Notes: a model not told the origin generated them from the letters alone. A stretch of DNA of 47,776 nt from a virus (IMGVR_UViG_3300048912_000197:1-47776); one strand, 5' to 3'; shown: positions 1 through 47,776, counted from the first letter of the stretch. Translations and numbers: made by a program.

Positions 1-127
1 TGCAAAATCCCATTCTCGCAAACATCCAAGCCCAATTCGGTCAGCAGCCCCCGCAGCAGCAGGCGGCCTTCCCGCAGGCCGCGCAGGTGGCGCAGCCCGG
101 ACAATTCCCGCAGCAGCAGTACCAGCA
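1..127. repeat. Terminal direct duplication, copy 1 (identical to 47650..47776); overlap of a circular or terminally redundant genome assembly
   Basis: Bases 1-127 (tgcaaaatcccattctcg ... cagcagtaccagca) recur exactly at 47650-47776, so the window ends where it begins. Unique length is 47,649 bp. Confidence 0.95.
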
Positions 128-890
128 GCAGCCCATGCAAGCACCTGGCGGCTTCCCGCAGCAGCAGGTCCAGCAGCCCATGCAAGCACCTGGCGGCTTC
201 CCGGCGCAGCCGCAGCAGTTTGCCCCGCAGCAGCAGATCCCCGTGGGCATGCCCGGCATGGGACAGCAGCCCGGCTTCGGCGCGCAGGTGGGCTTCGGCC
301 AGCAGCCTGGCGGCTTCCCCGGTCAGGCGCAGCCCGGCTTCGCAGCGCCCGGCCAGGGTCCTGCGTTCGGCGGTCAGCAGCCTGGCTTCGCAGCGCAGCC
401 GGTGAACATCGATGCCATGCTTTCCGGTGTGGAGTCCGCGCAGGTTAGCACCCGCTATCCGCGCTTGAACGCGGGGCACCTGTACGCGCTGCGCCTCGAG
501 CGCGTGGAATTCAAGAATTTCCGCGAAGGCGGCAGCGGCATGATCGCCGAATTCCGGGTGGAAAACTCGGACGATCCGGGCCTTCCCCCCGGCTCGTACG
601 CCAGCCACCTGATCGCCCACAATGACAACTTTGCGGGCAACGTGCAGCAGTTTGGCCTGGCTTTCTTGGGCATCCAAGGCAGTGCGCCCGAAGCTGCGCA
701 GTACAAGCCCTATATCACCCCGATCCTGAAAATCGACAGCGGCAACGCGCCGCCGAACCCGCAGATCCAGATCAGCATGATCGGACGGATCGCCGGTGCC
801 CGTGCAGAGCGGCGCGAGTCCAAGAAACGCCGCAACCAGGACGGCACGCAGGCCATGTACACGCTGGTCACGTTCACCCCGATGACGTGA
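1..890 (+). CDS. Q/P/G-rich low-complexity protein with a globular C-terminal domain (3' portion; the gene wraps the circular junction and the true ATG is at 47649)
   Basis: The frame of ORF 87..890 stays open back to base 1. It is in phase with the ATG at 47649 once the 127-bp duplicate is collapsed, giving 296 aa in total. About 135 N-terminal residues are Q/P/G/F/A low complexity. The C-terminal ~150 aa have ordinary composition. No domain recognised. Confidence 0.75.
   Translation, partial: QNPILANIQAQFGQQPPQQQAAFPQAAQVAQPGQFPQQQYQQQPMQAPGGFPQQQVQQPMQAPGGFPAQPQQFAPQQQIPVGMPGMGQQPGFGAQVGFGQQPGGFPGQAQPGFAAPGQGPAFGGQQPGFAAQPVNIDAMLSGVESAQVSTRYPRLNAGHLYALRLERVEFKNFREGGSGMIAEFRVENSDDPGLPPGSYASHLIAHNDNFAGNVQQFGLAFLGIQGSAPEAAQYKPYITPILKIDSGNAPPNPQIQISMIGRIAGARAERRESKKRRNQDGTQAMYTLVTFTPMT
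126..202 (+). repeat. In-frame tandem repeat (45-bp period) inside the low-complexity coding region
   Basis: A 32-bp perfect direct repeat cagcagcccatgcaagcacctggcggcttccc lies at 126-157 and 171-202, encoding QQPMQAPGGFP twice. Confidence 0.9.
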
Positions 891-1023
891 CCAGTCCAAC
901 GGGGTCAGCGCGCTGCAACGCGTTGGCCCCGTTGCTTGCCGGCGAATGGTGGCGATCAGGGATGATCGCGCGGTTCGAGTCCGCACGCTGGCCCACTAAC
1001 GCAACACTAACGAAAGGCCCCCC

Positions 1024-1899
1024 GTGCCCGAAGCCTCGATCCAACTAATGTCCGCGCTCGCGCTGCCCGTGGGCGCTGCGCAATTTGATCACGTGTTCTG
1101 CGATGCGCCCTACAGCCCGCACGTTCACAAGAGCGCCAGCACCATGCGCGGGGGCGTTGCCAAGAAACGCGATCTAGGCTTCGCGCACCTGTCCGCGCAG
1201 CTGCGCCGGCACATTGCTGCGCACGTGGCGCACGCTAATTCGTGGTCCCTGATCCACACCGATTGGGAAGGGCTGAACACGTGGCGGCACTCACTCACGG
1301 CAGCCGGCGCGCAGTACATTCGCGCGATCCCGTGGTGCAGGTGGAGCATGCCGCAGCTGTCTGGCGATCGTCCGCCGCAGGGCAGCGAATGCGTGATCGT
1401 GGCCTACGGCAAAAAGCAGGGCGCGAAGATCTGGCACGGCCCCGGCAACCTGGTAAGCCTCGAGCACGAAACGATCCCGAGCTCCCGGCAGCTTTTCGGC
1501 GTGCCTGACGAGGGCGAGATCTCGGCCGTGTACCACAAGTGCCTGCGAGGGGAAGGCAAGCACGGCACGGAAAAGCCGCTCGATCAAATGCTCGATCTGG
1601 TGGAATGGTTCAGCGAGCCCGGCGAATGGATCGTGGACCTGACCACGGGCAGCGGGACTGCGGTTGTGGCTGCGCTCTTGCTCGGGCGAAATTCGATCGG
1701 CTTCGATACCGATCCCGAGTGGGCCCACCCCGAAGCAGGCAAGGCCGTGGCGCGCGTACGTGGCGCGCTGCAGGGCATCCTTTCGGACCGGGACACCGAA
1801 CGCGCGCAGCGGTACCTGGTGGCCAAGGAAGCGCGTGACGTGGACGCCGCGCGCCGCGCCGCCGTGACGGACAAGGCAAGGGCAAGGCTCGCCAAATGA
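1024..1899 (+). CDS. DNA methyltransferase, beta-class N6-adenine/N4-cytosine type (orphan, no nuclease partner seen)
   Basis: 291-aa ORF with a GTG start. An N-terminal F-C-D-A-P-Y-S motif is a DPPY variant (catalytic motif IV). C-terminally, G-T-E-K-P-L is followed by V-D-L-T-T-G-S-G-T (AdoMet-binding motif I). The order IV then I defines the beta class. The stop overlaps the polymerase ATG (ATGA). Confidence 0.85.
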   Translation: MPEASIQLMSALALPVGAAQFDHVFCDAPYSPHVHKSASTMRGGVAKKRDLGFAHLSAQLRRHIAAHVAHANSWSLIHTDWEGLNTWRHSLTAAGAQYIRAIPWCRWSMPQLSGDRPPQGSECVIVAYGKKQGAKIWHGPGNLVSLEHETIPSSRQLFGVPDEGEISAVYHKCLRGEGKHGTEKPLDQMLDLVEWFSEPGEWIVDLTTGSGTAVVAALLLGRNSIGFDTDPEWAHPEAGKAVARVRGALQGILSDRDTERAQRYLVAKEARDVDAARRAAVTDKARARLAK

Positions 1900-4058
1900 G
1901 TGCCCTGATCGAAGGCTACGACGCGCCGCGCATTCGCGGACTGCAGGTGCCGAAGCTCGGGCCGCTCTGCAGCTTCGATACGGAAACGCACCTGATCACC
2001 AACCTGCACCCCGTGCCGCGCATGGTGTGCTTTTCGTACGCCACCGTGGATCCGGTGCTGTCGGGGTGCCTCGCAGCGATCGGGATGCCTGCCAGCGGCG
2101 TGCTGGACGCAGTGACGGGCTGCGCGTTCTTTCGACTGCTGACCACGTGGGGGGTGCGTTGGGTCGGCCATAACACCGCGTATGACCTGGCGGTGATCGC
2201 GCAGTTTGCGGACTACTTCGAACGCGAGCGCTGCGAAGCTGCTGCGCCGGGCCACGGCCCCATGCTGCTCTTGGTCGCGTCACTGCTGCAGGCAGGGCGC
2301 GTCCACGACACCATGATCCGCGAAAAGCTCTTGGACATTTCGCGCGGGCGGCTGCGCGGGTTCAAGGCCGATGACGGTTTTTGGGTCAAGCTAAATTACG
2401 GACTCGAAGATCTCGCGCGCCGTCACTTGAAACTGCAGCTAGACAAGGACACTTGGCGGCTGCGGTACGCAGAGCTGGACGGGCTGCCGATCGAGCAGTG
2501 GCCGCGCGAAGCCGTGGACTATGCGCGGATCGATGCCGAAGCCACGCTAGGCTGCCATCTCAAGCAGGACCGGATCAACGCCAGCACGTCCGAGGGGCCG
2601 TATCACTACGCAGGATCGCTGCAGAATGAAGCTGCGCAGTGCCGCAAATTGTTCGGCCTGCACCTGATCAGCGCCCACGGACTGCGCACCGATCCGGACG
2701 GGATCGATCGCCTCGAGCACCACGCGCAGCACTATTTTGACGAGCTTTCGGCCTTCCTGCAGGAATACGGCTTGGTGCGCTCGGACGGCTCGCGAGACAC
2801 CAAGGCGGCCAAGGATCGCATGGTGGCGCAGTGCGCCGAGCAAAAGCTGCCGGTGCGCATCACCAAGACCGCAGATAAAAAGCTTTCGGCCGGCGAAGCG
2901 CTCAAGCAGTACGAGGGGATCGCGCTGGACAAGGACGCATGCGAAGCCACCGGCGATCTGGTGCTCGAAGCGTACAGCGAGATCACGAGCTTCCGCACGG
3001 TGCTTTCGAAAGACGTGGAAGCACTGCGCCGCGGGCAGTGGCTGCCGATCCACACTCGATTTGACTCGCTGCTGCAGACCGGGCGCACGAGCTCAAGCAA
3101 GCCCAACGTGCAAAACCCGCGCAGGCTCGAAGGCGTGCGCGAGTGTTTCGTGCCCCGCGCAGGTTACTGGTACTTGCAGGCGGACTTTTCCGGCCTCGAG
3201 CTGTCCACCATGGCGGAAGCCGCCAAGGCACTGGTGGGCTGGTCCGCTCTGGCGGAAGCGATCTGCAAGGGGTTGGACGCGCACACCGATCTGGCCGCCA
3301 CCATTCTCGGGATCTCGTATGACGAGTGCCGCGCCTGGCTCAAGCGGAAGAAAACCCACGGCAAGGACGATCCGCAATATCTCGCAGCGTACAACGCGCG
3401 CCAGACCGCCAAGGTGGCTAACTTTGGTTTCCCTGGTGGCCTTGGTGCTGAACGGCTCGTAATCTTCGCGCGCAAGCTGTACCGCGTGACGCTGACGATC
3501 GAGCAGGCGAAGCAGCTCAAGCAGATCTGGCTTTCGAAGTGGCCCGAATTCCGGACGTACTTCGATATCATTGGCAAGCGCGTGGAAGCTGGCGGCGCGA
3601 TCCGGCAGCTATACGTGGATCGCATTCGTGGCGGCGCAACGTATACCGAAGCGTGTAACACATACTTCCAAGGACTCGGATCGGACGTCACCGGGGAAAG
3701 CATTTGGGACCTGGTGGCCGAGTGTTACGGCTTCGGCCCCATGGGGGATCAAAGCCCGCTGTATGGGTGCCGGATCGTCAATTACGTGCATGACGAATTC
3801 ATTTTGGAAGTGCCTGCAGATCTGGCGATCGCAAACGCCGCGGGCAGGCGGCTGCTCGAAGTAATGCGGATCAGCAGCAACCGGTTGGTTCAGCACGTAC
3901 CGATCACCGTTGACGAATTTGTGATCATGCGTTACTGGTCCAAGGACGCGGCCCATATAGAGGACGATCACGGGATCGTGCTGCCGTGGGGCACACCGGC
4001 TAATTGGGAGCAAGGGTTACCCACTGCAGCACTCGGGGGCTTGCCGAAAGCAGCATGA
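1896..4058 (+). CDS. DNA polymerase, family A (Pol I-like) with 3'-5' proofreading exonuclease domain
   Basis: 720 aa. Exonuclease motifs FDTETH, HNTAYDLAV and YARIDAEA are present. Polymerase motif A is DFSGLELS, motif B is RQTAKVANFGFPGGLG, and motif C is NYVHDEFILE. No 5' nuclease domain. Confidence 0.93.
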   Translation: MSALIEGYDAPRIRGLQVPKLGPLCSFDTETHLITNLHPVPRMVCFSYATVDPVLSGCLAAIGMPASGVLDAVTGCAFFRLLTTWGVRWVGHNTAYDLAVIAQFADYFERERCEAAAPGHGPMLLLVASLLQAGRVHDTMIREKLLDISRGRLRGFKADDGFWVKLNYGLEDLARRHLKLQLDKDTWRLRYAELDGLPIEQWPREAVDYARIDAEATLGCHLKQDRINASTSEGPYHYAGSLQNEAAQCRKLFGLHLISAHGLRTDPDGIDRLEHHAQHYFDELSAFLQEYGLVRSDGSRDTKAAKDRMVAQCAEQKLPVRITKTADKKLSAGEALKQYEGIALDKDACEATGDLVLEAYSEITSFRTVLSKDVEALRRGQWLPIHTRFDSLLQTGRTSSSKPNVQNPRRLEGVRECFVPRAGYWYLQADFSGLELSTMAEAAKALVGWSALAEAICKGLDAHTDLAATILGISYDECRAWLKRKKTHGKDDPQYLAAYNARQTAKVANFGFPGGLGAERLVIFARKLYRVTLTIEQAKQLKQIWLSKWPEFRTYFDIIGKRVEAGGAIRQLYVDRIRGGATYTEACNTYFQGLGSDVTGESIWDLVAECYGFGPMGDQSPLYGCRIVNYVHDEFILEVPADLAIANAAGRRLLEVMRISSNRLVQHVPITVDEFVIMRYWSKDAAHIEDDHGIVLPWGTPANWEQGLPTAALGGLPKAA

Positions 4059-4237
4059 AAAAGAAAGAAAAGGCGCAAGTCCTGGCGTTGTGTGCGAAGC
4101 AGCTGGCCACAAGCCTCGAGCGCGGCAGCGTGGGCGGGCAGGAGCTGTCCGCGGACGGGCGCGACTATGTGCTTGAGCAGGTGGCGATCTTGCTCAAGCG
4201 CGCGGAAGTCCTGCGCGCTTCCAAGGTGCCGGGGTGA
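4055..4237 (+). CDS. hypothetical protein (60 aa)
   Basis: The ATG overlaps the polymerase stop (ATGA). High third-position GC. No recognisable motif. Confidence 0.55.
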   Translation: MKKKEKAQVLALCAKQLATSLERGSVGGQELSADGRDYVLEQVAILLKRAEVLRASKVPG

Positions 4238-4515
4238 TCCCCTTCCTGCTGTACGGGTTCAGCCCGCCTGATTGGCCCCTTGCTCGGGACCGCTGGCGCG
4301 CGTGGGTGCGCGAGCAGATCAAGCCCCCGCCCGAAAGCACCGCCGTGATCGTGGTGGACCGGGCCCCCACCGGCACGGGGCGCTGGTGCCGCGTTGGAAC
4401 GGGCCTGCCGCAGCCGCGCAAGGGTAAGGGCCACTGGCTCGTGCTCTGCGACTGCGGGCGGCAGCACGAGGCATTTTCGACGGACGGCAGGCCCGTGCAG
4501 GTATGGCACGCCTAG
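4234..4515 (+). CDS. hypothetical protein (93 aa)
   Basis: The GTG start overlaps the previous stop (GTGA). High GC3. No recognisable motif. Confidence 0.55.
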   Translation: MIPFLLYGFSPPDWPLARDRWRAWVREQIKPPPESTAVIVVDRAPTGTGRWCRVGTGLPQPRKGKGHWLVLCDCGRQHEAFSTDGRPVQVWHA

Positions 4516-5009
4516 TCACTGCCGGGGACGCGATCTCGCTTGCCTTCGACAGCGGGGGCAACGTGGGGATCTCGGTTGCGGTGGGTACCGCGATCGCGTT
4601 CGCCACCACCGCGCCGCTGTCGAAGCTCAAGCGCGGCAGCAAGCACCCCGCCCGCGTGCTGCTCGAAAACATGGTGCGCAGCAACGCACCCCACCAGGTC
4701 AACGCGTGGATCGAGTACCCGGACCACAACGCGGGGATCCCGGTCAAAAAGCTGATCAAGATGGCTTCCAATGCTGGGGAGCTATTCGGGCTCTTGGAAG
4801 AGCTAGGCTATGCGGCGCAGTACGTGACCGTTTCCGAGTCCAAAGGCTCGGTCAGAAAAGAGATCGCAAACGAACGCACGATCAAGGCGCTGACGTTGGA
4901 AGAGCGCGCCGCGATCGCCAGCGAGCAGCACCACTGCCTGGACGCAGTGGGCCTGCACTTGTTCAAACTAGGCCGCGTTATGCGTGGCGGTGGAAGGTGG
5001 TTAGAGTGA
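4503..5009 (+). CDS. hypothetical protein (168 aa)
   Basis: ATG start and consistently high GC3. The 411-aa ORF 4394..5629 in another frame is R/G/A-rich shadow sequence over this stretch. Confidence 0.6.
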   Translation: MARLVTAGDAISLAFDSGGNVGISVAVGTAIAFATTAPLSKLKRGSKHPARVLLENMVRSNAPHQVNAWIEYPDHNAGIPVKKLIKMASNAGELFGLLEELGYAAQYVTVSESKGSVRKEIANERTIKALTLEERAAIASEQHHCLDAVGLHLFKLGRVMRGGGRWLE

Positions 5010-5629
5010 CGGCCCAGAAAACCGAGATCGTACAGGCGCAGGCCGAAATGGTGAAAGAGCGCGCAGACGTTGATCAGATCGTGGCGTACGTCGAAGCGCT
5101 GCAGGTGGTGGATCAAAAAACCGCGGACTTCGCCGGGCAGCTCGTGAAAGACGCCAAGGCACGCTTTAAGCAGCTGGACGAACGGGAAAAGACGATCACC
5201 AAGCCGCTAAACGAGGCGCTCAAGGCTGCGCGGGATCTCTTCCGAGCTCCCAAGGACGGGTACGAACGGATCGAAAAGCTGCTGAAATTAAAGGTCGCGA
5301 ATTGGTCTGCGCAGCAGGCCGCGGCGCAGCGCCAGCAGTACGAGCTTGCAGCGCAGTCCTACGCACAAGGCAATCAGGCGGCGGCCTCGAGCGCGCTCGC
5401 GCAGGCGGCCACGGCTTCGGCTGCTGCGCTGCCCGCGGGCATGTCCGTGCGGTACGTGTGGGACTACAAGATCACGGACGCGCAGGCGGTGCCGCGCGAG
5501 CTCTGCAGCCCGGACGATACCAAGATCAAGGCCGCGATCTCGGTCACGCCCGCGGTGCAGGGCGCGGTCCCGCCCACGTGCCCCGGCCTCGTATTCGAGC
5601 TGCGCCCAATCGTCACGCAGCGCGGCTAG
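5006..5629 (+). CDS. coiled-coil protein, possibly Gp157-like (replication/recombination module accessory)
   Basis: The GTG at 5006 overlaps the previous stop (GTGA). It is the plausible coding part of ORF 4394..5629. A heptad-rich K/E/A/Q N-terminal half is followed by ...VRYVWDYKITDAQAVPRE..., which resembles the C-terminal signature of siphovirus Gp157-type proteins (from memory, unverified). Confidence 0.55.
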   Translation: MTAQKTEIVQAQAEMVKERADVDQIVAYVEALQVVDQKTADFAGQLVKDAKARFKQLDEREKTITKPLNEALKAARDLFRAPKDGYERIEKLLKLKVANWSAQQAAAQRQQYELAAQSYAQGNQAAASSALAQAATASAAALPAGMSVRYVWDYKITDAQAVPRELCSPDDTKIKAAISVTPAVQGAVPPTCPGLVFELRPIVTQRG

Positions 5630-5632
5630 CCA

Positions 5633-6601
5633 TCAGTACGCAGTGATCAGCAGGTAGCCCGGGCCGCCGTCAACGCCCGGCAGCCCGATCGTGGACGCGT
5701 CATCCGCGGCCGGGCCGCCCGCGCCGCCGCCGCCGTAACCGTCCGGTGTGGAGTCATAGCCGCTGCCGGAATTGCCGCCGTTGCCGCGGTCAAATTCCCA
5801 ATCGTTAGCGGCCAAGTAGCCCCGCCCGCTTTCGCCGTACTCGGCCCCGCCCGGGGTGCTTTCCGAGTTACCGCCGCCGCCACCACCGGGGTGCCCCACG
5901 TTCTTGCCGTCACCGCCGAAGCCGCCGCTATGGGTGCTTCCCGCCGAAGCCACTGCGCCGATGGCAGACGTACCGGCAGCGCCTGGCGTGGGGCCTGCGC
6001 CACCGCCACCGCCGCACGCGCCCGCACCGCCCGCGCCGCCCGTGGTGGTGCCGCCACCGGTGCCGGCGCTGCCGCCTTGCGCGAGCGCCTTTCCAAAGTA
6101 GGTGTCACCGCCTGCGGTGCCGTTCGCGCCCGAAGCGAGGCCGCCCGCGCCGGCCTTGCCCACCTGGTACAGAACGGACGAGCCGAACGCAGTGCGCAGA
6201 TCGTCCGCCTGATACGTGCGCTTGAACCGCCGCCCGCTGCCGCCGCCGCCGCCCGCGCCAGCGCCTTCGATATCGTTTCCAGCGCCGCCGCCGCCGCCGC
6301 CCGCGATCAATTCCACTTCCACGGTCTGCGCCCAATCGGGCACCGTGTAGCTGCCAGTCACGTTGGACGTACCGCCACGGACCAAGAACGTTTCAGGGCG
6401 CTGCGCCAGGTACCGGATCCACTGCCCAACCAGGTTCCCCCACCAATTCCATTTAAGGGGGCTCGGGCGCTGATTGGGCAGGTAGCCTTCCTGCGAAAGC
6501 CCAACGTCCAGCGCCACCTTGTTCGGCTGTCCAATGTTCGGGCCGGTGGTGTAATTCGCGTTGGTGGCGAAGTCCGGATAATTTGCGGGCTGAGTGGTCA
6601 T
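5633..6601 (-). CDS. glycine-rich-domain tail fibre / receptor-binding protein
   Basis: 322 aa. ...SYTVPDWAQTVEVELIAGGGGGGAGND... is followed by long G-rich tracts. This beta-strand plus poly-G hallmark is typical of phage glycine-rich fibre proteins. It is the last gene of the late strand. Confidence 0.65.
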   Translation of the reverse strand: MTTQPANYPDFATNANYTTGPNIGQPNKVALDVGLSQEGYLPNQRPSPLKWNWWGNLVGQWIRYLAQRPETFLVRGGTSNVTGSYTVPDWAQTVEVELIAGGGGGGAGNDIEGAGAGGGGGSGRRFKRTYQADDLRTAFGSSVLYQVGKAGAGGLASGANGTAGGDTYFGKALAQGGSAGTGGGTTTGGAGGAGACGGGGGAGPTPGAAGTSAIGAVASAGSTHSGGFGGDGKNVGHPGGGGGGNSESTPGGAEYGESGRGYLAANDWEFDRGNGGNSGSGYDSTPDGYGGGGAGGPAADDASTIGLPGVDGGPGYLLITAY

Positions 6602-6611
6602 GGATCACCTA

Positions 6612-7238
6612 TCAGTGGATCACTTCATTGACGAAACCGCCACCGCCTGATCCATCATAGGCGGTGAACCCAAGATCGGCGCTGGTCACTTCGCTGTCAC
6701 TAGTCGCGAACGTGAAAAACGTTTCCACGTCCGGATCGAAATAGATCACTTCGCACTGCGTGGTCAGGCTGCGCGCGGCGCAGATCATGGCCGCCATTGC
6801 GGTGCGTGCGGTGGTATCGGTTTGGTAGATCGATCCGGCAATGTCGTGGACTTCGAGCACGAAACCATTGGGCCGGGATAGGTACTTGCAGAACGCGCCA
6901 CCCTGCACGTCCAGCAAAGCCTTGGCCACGCGGATCACGTTGTTTCCGCGGCCCCTCGAGCGGTTCACTGCAATGCGCCCGCGAATGAAAACGCGGTACA
7001 CGTCATCGGTCTGACCCTGCCGCGGCTGCCCCACCAGCTGACCAAGCAAGTTCAGGTGGACACCGGTTGCGCTCGCGAGCAGCCGGCTTGCGATGATATC
7101 CCAAAGCGCATCTTCCGCGCCTTGCCACATGCGCGCATACGAGCCGATCCACGCAGCAATACGCGGCCGGTCTTGGTACTGCGAGATCAGGCGATCGAGC
7201 GCTTCCCGTTCGTGCTGGATCCGGGTGGGTACGGCCAT
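6612..7238 (-). CDS. DUF2612-like baseplate / fibre-associated protein
   Basis: 208 aa. The pattern ...LDRLISQYQDRPRI...LLGQLVGQPRQGQTDDVYRVFIRGRIAVNRSRG... matches the DUF2612 / tail-protein-I style motif (LD..G...G..R.g..Dd.YR..I). Recalled from memory. Confidence 0.5.
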   Translation of the reverse strand: MAVPTRIQHEREALDRLISQYQDRPRIAAWIGSYARMWQGAEDALWDIIASRLLASATGVHLNLLGQLVGQPRQGQTDDVYRVFIRGRIAVNRSRGRGNNVIRVAKALLDVQGGAFCKYLSRPNGFVLEVHDIAGSIYQTDTTARTAMAAMICAARSLTTQCEVIYFDPDVETFFTFATSDSEVTSADLGFTAYDGSGGGGFVNEVIH

Positions 7239-7241
7239 GGG

Positions 7242-7538
7242 TCACTTTCCGAGCAGGTGCCCACCGTACTGCGCAAGCCGGGGAAGCGCGAAGTACAAGA
7301 ACACCAGCAAGGCCAGCAGCGCGATCAGGCGCTGCCCATGGTCCACCGGGATCCCGTTCAGGATCCGGAAAAACCAGCGCACCGGCGCGGGCGCGGGCGT
7401 TGACTCGGGCTCGCCTTGGTCTCGCGGGCGCACGTAAATGCCCGGCGAAGTGGGCATGTCATTGGCGAAGTCCGCAGGCTCGGGTGCTTCGCGCAGGCGC
7501 GCGAGCGCGCGATCGTATTCGTCCTTGGCGTTGTTCAT
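7242..7538 (-). CDS. small tail-anchored membrane protein (lysis-cassette candidate: holin/spanin-like)
   Basis: 98 aa. There is a single C-terminal hydrophobic helix, LIALLALLVFLYFALPRL. The ATG overlaps the upstream stop (ATGA). Confidence 0.6.
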   Translation of the reverse strand: MNNAKDEYDRALARLREAPEPADFANDMPTSPGIYVRPRDQGEPESTPAPAPVRWFFRILNGIPVDHGQRLIALLALLVFLYFALPRLAQYGGHLLGK

Positions 7539-7870
7539 GTGGGTGCCGGCACTGGTGTGTGGATCGGGGTGCGCTTTTCGAGCTCTGCCACTCGGCCGCG
7601 CAGTTTCTTGTGATCTTCGCCGAAGCCGAGCACCGCGTTTCCAACCATGCCTTCCAAGCGGGCCATGGCCATGGCCTGCTCCCCAGCAGCGGCCTGCAGC
7701 TTGCGCAGCTCGGCGGCGGTCGTTTCGTCGCGTCCCTTGGTCGCTTCCAAGAGATCCTTGATCTCTTTCTGCGTATCCTCGAGCGCATCGAAACGCTTTC
7801 CGAGCGCTTCGAACATGCCCACCATTGCGGCCTTGCCCGGGGACGGTTGCTGCTGGTGCTGGTCAGACAT
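7535..7870 (-). CDS. coiled-coil protein (lysis-cassette associated)
   Basis: 111 aa, heptad-like E/K/A/L-rich. Translationally coupled on both sides by 8-nt and 4-nt overlaps. Confidence 0.6.
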   Translation of the reverse strand: MSDQHQQQPSPGKAAMVGMFEALGKRFDALEDTQKEIKDLLEATKGRDETTAAELRKLQAAAGEQAMAMARLEGMVGNAVLGFGEDHKKLRGRVAELEKRTPIHTPVPAPT

Positions 7871-8570
7871 GGGAGGCCGGTCCTTTCTGGGCTGCTAGCC
7901 ACTCTGCTGCGCCTTCCGGGGCTTCGAGCAGGTCAAGCACGTTCGCGCGGTTGAGCACGTCAGACAGCCGAAGCACGCGCTGCAGCCGCCTTCCGTTCGG
8001 CCACTGCCAGTGGCCCGCTTCCGTCAGCACGAGGCCCGTGGACTTCGCCACGCCTTCGACGCTGCCCGGTTTCCAGAGCTCGGGCGAAAGTCTCGCCTGC
8101 CCGTACTCGTACGAGTGCAGCACCGCGCCGGTCTTGGTCTGGTCCGTCAGCGCGGCGCAGACGATCACGTGCGCGTCCGTGCCGTCAGCCTTTTGCCACA
8201 CCACCCACACGTCACCGGGCAGCGGCAGCTCGGGGCCGCCCGTCAGGTGCGTGCTCGGCGTGCGGTACGGGCCGCGCCACATGTCCGAAATGTTGTGCCC
8301 GTACCTGAACGGGGCAAGCTCGTGCGAATTGATCCACGGGGTGCGCACGCCAAGGCGGAACCAAAGCCAGTGGGCGAGATCGCCGCACGAGCTGTACGAG
8401 GGCCCCGGATCGCGGCCACCGGTGACGGCCCTGTACACGGGGCTTTGCTCGGTCACACCGTGCGCGCCGTTCGTGGCGGCCTCGCACAAGCCAATCACCA
8501 GCGCGCGGCGCGGGGCCACGATCAGGTCCAGCACTTCGCCGGTGTTGCGTTCGTTCGGTTGCTCGGTCAC
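7863..8570 (-). CDS. putative cell-wall peptidase / endolysin (papain-like Cys-His, NlpC/P60- or CHAP-type)
   Basis: The GTG at 8570 overlaps the upstream stop (GTGA), giving 235 aa. The candidate nucleophile sits in SYSSCGDLAHWLWF. The candidate His sits in PGDVWVVWQKADGTDAHVIVCA, the usual 'PGD...HV' context of these peptidases. The longer ORF to 8741 is R-rich shadow sequence. Confidence 0.45.
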   Translation of the reverse strand: MTEQPNERNTGEVLDLIVAPRRALVIGLCEAATNGAHGVTEQSPVYRAVTGGRDPGPSYSSCGDLAHWLWFRLGVRTPWINSHELAPFRYGHNISDMWRGPYRTPSTHLTGGPELPLPGDVWVVWQKADGTDAHVIVCAALTDQTKTGAVLHSYEYGQARLSPELWKPGSVEGVAKSTGLVLTEAGHWQWPNGRRLQRVLRLSDVLNRANVLDLLEAPEGAAEWLAAQKGPASHV

Positions 8571-8749
8571 TGCTTCGCTCGCATTCGGCTGACGAAAGAC
8601 TGACGGCGCTTGAGCTCGTACAGCGCGGCGCGCGCGGCTGCTTCGGGATCTTCGGCCGTGAAAATGAGATCGAGCAAGGCCACGATCAGCTGCTGCACCG
8701 CGGGCGCGAGCGCGCGAGCCTTGCGCAAGAGCGGCAGCCACTCGATCAC
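8567..8749 (-). CDS. small hydrophobic protein (60 aa; holin-like candidate)
   Basis: The GTG at 8749 overlaps the lipoprotein stop (GTGA). It has a hydrophobic segment, LAPAVQQLIVALLDLIF, and a basic C-terminus. The upstream part of ORF 8567..8965 is R-rich shadow sequence. Confidence 0.5.
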   Translation of the reverse strand: MIEWLPLLRKARALAPAVQQLIVALLDLIFTAEDPEAAARAALYELKRRQSFVSRMRAKQ

Positions 8750-8991
8750 TGGATCCCCCTGCAGCTTTCCTGCGCGGTCTGCAGCCACGTCAAGATCGCT
8801 TCCGACTGCGGGCAGACGCCCCACGAAAGCGAGCGGTCCAGGCACCACGAACGGAAAGCCTGCTCTGCCACGGCTTCGGCTGCGTCGTAGCACGCCACGC
8901 GCGCGGGCGGGGGCGTGGCTGCGTCCTGCGGACCGGGGAAGCACCCCGAGCAGGCGAGCGCGCAAGTTAGGGCGAAGCCTCGAGCGTTCAC
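8746..8991 (-). CDS. small secreted protein / lipoprotein, Cys-rich (outer-spanin-like candidate)
   Basis: 81 aa with a GTG start. The N-terminus MNARGFALTCALA-C-SGC is a signal peptide with an AXA / lipobox-like site. The protein contains 7 Cys. Confidence 0.55.
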   Translation of the reverse strand: MNARGFALTCALACSGCFPGPQDAATPPPARVACYDAAEAVAEQAFRSWCLDRSLSWGVCPQSEAILTWLQTAQESCRGIQ

Positions 8992-9015
8992 GGGCCCAAG
9001 CTACACGGCCGGAAA

Positions 9016-9034
9016 GTAAAAACGCAAGTGCGTT
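9016..9034 (-). terminator. weak intrinsic terminator candidate after the fibre gene block
   Basis: The minus-strand RNA reads AACGC-ACUU-GCGUU followed by UUUUUAC. The stem is only 5 bp and it overlaps the TAA of 9033..9368. Confidence 0.3.
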
Positions 9035-9368
9035 ACGGGGTCAGGCGCTTGCAGATTTTCAGCGTGCCCCGCGCGATCGTTTCGATCTGCCCGGTGGCGG
9101 TCTGCAGCTGCACTTCGGTGTCAAATTCTTCCGTGGCAGCTACGGACGCAGTGTCTGACGGTTCCAAGATCACGCGAGCCAATCCGGCGATCGCGTCCGT
9201 CACTTCGATCCCAAGGTCCGAAGTGCTTCGCGCAATCACGGTGCCGGTGGCGCGGCCGATCGCGGTAAACCAAAGCTGCGCGCCCGTGAGATCTTCGGGT
9301 GCGCCACTTCGCAGCACGGCAAAGGGAAGCACTCGATCATTGCGTGCCGTGATTTCGAAATAGCTCAT
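9033..9368 (-). CDS. hypothetical small structural protein (tail fibre module)
   Basis: 111 aa. ATGA overlap with the upstream gene. Beta-rich composition. Assigned by position only. Confidence 0.55.
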   Translation of the reverse strand: MSYFEITARNDRVLPFAVLRSGAPEDLTGAQLWFTAIGRATGTVIARSTSDLGIEVTDAIAGLARVILEPSDTASVAATEEFDTEVQLQTATGQIETIARGTLKICKRLTP

Positions 9369-10282
9369 TGGAAAACCGCCTGCGCAGTGGGTTCGGCCGA
9401 CAGCTCACACACTGCCACGGGCTGCAGCTCAAGCGAAGTCTGCGCTTGGGGGTAGATCACCCTGCGGCGGTCCCCGAGCGCATCCCTGCCGGCGACCGCG
9501 CCGGCCTCGAGCACGTGCCCCCAAATGGTGTCATCCACCAGCACGCCAGAGAAAGCGTCTGCGCCTGCAACCGCGCCGCCGTCCACCACCGCGCCGAGCA
9601 CGTGCAGCGATCCCGAAAACGCGTCCGCGCCAGCGGGCTGCCCTGCGTCTGCGAGCGCGCCACCGATCTCGGCCGCGATCAGCGAGATCACCTGCAGCCC
9701 TGCGTAATTCGTGGACGCCACCGTGGCAGTGGTGGCGCTCGCGCCGGGCGAGTCCATTTGCGCGATCCGTCCGTTTCGGCCGGGCAGCGTTGCGTTTGAC
9801 AGCTCGGTAGCACCTGCGATCGCCGGTGTGGTGGTCCAATTGATCAGCGCAGCGAGCACGAGATCCTGCGCGGTGCTGTCCACGGTGGCGGCCACCGGCA
9901 GCCCTTCGCCAAACGGCTCGGGCACGTAAAAGCCCGTGTCACGCACTGCGCCAGCGCCGGACAGGAAGGCGACGAAATAGAACGGGCCGCGGCCGTTGTC
10001 CCAAGGCGAACCCCACGACACGGCAAGCGTGGCGGCCCCTTCCGCAACGGCCCCGAAGTACGATCCCCAGCACAGATTTGGCTGCCCGCTATTCGTTGGG
10101 TGCGTTTCGTTCACCAACGCAAGCGAGTGCCCGGCCAGCGTCATCGAAGCAACGGGCACCGCTTCCCGACCGTCACCCCAGCCCATGGCTGTCACCACCA
10201 CGCCAGTGGTGCCGGCCGGGACGGTAACCGCGCCACCCCCATCGGTGGTGATCGCGGCAACGGCAAGGACTGCGATCGTCAT
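9365..10282 (-). CDS. tail fibre module protein with repeated GAVAGADAFSG motif
   Basis: 305 aa, A/G/T/V-rich. AGADAFSG occurs twice and there is one degenerate copy (AGRDALGD). Assigned by position. Confidence 0.55.
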   Translation of the reverse strand: MTIAVLAVAAITTDGGGAVTVPAGTTGVVVTAMGWGDGREAVPVASMTLAGHSLALVNETHPTNSGQPNLCWGSYFGAVAEGAATLAVSWGSPWDNGRGPFYFVAFLSGAGAVRDTGFYVPEPFGEGLPVAATVDSTAQDLVLAALINWTTTPAIAGATELSNATLPGRNGRIAQMDSPGASATTATVASTNYAGLQVISLIAAEIGGALADAGQPAGADAFSGSLHVLGAVVDGGAVAGADAFSGVLVDDTIWGHVLEAGAVAGRDALGDRRRVIYPQAQTSLELQPVAVCELSAEPTAQAVFQ

Positions 10283-10285
10283 GGA

Positions 10286-10675
10286 TCAGGGTGCGTTGCT
10301 GACCGTGTGGGTGCCCGTGGCAAAGGCGATCGTGCGGCCCGCTGCGGGGATCACCAGCGTGTCCAGGCCGAGCTGCGCCACGTTGGTGCTGGACCAAACG
10401 ACCGCGCCGGCAGCCGTCAAAAATTGGTAGTTATCGATCGTGCCTGCTGCGACCGAGTCACCGGACAGCTTGTTAGCCGAGCCGATGGGGTTGGTGCCGT
10501 CCACGCCTCGCAGCGTGAGCACCACGCCCGAAACGTCCGCCGCCGTGGCAGCTAGTGCTACATCGCAGATCGTGGTGGCGCCTGCGCGCATTCGAAGCTT
10601 GCCACCTGCAAGCCTTGCAGGAAGCGAGGCCGCGAAGCCCCCGAGCGTTGCGGTTGAATAGGTGACGTCTGACAT
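10286..10675 (-). CDS. hypothetical tail fibre module protein
   Basis: 129 aa, A/G/T-rich and beta-like. Tight spacing with its neighbours. Confidence 0.5.
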   Translation of the reverse strand: MSDVTYSTATLGGFAASLPARLAGGKLRMRAGATTICDVALAATAADVSGVVLTLRGVDGTNPIGSANKLSGDSVAAGTIDNYQFLTAAGAVVWSSTNVAQLGLDTLVIPAAGRTIAFATGTHTVSNAP

Positions 10676-10689
10676 TTGTTAGTCCCTTG

Positions 10690-11739
10690 TTAGGCCAGGT
10701 TTGCCGCTCCCCAGCGGGCGGCGCAGGAGTCTCGCATGGCTTGGATCTCGGTCAGCGTGTACGCGCTCGGGGACACCCAAAGCGCGTCAAAAATCTCAGG
10801 GCTGCCCAAAGTGGTGATCGATCCGATACCATCGCCGGACGAGCTATTGACTGTGGTGGAATAAGCACCGCCCGCGCTGGTTAGCGCTGCCGGGGTGCTG
10901 GTGGCTAGCGCCTGCCCTGCGTAAAAGGTGGCCACGCTGCCGTCATACGTCACGCCAAAAAAGCAGTGCCCGGTGCTCGGTAGAAAGTTGGCTGCGCTGG
11001 ACAACGTGATCGCAGCAGCATCGCTCGCGCAACGTTTCGCGATCCGCAGTTGCCGGGACGCCGCGTAATTAAATTCGATCGGGTAGTTGGTGGTGGTCCC
11101 GCCGAGCCGGAAGATCTGCCCGGTTGTGGTTGCGCCTTGCTTTGCAACTGCGAAAACAGAAAAAGCCTGATTGGCAGAGCTCGTAAAGTAAGCGTTTCGA
11201 AACCCGCCGCCGATCTGCATTCCGCTTTGGAAAGCCCAGATCGTGCCGGTCACGCCAAGTAGCCCCGCGCCGATCGGCAAGCAGCGATGCCCTTGGCCCG
11301 CATTGGACACCAGCCGAGGATATGATCCGGCGATCTTGTTCGCCCAAGATTCCAACTGCGTACGATAGATCCGGTTAAGGATAATATTGCTGAGATAGTC
11401 CGGCGCGCTAAGCGTCAGCCCGTTGCCTAGATCCATGCTCGGATTGTAGGCAAACGCGGTGCCGTAAGTGACGCCCCCGTCAGTGCTCATTTGCAGAGTC
11501 GTGGCCCCATCGCCGGGATATCCGGTAGCGTTCGGCTTGAACCTAAGATCCAGCACCTGACCCTGCGCGCCCTGCAGCATCATGATCGGCCCCGTGGTGG
11601 TGGTGCTCGGGCTGACAATGTCGGACATGACCATGTCCGCGGGATCGTCCAGCACGTGCAGCACGGTGCTGCCGGGCACGTACAGCGGCAGCATGCGCCG
11701 GGACGCGCCCGAATAGCCGGAATACTTGCGAGCAACCAT
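10690..11739 (-). CDS. tail fibre / receptor-binding protein with LamG (concanavalin-like lectin) type C-terminal domain
   Basis: 349 aa. The C-terminal ...HCFFGVTYDGSVATFYAGQALAT... resembles the LamG/Laminin_G_3 signature (h.a.tyDg..l.lY.dG). Confidence 0.5.
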   Translation of the reverse strand: MVARKYSGYSGASRRMLPLYVPGSTVLHVLDDPADMVMSDIVSPSTTTTGPIMMLQGAQGQVLDLRFKPNATGYPGDGATTLQMSTDGGVTYGTAFAYNPSMDLGNGLTLSAPDYLSNIILNRIYRTQLESWANKIAGSYPRLVSNAGQGHRCLPIGAGLLGVTGTIWAFQSGMQIGGGFRNAYFTSSANQAFSVFAVAKQGATTTGQIFRLGGTTTNYPIEFNYAASRQLRIAKRCASDAAAITLSSAANFLPSTGHCFFGVTYDGSVATFYAGQALATSTPAALTSAGGAYSTTVNSSSGDGIGSITTLGSPEIFDALWVSPSAYTLTEIQAMRDSCAARWGAANLA

Positions 11740-12740
11740 TAGGATACCCGCAGCGTGGTGGCCCCGGTGCGCGTCACCACGTACGTGGGATCCGCGGTGG
11801 TGGTGGAGCTCGCAGTGGTGGAGCCGGGCAGAGTCATGGCCGCGCCTGCGCTGCCGCCGTTCACGGTGTCCGAGCCCGAGCCTTGCACCGTGATCCCGTT
11901 GCTCGAAGTGTTAGTTTTCTGGATCTGGATGCTTTCGCCGATCTTGAGATTTGACAGCGTCAGCGCGCAGGTGCCGCTGGTGTACGTGACGAGCACCAGG
12001 CCCGTGCCTGCGGCCACCGTGGAAGTGGACGTGCTGACCGTGGCGATTGCGCCAGTCAGCACCCAAGCGGCGGACGTGGCGTCCCAAAGCCTCACCTGCC
12101 CGGCACTCGTGCCAGCGGCCAGTGCGGTGGCCGGCACGGTGCCGGCCTTGAGCACCACGCCGTCCAAGAGCCCGGTGGCGTACGGCGCTTCGAAGTATGC
12201 CCAGCCCGCACCGTTGTAACGCAGCCACACGATCTGATATGTGGTGGACTGCGCGGTGATCGTGAGATCCGCGGCTGCGTCATTGATCAGCGCGCCATTG
12301 CGCGCGATCGTCAGCGCCACATTGGGGATCGCGCAGACTCCAATGATCGTCCCGGTCGCTCGGGATGCGTCACTAGGTAGCGTGATCGTGATCGCGGTAG
12401 CCCCTGCGTACACCAGCAACGGCGCTTCCGAGTACGTGGCCGGGGCCCAATCGGTCTGCGTGATCGTGTGGCTGGAAAGGGTATTCCACGAAATGCACGC
12501 GTAAGGCGTGGGGCCGTCCGCGCCCGGCGCGCCGGGGTCGCCGGCAGGACCGGGATCGCCGGGCGGGCCTGCGTCGCCGGGCGGGCCTTCCGGGCCAATG
12601 CCGATCTGCGACCATGAAACCGCCACTTCGGTGGGCAGCGGCATGCTGCCGGGCCAGTCCGCTGCGGCGAAGTCTTGGGAATTGCTCGGCCAGTAAACCA
12701 GATCCCCAGCCCGCACACCTTGCATCAAATAGCTTGACAT
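11739..12740 (-). CDS. tail fibre protein with collagen-like G-X-Y segment
   Basis: 333 aa. Residues 49-78 read GPEGPPGDAGPPGDPGPAGDPGAPGADGPT, which is 10 uninterrupted G-X-Y triplets. The rest is T/A/G/S-rich and beta-like. Confidence 0.7.
   Translation of the reverse strand: MSSYLMQGVRAGDLVYWPSNSQDFAAADWPGSMPLPTEVAVSWSQIGIGPEGPPGDAGPPGDPGPAGDPGAPGADGPTPYACISWNTLSSHTITQTDWAPATYSEAPLLVYAGATAITITLPSDASRATGTIIGVCAIPNVALTIARNGALINDAAADLTITAQSTTYQIVWLRYNGAGWAYFEAPYATGLLDGVVLKAGTVPATALAAGTSAGQVRLWDATSAAWVLTGAIATVSTSTSTVAAGTGLVLVTYTSGTCALTLSNLKIGESIQIQKTNTSSNGITVQGSGSDTVNGGSAGAAMTLPGSTTASSTTTADPTYVVTRTGATTLRVS
12507..12596 (-). repeat. collagen-like (G-X-Y)x10 coding repeat
   Basis: Translation of 12596 down to 12507 on the minus strand gives ten consecutive Gly-X-Y triplets. 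Confidence 0.9.
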
Positions 12741-13150
12741 TATGGCACCAGCTGGCAGCTACGCAGGATCGCGAATTCGTCTTCCGCAGGCGCGCCCACC
12801 TTGGTGCAGGCCGCTTGGAATTGGTACTGATGCCCGGCAAGCAGCACGCCCGCGGTGCCTTCCGCTCGGATCTCGGCGGTGCCTGAAATGCTCGTCAGCA
12901 TTCCGGCCACCGGCGCGCGGGCGGTCACGTCGAAAACGCGCACGCGCAGGATCAGCCCTGCAGCAGTCACGAGACCGATGGCTTGGATCTTCGCGGACGG
13001 TACGTCCAGCGAAACCACGAAACCGCCGATCACGATCCATGGATCGGGCGTGGTGCCAGAGTCGAAGGCCGTGATCTCTTCCTGCCGCGTGCTGTACGCA
13101 GAAACGATCTCGATCTGGCCGGTTGTCGTAAGTGCAATTGCTGCGGGCAT
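12740..13150 (-). CDS. hypothetical baseplate-periphery protein
   Basis: 136 aa. It lies between the J-like wedge gene and the fibre gene, and its TAA shares one base with the next ATG. Assigned by position only. Confidence 0.5.
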   Translation of the reverse strand: MPAAIALTTTGQIEIVSAYSTRQEEITAFDSGTTPDPWIVIGGFVVSLDVPSAKIQAIGLVTAAGLILRVRVFDVTARAPVAGMLTSISGTAEIRAEGTAGVLLAGHQYQFQAACTKVGAPAEDEFAILRSCQLVP

Positions 13151-13162
13151 TGGTTCGATCCG

Positions 13163-14359
13163 TCAGAGAATGTTCACCACGATCCGCACGTCCGCGAACC
13201 GTGCGCGCTGGCGAGCGGCCACGGGAATGTCATCAAACAACGTGGGGGAAGCCGCCGTGCCGAGCTTGAGCCTGGCATTTGTGACCCCACCCTGGTCAAG
13301 TGCGAAGCCGCCCACGCGCATGGCTAGCACGTCTTCGCCGCTGCCGTACTCGTCAGCGCAGCGCGCTGCGATCGCGGCCTTGAACGCCGCGTCCCCCACG
13401 TATGTGTCAGCGTCCACGGTCAGATCGTACGTCAAATAAATATTGAGCGCGCTCGGGCGCGAAAACGGGATCGTCTGATCGTCCCCGTTGTCATCCAGCG
13501 CGGTGCCGGACAGATCACCAACCGGGTGCGAATTGGTGGGCTTCGAATCCCAGATCGCTTGTGCGATCGTATTGTTTGCGATCAGCCCGTCATCATCGAT
13601 CACGGTTTCGAATGACAGCATTGGCACGCCGTTGCTGTCCGTGGTCAGGGTTGAGTTTTCCAGGATCGTCACGTCCAGCGTGCTCGGCGCGCCGGCTGCC
13701 CCCTCGAGCGCGTTTTCCACGTCCACGCGCATGGCATCGAAAGTCCCCGAGCCGGGCGCGGCAACTTCTTGATCGCGCTTTAGTCGCAGGTGCGGATCGT
13801 CTTCCACCAGGCTGCCGGGCGTTGCATCTTCCGCGTTCGTGGTGGACGTCCAGCCGATGACGGCCGAAGCCACCACGGTCAGCGTGCCTGCGGGCGCTTC
13901 CACCGGGCCCGTGGTTTCCGAGCGGAAGAGCACGTCAAAGCTGCCCGCGGTCTCGGCTTCGAAATCCTGATCGGGCGTGAACCGCACGTCCGGGCGATCG
14001 CTGCGGCTGACCCACGCTTCGCCGGTGTTCAGCTGCGAGCCGAGCTCCACCACCACGGTCTGCGTGACGTACGAATAACTTTCCCCGTCACGCGTGGTGC
14101 CGGTCAACGCGCAGACGTTGTCCAGCATGTCATTTTCTGCGTAGTTGGGATCGATCGCGTGGTAGCAAAGGCGCGCAACTTCCCAGACCAGCGCGCCCTG
14201 CCGCGCGTTGATCCCGTTGCACTGGCCCATGATCGTCTTGGACGAAAGGTCCAGCTGCGGATCGATCCGGCTGCGCTGATCCACTTCGAGATCGGACATA
14301 ATGTCCCGCAGCGTTTTCGCTCGGAAGCCTTCCGGGTTGACTCCAAATTGCGCTGTCAT
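13163..14359 (-). CDS. baseplate wedge protein, Baseplate_J (T4 gp6 / P2 gpJ / Mu gp47) family
   Basis: 398 aa. The N-terminus ...FRAKTLRDIMSDLEVDQRSRIDPQLDLSS...ALTGTTRDGES... has the typical J-like layout, and the gene follows a gp25-like gene. Confidence 0.7.
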   Translation of the reverse strand: MTAQFGVNPEGFRAKTLRDIMSDLEVDQRSRIDPQLDLSSKTIMGQCNGINARQGALVWEVARLCYHAIDPNYAENDMLDNVCALTGTTRDGESYSYVTQTVVVELGSQLNTGEAWVSRSDRPDVRFTPDQDFEAETAGSFDVLFRSETTGPVEAPAGTLTVVASAVIGWTSTTNAEDATPGSLVEDDPHLRLKRDQEVAAPGSGTFDAMRVDVENALEGAAGAPSTLDVTILENSTLTTDSNGVPMLSFETVIDDDGLIANNTIAQAIWDSKPTNSHPVGDLSGTALDDNGDDQTIPFSRPSALNIYLTYDLTVDADTYVGDAAFKAAIAARCADEYGSGEDVLAMRVGGFALDQGGVTNARLKLGTAASPTLFDDIPVAARQRARFADVRIVVNIL

Positions 14360-14362
14360 GGA

Positions 14363-14767
14363 TCAAGCCGCTTTATCTAGTGAGAAAACCCAACGCGCGT
14401 CCAAGCGGGAATCCACGGTCAGCGCGTTGCCGTCATCGCAGGTGCAGGAAAAAACCACGCCAAGCGTGCGGTTTGCCCGATCGAACAAGAGCCGAAAGCC
14501 GGTCAGCGTGACCACGCCCGCGGTCTGCCGGATCATGCGCACGAAAAGGGTGCGTACGACAACTAGATCAGGATCCTTGACCAGCACGTCCCGGCGGTAC
14601 GGCACGCCTTCCGAAGCGTCCAAGAACCATTCGCCTAGCCAGAAATTGAAGCCGTTCCAAATCGACTGGCGCACGTATTCCACGCCGCGCACCAGCGCCA
14701 GATCGGTCTTGCCGTTCGGCAGGGTCACGAGCTGCAGATCGTTGGGTGGGATGTACCGGAAGATCAT
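14363..14767 (-). CDS. baseplate wedge initiator (gp25 / GPW / DUF2634-like)
   Basis: 134 aa. It contains ...VRGVEYVRQSIWNGFNFWLGEWFLDASEGVPY..., the 'eav.Q.i...L.t..GEw' type motif. It sits directly before the J-like gene. Confidence 0.55.
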   Translation of the reverse strand: MIFRYIPPNDLQLVTLPNGKTDLALVRGVEYVRQSIWNGFNFWLGEWFLDASEGVPYRRDVLVKDPDLVVVRTLFVRMIRQTAGVVTLTGFRLLFDRANRTLGVVFSCTCDDGNALTVDSRLDARWVFSLDKAA

Positions 14768-14768
14768 A

Positions 14769-15434
14769 TCACTCTGCTTTCGTCTTGCTGGCGGCTGTCG
14801 AGGGAAGCGGGCCCACCAGGGACGTGGGCGCGGAGATCACGCCAGGCACTGCGGACGCGCCCACCGTGGCCGTGGTGGTGTGAATGTGCGTATCGAAGGC
14901 GCCCTGCAGCGCGTTGACATTCGCGTCCACCTTTTCGGCGATGGCCACCAGCTTGGCAAGGATCCCGCCTAGCCGGATCTCGGGGCCGTTCAGCACAAGC
15001 CCGGTCCCGAGCGCCTGCGGCCCGAGCACTTTGGCGATCGTCAATTCGCCAGGCTGGCACCATGCGTACGAAAGCCCGAGCCGAGTCAGATCTGCCGGCG
15101 CGCTCTTCTGCCCCGTGAGCCTGTACTCACTCACGGAAGCTTCATAGAAAATGAGATCCACGCCGTCCCCGGCCTCGAGCGGAAAGGTTAGCGAGCAGCC
15201 GCCGCCAGCAGGAAACCGCACCTTGACGTTTTGGATCGGCGCGAAGTCCAAGGCGGTGGTGCCCCCATCTTCCTTGTCCACCACGCGCTTGACCATGGGC
15301 TGCACGGTCGCGGTCTGCGTGGTCGCGTCATAGCTGACCACGGTGGCCGGCAGTGACACATGCACGCGCGCGAGCGCGTTAGCTACCGCAACCTGTAGCA
15401 GCTCCTGCAGATCTGGCTCTTGTGTCGTGGCCAT
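14769..15434 (-). CDS. baseplate central spike protein (Gp138 N-terminal / Mu gp45-like OB domain)
   Basis: The ATG at 15434 overlaps the hub gene stop (ATGA). The region ...ATVVSYDATTQTATVQPMV...IQNVKVRFPAGGGCSLTFPLEAGDGVDLIF... fits the spike OB-fold signature. Confidence 0.6.
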   Translation of the reverse strand: MATTQEPDLQELLQVAVANALARVHVSLPATVVSYDATTQTATVQPMVKRVVDKEDGGTTALDFAPIQNVKVRFPAGGGCSLTFPLEAGDGVDLIFYEASVSEYRLTGQKSAPADLTRLGLSYAWCQPGELTIAKVLGPQALGTGLVLNGPEIRLGGILAKLVAIAEKVDANVNALQGAFDTHIHTTTATVGASAVPGVISAPTSLVGPLPSTAASKTKAE

Positions 15435-16342
15435 CAGTACCGCTTCGCTTCTAGATCGATCCCCCACTCATTGCCGTGCGTATCGCCTTCCCACTTGGCG
15501 GTTTCGATCCTGTAGTTGCCTTTGATCCGCTTCGAATCGATCACAACCAACCGCCCGGGGCGCACGTCCGGGGTCATCATGATTTTGCATTTCAGTACGC
15601 CAGCCTGGTCAACGCTCGGGCTTTCGATCAGGCCCGTGCTGTCCGTCAAGATTAGCGGCTGCTGCGCGATCGCCTTGCCGCGATCCGTGATCTGCAGCTG
15701 CCCGTCCTGGATTGACCATTCGAGATCTGCGCTGCGGCAAAAGTCCGTCAGCCACTCTGCCGAGCTCCCCGAGATCGAGACACCGCCCGCGAACATTAGG
15801 GCTTTGCCCTTCGCCTTGACGAGCTGCGCGGCCTTGAGCATTTCCGCGCTGGCGTTCTTGATTCCCAGCGTCTTGCCGATGGCCACTAGCGCGGACTCGA
15901 TCGGCGCACCTGGCCCGACCGAGATCGCGGCGTGGCTTTCGCGGTAAGCTTTTTCCCCGTCACCGCTGGTCAGCGTGGTGATCCAATCGGTGCGTTCGTA
16001 CTCACTCACCACCGTGCGCAGATCGCCAAGCCAGATCTGCGACTGGCCCCACGACTTGTGGCCGGCCTCGAGCTTGACGGGGATCCCGCGTTTTTTCTGC
16101 AGCGCGTTCTTGCGCAGATCTTCGAAGGCCGATCGCGTGGCTTCCGAAAGGTTGAACACTTCCACGCTGCAGACGTTCGGCGTGGGCTTGATCTTTTTTT
16201 CAACCGCAAACCTGCAGCGCAGCCCCTCGATCTTGTACTGATCGATCTGCAGCGTGTAGATCCGATCCATGCGCGAGCCAAGCGCCACCGTGCCGCCTGG
16301 TGCGGTCAGCGCTTGAAAGTACGTGCTGGTGGGGTCGGCCAT
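15434..16342 (-). CDS. baseplate hub protein (gp27 / gpD-like, by position)
   Basis: 302 aa. It lies between the plug and spike genes. No strong motif; the assignment rests on position and size. Confidence 0.45.
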   Translation of the reverse strand: MADPTSTYFQALTAPGGTVALGSRMDRIYTLQIDQYKIEGLRCRFAVEKKIKPTPNVCSVEVFNLSEATRSAFEDLRKNALQKKRGIPVKLEAGHKSWGQSQIWLGDLRTVVSEYERTDWITTLTSGDGEKAYRESHAAISVGPGAPIESALVAIGKTLGIKNASAEMLKAAQLVKAKGKALMFAGGVSISGSSAEWLTDFCRSADLEWSIQDGQLQITDRGKAIAQQPLILTDSTGLIESPSVDQAGVLKCKIMMTPDVRPGRLVVIDSKRIKGNYRIETAKWEGDTHGNEWGIDLEAKRY

Positions 16343-16354
16343 TGCTCGCGCAGG

Positions 16355-16747
16355 TTAGAGGATCTCGGGCTCTTGGGAATAGTACGTCAGTTCACACCGG
16401 CGACCGGGCCCGAGCTCCCCGAGCTTCGGCGTTGCAGGGTTGCCGCTCAAGTCCTGCACCACGAATTCCCCGATCGGTACCGGCCTCGAGCGCAGGTATA
16501 CCAGCATGGGCTTGAGCACCACGCATTTTAGATCGAGCGCGATCGGCTGATCGTTCGCGTCGTACACCGAAAGCAGGAAGCACTCTTCCCGTGTGGAGTA
16601 GTCCAGCGCGCAGCTGTAATCCGTGCCGTCCAGCGTCACGCGGAAGGTCTGATAAACTGCGTCCGGATCGTTCGGCACTGCGAGAAATGCGCGCGTGCCT
16701 GCTTCGGCCTGATTGAGCTCGTTTTGCAGTGCGTAAATGTCGGCCAT
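16355..16747 (-). CDS. baseplate plug / tail-tip protein (recalls the cyanophage Pam3 gp18 plug family)
   Basis: 130 aa. ...FRVTLDGTDYSCALDYSTREECFLLSVYDANDQPIALDLKCV...CELTYY... matches the 'L.g..y.l.l.yn.r...w.ldi.d..g.pi' pattern I recall for this family. Unverified. Confidence 0.45.
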   Translation of the reverse strand: MADIYALQNELNQAEAGTRAFLAVPNDPDAVYQTFRVTLDGTDYSCALDYSTREECFLLSVYDANDQPIALDLKCVVLKPMLVYLRSRPVPIGEFVVQDLSGNPATPKLGELGPGRRCELTYYSQEPEIL

Positions 16748-16763
16748 GTTAGTGCCTCGTTAG

Positions 16764-17513
16764 TCACGGCACGGGCGGCGCAAGCGCCCCCTGCAGCGCG
16801 CCAGTCAAGCCGCCTTGCCCTTGCACAATGCCGAGCAGCACGGACTTAAGTTGCTCTTGCTTCGGCTTTTCGTCCTTGGCCGTGGCCTTGCTGCCCACGG
16901 CTTTCTTGACCGATCCGATCAGCTCGGTTGGCTTTGGCGCGAACGACGCGCGCACGATCTCGGTCTGCCGCAGGGGGGACAACGTGATCGCCCAAGTCTG
17001 CCCTTCCCCATCGGTGTCGTAGTTTTCCACCGCGCTGATCTTGGTGAGGCGCAGCCCTTCGCGCGTGCGCAGCGGGGTCACCAACTTGATCTCGGTTCGA
17101 TCGTTGAAAAGCTGCTGCAGGAGCTCGTCCATTTTCAGCGTGCGCTTTTCGAAGTCCCCCTGCGAGGTAAGCACCTGCACGCTGGTGGGGATCCGGTCAC
17201 CGCCTAGGATCGCCGTGTTCAGCGCGCCGCCGATTGATAGCGTCTGCGGCTGGCTCGGACCTTTCGGCAGGTCCATTTCCTGCACGCCGAACGCAAGAGC
17301 AACACCGGGATCAGAAAGCAGCGGGGTATTTGTGACATAACCTGTTAGCTCGATCGGCGTGATCAGCGTGCGAATGTGATCGGCCACGTCCACGCCCGAT
17401 TCCACCGGAAACTGCGTGATCTCGGCCTGGTCTTGGTGGTTGATCTCGGTCGTGACGTCGAAGCGCAGCGAAGCTTCGGCCCCGTCCTTGTCCGTGTACA
17501 TCAGAGCGATCAT
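16764..17513 (-). CDS. tail protein downstream of tape measure (Dit-like / DNA-circulation N-terminal domain type)
   Basis: 249 aa. ...HQDQAEITQFPVESGVDVADHIRTLITPIELTGYVTN... resembles the 'a.vT..PVE.G..isDh....P..l.l.g.vs' motif. ATGA overlap with the tape measure gene. Confidence 0.45.
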   Translation of the reverse strand: MIALMYTDKDGAEASLRFDVTTEINHQDQAEITQFPVESGVDVADHIRTLITPIELTGYVTNTPLLSDPGVALAFGVQEMDLPKGPSQPQTLSIGGALNTAILGGDRIPTSVQVLTSQGDFEKRTLKMDELLQQLFNDRTEIKLVTPLRTREGLRLTKISAVENYDTDGEGQTWAITLSPLRQTEIVRASFAPKPTELIGSVKKAVGSKATAKDEKPKQEQLKSVLLGIVQGQGGLTGALQGALAPPVP

Positions 17514-19087
17514 GTGCCTGCCACTGGTTTAAGCGCGGCCTGTGCTGCGCGCGCGGTGTTTGCCTGCAGGGTGCCCGTGGCGTTCACCACGGCCGCGGCC
17601 GTGGCCTGCGGACTCTGCGCCCCGTTGATCTGGAAATTGTTCGTTTGCTGCGCGTTGACCGTGCTCGGCGGCGCGCCGATCTTATCGATCTTCGGCGCGG
17701 TCAGCGGCCCCACCTTGAGCGCCTCGAGTCCGTTGGCAATCTTGCCGGCAAGGTCCCCGGTGCCGGGGATCTTGGACAGCAGCGCAGCCACCGTGCCAAC
17801 ACCTGACTGGATCGTGGTCAGCAGCGAATTCCAAACACCCAGCACGGTGTTAGCCACCCCGGTGCCGAACGCAGCGATCGCATTCAGCACGCCAATGATC
17901 GCGTTATCGATCGAGATCCAAAACGCTTGGCACTGCTGATCGAGCCAGGCGATCCCTTCCGCGATCGCGTCCCCGAGCCCGGCAAAGTCCTGCTTGACGA
18001 TTTCCCAGAGCGCGCCGAAGCCGCCCCCGGTCATGTCCCAAAAGACTTTGAATTGATCGATCGTTTCGTTGCACCAATTGCGGATGATGTCCGCAGCGCC
18101 TGCACCAAACCACTTGTCCAGCAGCCGCCCAAATACCGAGTCACCGCCACGCAGGAAGGTGAAAAGATCTTCCACCACCAGGAAGATCAGACCCCAGATC
18201 AGCAGCTGCTTGGCCATGCCGAGCAAGAGCTGCCGCTGCGCAATCACCACCTTCCAAAGCCCGGCCGCGCCCACGGCCCCGAGCGCCACCAGCGCGGTCT
18301 GCACCAGGCTGGTGTGCTTGGTCAGGTTGGAAAACCAGCCGGCCACGCGGGACAGCCAAATATTTAGCGCGGTGAACGCGGGCAGAATGTGCGCAGCGAT
18401 CGCATACTTCACACCCATCATTGACGCTTCGAAGCGATCGAAAGAGTCATCCGCCGCAGCGGCCTGCGCTACGGTGTCCTTGTCCATGACACCGCCGATC
18501 TCGTGCAGCTCTTTTCGCAGCTGCTCGATCCCGATCTTGCCATCTTGGAACAACGCGAAAAGCTTCGCGCCGGACTTTCCAAAATACTTCATTGCTTCCG
18601 CGTTGCGCTTCGCGGGATCTTCGATCTTGGCGATCGCCAGGCCCACGTCAGTGAAAACGTCAGCGGTGTTGCGCGCCTTGCCGTTTTCCTCGAGCGCCAC
18701 ACCCATGCGCTCGATCTCTTGCCGCGCCTTGGGATCGCCAAGGTTGCGCTGCAGCGTAAGGATCGCCTTGTTCAGCTCCTGCGTTTCAACGCCGCTCTGC
18801 TTGGCCGCATAGGTTAGCTCTTGGTACTCTTCCACCCCGAGCCCAAGAGCTCGGCTAGTGTCATCGATCGCAGCACCCACCCCGGCGATCTCGCGCGCGA
18901 AGTCCTGCAGCATGTCCACGGCGAACGCGCCTGCGAGCGCGGCACCAAGGGTTTTCAGGTTCCCCGTGATCGCGGTGATCAGGGAGTCCGCCCCCGAAAG
19001 CGCGGCCTCGTCAATGTCGAAGCCGAACGATGCTAGGATCTCTTTCAGCACGGGGCCACATTCCCACGCGCGCCGCGCGTTGTGCAA
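17510..19087 (-). CDS. tail tape measure protein
   Basis: 525 aa. It has a TP901-type core (...ELTYAAKQSGVETQELNKAILTLQRNLG...AMKYFGKSGAKLFALF...) and hydrophobic central segments, and follows the chaperone pair. The start is uncertain: TTG at 19087 or GTG at 19054. Confidence 0.8.
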   Translation of the reverse strand: MHNARRAWECGPVLKEILASFGFDIDEAALSGADSLITAITGNLKTLGAALAGAFAVDMLQDFAREIAGVGAAIDDTSRALGLGVEEYQELTYAAKQSGVETQELNKAILTLQRNLGDPKARQEIERMGVALEENGKARNTADVFTDVGLAIAKIEDPAKRNAEAMKYFGKSGAKLFALFQDGKIGIEQLRKELHEIGGVMDKDTVAQAAAADDSFDRFEASMMGVKYAIAAHILPAFTALNIWLSRVAGWFSNLTKHTSLVQTALVALGAVGAAGLWKVVIAQRQLLLGMAKQLLIWGLIFLVVEDLFTFLRGGDSVFGRLLDKWFGAGAADIIRNWCNETIDQFKVFWDMTGGGFGALWEIVKQDFAGLGDAIAEGIAWLDQQCQAFWISIDNAIIGVLNAIAAFGTGVANTVLGVWNSLLTTIQSGVGTVAALLSKIPGTGDLAGKIANGLEALKVGPLTAPKIDKIGAPPSTVNAQQTNNFQINGAQSPQATAAAVVNATGTLQANTARAAQAALKPVAGT

Positions 19088-19321
19088 CTAGCGGGCCTGC
19101 GGTGTCCGGCCCTTTTGCAGCCCGGTTTCCCCGCGCGCGCCCGCGTTGCTGGTGCCTGCGTACGCGCGCCGCGTGGCCTCTTCCGAAGCATCGATCACGC
19201 GGTGCGCGTCCAGCAGATCGTCAAGCGTCCACTCGCTTCGAATGGTGGCCAGCGAGTCTTGGTAAACCCCTGCCGTGGCCACGCGGTGCAGCAGCCATTC
19301 CACCCCATCGGGCCATTTCAC
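19088..19321 (-). CDS. tail assembly chaperone, -1 frame extension (T part of a G/GT pair)
   Basis: This ORF lies in the -1 frame relative to 19318..19773. That frame is open from the slippery heptamer through to the stop at 19088. Confidence 0.6.
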   Translation of the reverse strand: MKWPDGVEWLLHRVATAGVYQDSLATIRSEWTLDDLLDAHRVIDASEEATRRAYAGTSNAGARGETGLQKGRTPQAR

Positions 19322-19773
19322 GCCTTTGGATTTGCCGCGCTGCCCGCTGCGCTTTTCGCGCGCATATCGCGAAATGCCGCTAAAAAATCAGCGAAATTGT
19401 ACTCGATACAGGCGCGAAGCCATTTCATCAGGTGCAGCAAACCCTTGTCGCTGAAATGGTGATCGTACGTGGCTTGATCCGTCAGCCCCGGCCAGCGCTC
19501 ACCACCGGGCTCGATCACACGGAAGGCCGAGTAAGCTCGGAAGGCGGTGATCAGCGCGTCCAGCGTGGCGCTGTCCACCGAATCGGAAAGCTTTTCGAGT
19601 GCCGCAACACCTGCGCGATCGTCGCCTTCCTTGGCCTTGGCGGCCTCGAGCAAAGCGGGCAGCAGCGAAGTGCGGATCCGGTTGAACACCGGCAGGGCTT
19701 GTCCGGTGGGCAGCTTGGTCAGCTGGTATTCCACCCCATCGATCACGGTCTTGGTGCTGGGAAGTTGCGGCAT
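19318..19773 (-). CDS. tail assembly chaperone (G-like)
   Basis: 151 aa. It lies between the tube and tape measure genes and carries the slippery site near its 3' end. Typical size and acidic/helical composition. Confidence 0.65.
   Translation of the reverse strand: MPQLPSTKTVIDGVEYQLTKLPTGQALPVFNRIRTSLLPALLEAAKAKEGDDRAGVAALEKLSDSVDSATLDALITAFRAYSAFRVIEPGGERWPGLTDQATYDHHFSDKGLLHLMKWLRACIEYNFADFLAAFRDMRAKSAAGSAANPKA
19381..19387 (-). promoter_or_regulatory. programmed -1 ribosomal frameshift slippery site T_TTT_TTA
   Basis: The minus strand reads gct ga[T TTT TTA] gcg in the zero frame of the chaperone gene (X_XXY_YYZ). After a -1 slip the frame has no stop until 19088. Confidence 0.6.
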
Positions 19774-19855
19774 GGTCCGCAGAAACTACAGCGCGCCCGC
19801 GCGCCCGAGCAAGTGCAGGGGCGGGGGCGCGCTCGCGCGTGCGCAGAGCTCGGGA

Positions 19856-20293
19856 TCAGCTACCGCCCAAGAAAACCTTGGGCTGGTACACGTCCACCAA
19901 CCATTCGCGCTCCCCAGCTTCGCCGGCGATCGCCTCGTCCGGTTCGCCAATCACCCACGCTTCCGCGCCCACGATCAGCGTCCGGCCCAAGTTGTTCTTG
20001 AACAAGAACGGCACCACGCCAGCGCCACCGGGCGTGGCCTGGTCCAGCAGGTGCAGGCTCATCAGGTAGTCATTGCTGGCGCTGGTTTGCATCAGGGTCA
20101 GCTTGAACTGTCCAAAGGGCTGCTTCCGCATGCTGCGCGTGCCCTGCGCGTCCAGGCCGCTCTTGCGCGTGTAGATCGCTTCCCCGCGCGTCCACTCGAT
20201 CGAGCTGTCTTCCCCCCATCCCTCGATCGGGACCCCGCCAAGGGAAAACGAGTGCTCGTGCGCCGCGAAGTGCTTCAATGCTGAATCGGTCAT
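19856..20293 (-). CDS. tail tube protein
   Basis: 145 aa, immediately downstream of the sheath gene, with AGGAG 9 nt before the ATG. Size and beta-rich sequence resemble DUF3277-type tube proteins. Confidence 0.65.
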   Translation of the reverse strand: MTDSALKHFAAHEHSFSLGGVPIEGWGEDSSIEWTRGEAIYTRKSGLDAQGTRSMRKQPFGQFKLTLMQTSASNDYLMSLHLLDQATPGGAGVVPFLFKNNLGRTLIVGAEAWVIGEPDEAIAGEAGEREWLVDVYQPKVFLGGS

Positions 20294-20338
20294 GATTTGG
20301 ATCTCCTGCCGTTGCCGTTAGTGTTTCGGTTGCGAGGG

Positions 20339-21682
20339 TTACGCGGCCACCGGCAGCGTGACGGAAACTTTGCCTTGGATCACGATCCCGTGGATTGCAC
20401 CCGAGTCGTAGGCCAAGAACGAAACGTCCGGCAGCCGGCGCGCCTCACGATCCGCAGGCGAGATCTGCTGCACGGTGGGAGCCGTGACAACCGGCGCGGG
20501 ATCCGTCAGCAAGCCGCCGATCTTGGTCTGACGATCCAGTGGCGCATGCACCGCGCTGATCATCAGGTTGATCCCGTCATTGCTAAACGGGATCTTGAGA
20601 TTACGGCGGAAGGTGCCGATCACCGATTCCACGATCCGCGCCTGCAGCCAGTGCTTGACGGTCATGGTATCGATAAAGATCCCGCGGCCGGTGATCCCTT
20701 GCATGGTGTGGCCGCCGCCGCTCTTGGTGGTGTAGTAGTTGCCGCGCTTCGAGATCAGCACGTTGATCTCTGCCGGGGAAAGCTTGCTCGTGCTCGTGCC
20801 GGCCAGCGTCTTGTGCGCCCACGTGATTTGGCCCGGGGTGTACGGCAGCGCCTTTCCGAGCATGGCAGCCGCGTGGCCCGTGCCGATCTCATGGTGCCAG
20901 CAAATGATCGATTGATCGTATGCTGCGGTTTTCGCGGTGCTGATCACGTCATCGGTGACAGCCACGTCCAAGCAGCCGCCGTCCGCCGTTTGGAAAACGC
21001 CGATCTTGTCGATGGTCTGCAGGTACGCTTGGATCGCGTTGGTGTCCGCCTTGACCTGCAGGTCCGTGACCACGCCATACCAATCATCATCCACGCTGCG
21101 GATCTCCGCGAAGTCAGCGATCTGCGTCTGCGCCGTCACCACCGTGGTGTCAGTGATCGAAAGCGCGGACGCTGCCACGGGATCGATCCCCGTCAGCTGC
21201 AACACCGTATTGGTGGCCGAAGCCGTCACGGTCACGGTGTCCGTGCTGCTGGTGGCCGCTGCATTGGCGAGCGCATCGATCGCGTTCTTGATCCCCGTGG
21301 CGATCAGCGTGGCGGTGGTGTCCGTCACCAGTACCGTGTACGTCCACGGCAAGCCGCCGAGCACGCCACTGATCACGGTGCCGGTGCGCAGCGCGCGCTT
21401 GACTTGGATCGTAAATTTGTGGGTGAACCCCTGCGAGCGCAGGCCCACCTTGAACGTGGCCGGCTTCGGCGTCTGCGACTTGAGCGCAACCGCTGCGACC
21501 ATGATCGGGTGTGCGGCGTCCACGCCGAGATCCACCAGCTCGTCCACTTCCGCGAATTCGCGGATCGCTTCGGGCCAGTACGCGTGATAAGCGTAAATCA
21601 GCGGCGTGCCGAAACCCGTTTGCGAAACGGATGACGCGCTGATCTCAATGTTCAGGGTGATGACGTCGGACGTTGTGGCCAT
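20339..21682 (-). CDS. contractile tail sheath protein
   Basis: 447 aa with a strong SD (AAGGAG). The C-terminal region ...WAHKTLAGTSTSKLSPAEINVLISKRGNYYTTKSGGGHTMQGITGRGIFIDTMTVKHWLQARI... resembles DUF3383-type sheath proteins. Confidence 0.75.
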   Translation of the reverse strand: MATTSDVITLNIEISASSVSQTGFGTPLIYAYHAYWPEAIREFAEVDELVDLGVDAAHPIMVAAVALKSQTPKPATFKVGLRSQGFTHKFTIQVKRALRTGTVISGVLGGLPWTYTVLVTDTTATLIATGIKNAIDALANAAATSSTDTVTVTASATNTVLQLTGIDPVAASALSITDTTVVTAQTQIADFAEIRSVDDDWYGVVTDLQVKADTNAIQAYLQTIDKIGVFQTADGGCLDVAVTDDVISTAKTAAYDQSIICWHHEIGTGHAAAMLGKALPYTPGQITWAHKTLAGTSTSKLSPAEINVLISKRGNYYTTKSGGGHTMQGITGRGIFIDTMTVKHWLQARIVESVIGTFRRNLKIPFSNDGINLMISAVHAPLDRQTKIGGLLTDPAPVVTAPTVQQISPADREARRLPDVSFLAYDSGAIHGIVIQGKVSVTLPVAA

Positions 21683-21692
21683 TGTTTGCTCC

Positions 21693-22322
21693 TTAGACGA
21701 GATCTGCGGGTTGCTCGATCGCGGTTTCTGCTTGGGTGATTGTTGCGCCGTTCGGTCCCACGACAGTGCCGCGGACTAGGACGGTTTCGATCCAGGAATC
21801 GGGCATTTCGTACACGTTCGCGGCGCAGTTAAATTCGAGCTCTGACACCGAAGCGCTAACACGTCGGCCGTCCCTGGTGTACGTGAAATCGGCCGAGTCC
21901 CCCACGCGCGCGAGCCCGAGCCCGAGCCCGGTCAATGCCTCGAGCGATGACGGCAGACGCAGCCGCGTGCGGATCTCGTCGGACACCGTGAACGCCGAAA
22001 GCGTGTCCGTGTGATCGAACGTTTCGCAGCGCAGCTCGAAGCGCAGCACGCGGTTGCCCACGTTCCAAGACTTGAGCGCCTTGAACGCGGGGCCCGTGGT
22101 CGGGGTGATCGTGACCTGCTCGTGCCTGCGTTCGTCCTGCCCTTTGCCGCGCACGCGGTTGAGCGACAGATCGATCTTGATCCCGCTCGGGCTTTGGTAG
22201 GGCTGCGCGCGCTCGGTCCAGAAAGCTTCGAACATTGGATCCGCGGCCACACTCACGGCCGCGCACCGCGCGATCAGATCGCGAATGCCGGGCATGATTG
22301 CGGACCACGGGATCGAGCTCAT
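21693..22322 (-). CDS. neck / tail terminator-type protein (by position)
   Basis: 209 aa, directly upstream of the sheath gene, with ATGA overlap to the preceding connector gene. Confidence 0.4.
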   Translation of the reverse strand: MSSIPWSAIMPGIRDLIARCAAVSVAADPMFEAFWTERAQPYQSPSGIKIDLSLNRVRGKGQDERRHEQVTITPTTGPAFKALKSWNVGNRVLRFELRCETFDHTDTLSAFTVSDEIRTRLRLPSSLEALTGLGLGLARVGDSADFTYTRDGRRVSASVSELEFNCAANVYEMPDSWIETVLVRGTVVGPNGATITQAETAIEQPADLV

Positions 22323-22813
22323 TTCTTAGGCTCCACTTTCGAGTCAATCGCGGTGCGGAATTGGCCAGAGTCAATGAGGGGTTTGGAAGATCCCTTTTGC
22401 CGGATCGTGCTGTCTGCGTTTTCGGGTGGGATGCCTTCCGCGATCCGCTTCCGCATTCCACCGGCCAGGTACACCCCGAGCCGGCGCAGCAGCTGCTCGG
22501 GATCCGCGCCTTTGACCAGCGCTTCCCCGTGCTTTTTCAGAATGTGCTTGATCTCTTGTTCGTGCTCGTCAACGAAAGCGCGCAACCAGCTGCGGCTTGG
22601 GATCGTGTCGGTTCCGAATTCGAGCCAGGTGGCCACTTCCACCAGGGTGGGCGCGCCTTCCGGCACTTCCCCATCGCCGTCAGTCTTGGGCGCTGCACCA
22701 GCGTCCCCATGCACGCCAGTGGTGACCTGCAGTTTTTGAGCCTTGGCGATACGCGCACGCAGCGCTTTGAAGCCGTGATCCTTGGTGCTGATCTTGACGC
22801 CACGTTTGGCCAT
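22319..22813 (-). CDS. head-tail joining / virion morphogenesis protein (HK97 gp10- or Mu G-like)
   Basis: 164 aa. ...SSKPLIDSGQFRTAIDSKV... matches the 'PL.dtG.l..si' signature of this family. Confidence 0.5.
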   Translation of the reverse strand: MAKRGVKISTKDHGFKALRARIAKAQKLQVTTGVHGDAGAAPKTDGDGEVPEGAPTLVEVATWLEFGTDTIPSRSWLRAFVDEHEQEIKHILKKHGEALVKGADPEQLLRRLGVYLAGGMRKRIAEGIPPENADSTIRQKGSSKPLIDSGQFRTAIDSKVEPKK

Positions 22814-23097
22814 CAGAGCAGCACCGCGATCCCCTCACTCACTCGGGACAGCAGCCTTTCATACTCGGGCAAGTACAGATCCGAGCCGTCAGCCTTCCGC
22901 AGATTCTGCGCAAGCGGGTGCTGCGCCAGCTTGTGCGCGGCCAGGTACAGGTGCGCTTCCCGAAGCAGTGGGCCCCAAACACATTCCCGGATCTCGGCCT
23001 GCGCCCCGTCCAGCGAACCCTGCCGAATGCCCTGCGGGGCCGGCTTGAATTCGGGGAAGCGATCGATCAGGTCAGAGTCAGAGGCCCACGTGCTCAC
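22813..23097 (-). CDS. head-tail connector/adaptor protein (gp6 / DUF4054-like)
   Basis: 94 aa with a GTG start. ...AHLYLAAHKLA... is the motif typical of head-completion adaptors. Confidence 0.45.
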   Translation of the reverse strand: MSTWASDSDLIDRFPEFKPAPQGIRQGSLDGAQAEIRECVWGPLLREAHLYLAAHKLAQHPLAQNLRKADGSDLYLPEYERLLSRVSEGIAVLL

Positions 23098-23100
23098 GGT

Positions 23101-23424
23101 TCAGGCTCCTGCCTGCGCGCCGCCCGCGGGCGGTTGCGGCTCGTCCGAGCCTTCGCCGTCCTTGGCCTTGCTGCCGCGTTTGCGGCTCGGGCTCGGGGCG
23201 CGCTCGGTCTTGCCCAAGATCTCGGCGGCTTCGGTCTCTTCCGCCTTGGATTCGAACGTGATCACCACGTCACCCAAGCCATGCAGGCGGAAGAGCTCGG
23301 CCAGCACGGGCTTGCTGAACGTTTCCACCGGTTCCGACAGCGAGCCAGCCGGATCCAAGTGCAACGTGCGGGCGTTGCTGACGCGGATCGAGTGACGGCG
23401 CGGGCGGTTGTTCTTGATCTCCAT
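23101..23424 (-). CDS. hypothetical protein with charged disordered C-terminus
   Basis: The ATG at 23424 follows the capsid terminator, giving 107 aa. The rest of ORF 23101..23838 overlaps the capsid gene and is shadow sequence. Confidence 0.5.
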   Translation of the reverse strand: MEIKNNRPRRHSIRVSNARTLHLDPAGSLSEPVETFSKPVLAELFRLHGLGDVVITFESKAEETEAAEILGKTERAPSPSRKRGSKAKDGEGSDEPQPPAGGAQAGA

Positions 23425-23449
23425 TTTCGGTCTCTTTCGTGGGGGTTGT

Positions 23450-23475
23450 AAAAGCAGGGGCGCCGAAGCGCCCCC
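23450..23475 (-). terminator. intrinsic terminator downstream of the major capsid gene
   Basis: The minus-strand RNA reads GGGGCGC-UUCG-GCGCCCC followed by UGCUUUUAC: a 7-bp GC stem with a UUCG tetraloop and a U-run. Confidence 0.7.
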
Positions 23476-23513
23476 GATCACTTGCCTGCTGCGTGCGCTC
23501 GGGGCGCGCTCGA

Positions 23514-24506
23514 TCAGGTATCGTGCGTGCGGTCGCCGTACAGCATGGCCAGCGGGTGGTACACGCAGACGCCGCCGCAGGTGGCAATGCAGGGCACTTC
23601 CGTTTCCAGGCCGTGAACCTGCGCCGGCAGCATTTCGAAGCGGTTGGGCACCACGGCTTCGAGCACTTCCGAATTGCGTGCGTAGGCCACGCAGCGCGGC
23701 GCGCCGCCCGAGCCAGCATCCTCGAGCGCGTACCACTGATCGATATTCCGGATGTATTGCTGATTTTCCAGGAACACCTGCAGCACGGACTTGGGGTTCA
23801 GCGTGCTGTAAGGCCGGTTGCTCAAGTAGTTGAACCACGTGGGAGCCAGCAGCAGCGTGTCCGCCTTGAAAATCTGCTTGGTGATGATCGAGATCTGCGC
23901 AGCAAACCCGTTCAGGTCCGCCAAGATCTGATCGCTGGTGGTGGCCGCGTCATCCCACACGTACAGGAAGGTGTACGTGGGAACGTTCGCGTTGTTCAGC
24001 ATGCCCGTGGTGGTCAGCACGGAAGCCGGCTGATTTACCGCAGCGAGTCCGCCGAAAGCGACCATCAGATCGATCGCGGTTTCGATTGCGCGGCGCGCCG
24101 CCGAAGCCTTGCGATCGGAAAGGTTCACCTTGGCGAACGTGGCCGCGCGAAGCTCCATCAGGGACCAGCCGAAGCTGTCACCGATCGTGTACACCTTGCC
24201 GGTGATCTCGGTCGCGTTCACGTCCACGCGGGGCAGGTCACGGCCACCGCCTGCGGCAATGATCTTGGCCATGCCGAATTGATCGTAGACCTTTTGCGTG
24301 AACGTTTCGACGTTCGGATCGATATCCGTGGCGATCGGCACGAACGTCAGCGCCTTGTTTTCCGCGTACTTCTTTTCGAAGATCTTGGACCGCACCTGCA
24401 CGAGCTCCCTTTCCAGGAAGGCCGTGGACGCAGCGTCCATACGGTATCGGGTATCGGTCTCGCCAGTGGCGGCCATGAGTGCGAGGATCGAAGCGAACAT
24501 TTTCAT
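23514..24506 (-). CDS. major capsid protein (HK97 fold, DUF2184-type)
   Basis: The ATG at 24506 has AAGGA upstream, giving 330 aa. ...DAASTAFLERELVQVRSKIFEKKYAENKALTFVP... is the N-terminal signature of DUF2184 capsid proteins. The gene follows the DUF2213 and decoration genes. Confidence 0.8.
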   Translation of the reverse strand: MKMFASILALMAATGETDTRYRMDAASTAFLERELVQVRSKIFEKKYAENKALTFVPIATDIDPNVETFTQKVYDQFGMAKIIAAGGGRDLPRVDVNATEITGKVYTIGDSFGWSLMELRAATFAKVNLSDRKASAARRAIETAIDLMVAFGGLAAVNQPASVLTTTGMLNNANVPTYTFLYVWDDAATTSDQILADLNGFAAQISIITKQIFKADTLLLAPTWFNYLSNRPYSTLNPKSVLQVFLENQQYIRNIDQWYALEDAGSGGAPRCVAYARNSEVLEAVVPNRFEMLPAQVHGLETEVPCIATCGGVCVYHPLAMLYGDRTHDT

Positions 24507-24588
24507 TTGTCGGTTCCTTGTGTGAGTCGATTGGTAACAGCTGGCGAGGATCGGGCGGCGCACCCTCGAGCGCGCCGCCCGCGGTGGG

Positions 24589-25098
24589 TTAGGCGATCGT
24601 CACTTCCACCAGCACGGGCCCCGCGCCGGTGCAGGCTTCGATCACTCGCAGCATGCCCGTGGCCGCCGCAGCCTTGGCCGTGTCCGCGTCATTGCGCAGC
24701 GCGCCAAGCAGCGTGTTTCCGCCGCTGGCCGTGTATCGCACGAACGGCACCGCGTTCTTGGACAGGGCCGTTTCCGTGTACATCCACACGCGGCCACGGC
24801 GAAGCACGGGCACCTCTTCGCCTGCGTCGTACAGCACTTCACCCGCGGCCAGGCTCGGCTGCTTGCCGGGATTCCAGAGCACCACGCCAGCCACCGCCGT
24901 GGCCGCGATATCGCCGGACGCGTCCGGGCTTTCGGCGGTCATGCTGGTGGCCCCCTCGATCACGAGAATGCCGGGCGCGAGCCCCGCAGCCGCGATACGG
25001 GAAACGGGATCGAAGCCCTGGTGCGGGCCGTCAGCCAGCATGCCGGGGACGGCGCGGGACATGTTCTGCGAGTACGAGCTTTGAACGGAAGTGGTCAT
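24589..25098 (-). CDS. head decoration / cement protein (DUF2190 / Gp24-like)
   Basis: 169 aa with SD AAGGAAA. It lies between the scaffold and capsid genes and has a beta-rich A/G/V composition. Confidence 0.5.
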   Translation of the reverse strand: MTTSVQSSYSQNMSRAVPGMLADGPHQGFDPVSRIAAAGLAPGILVIEGATSMTAESPDASGDIAATAVAGVVLWNPGKQPSLAAGEVLYDAGEEVPVLRRGRVWMYTETALSKNAVPFVRYTASGGNTLLGALRNDADTAKAAAATGMLRVIEACTGAGPVLVEVTIA

Positions 25099-25146
25099 GG
25101 ATCTTTCCTTTGGTCAGCGTTGCGTTTCGGGGTGAGGGGCCGGCGA

Positions 25147-26457
25147 TCAGTCCTTGGACAGCGCCAGCTTGCCCGTGCCGGCCGCGGCCGAGTCCGTGCG
25201 CAGCTTGGTGGCCGCGTCCTGCTCGGGCGCTCCCTGACCGCCGCCAGCGGGCGCGCCGCCGTCAGCGCGGGGCAGCGCGCCGGTGATCGAGCCGAGCAGG
25301 TTGGACGTGGACGGGGCCGAGCCGAGCAGATCGAAGCAGGTGGCCACGTACTCGTCAGACTTCCCGTCCAACTTGAGCTCGGGGCGCACCTTGGCGATCA
25401 CCTCTTCCCGGATCTGGCGGTCGCTCTTGCGCACGGTCTTGCCGTCCGCGCCGGTGCTGTCCGCCTTGAATTCGGAACCGATCACGCTGCGTGCCTTTTC
25501 GAGCAGGGCCACGCGCGAGTCCACCGCGGCGTCCACCTGGTCCAGCGTCAAGCTGCCCTGCAGCTTCGCTTCGGCCGCGTCCGCGCGCGTCTTTTCCGCC
25601 TTCGCATTCGCTTCGGCAGTGTCGGCTCGGGCCGTGGCGGTCTCGGCTGCGGCCACGGCCGAGTCAGCGCGATCCTTGTGGTACCGAATGTGCTCGTCCG
25701 ATCCCTTGTCGAACGTGATTTCCGAGCCGTCAGCGCGCTTGATCGTGATCTTTTTCACTTTGGTTTCTTCCTTGTTTGCTGGCGCAAGCGCGCCGAATGA
25801 ATACACGCGATCCGCAGAGTCCACGCGGATCCGCACGTCATTGCCGGCGCGGCCCCAATTGCTCGGGCCAAGGGCCACGTGGTTGTATCGAATGCGACGC
25901 TGCAGCACGTCATAGGGTTCGCCGCACCACGTGCCAGCGGCACGCTGCAGCGCACACTCGTACCCGCAGGACAGCTCGCGCAGATCCTTGCGCGTGACCT
26001 TGCCGATCGCGGCAGCATCCTGCACGTACAGGCGCGAGGCCACGAAACCGTCCACGCGCTTGACGTCATCGCCCACGTGGCCGATCGAAAGCGTCTGCCA
26101 ATTCTGCGGCGTGACGGGATCGTCCGGGTGGAGCTCGGTCAACGGCGCGCCGCGAAGGCTCGCGATCGCTTCGGTGCTGAACACTTCCGAGTCACTGCGC
26201 AGCTCGCGCCGCGTGCTTCCGTCCGCGTTGCGGTACAGGAAGATCCCCACCCGAGTCAGGTAGGCCGGGACGATCAGGCCGCCGCTCGGGCTGGTTTCCA
26301 GCGCGCCGAACGACCCCAGATCCATGCGTTGCTCGGTCTCGCGCGGCGCGCCGTCCGCGCTGTCCGTGCGAAAGGTCGCAGTGGGGTTCGCTTTCCAAGC
26401 AGCGTCCGCGCGGCGCACGGCCTCGATCTCGGCTGACGTAGGTTTGCGAATACGCAC
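25147..26457 (-). CDS. prohead scaffold/protease-like protein (DUF2213 N-domain plus coiled-coil scaffold C-domain)
   Basis: 436 aa. ...GGLIVPAYLTRVGIFLYRNADGSTRRELR...LTELHPD...RYNHVALGP... fits DUF2213. The C-terminal third is A/E/K/D coiled coil. The start (GTG at 26457) is uncertain. Confidence 0.65.
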   Translation of the reverse strand: MRIRKPTSAEIEAVRRADAAWKANPTATFRTDSADGAPRETEQRMDLGSFGALETSPSGGLIVPAYLTRVGIFLYRNADGSTRRELRSDSEVFSTEAIASLRGAPLTELHPDDPVTPQNWQTLSIGHVGDDVKRVDGFVASRLYVQDAAAIGKVTRKDLRELSCGYECALQRAAGTWCGEPYDVLQRRIRYNHVALGPSNWGRAGNDVRIRVDSADRVYSFGALAPANKEETKVKKITIKRADGSEITFDKGSDEHIRYHKDRADSAVAAAETATARADTAEANAKAEKTRADAAEAKLQGSLTLDQVDAAVDSRVALLEKARSVIGSEFKADSTGADGKTVRKSDRQIREEVIAKVRPELKLDGKSDEYVATCFDLLGSAPSTSNLLGSITGALPRADGGAPAGGGQGAPEQDAATKLRTDSAAAGTGKLALSKD

Positions 26458-26528
26458 GCGCGATCAGTCGCGTGCGCGGTGTACTAGATCAAGCGCTATC
26501 CGCGATCCCGATTCACAATTAACCGCGG

Positions 26529-27632
26529 CTAATCGTCTTCCGGCTCGGGCTCTTGGTCTTGCTCGGCGGGGGCTGCAGCGTCGAAATCTGCCAGCTCGTC
26601 AAGGATCGGGAATGCGTCACACCGGCATTGGATCGCTTCGCCGGGGTGTACTGCTTCGCCGTCCACGATCGGCGGATCGTCCCACTTGTGGATCGTGCCG
26701 TGCATGTCCGCATGGCTTTCGCGCACGCGTTCGTCATCGCTGGTGATCCATTCGTACTTCGAGATCCCGGCAGCTTTCTGCCGCGATTGGGTCACGGACG
26801 AATTGAATTTCAGCACCTGATCCCGAGCGATCAGGTTAGCGCGTGCAACGCTTGCGCCGGTTTCTTCCTGAATCTTGCGGCTAAGTGACTCGGCCCGTTC
26901 GCCTGTACCGAGCGACGCATTGATCACGTTGCCGGCCTTGTGCAAGTGATCCGCGGACAGCGATTTGATCAGCGATAGATTGCGCGTGATAAAGCCGTCC
27001 ACGGTGTGACCTAGGATCGGTTCGCTGCGCACCTTGATCCCGATGACGGTTTCCGTCATGCGATCAAATCCACGCTTATTATGCGCAGTCACCTTTTCGG
27101 CGATCTCGCGCAGCTCTTTCTGGTACTCGGGGTGCTTGAGCTTTTCGAACATGCGCAGCGTGACGTTGCCCACCGCGCGATTGATCTCGGACTTAAAAGG
27201 CCCATACACCGCCTGATCGATCCCGGGCTGCACCAGATCCCCGGTTTTAAATTTGTCTGCTGCGTCCAGCCTGATCCCGTAGCTCTGCAGCTCTTGGATC
27301 AGCTCGGCGTCCACCCACCGCAGGAAGGTTTCGATCCACTTCCCATAGGACGCGATCAGCCCGTCCGGTGGGCGCGTCACCAGGTTGCGCTTTTGCGCCA
27401 GCGAGATCGAGCGGCGGATCTTGGTGCGCAGCTTGGTGGCTCGGCGCAGGCGGGACACTTGCTCGCCAAGCGTCTGCGGTTGGGAGCTCGGCGTGGTGGC
27501 GGTGCGCGGCGTGATCGCCGGCAGAAAGACTGCGGCCTTTTGCACTTCGCGCGCGGGGGCGCGTGCGGGTTCGCGCGTGCGCGCGTCCGCTCGAGGCACC
27601 TGGCCGAAAACGAACGGCGCGCGCTTGGTCAC
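26529..27632 (-). CDS. head morphogenesis protein, Mu gpF / SPP1 gp7 family
   Basis: 367 aa. ...ARDQVLKFNSSVTQSRQKAAGISKYEWITSDDERVRESHADMHGTIHKWDDP...QCRCD... is the Phage_Mu_F core. GTGA overlap with the portal gene. Confidence 0.8.
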   Translation of the reverse strand: MTKRAPFVFGQVPRADARTREPARAPAREVQKAAVFLPAITPRTATTPSSQPQTLGEQVSRLRRATKLRTKIRRSISLAQKRNLVTRPPDGLIASYGKWIETFLRWVDAELIQELQSYGIRLDAADKFKTGDLVQPGIDQAVYGPFKSEINRAVGNVTLRMFEKLKHPEYQKELREIAEKVTAHNKRGFDRMTETVIGIKVRSEPILGHTVDGFITRNLSLIKSLSADHLHKAGNVINASLGTGERAESLSRKIQEETGASVARANLIARDQVLKFNSSVTQSRQKAAGISKYEWITSDDERVRESHADMHGTIHKWDDPPIVDGEAVHPGEAIQCRCDAFPILDELADFDAAAPAEQDQEPEPEDD

Positions 27633-29437
27633 GCTTCCGGCTCTTCCGGCTCGGCCTGATCTTCGGGGTCAGGCTTTTCGCCCGGTGTCTCGGGTGGCTC
27701 GGCCGCGTCTTCCGGGTCAAGCGGCGCGCCGGGCGGTGCCTGGCCGGGGACCAGCGCCGGGGGCGGTGGCTCGGGTGGGTGGATTTCTTCCGCCGCCTTG
27801 GTGCCTTCCGCTTCGCCGATCAAAGCCTGCTGCGCTTCCTGCTTGGCGCGGTACGCGGCCACGGTCAGCTCGTTATCCGGATCGTCCGAGCCGTCCGGCA
27901 GCGTCATGCGCGGCAGGTTCACGCTGGCCAGCGCCTGGTACACCTTGACCACGGTGGCCAAGTCGCTCGGGGTCAGCTGCAGCGTGGCCGTGCCTTCCGA
28001 GTCCTTGTCCGGGGTCAGCAATTCGGCCACGGCTTTCTGCCGCGCTTCTAGCTGCTCTGGTGACAGCTCGTAAATGCGGGCGGTGCCCGAGCCGTCCGGC
28101 TTCGCGCGAAGCAGCAGCAGCTCTTCCGGCGAAATCGCGCCCATTTGCTGGCCGTAGATCTGATCGGTCTGCGCGGTCTTGTAGTTTAGATCCGCCTGCT
28201 CGGACGGCGTGGGATCCCAGAGCGACGGCATGCAAAACGTGGGCACCGCCGCACCCTTGCCGTGCGCGCAAAGGATCAGGTGATCCAGCTGCGTCACGCG
28301 CGGGGCCACGTAGTTGCGCCGCCAGTGGTTGCACCTGCCATAGAACCAACGGAAATCCGATTCGCCGGTTGCATTCATGCCGGCCGGGCTTTGGCCCATA
28401 AGCATGGTGACCGGTGTTTCCGCAGCGGACGAGATCCGGATCGCGTACTTGTCCAACGTCTGCGGCACGTCGGCCATGCTCGCAGTCTTCCACTCGAAGC
28501 TTTCGTTTTCGGCGTCGATGACAACCGAGCGCATGACCGAGCGGTACAGGTCCACCATTTTCAGGCGGCCCACGATCAGATCGAAATTCTTGGACGCCAG
28601 CTGCTTGGCGAAGTCCTTGATCTTGAAAACCCCCTGGTGCCCGGAAGCCAGCAGCTGATCGGTGCTTGCAAATCCCGCATTGTACGAGATCAGCGCGCGC
28701 ATGCAGATTTCATGGATCGAAAGACCCCACGAAAGCCGAGCCTGGCGGAGCTCGAATTCGCAGCGCATGCCGGGGAAGACGATCAGGCGCGAGCGGTGGA
28801 CCAGGATCGATTTGTTGACCTTGCGATCGCCGATGAAATAGCGCTCTGGATCCCCATCGATCCCGTACTGGTCCGGCCACACGTACCGGCGATCAATGAC
28901 CTTGAGCCAATCGACCGAGCGGATCGCGTTTTCGTTGACGGGCTTGTCAGCTTCCTGGCCGTCATTGATCCCCATGACGATCACCGCGCCGCCATAGTTT
29001 CGGTCCCAGATCCACGCTTCCAAGAACGCCGCGTCCGCGTTCAGGCGCTGCTTTTCGGCGCGCAGCAGCTCGGTAGTTTTCGAATCCCCGGCCACTTCGC
29101 TCGGGACACCGTGGCGCAGCGCAGTTTCGGGAAGGCGCTCCACAATCTTCCGCGCCATGTCATCGAAGTGGTACAGGTTGGACAGCTCCTGCACGTCCAG
29201 AATGCTCTGCCCCCACGCGCGCGCAGAGCTCGTCCGATCGCGGTCCGTGCCTTCGCCGGTGGTGGGGTTGATCCATGCGCCTGCGTCCGAGCGCAGCGCC
29301 TTGGCGATAGTGCCCCCGACCTTGAGCACGTGCGAGATCGCTCCCCATGTACCTTGAGCGGACTCGGGCAGCGCGCTGGTGTCTAGTTCAGCGGAAGGCG
29401 CAGCGCTCGAGGGCACGGGAAGATCTGACTTTTGCAT
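27629..29437 (-). CDS. portal protein (DUF1073-type)
   Basis: 602 aa. It sits between the terminase and MuF-like genes and has a proline/acidic C-terminal tail. The central region matches what I recall of DUF1073 portals. Confidence 0.8.
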   Translation of the reverse strand: MQKSDLPVPSSAAPSAELDTSALPESAQGTWGAISHVLKVGGTIAKALRSDAGAWINPTTGEGTDRDRTSSARAWGQSILDVQELSNLYHFDDMARKIVERLPETALRHGVPSEVAGDSKTTELLRAEKQRLNADAAFLEAWIWDRNYGGAVIVMGINDGQEADKPVNENAIRSVDWLKVIDRRYVWPDQYGIDGDPERYFIGDRKVNKSILVHRSRLIVFPGMRCEFELRQARLSWGLSIHEICMRALISYNAGFASTDQLLASGHQGVFKIKDFAKQLASKNFDLIVGRLKMVDLYRSVMRSVVIDAENESFEWKTASMADVPQTLDKYAIRISSAAETPVTMLMGQSPAGMNATGESDFRWFYGRCNHWRRNYVAPRVTQLDHLILCAHGKGAAVPTFCMPSLWDPTPSEQADLNYKTAQTDQIYGQQMGAISPEELLLLRAKPDGSGTARIYELSPEQLEARQKAVAELLTPDKDSEGTATLQLTPSDLATVVKVYQALASVNLPRMTLPDGSDDPDNELTVAAYRAKQEAQQALIGEAEGTKAAEEIHPPEPPPPALVPGQAPPGAPLDPEDAAEPPETPGEKPDPEDQAEPEEPEA

Positions 29438-29467
29438 GGGGTGCTTTCGGTCGGGGGCTCGTCAGCC

Positions 29468-29707
29468 TTACAGGATCTCGGGCTGCTGGTGCGAAAGAAA
29501 ATCCACCGCGCTAAGTTGCTCGCGCGCGTACTGCTCGCCACAACCACGGCAGCGCTGGCCGTTCGTGGGCCTGCGCTCGGGCAGGTTATAGCACTCGGGG
29601 CAGATCCGCGAAGTAGGGACAGCTAGCCGCGTTTCGCGCTGCGGGCAGTTGCGCCGATCGTGCTCTTCCGATCTGCAAAGCTTGCATTTGTTTTTGCGCG
29701 ATCTCAT
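29468..29707 (-). CDS. small zinc-knuckle (CCHC) plus zinc-ribbon protein
   Basis: The ATG at 29707 has AGGGA upstream, giving 79 aa. C-KL-C-RSEE-H-DRRN-C is an exact C-X2-C-X4-H-X4-C knuckle. It is followed by C-PE-C-X13-C-RG-C. The 5' extension of the ORF to 29830 has low GC3. Confidence 0.6.
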   Translation of the reverse strand: MRSRKNKCKLCRSEEHDRRNCPQRETRLAVPTSRICPECYNLPERRPTNGQRCRGCGEQYAREQLSAVDFLSHQQPEIL

Positions 29708-29845
29708 TGCGTCACGTTCCCTGCGCGAAAGGTGCGCGCGGTAATATTTGGGCGGCGGTGGGTTTGGTGCAGGTGTCCTTTGCGGGATCAGGAAAACATT
29801 GGGGATCACGAGTGGTGGAATGTGGAGCACTGCTCTTGTGGCTTT

Positions 29846-31399
29846 CTATCCGGCCTTTCGCTGGCCTGCGGCCTCTTCCACCGCGCGCCAAATATCGAAG
29901 CCGGCCTGCTCCCCAAATAGCAGCATTTGGGTCATGGCATCCACGGGATCATCAATCTTTCCGCGCGGGAATTTCAGGATCGCGGCCTCGTGCGGTGCGG
30001 CCCAAGAATATTCCGGCGCGGGCAGCGGCATGGGTTCGGGCACGCCTTCGAGTGTCGTGGGCTGCGGAGCTCGAGGGGGAAAGAACACGTTTCCCGCGCG
30101 AAAAAGCCAGCTGCACGCATTGGCTCGCGCTTCCTTTCCGCCGTCCGGGGACACTGCCACGATCCCGCTAACAACGTTTGCCAGCGTGTTAACGATCGCC
30201 GGGCCGTTCGCTTTATCCTCGATCACCACACCGTCAACGCGTCCGAATTGCAGATCTTCCCGCTTTGATTTGATGATCTGCGTAGTGTCAGCAAACGACA
30301 ACCGATCGAGCACGCCGGCTAGCAGGTAGTAATTGGATCCCCGCTTACCCCAAAGCTGACCTGCAACCATGTCGCTGCTGGGGTTGTCCTTGAACGCGCA
30401 GTCCCATGACCACACCAGCTGATCCCACCTGGTGGGCAGCGTGGCCGGGGTCCAGTACCTGAACGTGGCAAGCTTGAAAGTCTCGCCTTCCGGGCGCGCA
30501 GGGCGCTGCTGCAGCTGCGCTTCGGCGAAGATCCCGAGCTTAATTTCTAGCGCCTTGACGATCTCTTCCGGGAAGCGCTGCGGGAAGAGCAGTTCACCTT
30601 CCACCTTGCGCCGGTCCCCACCAATCGAAGTCCGGCTAGGGTTGCTTGCATCGAAGCGCATGGGCAGGCGCAGGCACTCGTACAGCTCTTCCGCGCCTGA
30701 CTCGAGGTAACCGGACAGATCGTTTTCCGCCAGGCGCTGCATGCTCACGAGGCGCGCCAGCTCTTTCGGATCGCGTCCGCGCGTGGCCATGGTGCCGCGC
30801 CACCAATCGATCACGTACTGCAGTATCTTGCCCGTGACGCTTGCCGCGCCAATCGTATCGCCGGCCTTGATCGGATCGTCCACCACCTGAATGTCAGGGT
30901 GGCGGCCCGTCATTTTGCCCTTGATTGGCGCGCTGAACCGCCAGCCCCCTGCGGTGTTTGAGAAATTGCCCACGGCAGGATTTCCGCCGAGCAGCACCAC
31001 GTGGGGCCAGCGCGCACGAAACCAATCCGTGCGCATTACCTCGATCGATTTGCGCGCGTCACGCTGGACCAGTCCTGCGTCATAGCTGCTGAACGTAAAC
31101 CGCAGCTTGGGATCCTTGATCCATGCGTGCGTGAATCCCGCCACGCTGGTGATCACTGACTTGAGTGTGGAAGGCGGGACGTTGATCAGCAGTCGCTTGA
31201 TCCGGCGATCGTACAGAGCTTCGGTGTGCTCGCACAATTCGTCTAGGTGCCAATTCCACGCGAGTGGTCCTGCGGGTTCGATCTCGTGCCAGGCCAGGCG
31301 CAGAAACCCAGCAAGCCCGAAGCGCTCCACATAATCGCGATCGAACGCGATCCCGACACCGGGATCCGTTAGCAGTTTGGCAACTAGCTGATCATCCAC
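29846..31399 (-). CDS. terL: terminase large subunit
   Basis: About 517 aa. It has an ATPase region (LLINVPPSTLKS... then ...HPDIQVVDDP) and a C-terminal nuclease region (...VVIEDKANGPAIV...). The start is taken as GTG 31399, with an 8-nt overlap on the upstream small ORF. The ORF itself extends to 31447. Confidence 0.85.
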   Translation of the reverse strand: MDDQLVAKLLTDPGVGIAFDRDYVERFGLAGFLRLAWHEIEPAGPLAWNWHLDELCEHTEALYDRRIKRLLINVPPSTLKSVITSVAGFTHAWIKDPKLRFTFSSYDAGLVQRDARKSIEVMRTDWFRARWPHVVLLGGNPAVGNFSNTAGGWRFSAPIKGKMTGRHPDIQVVDDPIKAGDTIGAASVTGKILQYVIDWWRGTMATRGRDPKELARLVSMQRLAENDLSGYLESGAEELYECLRLPMRFDASNPSRTSIGGDRRKVEGELLFPQRFPEEIVKALEIKLGIFAEAQLQQRPARPEGETFKLATFRYWTPATLPTRWDQLVWSWDCAFKDNPSSDMVAGQLWGKRGSNYYLLAGVLDRLSFADTTQIIKSKREDLQFGRVDGVVIEDKANGPAIVNTLANVVSGIVAVSPDGGKEARANACSWLFRAGNVFFPPRAPQPTTLEGVPEPMPLPAPEYSWAAPHEAAILKFPRGKIDDPVDAMTQMLLFGEQAGFDIWRAVEEAAGQRKAG

Positions 31400-31595
31400 G
31401 CGATACCCACCACAAATACAGGTGCGGCCAGATCCACATGCACGCACGCACGAGCACGAGCACTGCAGCGAACCAAAGCCAGCCGTCCCCGATCCGCATT
31501 TGCAGATCCCACGGGCCGAAGCCGTCCGCCTGATCCTGCTCTTGCGATAGGTGCAGCATCTTGATCCCGTTGTCGTTCGCGTGACGTTCGTTCAT
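31392..31595 (-). CDS. small Trp-rich membrane protein inside the packaging module
   Basis: 67 aa. The ATG overlaps the upstream stop (ATGA). It has a hydrophobic segment, GWLWFAAVLVLVRACMWIWPHLYLWWV. GC3 is higher in this frame than in the overlapping terminase frame. Confidence 0.5.
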   Translation of the reverse strand: MNERHANDNGIKMLHLSQEQDQADGFGPWDLQMRIGDGWLWFAAVLVLVRACMWIWPHLYLWWVSRG

Positions 31596-32212
31596 GTGAC
31601 TTTCCCCAATGCGTCGCGTGCAATGCGCACGGCTTCCATTTGCTCGGCGGTCAGGCCGCTGAAATCGATCTTGACCACGGCAGGCGGTGCGGTGGGGATC
31701 CCTGCGGCCTGGCTTTCGGCGTGCTGCAGCGACTGCACGAGCATGCCAAGGCTGCGGCCTTCGCGCGCGTGGTGCGCAGGTTCACCGCTGCCGAAGCTCT
31801 GCAGCTTGCCGGCCTGATCCCGCAGTTTGCGCGCGCTATCCACCGCGAATTCGGTCAGGTACCCGCGCGCGTTTGCGAGCTCCCTGCCACGTGCTTCGGC
31901 GTTCGCCAGCGTGCCGCGTTGCTCGGCTCGGTCCACTGCGAGATCGTACGCGGCTGCACGTTCGTGCCAGAAATCCAAACGCGCGTATTGCTCCACATGC
32001 GTGGGATCGAGCTGCAGCGATCGGGCCGTGGTCCAGTAGCTGCGCCGCTCGGGCGGGGTGTTGCGATAGTGCTTGAACGCAGCCCACCGGTGATCGCCTT
32101 CGCCGGGCAAACGATCCCACGGACGCAACGGCGTGGCGCTCGATCCCGGCTCGGGGCAGGACTCGGCTTCGGGCTCGTGCTCGAAATCAACGTGCTCTAG
32201 ATCGGGGCGCAC
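31592..32212 (-). CDS. putative terminase small subunit / DNA-binding packaging protein
   Basis: 206 aa with a GTG start, directly upstream of TerL. ...WAAFKHYRNTPPERRSYWTTARSLQLDPTHVEQYARLDFWHERAAAYD... resembles the HTH-like 'W.aF..Y......RS' motif seen in many small terminases. Confidence 0.5.
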   Translation of the reverse strand: MRPDLEHVDFEHEPEAESCPEPGSSATPLRPWDRLPGEGDHRWAAFKHYRNTPPERRSYWTTARSLQLDPTHVEQYARLDFWHERAAAYDLAVDRAEQRGTLANAEARGRELANARGYLTEFAVDSARKLRDQAGKLQSFGSGEPAHHAREGRSLGMLVQSLQHAESQAAGIPTAPPAVVKIDFSGLTAEQMEAVRIARDALGKVT

Positions 32213-32269
32213 ACCGCGATCGGGGGCAAAGCCCGAGCAAATGTCAAGTGCAGGTCCGCGCGAGCTCGA

Positions 32270-33106
32270 TCACGCAGCGCAGTGGTAGATCCCTTGCCGC
32301 GCGTCAAGCTCCCTGATCACGGTGCCGATGACGTACGCGCACCATGGGATCACCGCATTGCCTAGGGCTTTGGATCGGGCTCGCCATTCTCGTGCAGCCA
32401 GCCCTGCGGGAAGCCCATTAGGGCCGCGGTAAATTCCGGGTTCAGGTCCACGATAGTTGGCCCATGCAGCGGTGTCTCCGGCAAGGGGTGGCCATGTCCC
32501 CGGCAGGCCATGTCCGTCAGCGTGCGCCCCGTGGAATGCGAGCTTGTGCGCGCTTGCATGCTCCCTGAACGCTCGCAATCGGTCACCGTAGGCGTGGCCC
32601 ACAATGAACAACCGGGCGCGCCTTTGAGGGGATCCGACGTCAACGCCTCGCAGCGGGAAAGGTATGCTTTCATAGCCGAGCTGCCCCAAGTGATCACGCA
32701 CGGGGTCAACCCATCGGGCTGCGTTCTTGGCCACGTTTTCGATGACGATCCACCGGGGGGACAGCTCGTGCGCAATCCGGGCAAATTGAAACCAAAGGCC
32801 GCTGCGGTTTCCAGCAAGCCCTGCGCCATTGCCTGCGCTGATATCCTGGCAGGGGAAGCCGCCGCACAAGAGCTCGCAGGGCTGCAGGGCAGGGCACTCG
32901 CAGCATTCGTCCAGGTCACACTGCGCGTCATGGATCCCGGTGACGTTTCGCACGTCCGTGTACTGGCGCGCGTGGGGCCAGCGCGATCGAAGGCGCGCGC
33001 GGCACCATGGATCAGCCTCGATTTGCCACGCAGTGTGGCCGAGCCCGGCCGCTTCCAAACCGAGCTCGAGGCCACCAATGCCAGAAAAAAGGGAACCAAT
33101 CAGCAC
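32270..33106 (-). CDS. DNA (cytosine-5)-methyltransferase (orphan)
   Basis: 278 aa. Motif I is LFSGIGGLELG, motif IV is GGFPCQDIS, motif VI is IVIENV, motif VIII is QRRARLFIVG, and motif X is LGNAVIP. Confidence 0.9.
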   Translation of the reverse strand: MLIGSLFSGIGGLELGLEAAGLGHTAWQIEADPWCRARLRSRWPHARQYTDVRNVTGIHDAQCDLDECCECPALQPCELLCGGFPCQDISAGNGAGLAGNRSGLWFQFARIAHELSPRWIVIENVAKNAARWVDPVRDHLGQLGYESIPFPLRGVDVGSPQRRARLFIVGHAYGDRLRAFREHASAHKLAFHGAHADGHGLPGTWPPLAGDTAAWANYRGPEPGIYRGPNGLPAGLAAREWRARSKALGNAVIPWCAYVIGTVIRELDARQGIYHCAA

Positions 33107-33462
33107 CCCGAGATCCCTGCTCGCTTGAGCTGCCGTTCAGCCCACGCAGTTGCCCCTTGTACGTTATCCCAGCGCGAGCTGCAAACGCTCTGATCGCGCG
33201 CGATCCAGCCCTTGCCCGAGATCCCGATCTGCCACTTGTAATAGCGGCCGTGGCGTTCGGCTTCGGGAATGTAGGCCAGCGTGATCCGGATCGTCTGCGC
33301 ACCGCGACCAATCACGATCACGTAACGCAGCGGCGCGTCCGGCAGTGCTCGGCCTGCGGTACGCTTGGCCATGGGCTTGCCGTAGATCCGCGGGCGGCCC
33401 GGCCCTTCCGCACCAGGGCGCGCGTACCGTGGCGAGCCGGACTGCGTGTTCTTGGTGGGCAT
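33100..33462 (-). CDS. hypothetical protein (120 aa)
   Basis: ATGA overlap upstream and a 7-nt overlap downstream. High GC3. No motif recognised. Confidence 0.55.
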   Translation of the reverse strand: MPTKNTQSGSPRYARPGAEGPGRPRIYGKPMAKRTAGRALPDAPLRYVIVIGRGAQTIRITLAYIPEAERHGRYYKWQIGISGKGWIARDQSVCSSRWDNVQGATAWAERQLKRAGISGC

Positions 33463-33764
33463 CAGAGCACGTACCCCACGGCTCGGGCCGCCACCACCAG
33501 GTACCGCCGTGCGCGCAGCTGCTCGCCTTCCGTGGCCCCGTGCTTGACCAGGCGCGTCACCATGTCCAAGCGCGTGCCGTGGTCCGCCGTGTCCGTGGGC
33601 ACCAGCTCGGCGCGCAGGTACTTGACCACGAACGGCAAGGACAGCAGCTCGGCGTTGCGTTCGCGCAGGCGGCTTGTGCGGTCCAAGCGGCGGCGCAGCA
33701 TAGCGCTATACGGGATCTCGGGCAGGGTGGGGGTTTCGGGCTTGTGTGACGTGGAATCGATCAT
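33462..33764 (-). CDS. hypothetical protein (100 aa), first gene of the minus-strand late block
   Basis: The ATG at 33764 lies 8 nt downstream of a TAACGT -10-like hexamer. High GC3. Confidence 0.55.
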   Translation of the reverse strand: MIDSTSHKPETPTLPEIPYSAMLRRRLDRTSRLRERNAELLSLPFVVKYLRAELVPTDTADHGTRLDMVTRLVKHGATEGEQLRARRYLVVAARAVGYVL

Positions 33765-33772
33765 GGTTTGGC

Positions 33773-33802
33773 ACGTTAGTGGATTGTTCGGGGATCCGTC
33801 AA
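33773..33802 (-). promoter_or_regulatory. sigma-70-like promoter candidate for the minus-strand block (TTGACG-18 nt-TAACGT), near-leaderless
   Basis: The minus strand reads TTGACG (33802-33797), an 18-nt spacer, then TAACGT (33778-33773). The ATG at 33764 is only 8 nt further on. Confidence 0.3.
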
Positions 33803-34059
33803 GGACGAGATCGAAGCGCGCTCGAGGCTTGTCCGATGACTAAAGCGATGGCTTTTAGAACGGCCGAAAGTACCAAAAGCATGGGCCTTTGCATCGTTCT
33901 AACGTCCAATGCCGGGCCGCAGGCAGGGTCCGAGTTTTTCGGGCTGCGGCCTTCGCACGCGTTCGCGCTCTGATTTTGGGCGAGAAGAGTCTAAAAGCCC
34001 CCAACGCGTAAAAGCCACCAGATCGGCCAAGGCATTGATACCACTGGCCTTGTGCCCCC

Positions 34060-34068
34060 TGCTATTCA
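34060..34068 (+). promoter_or_regulatory. extended -10 promoter candidate (TGcTATTCA) for the plus-strand early block
   Basis: TGCTATTCA lies at 34060-34068, immediately upstream of two adjacent palindromes (34072-34082 and 34085-34096). No good -35 hexamer. Confidence 0.25.
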
Positions 34069-34071
34069 CAC

Positions 34072-34096
34072 TTAGACCCTAAACTTAGCGCTCTAA
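34072..34096. promoter_or_regulatory. two adjacent palindromic operator-like sites TTAG-acc-CTAA and TTAG-cgct-CTAA
   Basis: 34072-34082 is ttagaccctaa and 34085-34096 is ttagcgctctaa. The same TTAG/CTAA arms also flank 33855-33902 (ttagaacg ... cgttctaa). Confidence 0.4.
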
Positions 34097-34220
34097 GAAA
34101 TGAAAAGTACGCGTAAAGAAACCAACCCTATTTTGGATCGATCCCATAGTGGTACAAATGGCTTTTGGCCCTCTGATCGTTCTTGAAAGCCCCCAAGCAC
34201 TTGGACTAGCTTTCGGCCCC

Positions 34221-34997
34221 ATGTACTTCCGTTTTTGGTACCCCGACCCCTCGATCTCTGGCGATTGGCGAGCCGTGGCCACGGCACTCTTGCCCCGTGG
34301 GGAGCCGCACCCCAAGTACGGCGGACCTGGTCACATGCCCCAATGGGCCAAGCAGGTCCGCCCGTGGCTTGCTCGGGGACCTGGCGGCCCGTACTGGCGC
34401 TGCGTCCCGTCGGGGTCGGAAGGGGGCCGGCTGCTGCGGTACTTGAGCCTGGCGGACAGCTACGGCGTGCCCGTGTCCGAGTGGCTAGAGACCACGGAAA
34501 CGCACACCGGGCGAGGCGCAGAGCACACCGTGATCACGTTCGTCATGGGTGGGCACTTCGAGCCTGAGCCGATTAGCCCGGTCAACGGCCGAGCTCCCAC
34601 CCACACAAGCCTACTGCTCGCAGACGAGCCCCCACATGATGCAAGGCTCCCAATCGACGCACCGCGCCGCTGGTACTGGGTGGAGCGCTGGCGCTTGGAA
34701 GGGTACAAGCTGCCCAAGGGTCAGCGGCAGTACGACTGCACCGCAGTGCAGGGAGTCTGCGCGCACTGCGGGGAATCGTACACGGCCACGAACAACCGGC
34801 AGCTGTACTGCGGGCGCAGCTGCCAGCGCAAAGCCCACCGCACCGCATTCGGCCGCTTTGACCGACAGGAAGAACGCGTGCGCGTGGCTCGAGGTGGCGA
34901 GCGCATGCCACTGCCCCCGACCCTGGACGAGCCCGAATTTGATCCCAGAAAGGTGGATCTGGACTCGCTGCGGGTGCTTCCGCGATCCCGTCCCTAA
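34221..34997 (+). CDS. hypothetical early protein with C-terminal zinc-ribbon motif
   Basis: The ORF begins at 34149, but GC3 rises sharply only after the ATG at 34221. It contains ...C-AH-C-GESYTATNNRQLY-C-GRS-C-QRKAHR..., which is Cys4 ribbon-like. The start is uncertain. Confidence 0.55.
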   Translation: MYFRFWYPDPSISGDWRAVATALLPRGEPHPKYGGPGHMPQWAKQVRPWLARGPGGPYWRCVPSGSEGGRLLRYLSLADSYGVPVSEWLETTETHTGRGAEHTVITFVMGGHFEPEPISPVNGRAPTHTSLLLADEPPHDARLPIDAPRRWYWVERWRLEGYKLPKGQRQYDCTAVQGVCAHCGESYTATNNRQLYCGRSCQRKAHRTAFGRFDRQEERVRVARGGERMPLPPTLDEPEFDPRKVDLDSLRVLPRSRP

Positions 34998-35066
34998 AAC
35001 TAAATCGGGATCACGGACTAAACCGGCTTGACGGGATCGCCGTTCACATGTTCTAAGGGGATCACA

Positions 35067-35297
35067 ATGCAGCCGGCAAATGACGTGCTCGAAATCACCG
35101 CCGCCCACGATGGCCGCACGTACGCGCTCAAGATCGCCGATAACTTTGGCGGCTTCCCACGCGAAGCCTTGGACCGCGCCGGATTTTCTGGCCCGGTCTA
35201 TTGGGGCACCAGCCTGCCGGAGAATGCTCGCCAGCGCGTCAAGCGTGGCCGCTTCGCCTTTCACACCAAGCACGGCAAGATCTGCCGGATCGCCTGA
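35067..35297 (+). CDS. hypothetical protein (76 aa)
   Basis: The ATG is preceded by AAGGGGA. High GC3. Confidence 0.55.
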   Translation: MQPANDVLEITAAHDGRTYALKIADNFGGFPREALDRAGFSGPVYWGTSLPENARQRVKRGRFAFHTKHGKICRIA

Positions 35298-35317
35298 CAC
35301 CAAAGGATCCCCCGCAC

Positions 35318-35755
35318 ATGAACCCCGATCAATTCTTCCCGCCCGCGCATGAAACCGCCGTGCAGCTCTTCCGTGCCAGCGTCGAAGTGGGCGCAGCCAC
35401 GTACTGCCTGCAGTGCTTCCTGGCCTACGTGCCGCGTAACGAGCAGGGCAAAGCCTTCCCGATCGCGCACGTGCTGGCCGCTGGCGCGCGCTGCTGCGAG
35501 TGCAAGGCCCACGGCCCTGCGGACGCGAACGCGCCCGGTCACCGCGTGGAAATGCGCGTGCCGGTCGGCCACCACGTCCCGCGCGAGTGGGAGCCGGCCA
35601 TCGGTGGCGAGATCTTCGGCACGGACGAGCAGGCCAGCACGTTCGTCACGCAGTACGCGGCCCGCATTGCGGTGCTGCGCTTGGAATCACCGCACGGTCC
35701 GTACGAGGCCGGCACCGAATTTCGGATCCGCAAGATCGAAAAGGACGAGGGTTGA
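35318..35755 (+). CDS. hypothetical Cys-rich protein (145 aa)
   Basis: The ATG at 35318 has AAGGA upstream. C-LQ-C and CC-E-C motifs suggest metal binding. Confidence 0.55.
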   Translation: MNPDQFFPPAHETAVQLFRASVEVGAATYCLQCFLAYVPRNEQGKAFPIAHVLAAGARCCECKAHGPADANAPGHRVEMRVPVGHHVPREWEPAIGGEIFGTDEQASTFVTQYAARIAVLRLESPHGPYEAGTEFRIRKIEKDEG

Positions 35756-35759
35756 ACAC

Positions 35760-37412
35760 ATGAACGCTGCAAGCATCGTAGGGTTGATCGTCTTGGCCGG
35801 GCTCGTGCTCTTGTGCGCGCTCGCTTTCAAGGCCGTGCGTGACTGGCGCAGGGAGCAAGACACCGAAGTGCCTTGCCCGAAGCCGTGGCCTGACTGCGCA
35901 CCTGATGGGTGCAGCAACTGCGACGGCAAGGGCTACACCGCGCGGGACGCAGAACACCGCGTGCGGGATCTCGTGCGCGAGCACCAAGCCGCAGAGCTGC
36001 GGAAGGCCAAGGCCGAGGCCGCCGAGCTGCGCGCCGCAAAGTCGCTGCCGGGGCTACTCGATCTGCCGTACACTGGCGCAGAGCTTCGGCGCGCCGCGCA
36101 GGCCCCGAGCCTGATCGCAGACAAGGCCAGCGCCGTCAGCAGGGAGCTGCACGCGATCGGTGCCAAGTACGGCATGCGTCCGGTGTTGCGAGACACGGAA
36201 GAGCCCGGCCGCGTGTTAGTGGATTGGGAGCCCCGCAGGCCCGAGCTCTTGTCCGAGCACTTCGCGCGCGAAGTCCGCGATCGTCTTGCGGCAGCGCTCG
36301 CAGCGGAAGGTTGCCCGCCAAAGCTCGCGCTGCCTGGCCGCGGACGGTACCCATGGGAAACCGCCACGGAAGAGCAGATCCAAGCGGACCTGCAGGCGCT
36401 GGGTGCGGCAGTAATGCCCGAATTGAAAGAGCAGCACCGGCTGGCACTGCTCGCAGAAAAACGCGCGGCGCAGCCCTCGCACCGCTTGGATCCGCGCCGA
36501 AAGTGGGGCCGCCCGGCGCTCAAGCGCCACGGCAACGATCACCGCGCGCGGTGGCTGGACGCAGGCCGTGACCTGTACGTGGCGCAACGTGCGCCGCTGC
36601 TGCACCTTGGCTGCCTGCTGCTCGTCTGCTTCCTGCAGGCATGTGGCGGCGCGGCAGCGCCCGAGTCCGGCGCGAGCTCTGCGCCCGCGGTGCTAACTTC
36701 CGTGGACATGGGCGGCGCAGGTGGCGCGCTCGAGGCGTGCAGCAGCGATTTGGAAAAGCTCCATTTCGTGATCGATCCCGAGACTTTCGACCCAACCGAG
36801 ATCGAGCGCTTGACGTACGTGATCGATGCCCTGGCCAAAAAGTACGGCGTGGCCCCCACGGTCACGGTGCAGCACGAGGGTGCCAACGTGGTGGGGGATC
36901 TCGGGCCCATGCACTTCCGCGAAGGCTGCACGCCGTCCGGATCTCCTGCCTGCGTGGTCCACTTCGAAAACGACTGCGAAGCCGTGCTGCTGTATCCGCG
37001 CGCAATGCCGATCGGGGAGCTGCAGCGCTATTGGGACACGATCCTGCACGATCGGATCTCGTACGGCTTCCGCGAAGGCGAACCCGCAGACGCGCCAGGC
37101 AGCACGGCCAGCGACGCAGGGCACGAGATCACCGCGGCTGACCTTGAGCTGGGGTGCGACGGCTCGCGCTTTCCGTACGTGCTGCCGGACGGGTATTGCG
37201 CCGAGATCAAGGGCAACTTTCAGCAGTCCGCGGTCTTGGTGGATCGCTGCCAATTCGAGACCGGCGCGGCGTGCGGTGACCCCGACGTGGGGACCGAGCG
37301 CACGAGCAAGGTCACCAACCTGCACGGCTTCCCCGTGGTGCGTTGGGTTCACGTCCCGGCCGGCTGCGGCTATCACTGGACCCTGACTCTGCACGCGGGG
37401 GGCTGCCAGTGA
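35760..37412 (+). CDS. large early membrane protein (550 aa): N-terminal TM, one CxxCxGxG motif, a coiled-coil region, a second hydrophobic lipoprotein-signal-like segment, and a Cys-rich C-terminal domain
   Basis: The ATG at 35760 has GAGGG upstream. TM1 is IVGLIVLAGLVLLCALAF. It contains C-SN-C-D-G-K-G. The internal segment is RAPLLHLGCLLLVCFLQA-C-GG (codons around 36579-36644). The C-terminal ~255 aa contain many Cys. The 5' part of ORF 35349..37412 is shadow sequence over the previous gene. Confidence 0.6.
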   Translation: MNAASIVGLIVLAGLVLLCALAFKAVRDWRREQDTEVPCPKPWPDCAPDGCSNCDGKGYTARDAEHRVRDLVREHQAAELRKAKAEAAELRAAKSLPGLLDLPYTGAELRRAAQAPSLIADKASAVSRELHAIGAKYGMRPVLRDTEEPGRVLVDWEPRRPELLSEHFAREVRDRLAAALAAEGCPPKLALPGRGRYPWETATEEQIQADLQALGAAVMPELKEQHRLALLAEKRAAQPSHRLDPRRKWGRPALKRHGNDHRARWLDAGRDLYVAQRAPLLHLGCLLLVCFLQACGGAAAPESGASSAPAVLTSVDMGGAGGALEACSSDLEKLHFVIDPETFDPTEIERLTYVIDALAKKYGVAPTVTVQHEGANVVGDLGPMHFREGCTPSGSPACVVHFENDCEAVLLYPRAMPIGELQRYWDTILHDRISYGFREGEPADAPGSTASDAGHEITAADLELGCDGSRFPYVLPDGYCAEIKGNFQQSAVLVDRCQFETGAACGDPDVGTERTSKVTNLHGFPVVRWVHVPAGCGYHWTLTLHAGGCQ

Positions 37413-37732
37413 TGATCCCATACGTCACCGCCGCCACCAGCCCCGTGGATCGCGCGCTGTACCTGCTGGTGTACTTTCTTGGGTGGCTGCAGGCGCTTTG
37501 CCTGGCCGCGGTGCGCGTGCCGCTCTGGCGCAGCGCAAACGGCACCACCAAGCCGATCCGCGAAATGGACGATCAGCACCTGACCAATGCGATCCGGATG
37601 ATCGCACGTGAACCCAAGTGCCAGCAGCACGAGGCTATGCGCGAGCTGCTGCGCGAGTACAGCAGGCGCAGGCTGCCGATCTCGGGCTTGGACGAGCCGA
37701 AGCGCTACGGGCGCAGGGGATGGTACAAGTAG
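37412..37732 (+). CDS. small membrane protein (106 aa)
   Basis: The ATG at 37412 shares one base with the previous TGA; GTG at 37409 is an alternative. The N-terminal TM is LYLLVYFLGWLQALCLAAV. Confidence 0.55.
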   Translation: MIPYVTAATSPVDRALYLLVYFLGWLQALCLAAVRVPLWRSANGTTKPIREMDDQHLTNAIRMIAREPKCQQHEAMRELLREYSRRRLPISGLDEPKRYGRRGWYK

Positions 37733-37734
37733 CC

Positions 37735-37950
37735 ATGCCCAAGACGTACACCCACTGCGACCGCTGCCGCGCCCTGCTGCCGCGCCCCGTCACCCATCCC
37801 TGCAACTGCACCGCGTGCGATACCGAGATCGAACGCCGGGAAGTTGCCCGAGCCTGCGCACTGCAGGTACGCACGGACGTGGCCGCGTTCGTGGACGAGA
37901 TCCCGGCCGACGTGCTCGATCAGCTTCGAGCCGAGATAATGAAACGATAA
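37735..37950 (+). CDS. small zinc-finger-like protein (71 aa)
   Basis: It has C-DR-C ... C-N-C-TA-C cysteine pairs. The ATG lies 2 nt after the previous stop. Confidence 0.5.
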   Translation: MPKTYTHCDRCRALLPRPVTHPCNCTACDTEIERREVARACALQVRTDVAAFVDEIPADVLDQLRAEIMKR

Positions 37951-37987
37951 CAACGCACCGGCGCGCCTCGAGCGCGCAGGAGTCCCC

Positions 37988-38797
37988 ATGCTTACGAGAA
38001 AAGATTTCGAAAACCGCCCGAGCTACGTGGCCGCGCGCCAGGTGAACGACACCGCGCCGCGCCAGCACGAGGCCGGGCCCATTGCGATCGAGATCTGGCG
38101 CGTCATTGACGAGCACGCAGGCTTCGAACCGCTCGATCGGGACGTGCTGGCGCGCATGTTCAAGTGCGGCGAACCGCCCGCAGCCGAAGCCGCCCACGTG
38201 ATCAGCAAGGCGCGCAAGACCACGGTGGAAGAGCCGAAGCGCAGCCCCTTGGAAGAGGCGATCGGCCCCGAAAAACTCAGCGGGCGGCTGCCGCTCGCGC
38301 CCTGCATGCCGGACGGCACGCCACTGCCGCCCCCGGCGTACCAGGTCCCCACCAGCGCGCCGCCCCCGGTGCCGCTGAACCTGCGCAGGTGCTCAAGCAA
38401 GCACAACCACAACGGCCACGGCATGCACGAGATCGAGCCGGGGACGGACTGGTGCAAGCACTGCGGTGCGTGCGATCGGTGGGCCCCTGGAAAGGGTTTC
38501 GTGATCGATTTCGGGGACGGCCTGCCAACGCTGAACCTGCCACCGGGGATCGTGGCCGGGGAAGAGTACACGATCCAGTATCAGAGCATGCCCCGCACGC
38601 TGGACCTGCCCCGCAGCAAGCCTGCCCCGCCGTCCGGCGATCTCGCCTTGGAAGAGCCGGCCCGGATCCATTCCCACGACGCGCAGGGCATTGCCCTGGC
38701 CCTGAACCATTCGAAGCGCCAGGCGCGCGAGATCAGGGCGCTGCGGGCCGAGCTGGCCAAGGTTCAAGCGCGCCAAGGCGCAGGGGGCGCGCAGTGA
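37988..38797 (+). CDS. hypothetical protein (269 aa) with proline-rich linker and CxxCxxC motif
   Basis: AGGAG lies 6 nt before the ATG. It contains ...W-C-KH-C-GA-C-DRW.... No domain recognised. Confidence 0.6.
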   Translation: MLTRKDFENRPSYVAARQVNDTAPRQHEAGPIAIEIWRVIDEHAGFEPLDRDVLARMFKCGEPPAAEAAHVISKARKTTVEEPKRSPLEEAIGPEKLSGRLPLAPCMPDGTPLPPPAYQVPTSAPPPVPLNLRRCSSKHNHNGHGMHEIEPGTDWCKHCGACDRWAPGKGFVIDFGDGLPTLNLPPGIVAGEEYTIQYQSMPRTLDLPRSKPAPPSGDLALEEPARIHSHDAQGIALALNHSKRQAREIRALRAELAKVQARQGAGGAQ

Positions 38798-39183
38798 CCG
38801 CCGCCGCCAAGCTGCCCGAGCTCCACCCGCTGGACGTGGTGATCTGCGATACGATCGCCACGGCCTTCGCCCACCCGTTCGGCCTCGAGCACGGTTTGGA
38901 CGCCGCAGACCGGCAAGCCGTGGCGCTGTCCGAGCGGCACCGCCGCCGCTCTGGTGCGCAGGATTGGGATCGCAGGTACGTGACCCTGGCCGCGTATTTC
39001 AAGCTGCTGAAAAACGCGATCCGCTTCCGCGATCCCGATTTGGATTTCTACATGCGATCCGTCATCGATCTGATCAGCGAGCTGCAGGCCACCTGCGCGT
39101 ACGGGGCCACGGTGGTGCGCATGAAAGAGCTGGCGCAAAAAACGCGGCTTTACGCGCAAGCGCTCGGATCCCCCTATAGCTAA
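38794..39183 (+). CDS. hypothetical protein (129 aa)
   Basis: The GTG overlaps the previous stop (GTGA). This is the plausible coding part of ORF 38164..39183. Confidence 0.5.
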   Translation: MTAAAKLPELHPLDVVICDTIATAFAHPFGLEHGLDAADRQAVALSERHRRRSGAQDWDRRYVTLAAYFKLLKNAIRFRDPDLDFYMRSVIDLISELQATCAYGATVVRMKELAQKTRLYAQALGSPYS

Positions 39184-39206
39184 ATCCCGTGGCTGCCGTT
39201 CTGCAC

Positions 39207-39222
39207 TGCAAGCGCGCTTGCA
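39207..39222. promoter_or_regulatory. perfect 16-bp palindrome TGCAAGCGCGCTTGCA upstream of the RHH-like gene (operator candidate)
   Basis: The sequence tgcaagcgcgcttgca at 39207-39222 equals its own reverse complement. It lies in the 149-bp gap before the ATG at 39333. Confidence 0.45.
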
Positions 39223-39332
39223 CTTGCCGGCGCGGAAAGGTTGCTGCTATGTCTCGTCACTCAAACGCGCGGATCGTCCGCCCCCTGGCCAAGACTGCCG
39301 CGCTCAAGATCCCAAAGTTAGGAGCTGTACTC

Positions 39333-39632
39333 ATGTCTTCCAAGAACGGAAATAAGAAGCCTGCCGCTGCCGCCGTTGCCCCCGCTGCCGGCGATACCGA
39401 GATCGAGCACGAGGGTGTGGCCGCGGCCGAAGCCGGCCACGTGGTCCCTGCCAGCGGCACCGTGGTGGCCGAAGCGTCGAAGCGCGCCCGCGACCGCGGC
39501 CCGATCGTGGTGGTGGAGCTGACCAAGGACGAGGCCAAGGCGATCAAGATCCTTGCGATCAAGCACGAGACCACGCCCGGCAAGCTGCTGCAGACGTACG
39601 CCAAGCAGCTCTTGGCCGCCAACCCGGTCTAA
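39333..39632 (+). CDS. ribbon-helix-helix-like DNA-binding protein (99 aa)
   Basis: AGGAG lies 8 nt before the ATG. An A-rich disordered N-terminus is followed by GPIVVVELTKDEAKAIKILAIKHETTPGKLLQTYAKQLL, a strand-helix-helix pattern of the Arc/CopG/ParG type. Confidence 0.45.
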   Translation: MSSKNGNKKPAAAAVAPAAGDTEIEHEGVAAAEAGHVVPASGTVVAEASKRARDRGPIVVVELTKDEAKAIKILAIKHETTPGKLLQTYAKQLLAANPV

Positions 39633-39663
39633 GGATCGGCGTGACCGGGCGCACCGGTAGATT

Positions 39664-39703
39664 GGGCCAGTGCTTCCACCGAAGTGCTGGCCCTTTGCTT
39701 TTT
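39664..39703 (+). terminator. intrinsic terminator after the RHH-like gene
   Basis: The RNA reads GGGCCAGUGCUUC-CACC-GAAGUGCUGGCCC, a 13-bp stem including two G.U pairs, followed by UUUGCUUUUU. Confidence 0.75.
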
Positions 39704-39716
39704 GCAGGAGCACCAC

Positions 39717-40181
39717 ATGGGACTGATCGATCAATTCAACGCAGACCGCCGGGGCCAGCCCGGCTTTTTCGGGTATCGCCGGCAGCTCTTCCTGTACCAG
39801 CCCGGCACGCGCGGCACGCGGATCATGCCGGCCGACCCCGGCGCACTGGTGCCGGAAGTGTTTGACGTGGCCTGCGCGTGCTGCCCTGGTGGGTGGCAGG
39901 ACAAGGCCCACGACGCTGGCCACCACGCCGAACGGCTGCGCGCGCTCGGGTGGCGCACCAGGCGGGCCCCTCTTCCGCGATCGGCGTTCTGCGAGCCAAT
40001 CCTGCGCCGGGACGGGGCACCCACGCCGAACGCGCTGGAATGGATCTGCCCCTCGTGCGTGTGGGCTTCGGACCACCCCCCGCAGTTCACCAAGGCCGCG
40101 GCCGAATTCATGGCCCTTGCCGGGGTCCGAGCTCCCAACTGCCTGCCCCCGGGCTTGCACTTGCGCGAGCAGGTCAGGTAA
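39717..40181 (+). CDS. hypothetical Cys-rich protein (154 aa)
   Basis: AGGAG lies 7 nt before the ATG at 39717. It has C-A-CC and C-PS-C motifs. It is the last gene of the early block. Confidence 0.55.
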   Translation: MGLIDQFNADRRGQPGFFGYRRQLFLYQPGTRGTRIMPADPGALVPEVFDVACACCPGGWQDKAHDAGHHAERLRALGWRTRRAPLPRSAFCEPILRRDGAPTPNALEWICPSCVWASDHPPQFTKAAAEFMALAGVRAPNCLPPGLHLREQVR

Positions 40182-40236
40182 AACCCTCGCAGGTTGCTCG
40201 CGCCCAAAGCTCGGGCAGCCGTCCGAAAAACGAGGC

Positions 40237-40275
40237 GAAAGCCCCCGCGCATGGTGCTCGGGGGCTTTCGTTTTT
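40237..40275. terminator. bidirectional intrinsic terminator between convergent blocks
   Basis: GAAAGCCCCCG - 11-nt loop - CGGGGGCUUUC is a perfect 11-bp stem. It is followed by GUUUUU on the plus strand and preceded by AAAAA (cgaaaaacgaggc) on the other side. Confidence 0.75.
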
Positions 40276-40314
40276 GGCGCTCGCGCCGTTGCTGGGTGTG
40301 GAATGGATCGTCAG

Positions 40315-40356
40315 CCCACCGCGCGGGCGTGGTGCTCGCGTGGTGGGCTGGTTTTC
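40315..40356 (+). terminator. second hairpin with short U-run (tandem terminator candidate)
   Basis: CCCACCGCGCG - loop - CGCGUGGUGGG is followed by CUGGUUUUC. The loop shares the 9-mer TGGTGCTCG with the loop region of the first terminator. Confidence 0.4.
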
Positions 40357-40462
40357 ACGAGCCCCGGCCGGCCTCGAGCACGAAACCACTTGGCCGCCCG
40401 AGCCCGGAAAGCCTCACCACGGCGGCGCAGAACGTTCGCCAGCACTTCGGGCGGGAAGTAGC

Positions 40463-40981
40463 TCACGGCTCCACCAGGTGGCGGCAGCTGTCTTCCAAGG
40501 GCCCCGCGTACTCGGCCCACGTCTTGCGGTAGTTGTGGATCCACCGCCCGATCTCGCCGAAGCGCATGCGATCCATGGCAAGCCCGCATTGGTCGGACGC
40601 TGGCATGTTTTCGCAGACCGGTTCGAAGATCCGGAATTCGAGTGCCGCAGCCACGCGCCGTTCCAAACTAGCGCCCGAGCTCTTGGACCATCCGGGCATC
40701 ATTGCAACTGCGTCGCACCCCATCATTTTGCGGATCGCACCACGCAGCCAAAACTCGTCATCCTGCACGCCTTCGAAATAGTGCCGGGTGTTTGCGTGCG
40801 GGATCTCGGGCATCGCACCGCACTGCGCAAGCATGAACCCATACAGCTCGGCGCGGCGCGCGTTTTGCTCGCGCTCCCACGGATAGGTGCTGCGGTACGG
40901 GCCTGCAACGTAGATCCGCGGCACGTTGCCGGCTTCGCGGATCATTTTCTGGACGTCTTGGGGTGCGTTCGGTTTCATCAT
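40463..40981 (-). CDS. nucleoside 2-deoxyribosyltransferase-like protein (DUF4406 / DUF1937 family) with C-terminal extension
   Basis: 172 aa. ...RIYVAGPYRS...RRAELYGFMLAQCGAMPEIPH...GCDAVAMMPGWSKSSGASLERRVAAAL... matches the 'iYvAGPy ... cD.l..lpGW..S.Ga..E' signature. Confidence 0.6.
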   Translation of the reverse strand: MMKPNAPQDVQKMIREAGNVPRIYVAGPYRSTYPWEREQNARRAELYGFMLAQCGAMPEIPHANTRHYFEGVQDDEFWLRGAIRKMMGCDAVAMMPGWSKSSGASLERRVAAALEFRIFEPVCENMPASDQCGLAMDRMRFGEIGRWIHNYRKTWAEYAGPLEDSCRHLVEP

Positions 40982-43575
40982 TTCACCAGTGCTAACTTGG
41001 GCGCGCCGGCTAGGCCACCAAGGCCGCCACCGTTTGCGCGCCAGTCATCGAATGCCGGGCCGCGTTGGAAGGCTTCGATCACCGGATCGAGCGGTTCCCC
41101 GGTTGTCTCGCACCACTGCGCGAGCACGTCAGCACCCACGTCAATGTAAGACGTGGCGCGCGAGCTCTGGCCTGCGGCACTGAACCGCATTTCCCGGCGC
41201 TGCTTGTGCGGCGCGAATTGCCGCAGAAATTGATCAATGTGGCCAGCATCGATCCGCACGTTCTGCGAAAGATAATCTGCCCAAGCCAGCTGCAGCTTGT
41301 TCGCGTTCACCAGCAGCCGGTACCGCTCCACCAGCGGGCCGCCGCCCGGCACAAGCAGCGCGTGGTTTTCGTGCGGTGCCTCGAGCAGCTGCCACGTGGC
41401 AGCGGGCGCGCCTTTCAAGTCCACGCGGCCATAGTGCTGATCGGGGAAGCGGCAAAATTCGTACAGCCACAAGATCACATGCCACTTGGGGCCCGAGCCT
41501 AGGGACAGCTCGCGCAGCAGGTCACCAGGGTTCGAATTGATCACGAGGCGCGCGCCACGTTTAACGATACGAGTGGCCCGCAGGTACAGGCAGTGCCGTG
41601 CGATCGCGTCGCTCTGCACCATGTGCTTGACGCGATCGCCACCCAGTCCCTGCAGGTAGGCTCGCGCGTTCGGCAGCATGCGCGCGTGGATCATGCGATC
41701 GCCGATCGCTCGCGCGTCCAACATTGTCGCGTCATTCTTGCTGAAAATCTTTTCCGGGTTGTTCGCCGAAGCCACCACGCGCACCGCGCCGCGGATCGTG
41801 CTCTCGCTTTGAAACTTTTTCTTGTAGGGCCGTGAAAAGCTCGTGATCAGCTCGCGAAATTCTTCCGTGCGCGGCAGGCCGCTGGGGCTCGCTGGGATCC
41901 GCTCTTCTGCGTGGATCAACGGGCAGCCGATCAGGGCTTCATTGAAGTTGCCCAAGACCGATTCCATTTTGGTGCAGCCGTTTTCCGTCCAAAGCCTGGC
42001 CACGCCTTCCGCCAGCATGTTCTTGCCGCTGCCGGGCTCGTGAGTGAGGATCAGCGCGGGCGCAGGCTCGGACAGATCGGTCACGGTGGCGAGCCAATCC
42101 AAGACGCTTTCCAGCGTGCTGCCGTTGAATGCTGCGCGCAGGTACCCGTCAAAATCTGCGCTGTACTCGCCTTCGGTCACGCGCGGCACTGCGCAGGCGC
42201 TGACTAGGGTGTGCGTTTCGGTGTCCAAGTAGCTGCGGCGGATCGAGAGATCCAGCACGTTGCCTTCGATGATCCGGCCGTACTCTGCGCAGAGCTCGTC
42301 CACCGTTTTTTCGATCTGCTTGCCGGTCTTGTCATCATACCGGGACAGCTCCACACCGGCCGAGATCGCCGGGGCCAAGAACGTGCGCACGGCGGCCTTG
42401 GTGCCCGCGCCAAATGGGCCCCTGTAGTCCCCATCGAAAAACACCCAGATCCCCGCGCTGGCGTGGACCAGTAGCCACTTGTTAGCAAGGGTGCCGCTTT
42501 CGGCGGTCCAGCGTGCAAGCTCTTCCGCGGTGTAGGGAAGATCGCGCGTGCCGCTGTAGGCTTCGGAAATGCGCCGAGCATTCTCGGACAGGTTCACCGG
42601 GCCGCGCTTGCTGCGGGCCTCGAGCTGCAGCCGCACGAGCTTTTCGCAGACCGCTTGTTCACTGAAATAGGAACCGTCCGCGCCGGGCATTTGCGAAAGC
42701 GAGGCGCGGAAGAGCCCGGCGATCGAAGCGGGATCAGCGTCCGGCCAGGCCCACGCGATTTGGCTGCAGGTCAGAAAGATCGTTTGGTCGCGGTTGCCGT
42801 CCGGTGCGAAAGGCAAACCTTTGCAGACGAGCTTGATCACTTCGCCGGCCGCGATCTTCGCGCCGGTGCCCTTGGACAGTTTCTGCCCGAGCTTTGCGAG
42901 CATTTCCTGCGTGACCGTGAATTTGCCCGGCTCGGCTTCGGCGGCCTTGATCGGCGCACCTTCCGGCGCGTACCGCAGCAGCGCGTCCAGGGACAGCGGC
43001 GGCCCTTGCTGCTCGAAGGCGATCGGCTGCACGTGCGGCTGGTGCGCAGGCAGGAAATACATTCGATTGGCGTTCTTGCACTGCGTATCGGTCAGGCCAG
43101 CGCTCGCGCCGAGCAGGACCATTGCCGCATTCCAAACCGTTTTCCAGAGCGCTGCGGGGCAGGGCTTGTCCAGCGGGATCACCACTCGGCCCTTGATCAT
43201 GTCACCGCCCGAGTAACTAAAGCTGGTGGCGAACGCGTACGCGCACCGCAGCCCTGCCAGGAAATCGATCAGCTGCTGCAGCGGCACGCCCGGCTTGGTG
43301 CCGTCCGCCAGCTTTTCGCCGTCAATGTCGATGACCAGCGCGCAGACGCTGACCACGTGGTGGACTTTCTTCCCCCCGCGCAGCATGGCCGGGGACCAGA
43401 GCGGCATGCCGAATTTGTCCCGCTGCGGGGTGTGCTGCCGCACGATCGCGGAAAGCGCCGGCCAGCCTGCGATCTGCAGCGGCTTGGGTGCGCTGTCGTA
43501 CTCGTCATTAAAAAGTGAAATTTCCAACGTTGCCCCATCGCACCGGGATCGGTGCGTGCCCGTGTTCAGTCCCAA
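40978..43575 (-). CDS. bifunctional DNA primase (AEP/prim-pol type) - SF3 (D5/P4-like) helicase
   Basis: 865 aa. The N-terminal acidic motif is SVCALVIDIDG, and ...DTQCKNANRMYFLPAH... is also present (AEP / VirE-N-like). The C-terminal half has Walker A LTHEPGSGKNMLAEG and Walker B-like CPLIHAEE. The start (TTG at 43575) is uncertain. Confidence 0.8.
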   Translation of the reverse strand: MGLNTGTHRSRCDGATLEISLFNDEYDSAPKPLQIAGWPALSAIVRQHTPQRDKFGMPLWSPAMLRGGKKVHHVVSVCALVIDIDGEKLADGTKPGVPLQQLIDFLAGLRCAYAFATSFSYSGGDMIKGRVVIPLDKPCPAALWKTVWNAAMVLLGASAGLTDTQCKNANRMYFLPAHQPHVQPIAFEQQGPPLSLDALLRYAPEGAPIKAAEAEPGKFTVTQEMLAKLGQKLSKGTGAKIAAGEVIKLVCKGLPFAPDGNRDQTIFLTCSQIAWAWPDADPASIAGLFRASLSQMPGADGSYFSEQAVCEKLVRLQLEARSKRGPVNLSENARRISEAYSGTRDLPYTAEELARWTAESGTLANKWLLVHASAGIWVFFDGDYRGPFGAGTKAAVRTFLAPAISAGVELSRYDDKTGKQIEKTVDELCAEYGRIIEGNVLDLSIRRSYLDTETHTLVSACAVPRVTEGEYSADFDGYLRAAFNGSTLESVLDWLATVTDLSEPAPALILTHEPGSGKNMLAEGVARLWTENGCTKMESVLGNFNEALIGCPLIHAEERIPASPSGLPRTEEFRELITSFSRPYKKKFQSESTIRGAVRVVASANNPEKIFSKNDATMLDARAIGDRMIHARMLPNARAYLQGLGGDRVKHMVQSDAIARHCLYLRATRIVKRGARLVINSNPGDLLRELSLGSGPKWHVILWLYEFCRFPDQHYGRVDLKGAPAATWQLLEAPHENHALLVPGGGPLVERYRLLVNANKLQLAWADYLSQNVRIDAGHIDQFLRQFAPHKQRREMRFSAAGQSSRATSYIDVGADVLAQWCETTGEPLDPVIEAFQRGPAFDDWRANGGGLGGLAGAPKLALVK

Positions 43576-43805
43576 GAAAGCGGATCGAGACCAAGCCGGA
43601 TCTGCAGCTTGGCCGCCAGCACGCGCCCCGGTTTCTTCCGGCCCGTTTTCAGGAAATGGATCATTTCACCCGAGCAGCCGAGATCGCGCGCGAGCGCAGC
43701 TGCGGATCCGTGTCCCTGCTTTTCGAGCCAGGCCGCCAACGCTAGCGCGCCCCTTGAAAGGGCTTTGCGCTGCAGCGCTTTGCAGTCCAGGGCACTCAGT
43801 TTCAC
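43566..43805 (-). CDS. Cro/YdaS-like helix-turn-helix transcriptional regulator
   Basis: 79 aa from the GTG at 43805; the ORF extends to a TTG at 43841. ...GSAAALARDLGCSGEMIHFLKTGRKKPGRVLAAKLQIRLGL... is an HTH pattern. The gene is divergent from the plus-strand replication block. Confidence 0.6.
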   Translation of the reverse strand: MKLSALDCKALQRKALSRGALALAAWLEKQGHGSAAALARDLGCSGEMIHFLKTGRKKPGRVLAAKLQIRLGLDPLSWD

Positions 43806-43850
43806 GGGCCGACACTCGCACGCGCCCGGCGAATTGTGCAAGCACGATCT

Positions 43851-43862
43851 TAACTAAAGTTA
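43851..43862. promoter_or_regulatory. AT-rich inverted repeat TAACT-AA-AGTTA in the divergent Cro / nuclease intergenic region
   Basis: taactaaagtta at 43851-43862 is the only AT-rich patch here. It is followed by TTGACG (43863-43868). Confidence 0.3.
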
Positions 43863-43937
43863 TTGACGGCCGTGGGCGCGGCGTGCGAAGTGTTGCGCGT
43901 GCTGACGGCGTGGCCTGCACCGAAACCGTGGGGAGCA

Positions 43938-43962
43938 CTTCCCCCTCTTCCCCCTGCCCCTG
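43938..43962. repeat. polypyrimidine tract with tandem 9-mer CTTCCCCCT x2 plus a partial copy
   Basis: cttccccct occurs at 43938-43946 and again at 43947-43955, followed by gcccctg. Confidence 0.8.
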
Positions 43963-44021
43963 CGGGTTGGAAGCAGGCCGCGCCGTCAGGCATTTGGACC
44001 CCGCCAGCGCCCGGCCAGATC

Positions 44022-45446
44022 GTGCTTGCCGGCGATCTGAACCTGCGCGCACGCAAGCCCGATGACGGCAAGATCAAGATCTCGCAGTCGCAGATCACGA
44101 GCTTTATCTGCCAACGCGCGTGGGGTCTGAAAAAGATCGATGGGCTAGAGGATGATGACGAGATCCGCGCGTTCGGACGGCGCGGGCACAAATCGATCGA
44201 GGATTGGCTAGGGAAGGGGATCCCGATCGATCTCACCACACCGCACGGCGAAGCTGCGATCGCAGGTTTGCACCACTGGCCCGATCCACTTTCGCCCGGC
44301 ATGTGGGTGGAGTACGAAATGGCCCCGTGGGAGCCCGAGCCAGGGGAAGGCTACTACTGGCACGGGGTGATCGATCTGCTGCTCGCAGGCCAAGGGCCGG
44401 GCGGCGTTCTGCAGGTGGGCCTTTCGGATCACAAATTCGTGGGGGACTTCGCCTATGCGTTGTCGCCGGAAGAGCTCGCAACGGATCCGCAGGGCTGCTT
44501 GTATGCGCATTGGGCTTTCACCCACTTTCCCGAGCTGACCGAGATCCCACTGCGTTGGATCTACTATCGGCGCAATAAGCCTTACAAGAGCATGGCACGG
44601 CAGGTCACGGTCACGCGCGAGATCATCGCCCCCACCGTGCAAGTGCTTAAGCAGATTAGCCGCGAAATCCGTGACGTGCGGATCGCGGTACGGCAGGGCC
44701 GGATCACCACCGGCATGCAACTGCCACCAAACGCGAGCCAATGCGGGAAGTATCGCGGTTGCAAATTTATCCCGCGTTGCAATTTGTCAGCATTCGAAAA
44801 ATCGGAGTCACTCATGGAAAACGCTAACGATATCTTGGCCCGGATCAACGCAGCACGCACCCAGCAGCAAGGTGGCCCCGTAGCACCGCCGCCTGGTGTT
44901 GCTGCAGGTTTGCCCGCGCTGCCCGCGCAGGCGCAGCCCACGGCACTGCCCGCAGGTTTGCCCGCGCTCCCTGGTGTCAGTGCAGAGCTCGCGCAACGCA
45001 TGCAGGCGCAGCCCGGCGCGCCGGGGCTTTCGCTCCCCGCAGGTTTGCCCGGCATGCCGCAGGCCGCCGTGCTGCCGCCCGTGGTGCCGCTGCAGGCTGC
45101 CGGCCTCAATCCGCCCGAAGCCGCCGCAGGGTTGCTGCCGTCGCTTCCGCAGGGCGCGGTGCAGGCAGTGGGCCAGGAAGAAAAGCCCAAGGCCAAGCGC
45201 GGCAAGAAAGCCGCCGCTGCCACTGCCGGCGCAGTCGAAACGGACGAGCCCGAAGCCTCGAGCGGCGCAGAGCTGCAGCTGCTCGCTGCGTATGTGGAGC
45301 TGCAGCAGAAAGCCGCCGCCATGGCCGAAGCCGTGGGGATCGATCAGATCCAAACCAACGCCGAGCTGCGCAAGATGGCCACCAGCGTCAGCAGCGCTGC
45401 CACGTGGATCGAAGCGTACTGCAAGCGCGCTTTGGGGGTCGCTTGA
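44022..45446 (+). CDS. Cas4-like PD-(D/E)XK exonuclease (Fe-S Cys cluster type) continuous with an A/L/P/Q-rich low-complexity and helical C-terminal region
   Basis: The nuclease part has ISQSQITSFI-C-QRAW, HGVIDLL, LSDHKF and C-GKYRG-C-KFIPR-C (1+3 Cys as in Cas4/AddB-type nucleases). From the in-frame ATG at 44814 onward there is a 210-aa low-complexity/helical region. The ORF opens at a TTG at 43863; I prefer the GTG at 44022 as the start. Confidence 0.7.
   Translation: MLAGDLNLRARKPDDGKIKISQSQITSFICQRAWGLKKIDGLEDDDEIRAFGRRGHKSIEDWLGKGIPIDLTTPHGEAAIAGLHHWPDPLSPGMWVEYEMAPWEPEPGEGYYWHGVIDLLLAGQGPGGVLQVGLSDHKFVGDFAYALSPEELATDPQGCLYAHWAFTHFPELTEIPLRWIYYRRNKPYKSMARQVTVTREIIAPTVQVLKQISREIRDVRIAVRQGRITTGMQLPPNASQCGKYRGCKFIPRCNLSAFEKSESLMENANDILARINAARTQQQGGPVAPPPGVAAGLPALPAQAQPTALPAGLPALPGVSAELAQRMQAQPGAPGLSLPAGLPGMPQAAVLPPVVPLQAAGLNPPEAAAGLLPSLPQGAVQAVGQEEKPKAKRGKKAAAATAGAVETDEPEASSGAELQLLAAYVELQQKAAAMAEAVGIDQIQTNAELRKMATSVSSAATWIEAYCKRALGVA
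44904..45050 (+). repeat. in-frame imperfect tandem repeats encoding AGLPALP-type units
   Basis: gcaggtttgcccgcgct occurs at 44904-44920 and 44952-44968 (48-bp period). A shortened copy, gcaggtttgccc, lies at 45039-45050. Confidence 0.85.
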
Positions 45447-45883
45447 GCCGCAGCGATCTGCCGGTGACCCCGGCCGAGTCCGAGCGGCGCGAAGTGCCGC
45501 AGGCCGCTGCGGTGGGCGATGGCTTCCGCAACGGCGTGACGTTGACGGCCACGGGCAAGGACGGCACCAAGGTGCGCGAGCCCTTCCACGTTCTTGCCAC
45601 TCGGCTCGGACGGCGTGGGCGGCGCGAATTTGACGCGCAGTTTTCGCGCATGGTCGGCGGCCCGTGGCGGTGGGGTGAAAACCGCGCCTTCCGTCGCTTG
45701 CCGTACTTCGCAAAACGCACGCCCGATGGGTATGGGGAAGACACCCTAAACCGCCTTCGCGCGGCTGCAGGCATCGCCGTGGCAGCGGCGGCTGGTCCGT
45801 TCTATCAGGCCAATCCGAAGCTGCGCGAAAAGGCCAAGGCGGCGCGCCACGCCCGGCGCGTGACTCGGGCGCGATCGAAGTAA
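45443..45883 (+). CDS. hypothetical basic protein (146 aa)
   Basis: The TTG at 45443 overlaps the previous stop (TTGA); GTG at 45464 is an alternative. R/K-rich C-terminus. No motif recognised. Confidence 0.5.
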   Translation: MSRSDLPVTPAESERREVPQAAAVGDGFRNGVTLTATGKDGTKVREPFHVLATRLGRRGRREFDAQFSRMVGGPWRWGENRAFRRLPYFAKRTPDGYGEDTLNRLRAAAGIAVAAAAGPFYQANPKLREKAKAARHARRVTRARSK

Positions 45884-45896
45884 GGGACTCGGGGAC

Positions 45897-47621
45897 GTGG
45901 GAGCTACAGCGGTTTCGGATAGCTTGGAAATGCGGCGCATTCGTGCGGTGCCGCGCCGTCAGTGGGAGCCAGATCAGGCGCAAGCCCTGGCCGATCACAT
46001 GACGCGAGCACTGGCGAAAACGCCGAACCCCTATCCGGGGCCGCTGTACCCCGCCCAAGCGATTGCGCTTTGGGAGCTCGCAGAGTGTGGCGGACTTTTC
46101 GCGCCGCTGCCGGTGGGCGGTGGCAAGACGCTGGTGGCGTTGCTCGCGCCGTACATGCTCGGATCGGTGCGGCCCCTGCTGGTGGTGCGCGCGGCACTCG
46201 AAAAGAAAATGCGCCGCAAAATGGTGGAGCTGGCCGAGCACTGGCCGATCCCCAATTTCATCAGGATCACCACGTACGAGGCGCTAGGCCGAGTGAGTGC
46301 CAAGACGCTGCTGGACGAGTACCGGCCCGATTCGATCATTTGTGACGAGGCGCACCGAATCAAAAACCCTCGAGCAGCAGTCACGATCCAGATCTCGGGC
46401 TACATGAACACGCACACCGAATGCAAATACGTGGATCTTTCCGGCACGCCCGGGAAAATTAGCGTAACCGAATTTGCGCCCCGGCTTCGGTGGGCGCAGC
46501 GGTTTGCTGGTGGCTTCCCGCTGCCGAACGGCGCGGACGAACGCAAGACGTGGGCGGCGGTGCTGGACGAAAAGGAAGATCGCAACGGCGACCGCAGGCC
46601 CATGCCGGGCGCGCTGCTGACCCTGGCAGGGCCGGAAGACATGATCACCACGGACAAGGACGGCAACCAATGGCAGGAGCACGATCCGTACACGATCGCG
46701 CGCCGCGCATGGGGCCGCCGTTTCCACCAGACCAAGGGGGTGGTGGTGACCACGGACGATCCGCACGCGGTGGGCGCGTCCCTGCTCGTGCAATCGATGA
46801 CGCTGCCGAAGCGCTGCCCGGCGATCGAAGCGCACCTGCGCGAGCTGCGCGCCACGTGGGAACGTCCGGACGGGTGGGCCTTCGCCGAAGCCCCGCAGGT
46901 GTGGGCCTGCGCGCGGCAGCTGGCACTCGGTTTCTATTACAAGTGGAAGCAGACCCCACCGCCCGAGTGGATCGAAGCTCGGCGCGCGTGGGCCAAGTAC
47001 GTGCGGCAGCAGATCAACGCAGGGCGCGTGCAGAGCGAGCTGGACTGCGCGCAAACCTTCCCGGACGCGCTGCAGCTGACCGAGTGGCAGGCAATCAAGG
47101 ACCAGTACAAGCACGAGACCGAATGCGTTTGGATCTCGGGCGAGCCTTTGAAGCTCTGCGCAGACTGGCTCGCGCAGAACGACCGCGGGATCTGCTGGGT
47201 GGCGCACCGCTATTTTGGTGAGGCGCTGTCCTACGTCACCGGGCGGCCCTACTTCCGGGAAGAGGCCCACGACGCGCAGGGCAACTACGTGGAAGATGCC
47301 AGCGGCCCGATCATTCTCTCGATCCAAGCCGGTCGCGAAGGCTTGGATCTCCAATTCAAGTGGGACACCAACCTGATCACCGCGCCCATGTCCGGCGCTG
47401 ACGATTGGGAGCAGCTGCTAGCGCGCACGCACCGCCGTGGCCAAGACTCGGACACGGTCAGCGCGTACGTGTTCACGAATTGTGACGAGCACGTGGCCAG
47501 CATGCAGAGCGCGCTGGCACTTTCAACCGCGTTCAGTCGTGACACGCTGCACGCAAAACCGAAGCTCTTGTATTGCGATCTGGACCTGCTCAATTTGTGG
47601 CCGAGTCAGATCGCTGCGTAA
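45897..47621 (+). CDS. SNF2-family DEAH-box helicase / ATP-dependent translocase
   Basis: 574 aa. Motif I is PVGGGKTLVAL, motif II is ICDEAHRIKN, motif V-like is ILSIQAGREGLDLQ, and motif VI is QLLARTHRRGQ. The start is uncertain (GTG at 45897). Confidence 0.85.
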   Translation: MGATAVSDSLEMRRIRAVPRRQWEPDQAQALADHMTRALAKTPNPYPGPLYPAQAIALWELAECGGLFAPLPVGGGKTLVALLAPYMLGSVRPLLVVRAALEKKMRRKMVELAEHWPIPNFIRITTYEALGRVSAKTLLDEYRPDSIICDEAHRIKNPRAAVTIQISGYMNTHTECKYVDLSGTPGKISVTEFAPRLRWAQRFAGGFPLPNGADERKTWAAVLDEKEDRNGDRRPMPGALLTLAGPEDMITTDKDGNQWQEHDPYTIARRAWGRRFHQTKGVVVTTDDPHAVGASLLVQSMTLPKRCPAIEAHLRELRATWERPDGWAFAEAPQVWACARQLALGFYYKWKQTPPPEWIEARRAWAKYVRQQINAGRVQSELDCAQTFPDALQLTEWQAIKDQYKHETECVWISGEPLKLCADWLAQNDRGICWVAHRYFGEALSYVTGRPYFREEAHDAQGNYVEDASGPIILSIQAGREGLDLQFKWDTNLITAPMSGADDWEQLLARTHRRGQDSDTVSAYVFTNCDEHVASMQSALALSTAFSRDTLHAKPKLLYCDLDLLNLWPSQIAA

Positions 47622-47648
47622 CGTCCGAAACCACAAGGATCGATCCAA

Positions 47649-47776
47649 ATGCAAAATCCCATTCTCGCAAACATCCAAGCCCAATTCGGTCAGCAGCCCC
47701 CGCAGCAGCAGGCGGCCTTCCCGCAGGCCGCGCAGGTGGCGCAGCCCGGACAATTCCCGCAGCAGCAGTACCAGCA
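47649..47776 (+). CDS. 5' end of the junction-spanning Q/P/G-rich protein gene (continues at base 128 after removing the duplicated 127 bp)
   Basis: The ATG at 47649 has AGGA 9 nt upstream. The reading frame runs off the window end in phase with 1..890. Confidence 0.75.
   Translation, partial: MQNPILANIQAQFGQQPPQQQAAFPQAAQVAQPGQFPQQQYQ
47650..47776. repeat. Terminal direct duplication, copy 2 (identical to 1..127)
   Basis: Exact 127-bp match to the window start. Confidence 0.95.

Follow-up and report, generated by a model that had tools for sequence, protein, structure and literature searches.

What does a phage replication module use a protein for when about half of that protein is an uncharged run of Gln, Pro, Gly, Ala and Phe? 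The window, that is, the whole stretch of viral DNA analysed here (47,776 nt), encodes such a protein next to a SNF2-type helicase. A reading made from the sequence alone had seen in it a DNA-metabolism protein consisting of a low-complexity N-terminal region of ~135 residues, described as unusual for a phage, and of an ordinary domain of ~150 residues that might have an OB-fold of the DUF669 type. In the following, the extent of the gene, the nature of the domain, the constancy of its neighbourhood and the possible contribution of the tract are considered in turn.

The gene and its N-terminal tract

Comparison of the window with itself showed that positions 1-127 are an exact terminal copy of 47650-47776, which indicates a circular or terminally redundant contig with an end overlap of the k=127 type and 47,649 unique bases. 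The gene spans this contig junction, and the junction falls within the low-complexity tract. The start codon is located at 47649-47651 on the plus strand, so that the 5' part occupies 47649..47776 (47650-47776 being the copy of window 1-127) and the remainder of the coding sequence 1..890, where bases 1-2 complete the ATG and 888-890 form the stop codon of a 296-aa product of 31.6 kDa. The listing of open reading frames gives only 87-890 because the frame runs off the window start. The ATG at 47649 is the first start codon past an in-frame TAA (47619-47621), which is the stop of the SNF2 gene, and a Shine-Dalgarno-like AAGGA (47635..47639, plus strand) can be read 9 nt upstream of it. At the other end of the gene, 7 nt past the stop codon, there is a perfect 16-bp GC-rich hairpin without a U-tract (897..934, plus strand); it was missed by a consensus terminator scan and may be a terminator, an attenuator or an RNA-stabilising element. 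A tRNA-like T-arm motif was also noticed downstream of the gene (about 938-992). It was rejected as a tRNA: ARAGORN found none, the match in Rfam was weak (E 0.31), and of two scans of GTDB genomes for the exact pattern one returned 0 matches and the other 2, neither of them in a tRNA.

The composition and entropy of residues 1-134 (1..401, plus strand) are those of a low-complexity region, predicted to be disordered, which is one residue shorter than had been estimated and contains in frame the Q/P/G/F-rich sequence that had been quoted. It consists of Q (31 %), P (17 %), G (16 %), A (13 %) and F (8 %), includes not a single Lys, Arg, Asp or Glu, and carries 13 aromatic residues (Phe/Tyr) at a spacing of 5-19, mostly in PGF, GGF or GFG contexts. 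Its Shannon entropy is 2.2-2.8 bits, compared to 3.3-3.8 bits in the C-terminal part. The GC content by codon position is 0.83/0.47/0.82, low in the second and high in the third position as in the remainder of the gene and in the polymerase gene. Only residues 1-13 (MQNPILANIQAQF) are non-repetitive. The tract contains a 45-bp tandem duplication (105..210, plus strand; 2.3 copies, 88 % match), which encodes QQPMQAPGGFP twice and in which a stretch of 33 nt recurs unchanged at 126 and 171, as well as a degenerate 18-bp array (251..311, plus strand; 3.4 copies), which encodes (Q)QPGFG(A) units. These repeats show that the tract grew by slippage or duplication, partly in recent time; their copy numbers are those of the assembled contig sequence. 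Residues 2-81 contain 33 Gln and Asn, and the Michelitsch-Weissman definition of a Q/N-rich, prion-like region asks for at least 30 in a window of 80 residues. The proline content of the tract (17-18 %) would speak against the formation of amyloid.

A divergent domain with a predicted OB-fold

The predicted globular domain comprises residues 135-296 and is thus, with 162 residues, somewhat longer than the ordinary domain first described. It is a basic domain, with a pI of about 9. Neither the whole protein nor the C-terminal domain by itself matched anything in Pfam, PHROGs, NCBIfam or PADLOC, and against Pfam and PHROGs there was nothing for the window protein at E<=10. Neither tblastn of the domain against 50,697 phage records (nothing at E<=1), nor a single-protein search of IMG/VR and JGI metagenomes (no close relative), nor a word-indexed protein search with the single sequence (no match) was productive; the window protein is missing from the word-indexed collection probably because its gene spans the contig ends. 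Twelve weak relatives (E 9e-6 to 7e-4, 30-41 % identity) were obtained with phmmer from 1.84 billion representatives, and the profile built from them retrieved 21 proteins (E 1e-17 to 7e-45), none of which has a name or a Pfam domain. When the family profile was run against the PDB sequences, it returned no match. The family is rare and metagenomic, with about 30 clusters.

The core of the family, of ~150 aa, is recognisable by a 'G.Y.L.I' strand, the element 'FI.EF.V.ES..P..P.GS', a 'GN.K.F..A' helix and a C-terminal 'TK.G..FT.H.W.P'. In the family alignment, residues 135-159 of the window protein (VNIDAMLSGVESAQ...; 402..476, plus strand) constitute the N-terminal tail of this conserved core and align with the extreme N-terminus of the family, 'MGxFxGxENA'. 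According to the alignments, the Trp of strands b3 and b5, conserved in the relatives, is replaced in the window protein. A WW-like C-terminal motif was observed in relatives; it has no match in Pfam or PDB.

The AlphaFold2 model computed with a 22-sequence family alignment as input, in which model residue 1 corresponds to protein residue 135, has a pLDDT of 80.6 and a pTM of 0.75; from the single sequence the pLDDT was only 36. The predicted topology, b1-b2-b3-helix-helix-b4-b5, has the strand order of the OB-fold, a five-stranded beta-barrel (in model numbering, strands 26-39, 45-56 and 66-72, helices 78-88 and 95-112, strands 130-144 and 150-160). The first residues of the tail, 135-148 (model residues 1-14), have pLDDT values below 50, and the predicted OB-fold, based on AlphaFold2 and Foldseek, extends over residues 160-294 (477..881, plus strand). 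In the model the loop between b4 and b5 is rich in Lys and Arg (ERRESKKRRNQ). [quoted passage not shown] SSB-type OB-folds make up most of the top 50, with moderate TM-scores of 0.4-0.5. Against BFVD there were 62 matches at E<=1e-3, including several entries named 'DUF669 domain-containing' and many hypothetical proteins of actinophages.

DUF669 counts as a highly evolved family of OB-fold SSBs with a link to the N4 SSB, and an acidic tail is typical of DUF669-type SSBs according to Kazlauskas et al. (PMC4889955); for the HK620 member, SSB function was shown in vitro (PMC5928155). Ten of the 22 family members match both Pfam DUF669 (best E 0.016) and phrog_378 (best E 0.0026), which is annotated as 'single strand DNA binding protein', in all cases below the threshold; neither the window protein nor any relative reaches the threshold of DUF669 (PF05037) or phrog_378. 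Direct comparisons by hhalign of the family profiles with Gram-positive DUF669-type SSBs (P 0.012 and 0.0067) are weak and restricted to the b1-b2 hairpin; such direct matches are in register and cover just 34-40 columns.

A longer connection is provided by phage MW202816.1, the nearest GenBank phage by its polymerase (28 % identity), which shares the module and encodes a hypothetical protein of 210 aa in the slot of the family gene. The family profile aligns with this protein from residue 1 over 127 columns (hhalign probability 95 %, E 3e-8). The same protein matches phrog_378 over nearly its full length (E 0.0025), DUF669 at E 0.16 (14-126/138) and an alignment built from nine Gram-positive DUF669-type SSBs at P 0.0015 over 114 columns (hhalign). 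The HK620 SSB, DUF669 by NCBI annotation, was tried as another bridge and rejected: it falls into phrog_743, has no match in the copy of Pfam scanned, and the hhalign P values were 0.009 for its group with the family and 0.067 with the MW202816.1 protein.

All nine reference SSBs end in a (D/N/L)DLPF or NLPF tip, and their genes all lie directly 3' of a helicase gene. The window protein ends in ...RRNQDGTQAMYTLVTFTPMT, without an acidic tip resembling DDLPF or DDDIPF, which most SSBs possess. A distant sister relationship between the family and the DUF669 / phrog_378 / N4-type phage SSBs is probable. For the DUF669-type OB-fold that the sequence-only reading had suggested, the strand order of the model, the Foldseek matches to SSB and DUF669 proteins and the sub-threshold matches of the 10 members are favourable. 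Formal membership by sequence does not hold, given the lack of a match for the window protein, the hhalign P values of 0.007-0.012 and the absent tip. The protein is described here as DUF669/PrgE-type SSB-like and is not filed under PF05037.

A conserved slot in the replication module and the proposed role of the protein

In the window, the gene is preceded in the same replication module by a SNF2/ResIII-type helicase gene (45897..47621, plus strand) and followed by an N6/N4 methyltransferase gene (1024-1899) and by a gene for a family-A DNA polymerase with 3'-5' exonuclease (PolA; 1896..4058, plus strand), the neighbours already named in the sequence-only reading. A primase and a PD-(D/E)XK nuclease are encoded upstream in the module, and the structural genes lie on the opposite strand. 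The context was compared between the window and seven loci from six relatives (L002, L003, L004, L006/L007, L008 and L012). In every informative contig (7/7) the gene is found between a SNF2/ResIII/DEAD-type helicase and PolA, with at most three small genes intervening in this slot, in the order primase / PD-(D/E)XK / SNF2 / X / PolA, where X is the family gene. The flanking genes are homologous across the contigs by tblastn (PolA 32-41 % identity, SNF2 30-38 %, nuclease 27-30 % and, at two loci only, primase 27-29 %). One replication module therefore keeps the family gene in one slot, and the role in DNA metabolism proposed from the position of the gene is supported, as helicase and PolA stand on either side of it in each informative context. 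A scan of 20 window ORFs, most of them from the early region, revealed no further SSB.

The reading preferred here, with a rough probability of 0.6, is that the gene encodes the phage's own replication ssDNA-binding protein, composed of a divergent OB domain and an N-terminal self-associating tract. That the window protein is an ssDNA-binding protein of replication is likely; that the tract works in self-association or cooperativity is a tentative proposal, credited with a little less than an even chance. Against the reading stand the missing acidic tip, the replaced Trp of b3 and b5, the moderate TM-scores and the weakness of the direct comparisons with DUF669. The OB domain would coat the ssDNA exposed by the neighbouring helicase (and primase) and would hand it to the family-A polymerase, and the N-terminal tract would take the role of the C-terminal disordered linker of bacterial SSBs. 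By analogy with the linker of E. coli SSB, multivalent self-association through the tract is a reasonable assumption: the aromatic residues may act as stickers in a Gln/Pro/Gly spacer and make weak multivalent contacts between tracts, possibly also between tract and OB domain. Such contacts could raise the cooperativity on ssDNA, and might create a condensate-like pool at the replication site or tether partners. Residues 1-13, with I5, I9 and F13 on one helical face, could even be imagined as a docking peptide that replaces the missing tip, a candidate put forward purely by inference.

A possible, though doubtful, alternative is that the OB domain belongs to the replication module without being a general SSB. 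The protein would then be an accessory factor of the polymerase or helicase (in processivity or loading), a recombination mediator or an annealing protein like T7 gp2.5, and the tract would be a flexible tether to its partners. The tight linkage of the gene to PolA and the SNF2 helicase and the absence of the canonical SSB C-terminal tip agree with this, as does the atypical character of PrgE, the OB protein that gave the best structural match (PMC11137577). However, the structural neighbours are overwhelmingly ssDNA-binding OB-folds, the recurrent weak matches go to SSB families and not to others, and no second SSB candidate was found in the module.

Another alternative is a tract without specific function. 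In a GC-rich genome the tract could have arisen by replication slippage and duplication and simply be tolerated, or it could remain untranslated if an internal start were used, such as the ATG at 415, which gives a protein beginning where the tract-less relatives begin, with a core of 157-162 aa. The 45-bp duplication, the 33-nt exact repeat and the 18-bp array are what expansion by slippage produces. Most family members (144-186 aa) have no extension, the extensions that do occur are not conserved in sequence or position, and the contig junction inside the tract is known from the assembly alone. Nevertheless, AAGGA stands 9 nt before the first ATG after the upstream stop, and the reading frame is kept through the tract over 400 nt, the GC content in the third codon position being coding-like.

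The relatives also speak against this alternative. Extensions of 56-134 aa rich in P/Q/A/G occur in 8 of 13 representatives, the window protein counted, and are in frame in all of them, on independent contigs. They are N-terminal in the window protein, P0004, P0005 and P0007, and C-terminal in P0004, P0007, P0008, P0009, P0010 and P0012. Charged residues are absent from the window tract and from both extensions of P0004, and regular PG(F/Y) units are found in three extension-bearing members, as PGF in the window protein and as PGY in P0004 and P0007. Contigs from two samples encode an identical P0004, and three contigs carry P0007 (two of them from ENA and Logan); the recurrence of the same proteins on independent contigs indicates that in the relatives the tracts are not assembly artefacts. 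P0004 and P0005 have no Met at the position equivalent to the internal start. A relative with 65 % GC (P0029, locus L003) has no extension, which rules out GC content alone as the cause of the tract. A functionless or untranslated tract is on these grounds rather unlikely.

A bolder form of self-association, which must be regarded as quite improbable, would have the tract turn this SSB into a scaffold nucleating a membraneless compartment of phage replication, a GLFG-like cohesive condensate on ssDNA. Such a compartment would concentrate the phage helicase and polymerase and perhaps exclude host nucleases; the interchangeability of N- and C-terminal positions would then reflect selection for condensation and not for a specific contact, and in the relatives the WW-like C-terminal motif might bind Pro-rich, PPxY-like tracts and give rise to head-to-tail networks.

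It is very improbable that the OB prediction is misleading and that the protein has a non-DNA function (virion or scaffolding, host-takeover, anti-defence): Q/P-rich tracts also occur in structural phage proteins and there is no significant sequence match to annotated families, but phages that are only distantly related keep the gene at this position in the replication operon, the fold is predicted with confidence and its structural neighbours are consistent, while a virion protein is specifically rejected by the structural module on the opposite strand together with the replication synteny, and a defence or anti-defence protein by this synteny and the lack of a PADLOC match.

If the ssDNA-binding reading is correct, a function is proposed for an unannotated family of about 30 metagenomic clusters and one GenBank phage protein, and the apparently missing SSB slot is filled in a widespread primase / nuclease / SNF2 / PolA phage module. 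The family, in which the tract may be absent, N-terminal, C-terminal or present at both ends and in which some members are tip-less, offers a natural experiment on the disordered regions of SSBs, and could help to distinguish what the linker contributes (cooperativity, condensation) from what the tip contributes (recruitment of partners). If condensation is driven by the tract, the protein would illustrate sticker-and-spacer phase separation in compact form in a phage.

Comparison with known systems

With the DUF669 / phrog_378 / N4-type phage SSBs (for example HK620 HkaK, Lactobacillus phage Lc-Nu ORF30 and A2 ORF34) the window protein has in common one small OB-type domain (about 140-160 aa) with a 'G.Y...I' strand b1 near the N-terminus, a helical insert between b3 and b4, a gene adjoining that of a helicase in the replication module, and a low-complexity linker that stands before or after the domain (Q/P-rich in JCL1032). 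It differs from them in the N-terminal position and the 2-4 times greater length of its disordered region, and in the lack of the (D/N)DLPF acidic tip.

PrgE, from the Enterococcus plasmid pCF10, is a monomeric OB-fold unit whose short N-terminal tail contacts the neighbouring subunit in a beads-on-a-string filament on DNA; it binds dsDNA as well as ssDNA and is dispensable for conjugation (PMC11137577). The family resembles it in the conserved short N-terminal tail before b1, although no similarity was detectable between the PrgE sequence and the family profile. Unlike the window protein, PrgE has no low-complexity region and is plasmid-borne, in a type IV secretion operon. An N-terminal segment also mediates the contacts between neighbours on DNA in T4 gp32.

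The bacterial SSBs (PF00436) likewise combine an OB domain with an uncharged Gly/Gln/Pro-rich region of prion-like composition. In E. coli SSB, liquid-liquid phase separation depends on the Gln/Gly/Pro-rich linker, which also adds to long-range cooperativity (PMC7584906), and among the three bacterial prion domains that have been characterised is that of the Campylobacter hominis SSB, which shows prion behaviour (PMC11175392). In a survey of phage proteomes, SSBs were among the proteins with the highest prion-like scores (PMC5694896). The view that a tract of this kind is unusual in a phage protein had to be qualified, because SSBs normally possess disordered Q/G/P-rich regions: prion-like Gln/Gly/Pro regions are standard in the bacterial proteins and score highly in the phage ones (PMC5694896). 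The combination of PF00436 OB domain, C-terminal linker and acidic tip was not found in the window protein, which has no Pfam match. The polarity is reversed, the tract being at the N-terminus, and its length is 134 aa as against about 56 aa in E. coli SSB. It also contains more Gln and Phe, and less Gly, than that linker.

By analogy only, the tract may be compared to GLFG-type FG-nucleoporins, in which an uncharged Gln/Gly/Pro/Ala spacer carries regularly spaced Phe in GF/FG contexts; the tract has 4 FG and 7 GF at a spacing of 5-19. A GLFG-like composition is associated with cohesive domains that form hydrogels or condensates. In contrast to these nucleoporins the tract is far shorter and contains 17-18 % proline, and there is neither homology nor a common biological setting.

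Set beside these systems, the Gln/Gly/Pro-rich, prion-like linker is already known from bacterial and phage SSBs. Four features are new: an SSB-like family, highly divergent and without annotation, whose gene is bound to one particular replication module; the reversal of the usual architecture, the long tract standing at the N-terminus; the lack of an acidic tip; and the variation within one family in the presence of the tract and in the end at which it is placed. The protein is not a new system, but an unusual layout of a known kind of protein.

Sequences 3' of the SSB-like gene

A perfect GC-rich hairpin, made of a 16-bp stem and a 6-nt loop, was found at 897-934 of the window, with 7 nt separating it from the stop codon of the SSB-like gene. 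The hairpin lacks a U-tract, and the region 885-1030 folds better than its shuffled versions (z -2.3). It may act as a terminator or attenuator, setting the abundant SSB-like product apart from the downstream enzymes. The hairpin is followed by a tRNA-like piece (about 938-992) composed of a 7-bp hairpin and then the T-loop motif GGTTCGAGTCC. No tRNA was called in this piece by ARAGORN, and the comparison with Rfam gave only a weak tRNA-like (mascRNA) match at E 0.31. Two exact-pattern scans of GTDB genomes returned 0 and 2 matches, neither of the two being located inside a tRNA.

Other genes of the window

The DUF5906 primase (40978-43575) and, directly downstream of it, a nucleoside 2-deoxyribosyltransferase-like gene (40463-40981; phrog_355, E 3e-18) are both encoded on the minus strand, the remaining replication module lying on the opposite one. 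This neighborhood could be a hint that nucleotides or DNA bases are modified. The minus-strand structural block is bordered by the gene of a 322-aa protein containing a Gly_rich_2 domain (5633-6601, minus strand; PF21722, E 2e-11).

C-terminal motif of the relatives

The C-termini of the four family relatives P0007, P0009, P0010 and P0012 share the conserved motif FPPAGWTAHPSAPGFYYRGQEV..EA.LRA, which is preceded by a Pro-rich spacer and occurs in two copies in P0012. Motif-bearing relatives are encoded on related contigs at L008 659-1768, L012 3568-4371 and L013 1213-2034. The motif is absent from the window protein and gave no match in Pfam or PDB; it is similar to the first hairpin of the WW domain, and it could constitute a partner-binding "tip" of these four SSB-like proteins. 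Inteins were also observed in replication genes of related phages, namely in a PolA (L003 8578-11742; Intein_splicing and HNH_3) and in a helicase (L012 81-3161; Intein_splicing and LAGLIDADG_3).

Comparison with DUF669-type SSBs

The experimentally characterised SSB of HK620, hkaK (L005 4481-5068, minus strand), is named "DUF669 domain-containing" at NCBI. It has no match at E<=1 in the Pfam copy used here and is assigned to phrog_743, not phrog_378, which indicates, at the level of sequence, that the "DUF669" label spans at least two poorly connected groups. Nine Gram-positive DUF669-type SSBs were also compared (L014-L022: Lc-Nu, 98202, P7134, B025, JX01, A2, Javan484, 858 and JCL1032). A helicase gene directly precedes the SSB gene in 8/9 loci, most of these eight having a primase after it; the exception is Lc-Nu, where a Sak4-like annealing protein occupies the preceding position. 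A Q/P-rich linker is present in JCL1032 ORF45, and all nine proteins end in a (D/N)DLPF tip, which resembles the bacterial SSB-Ct.
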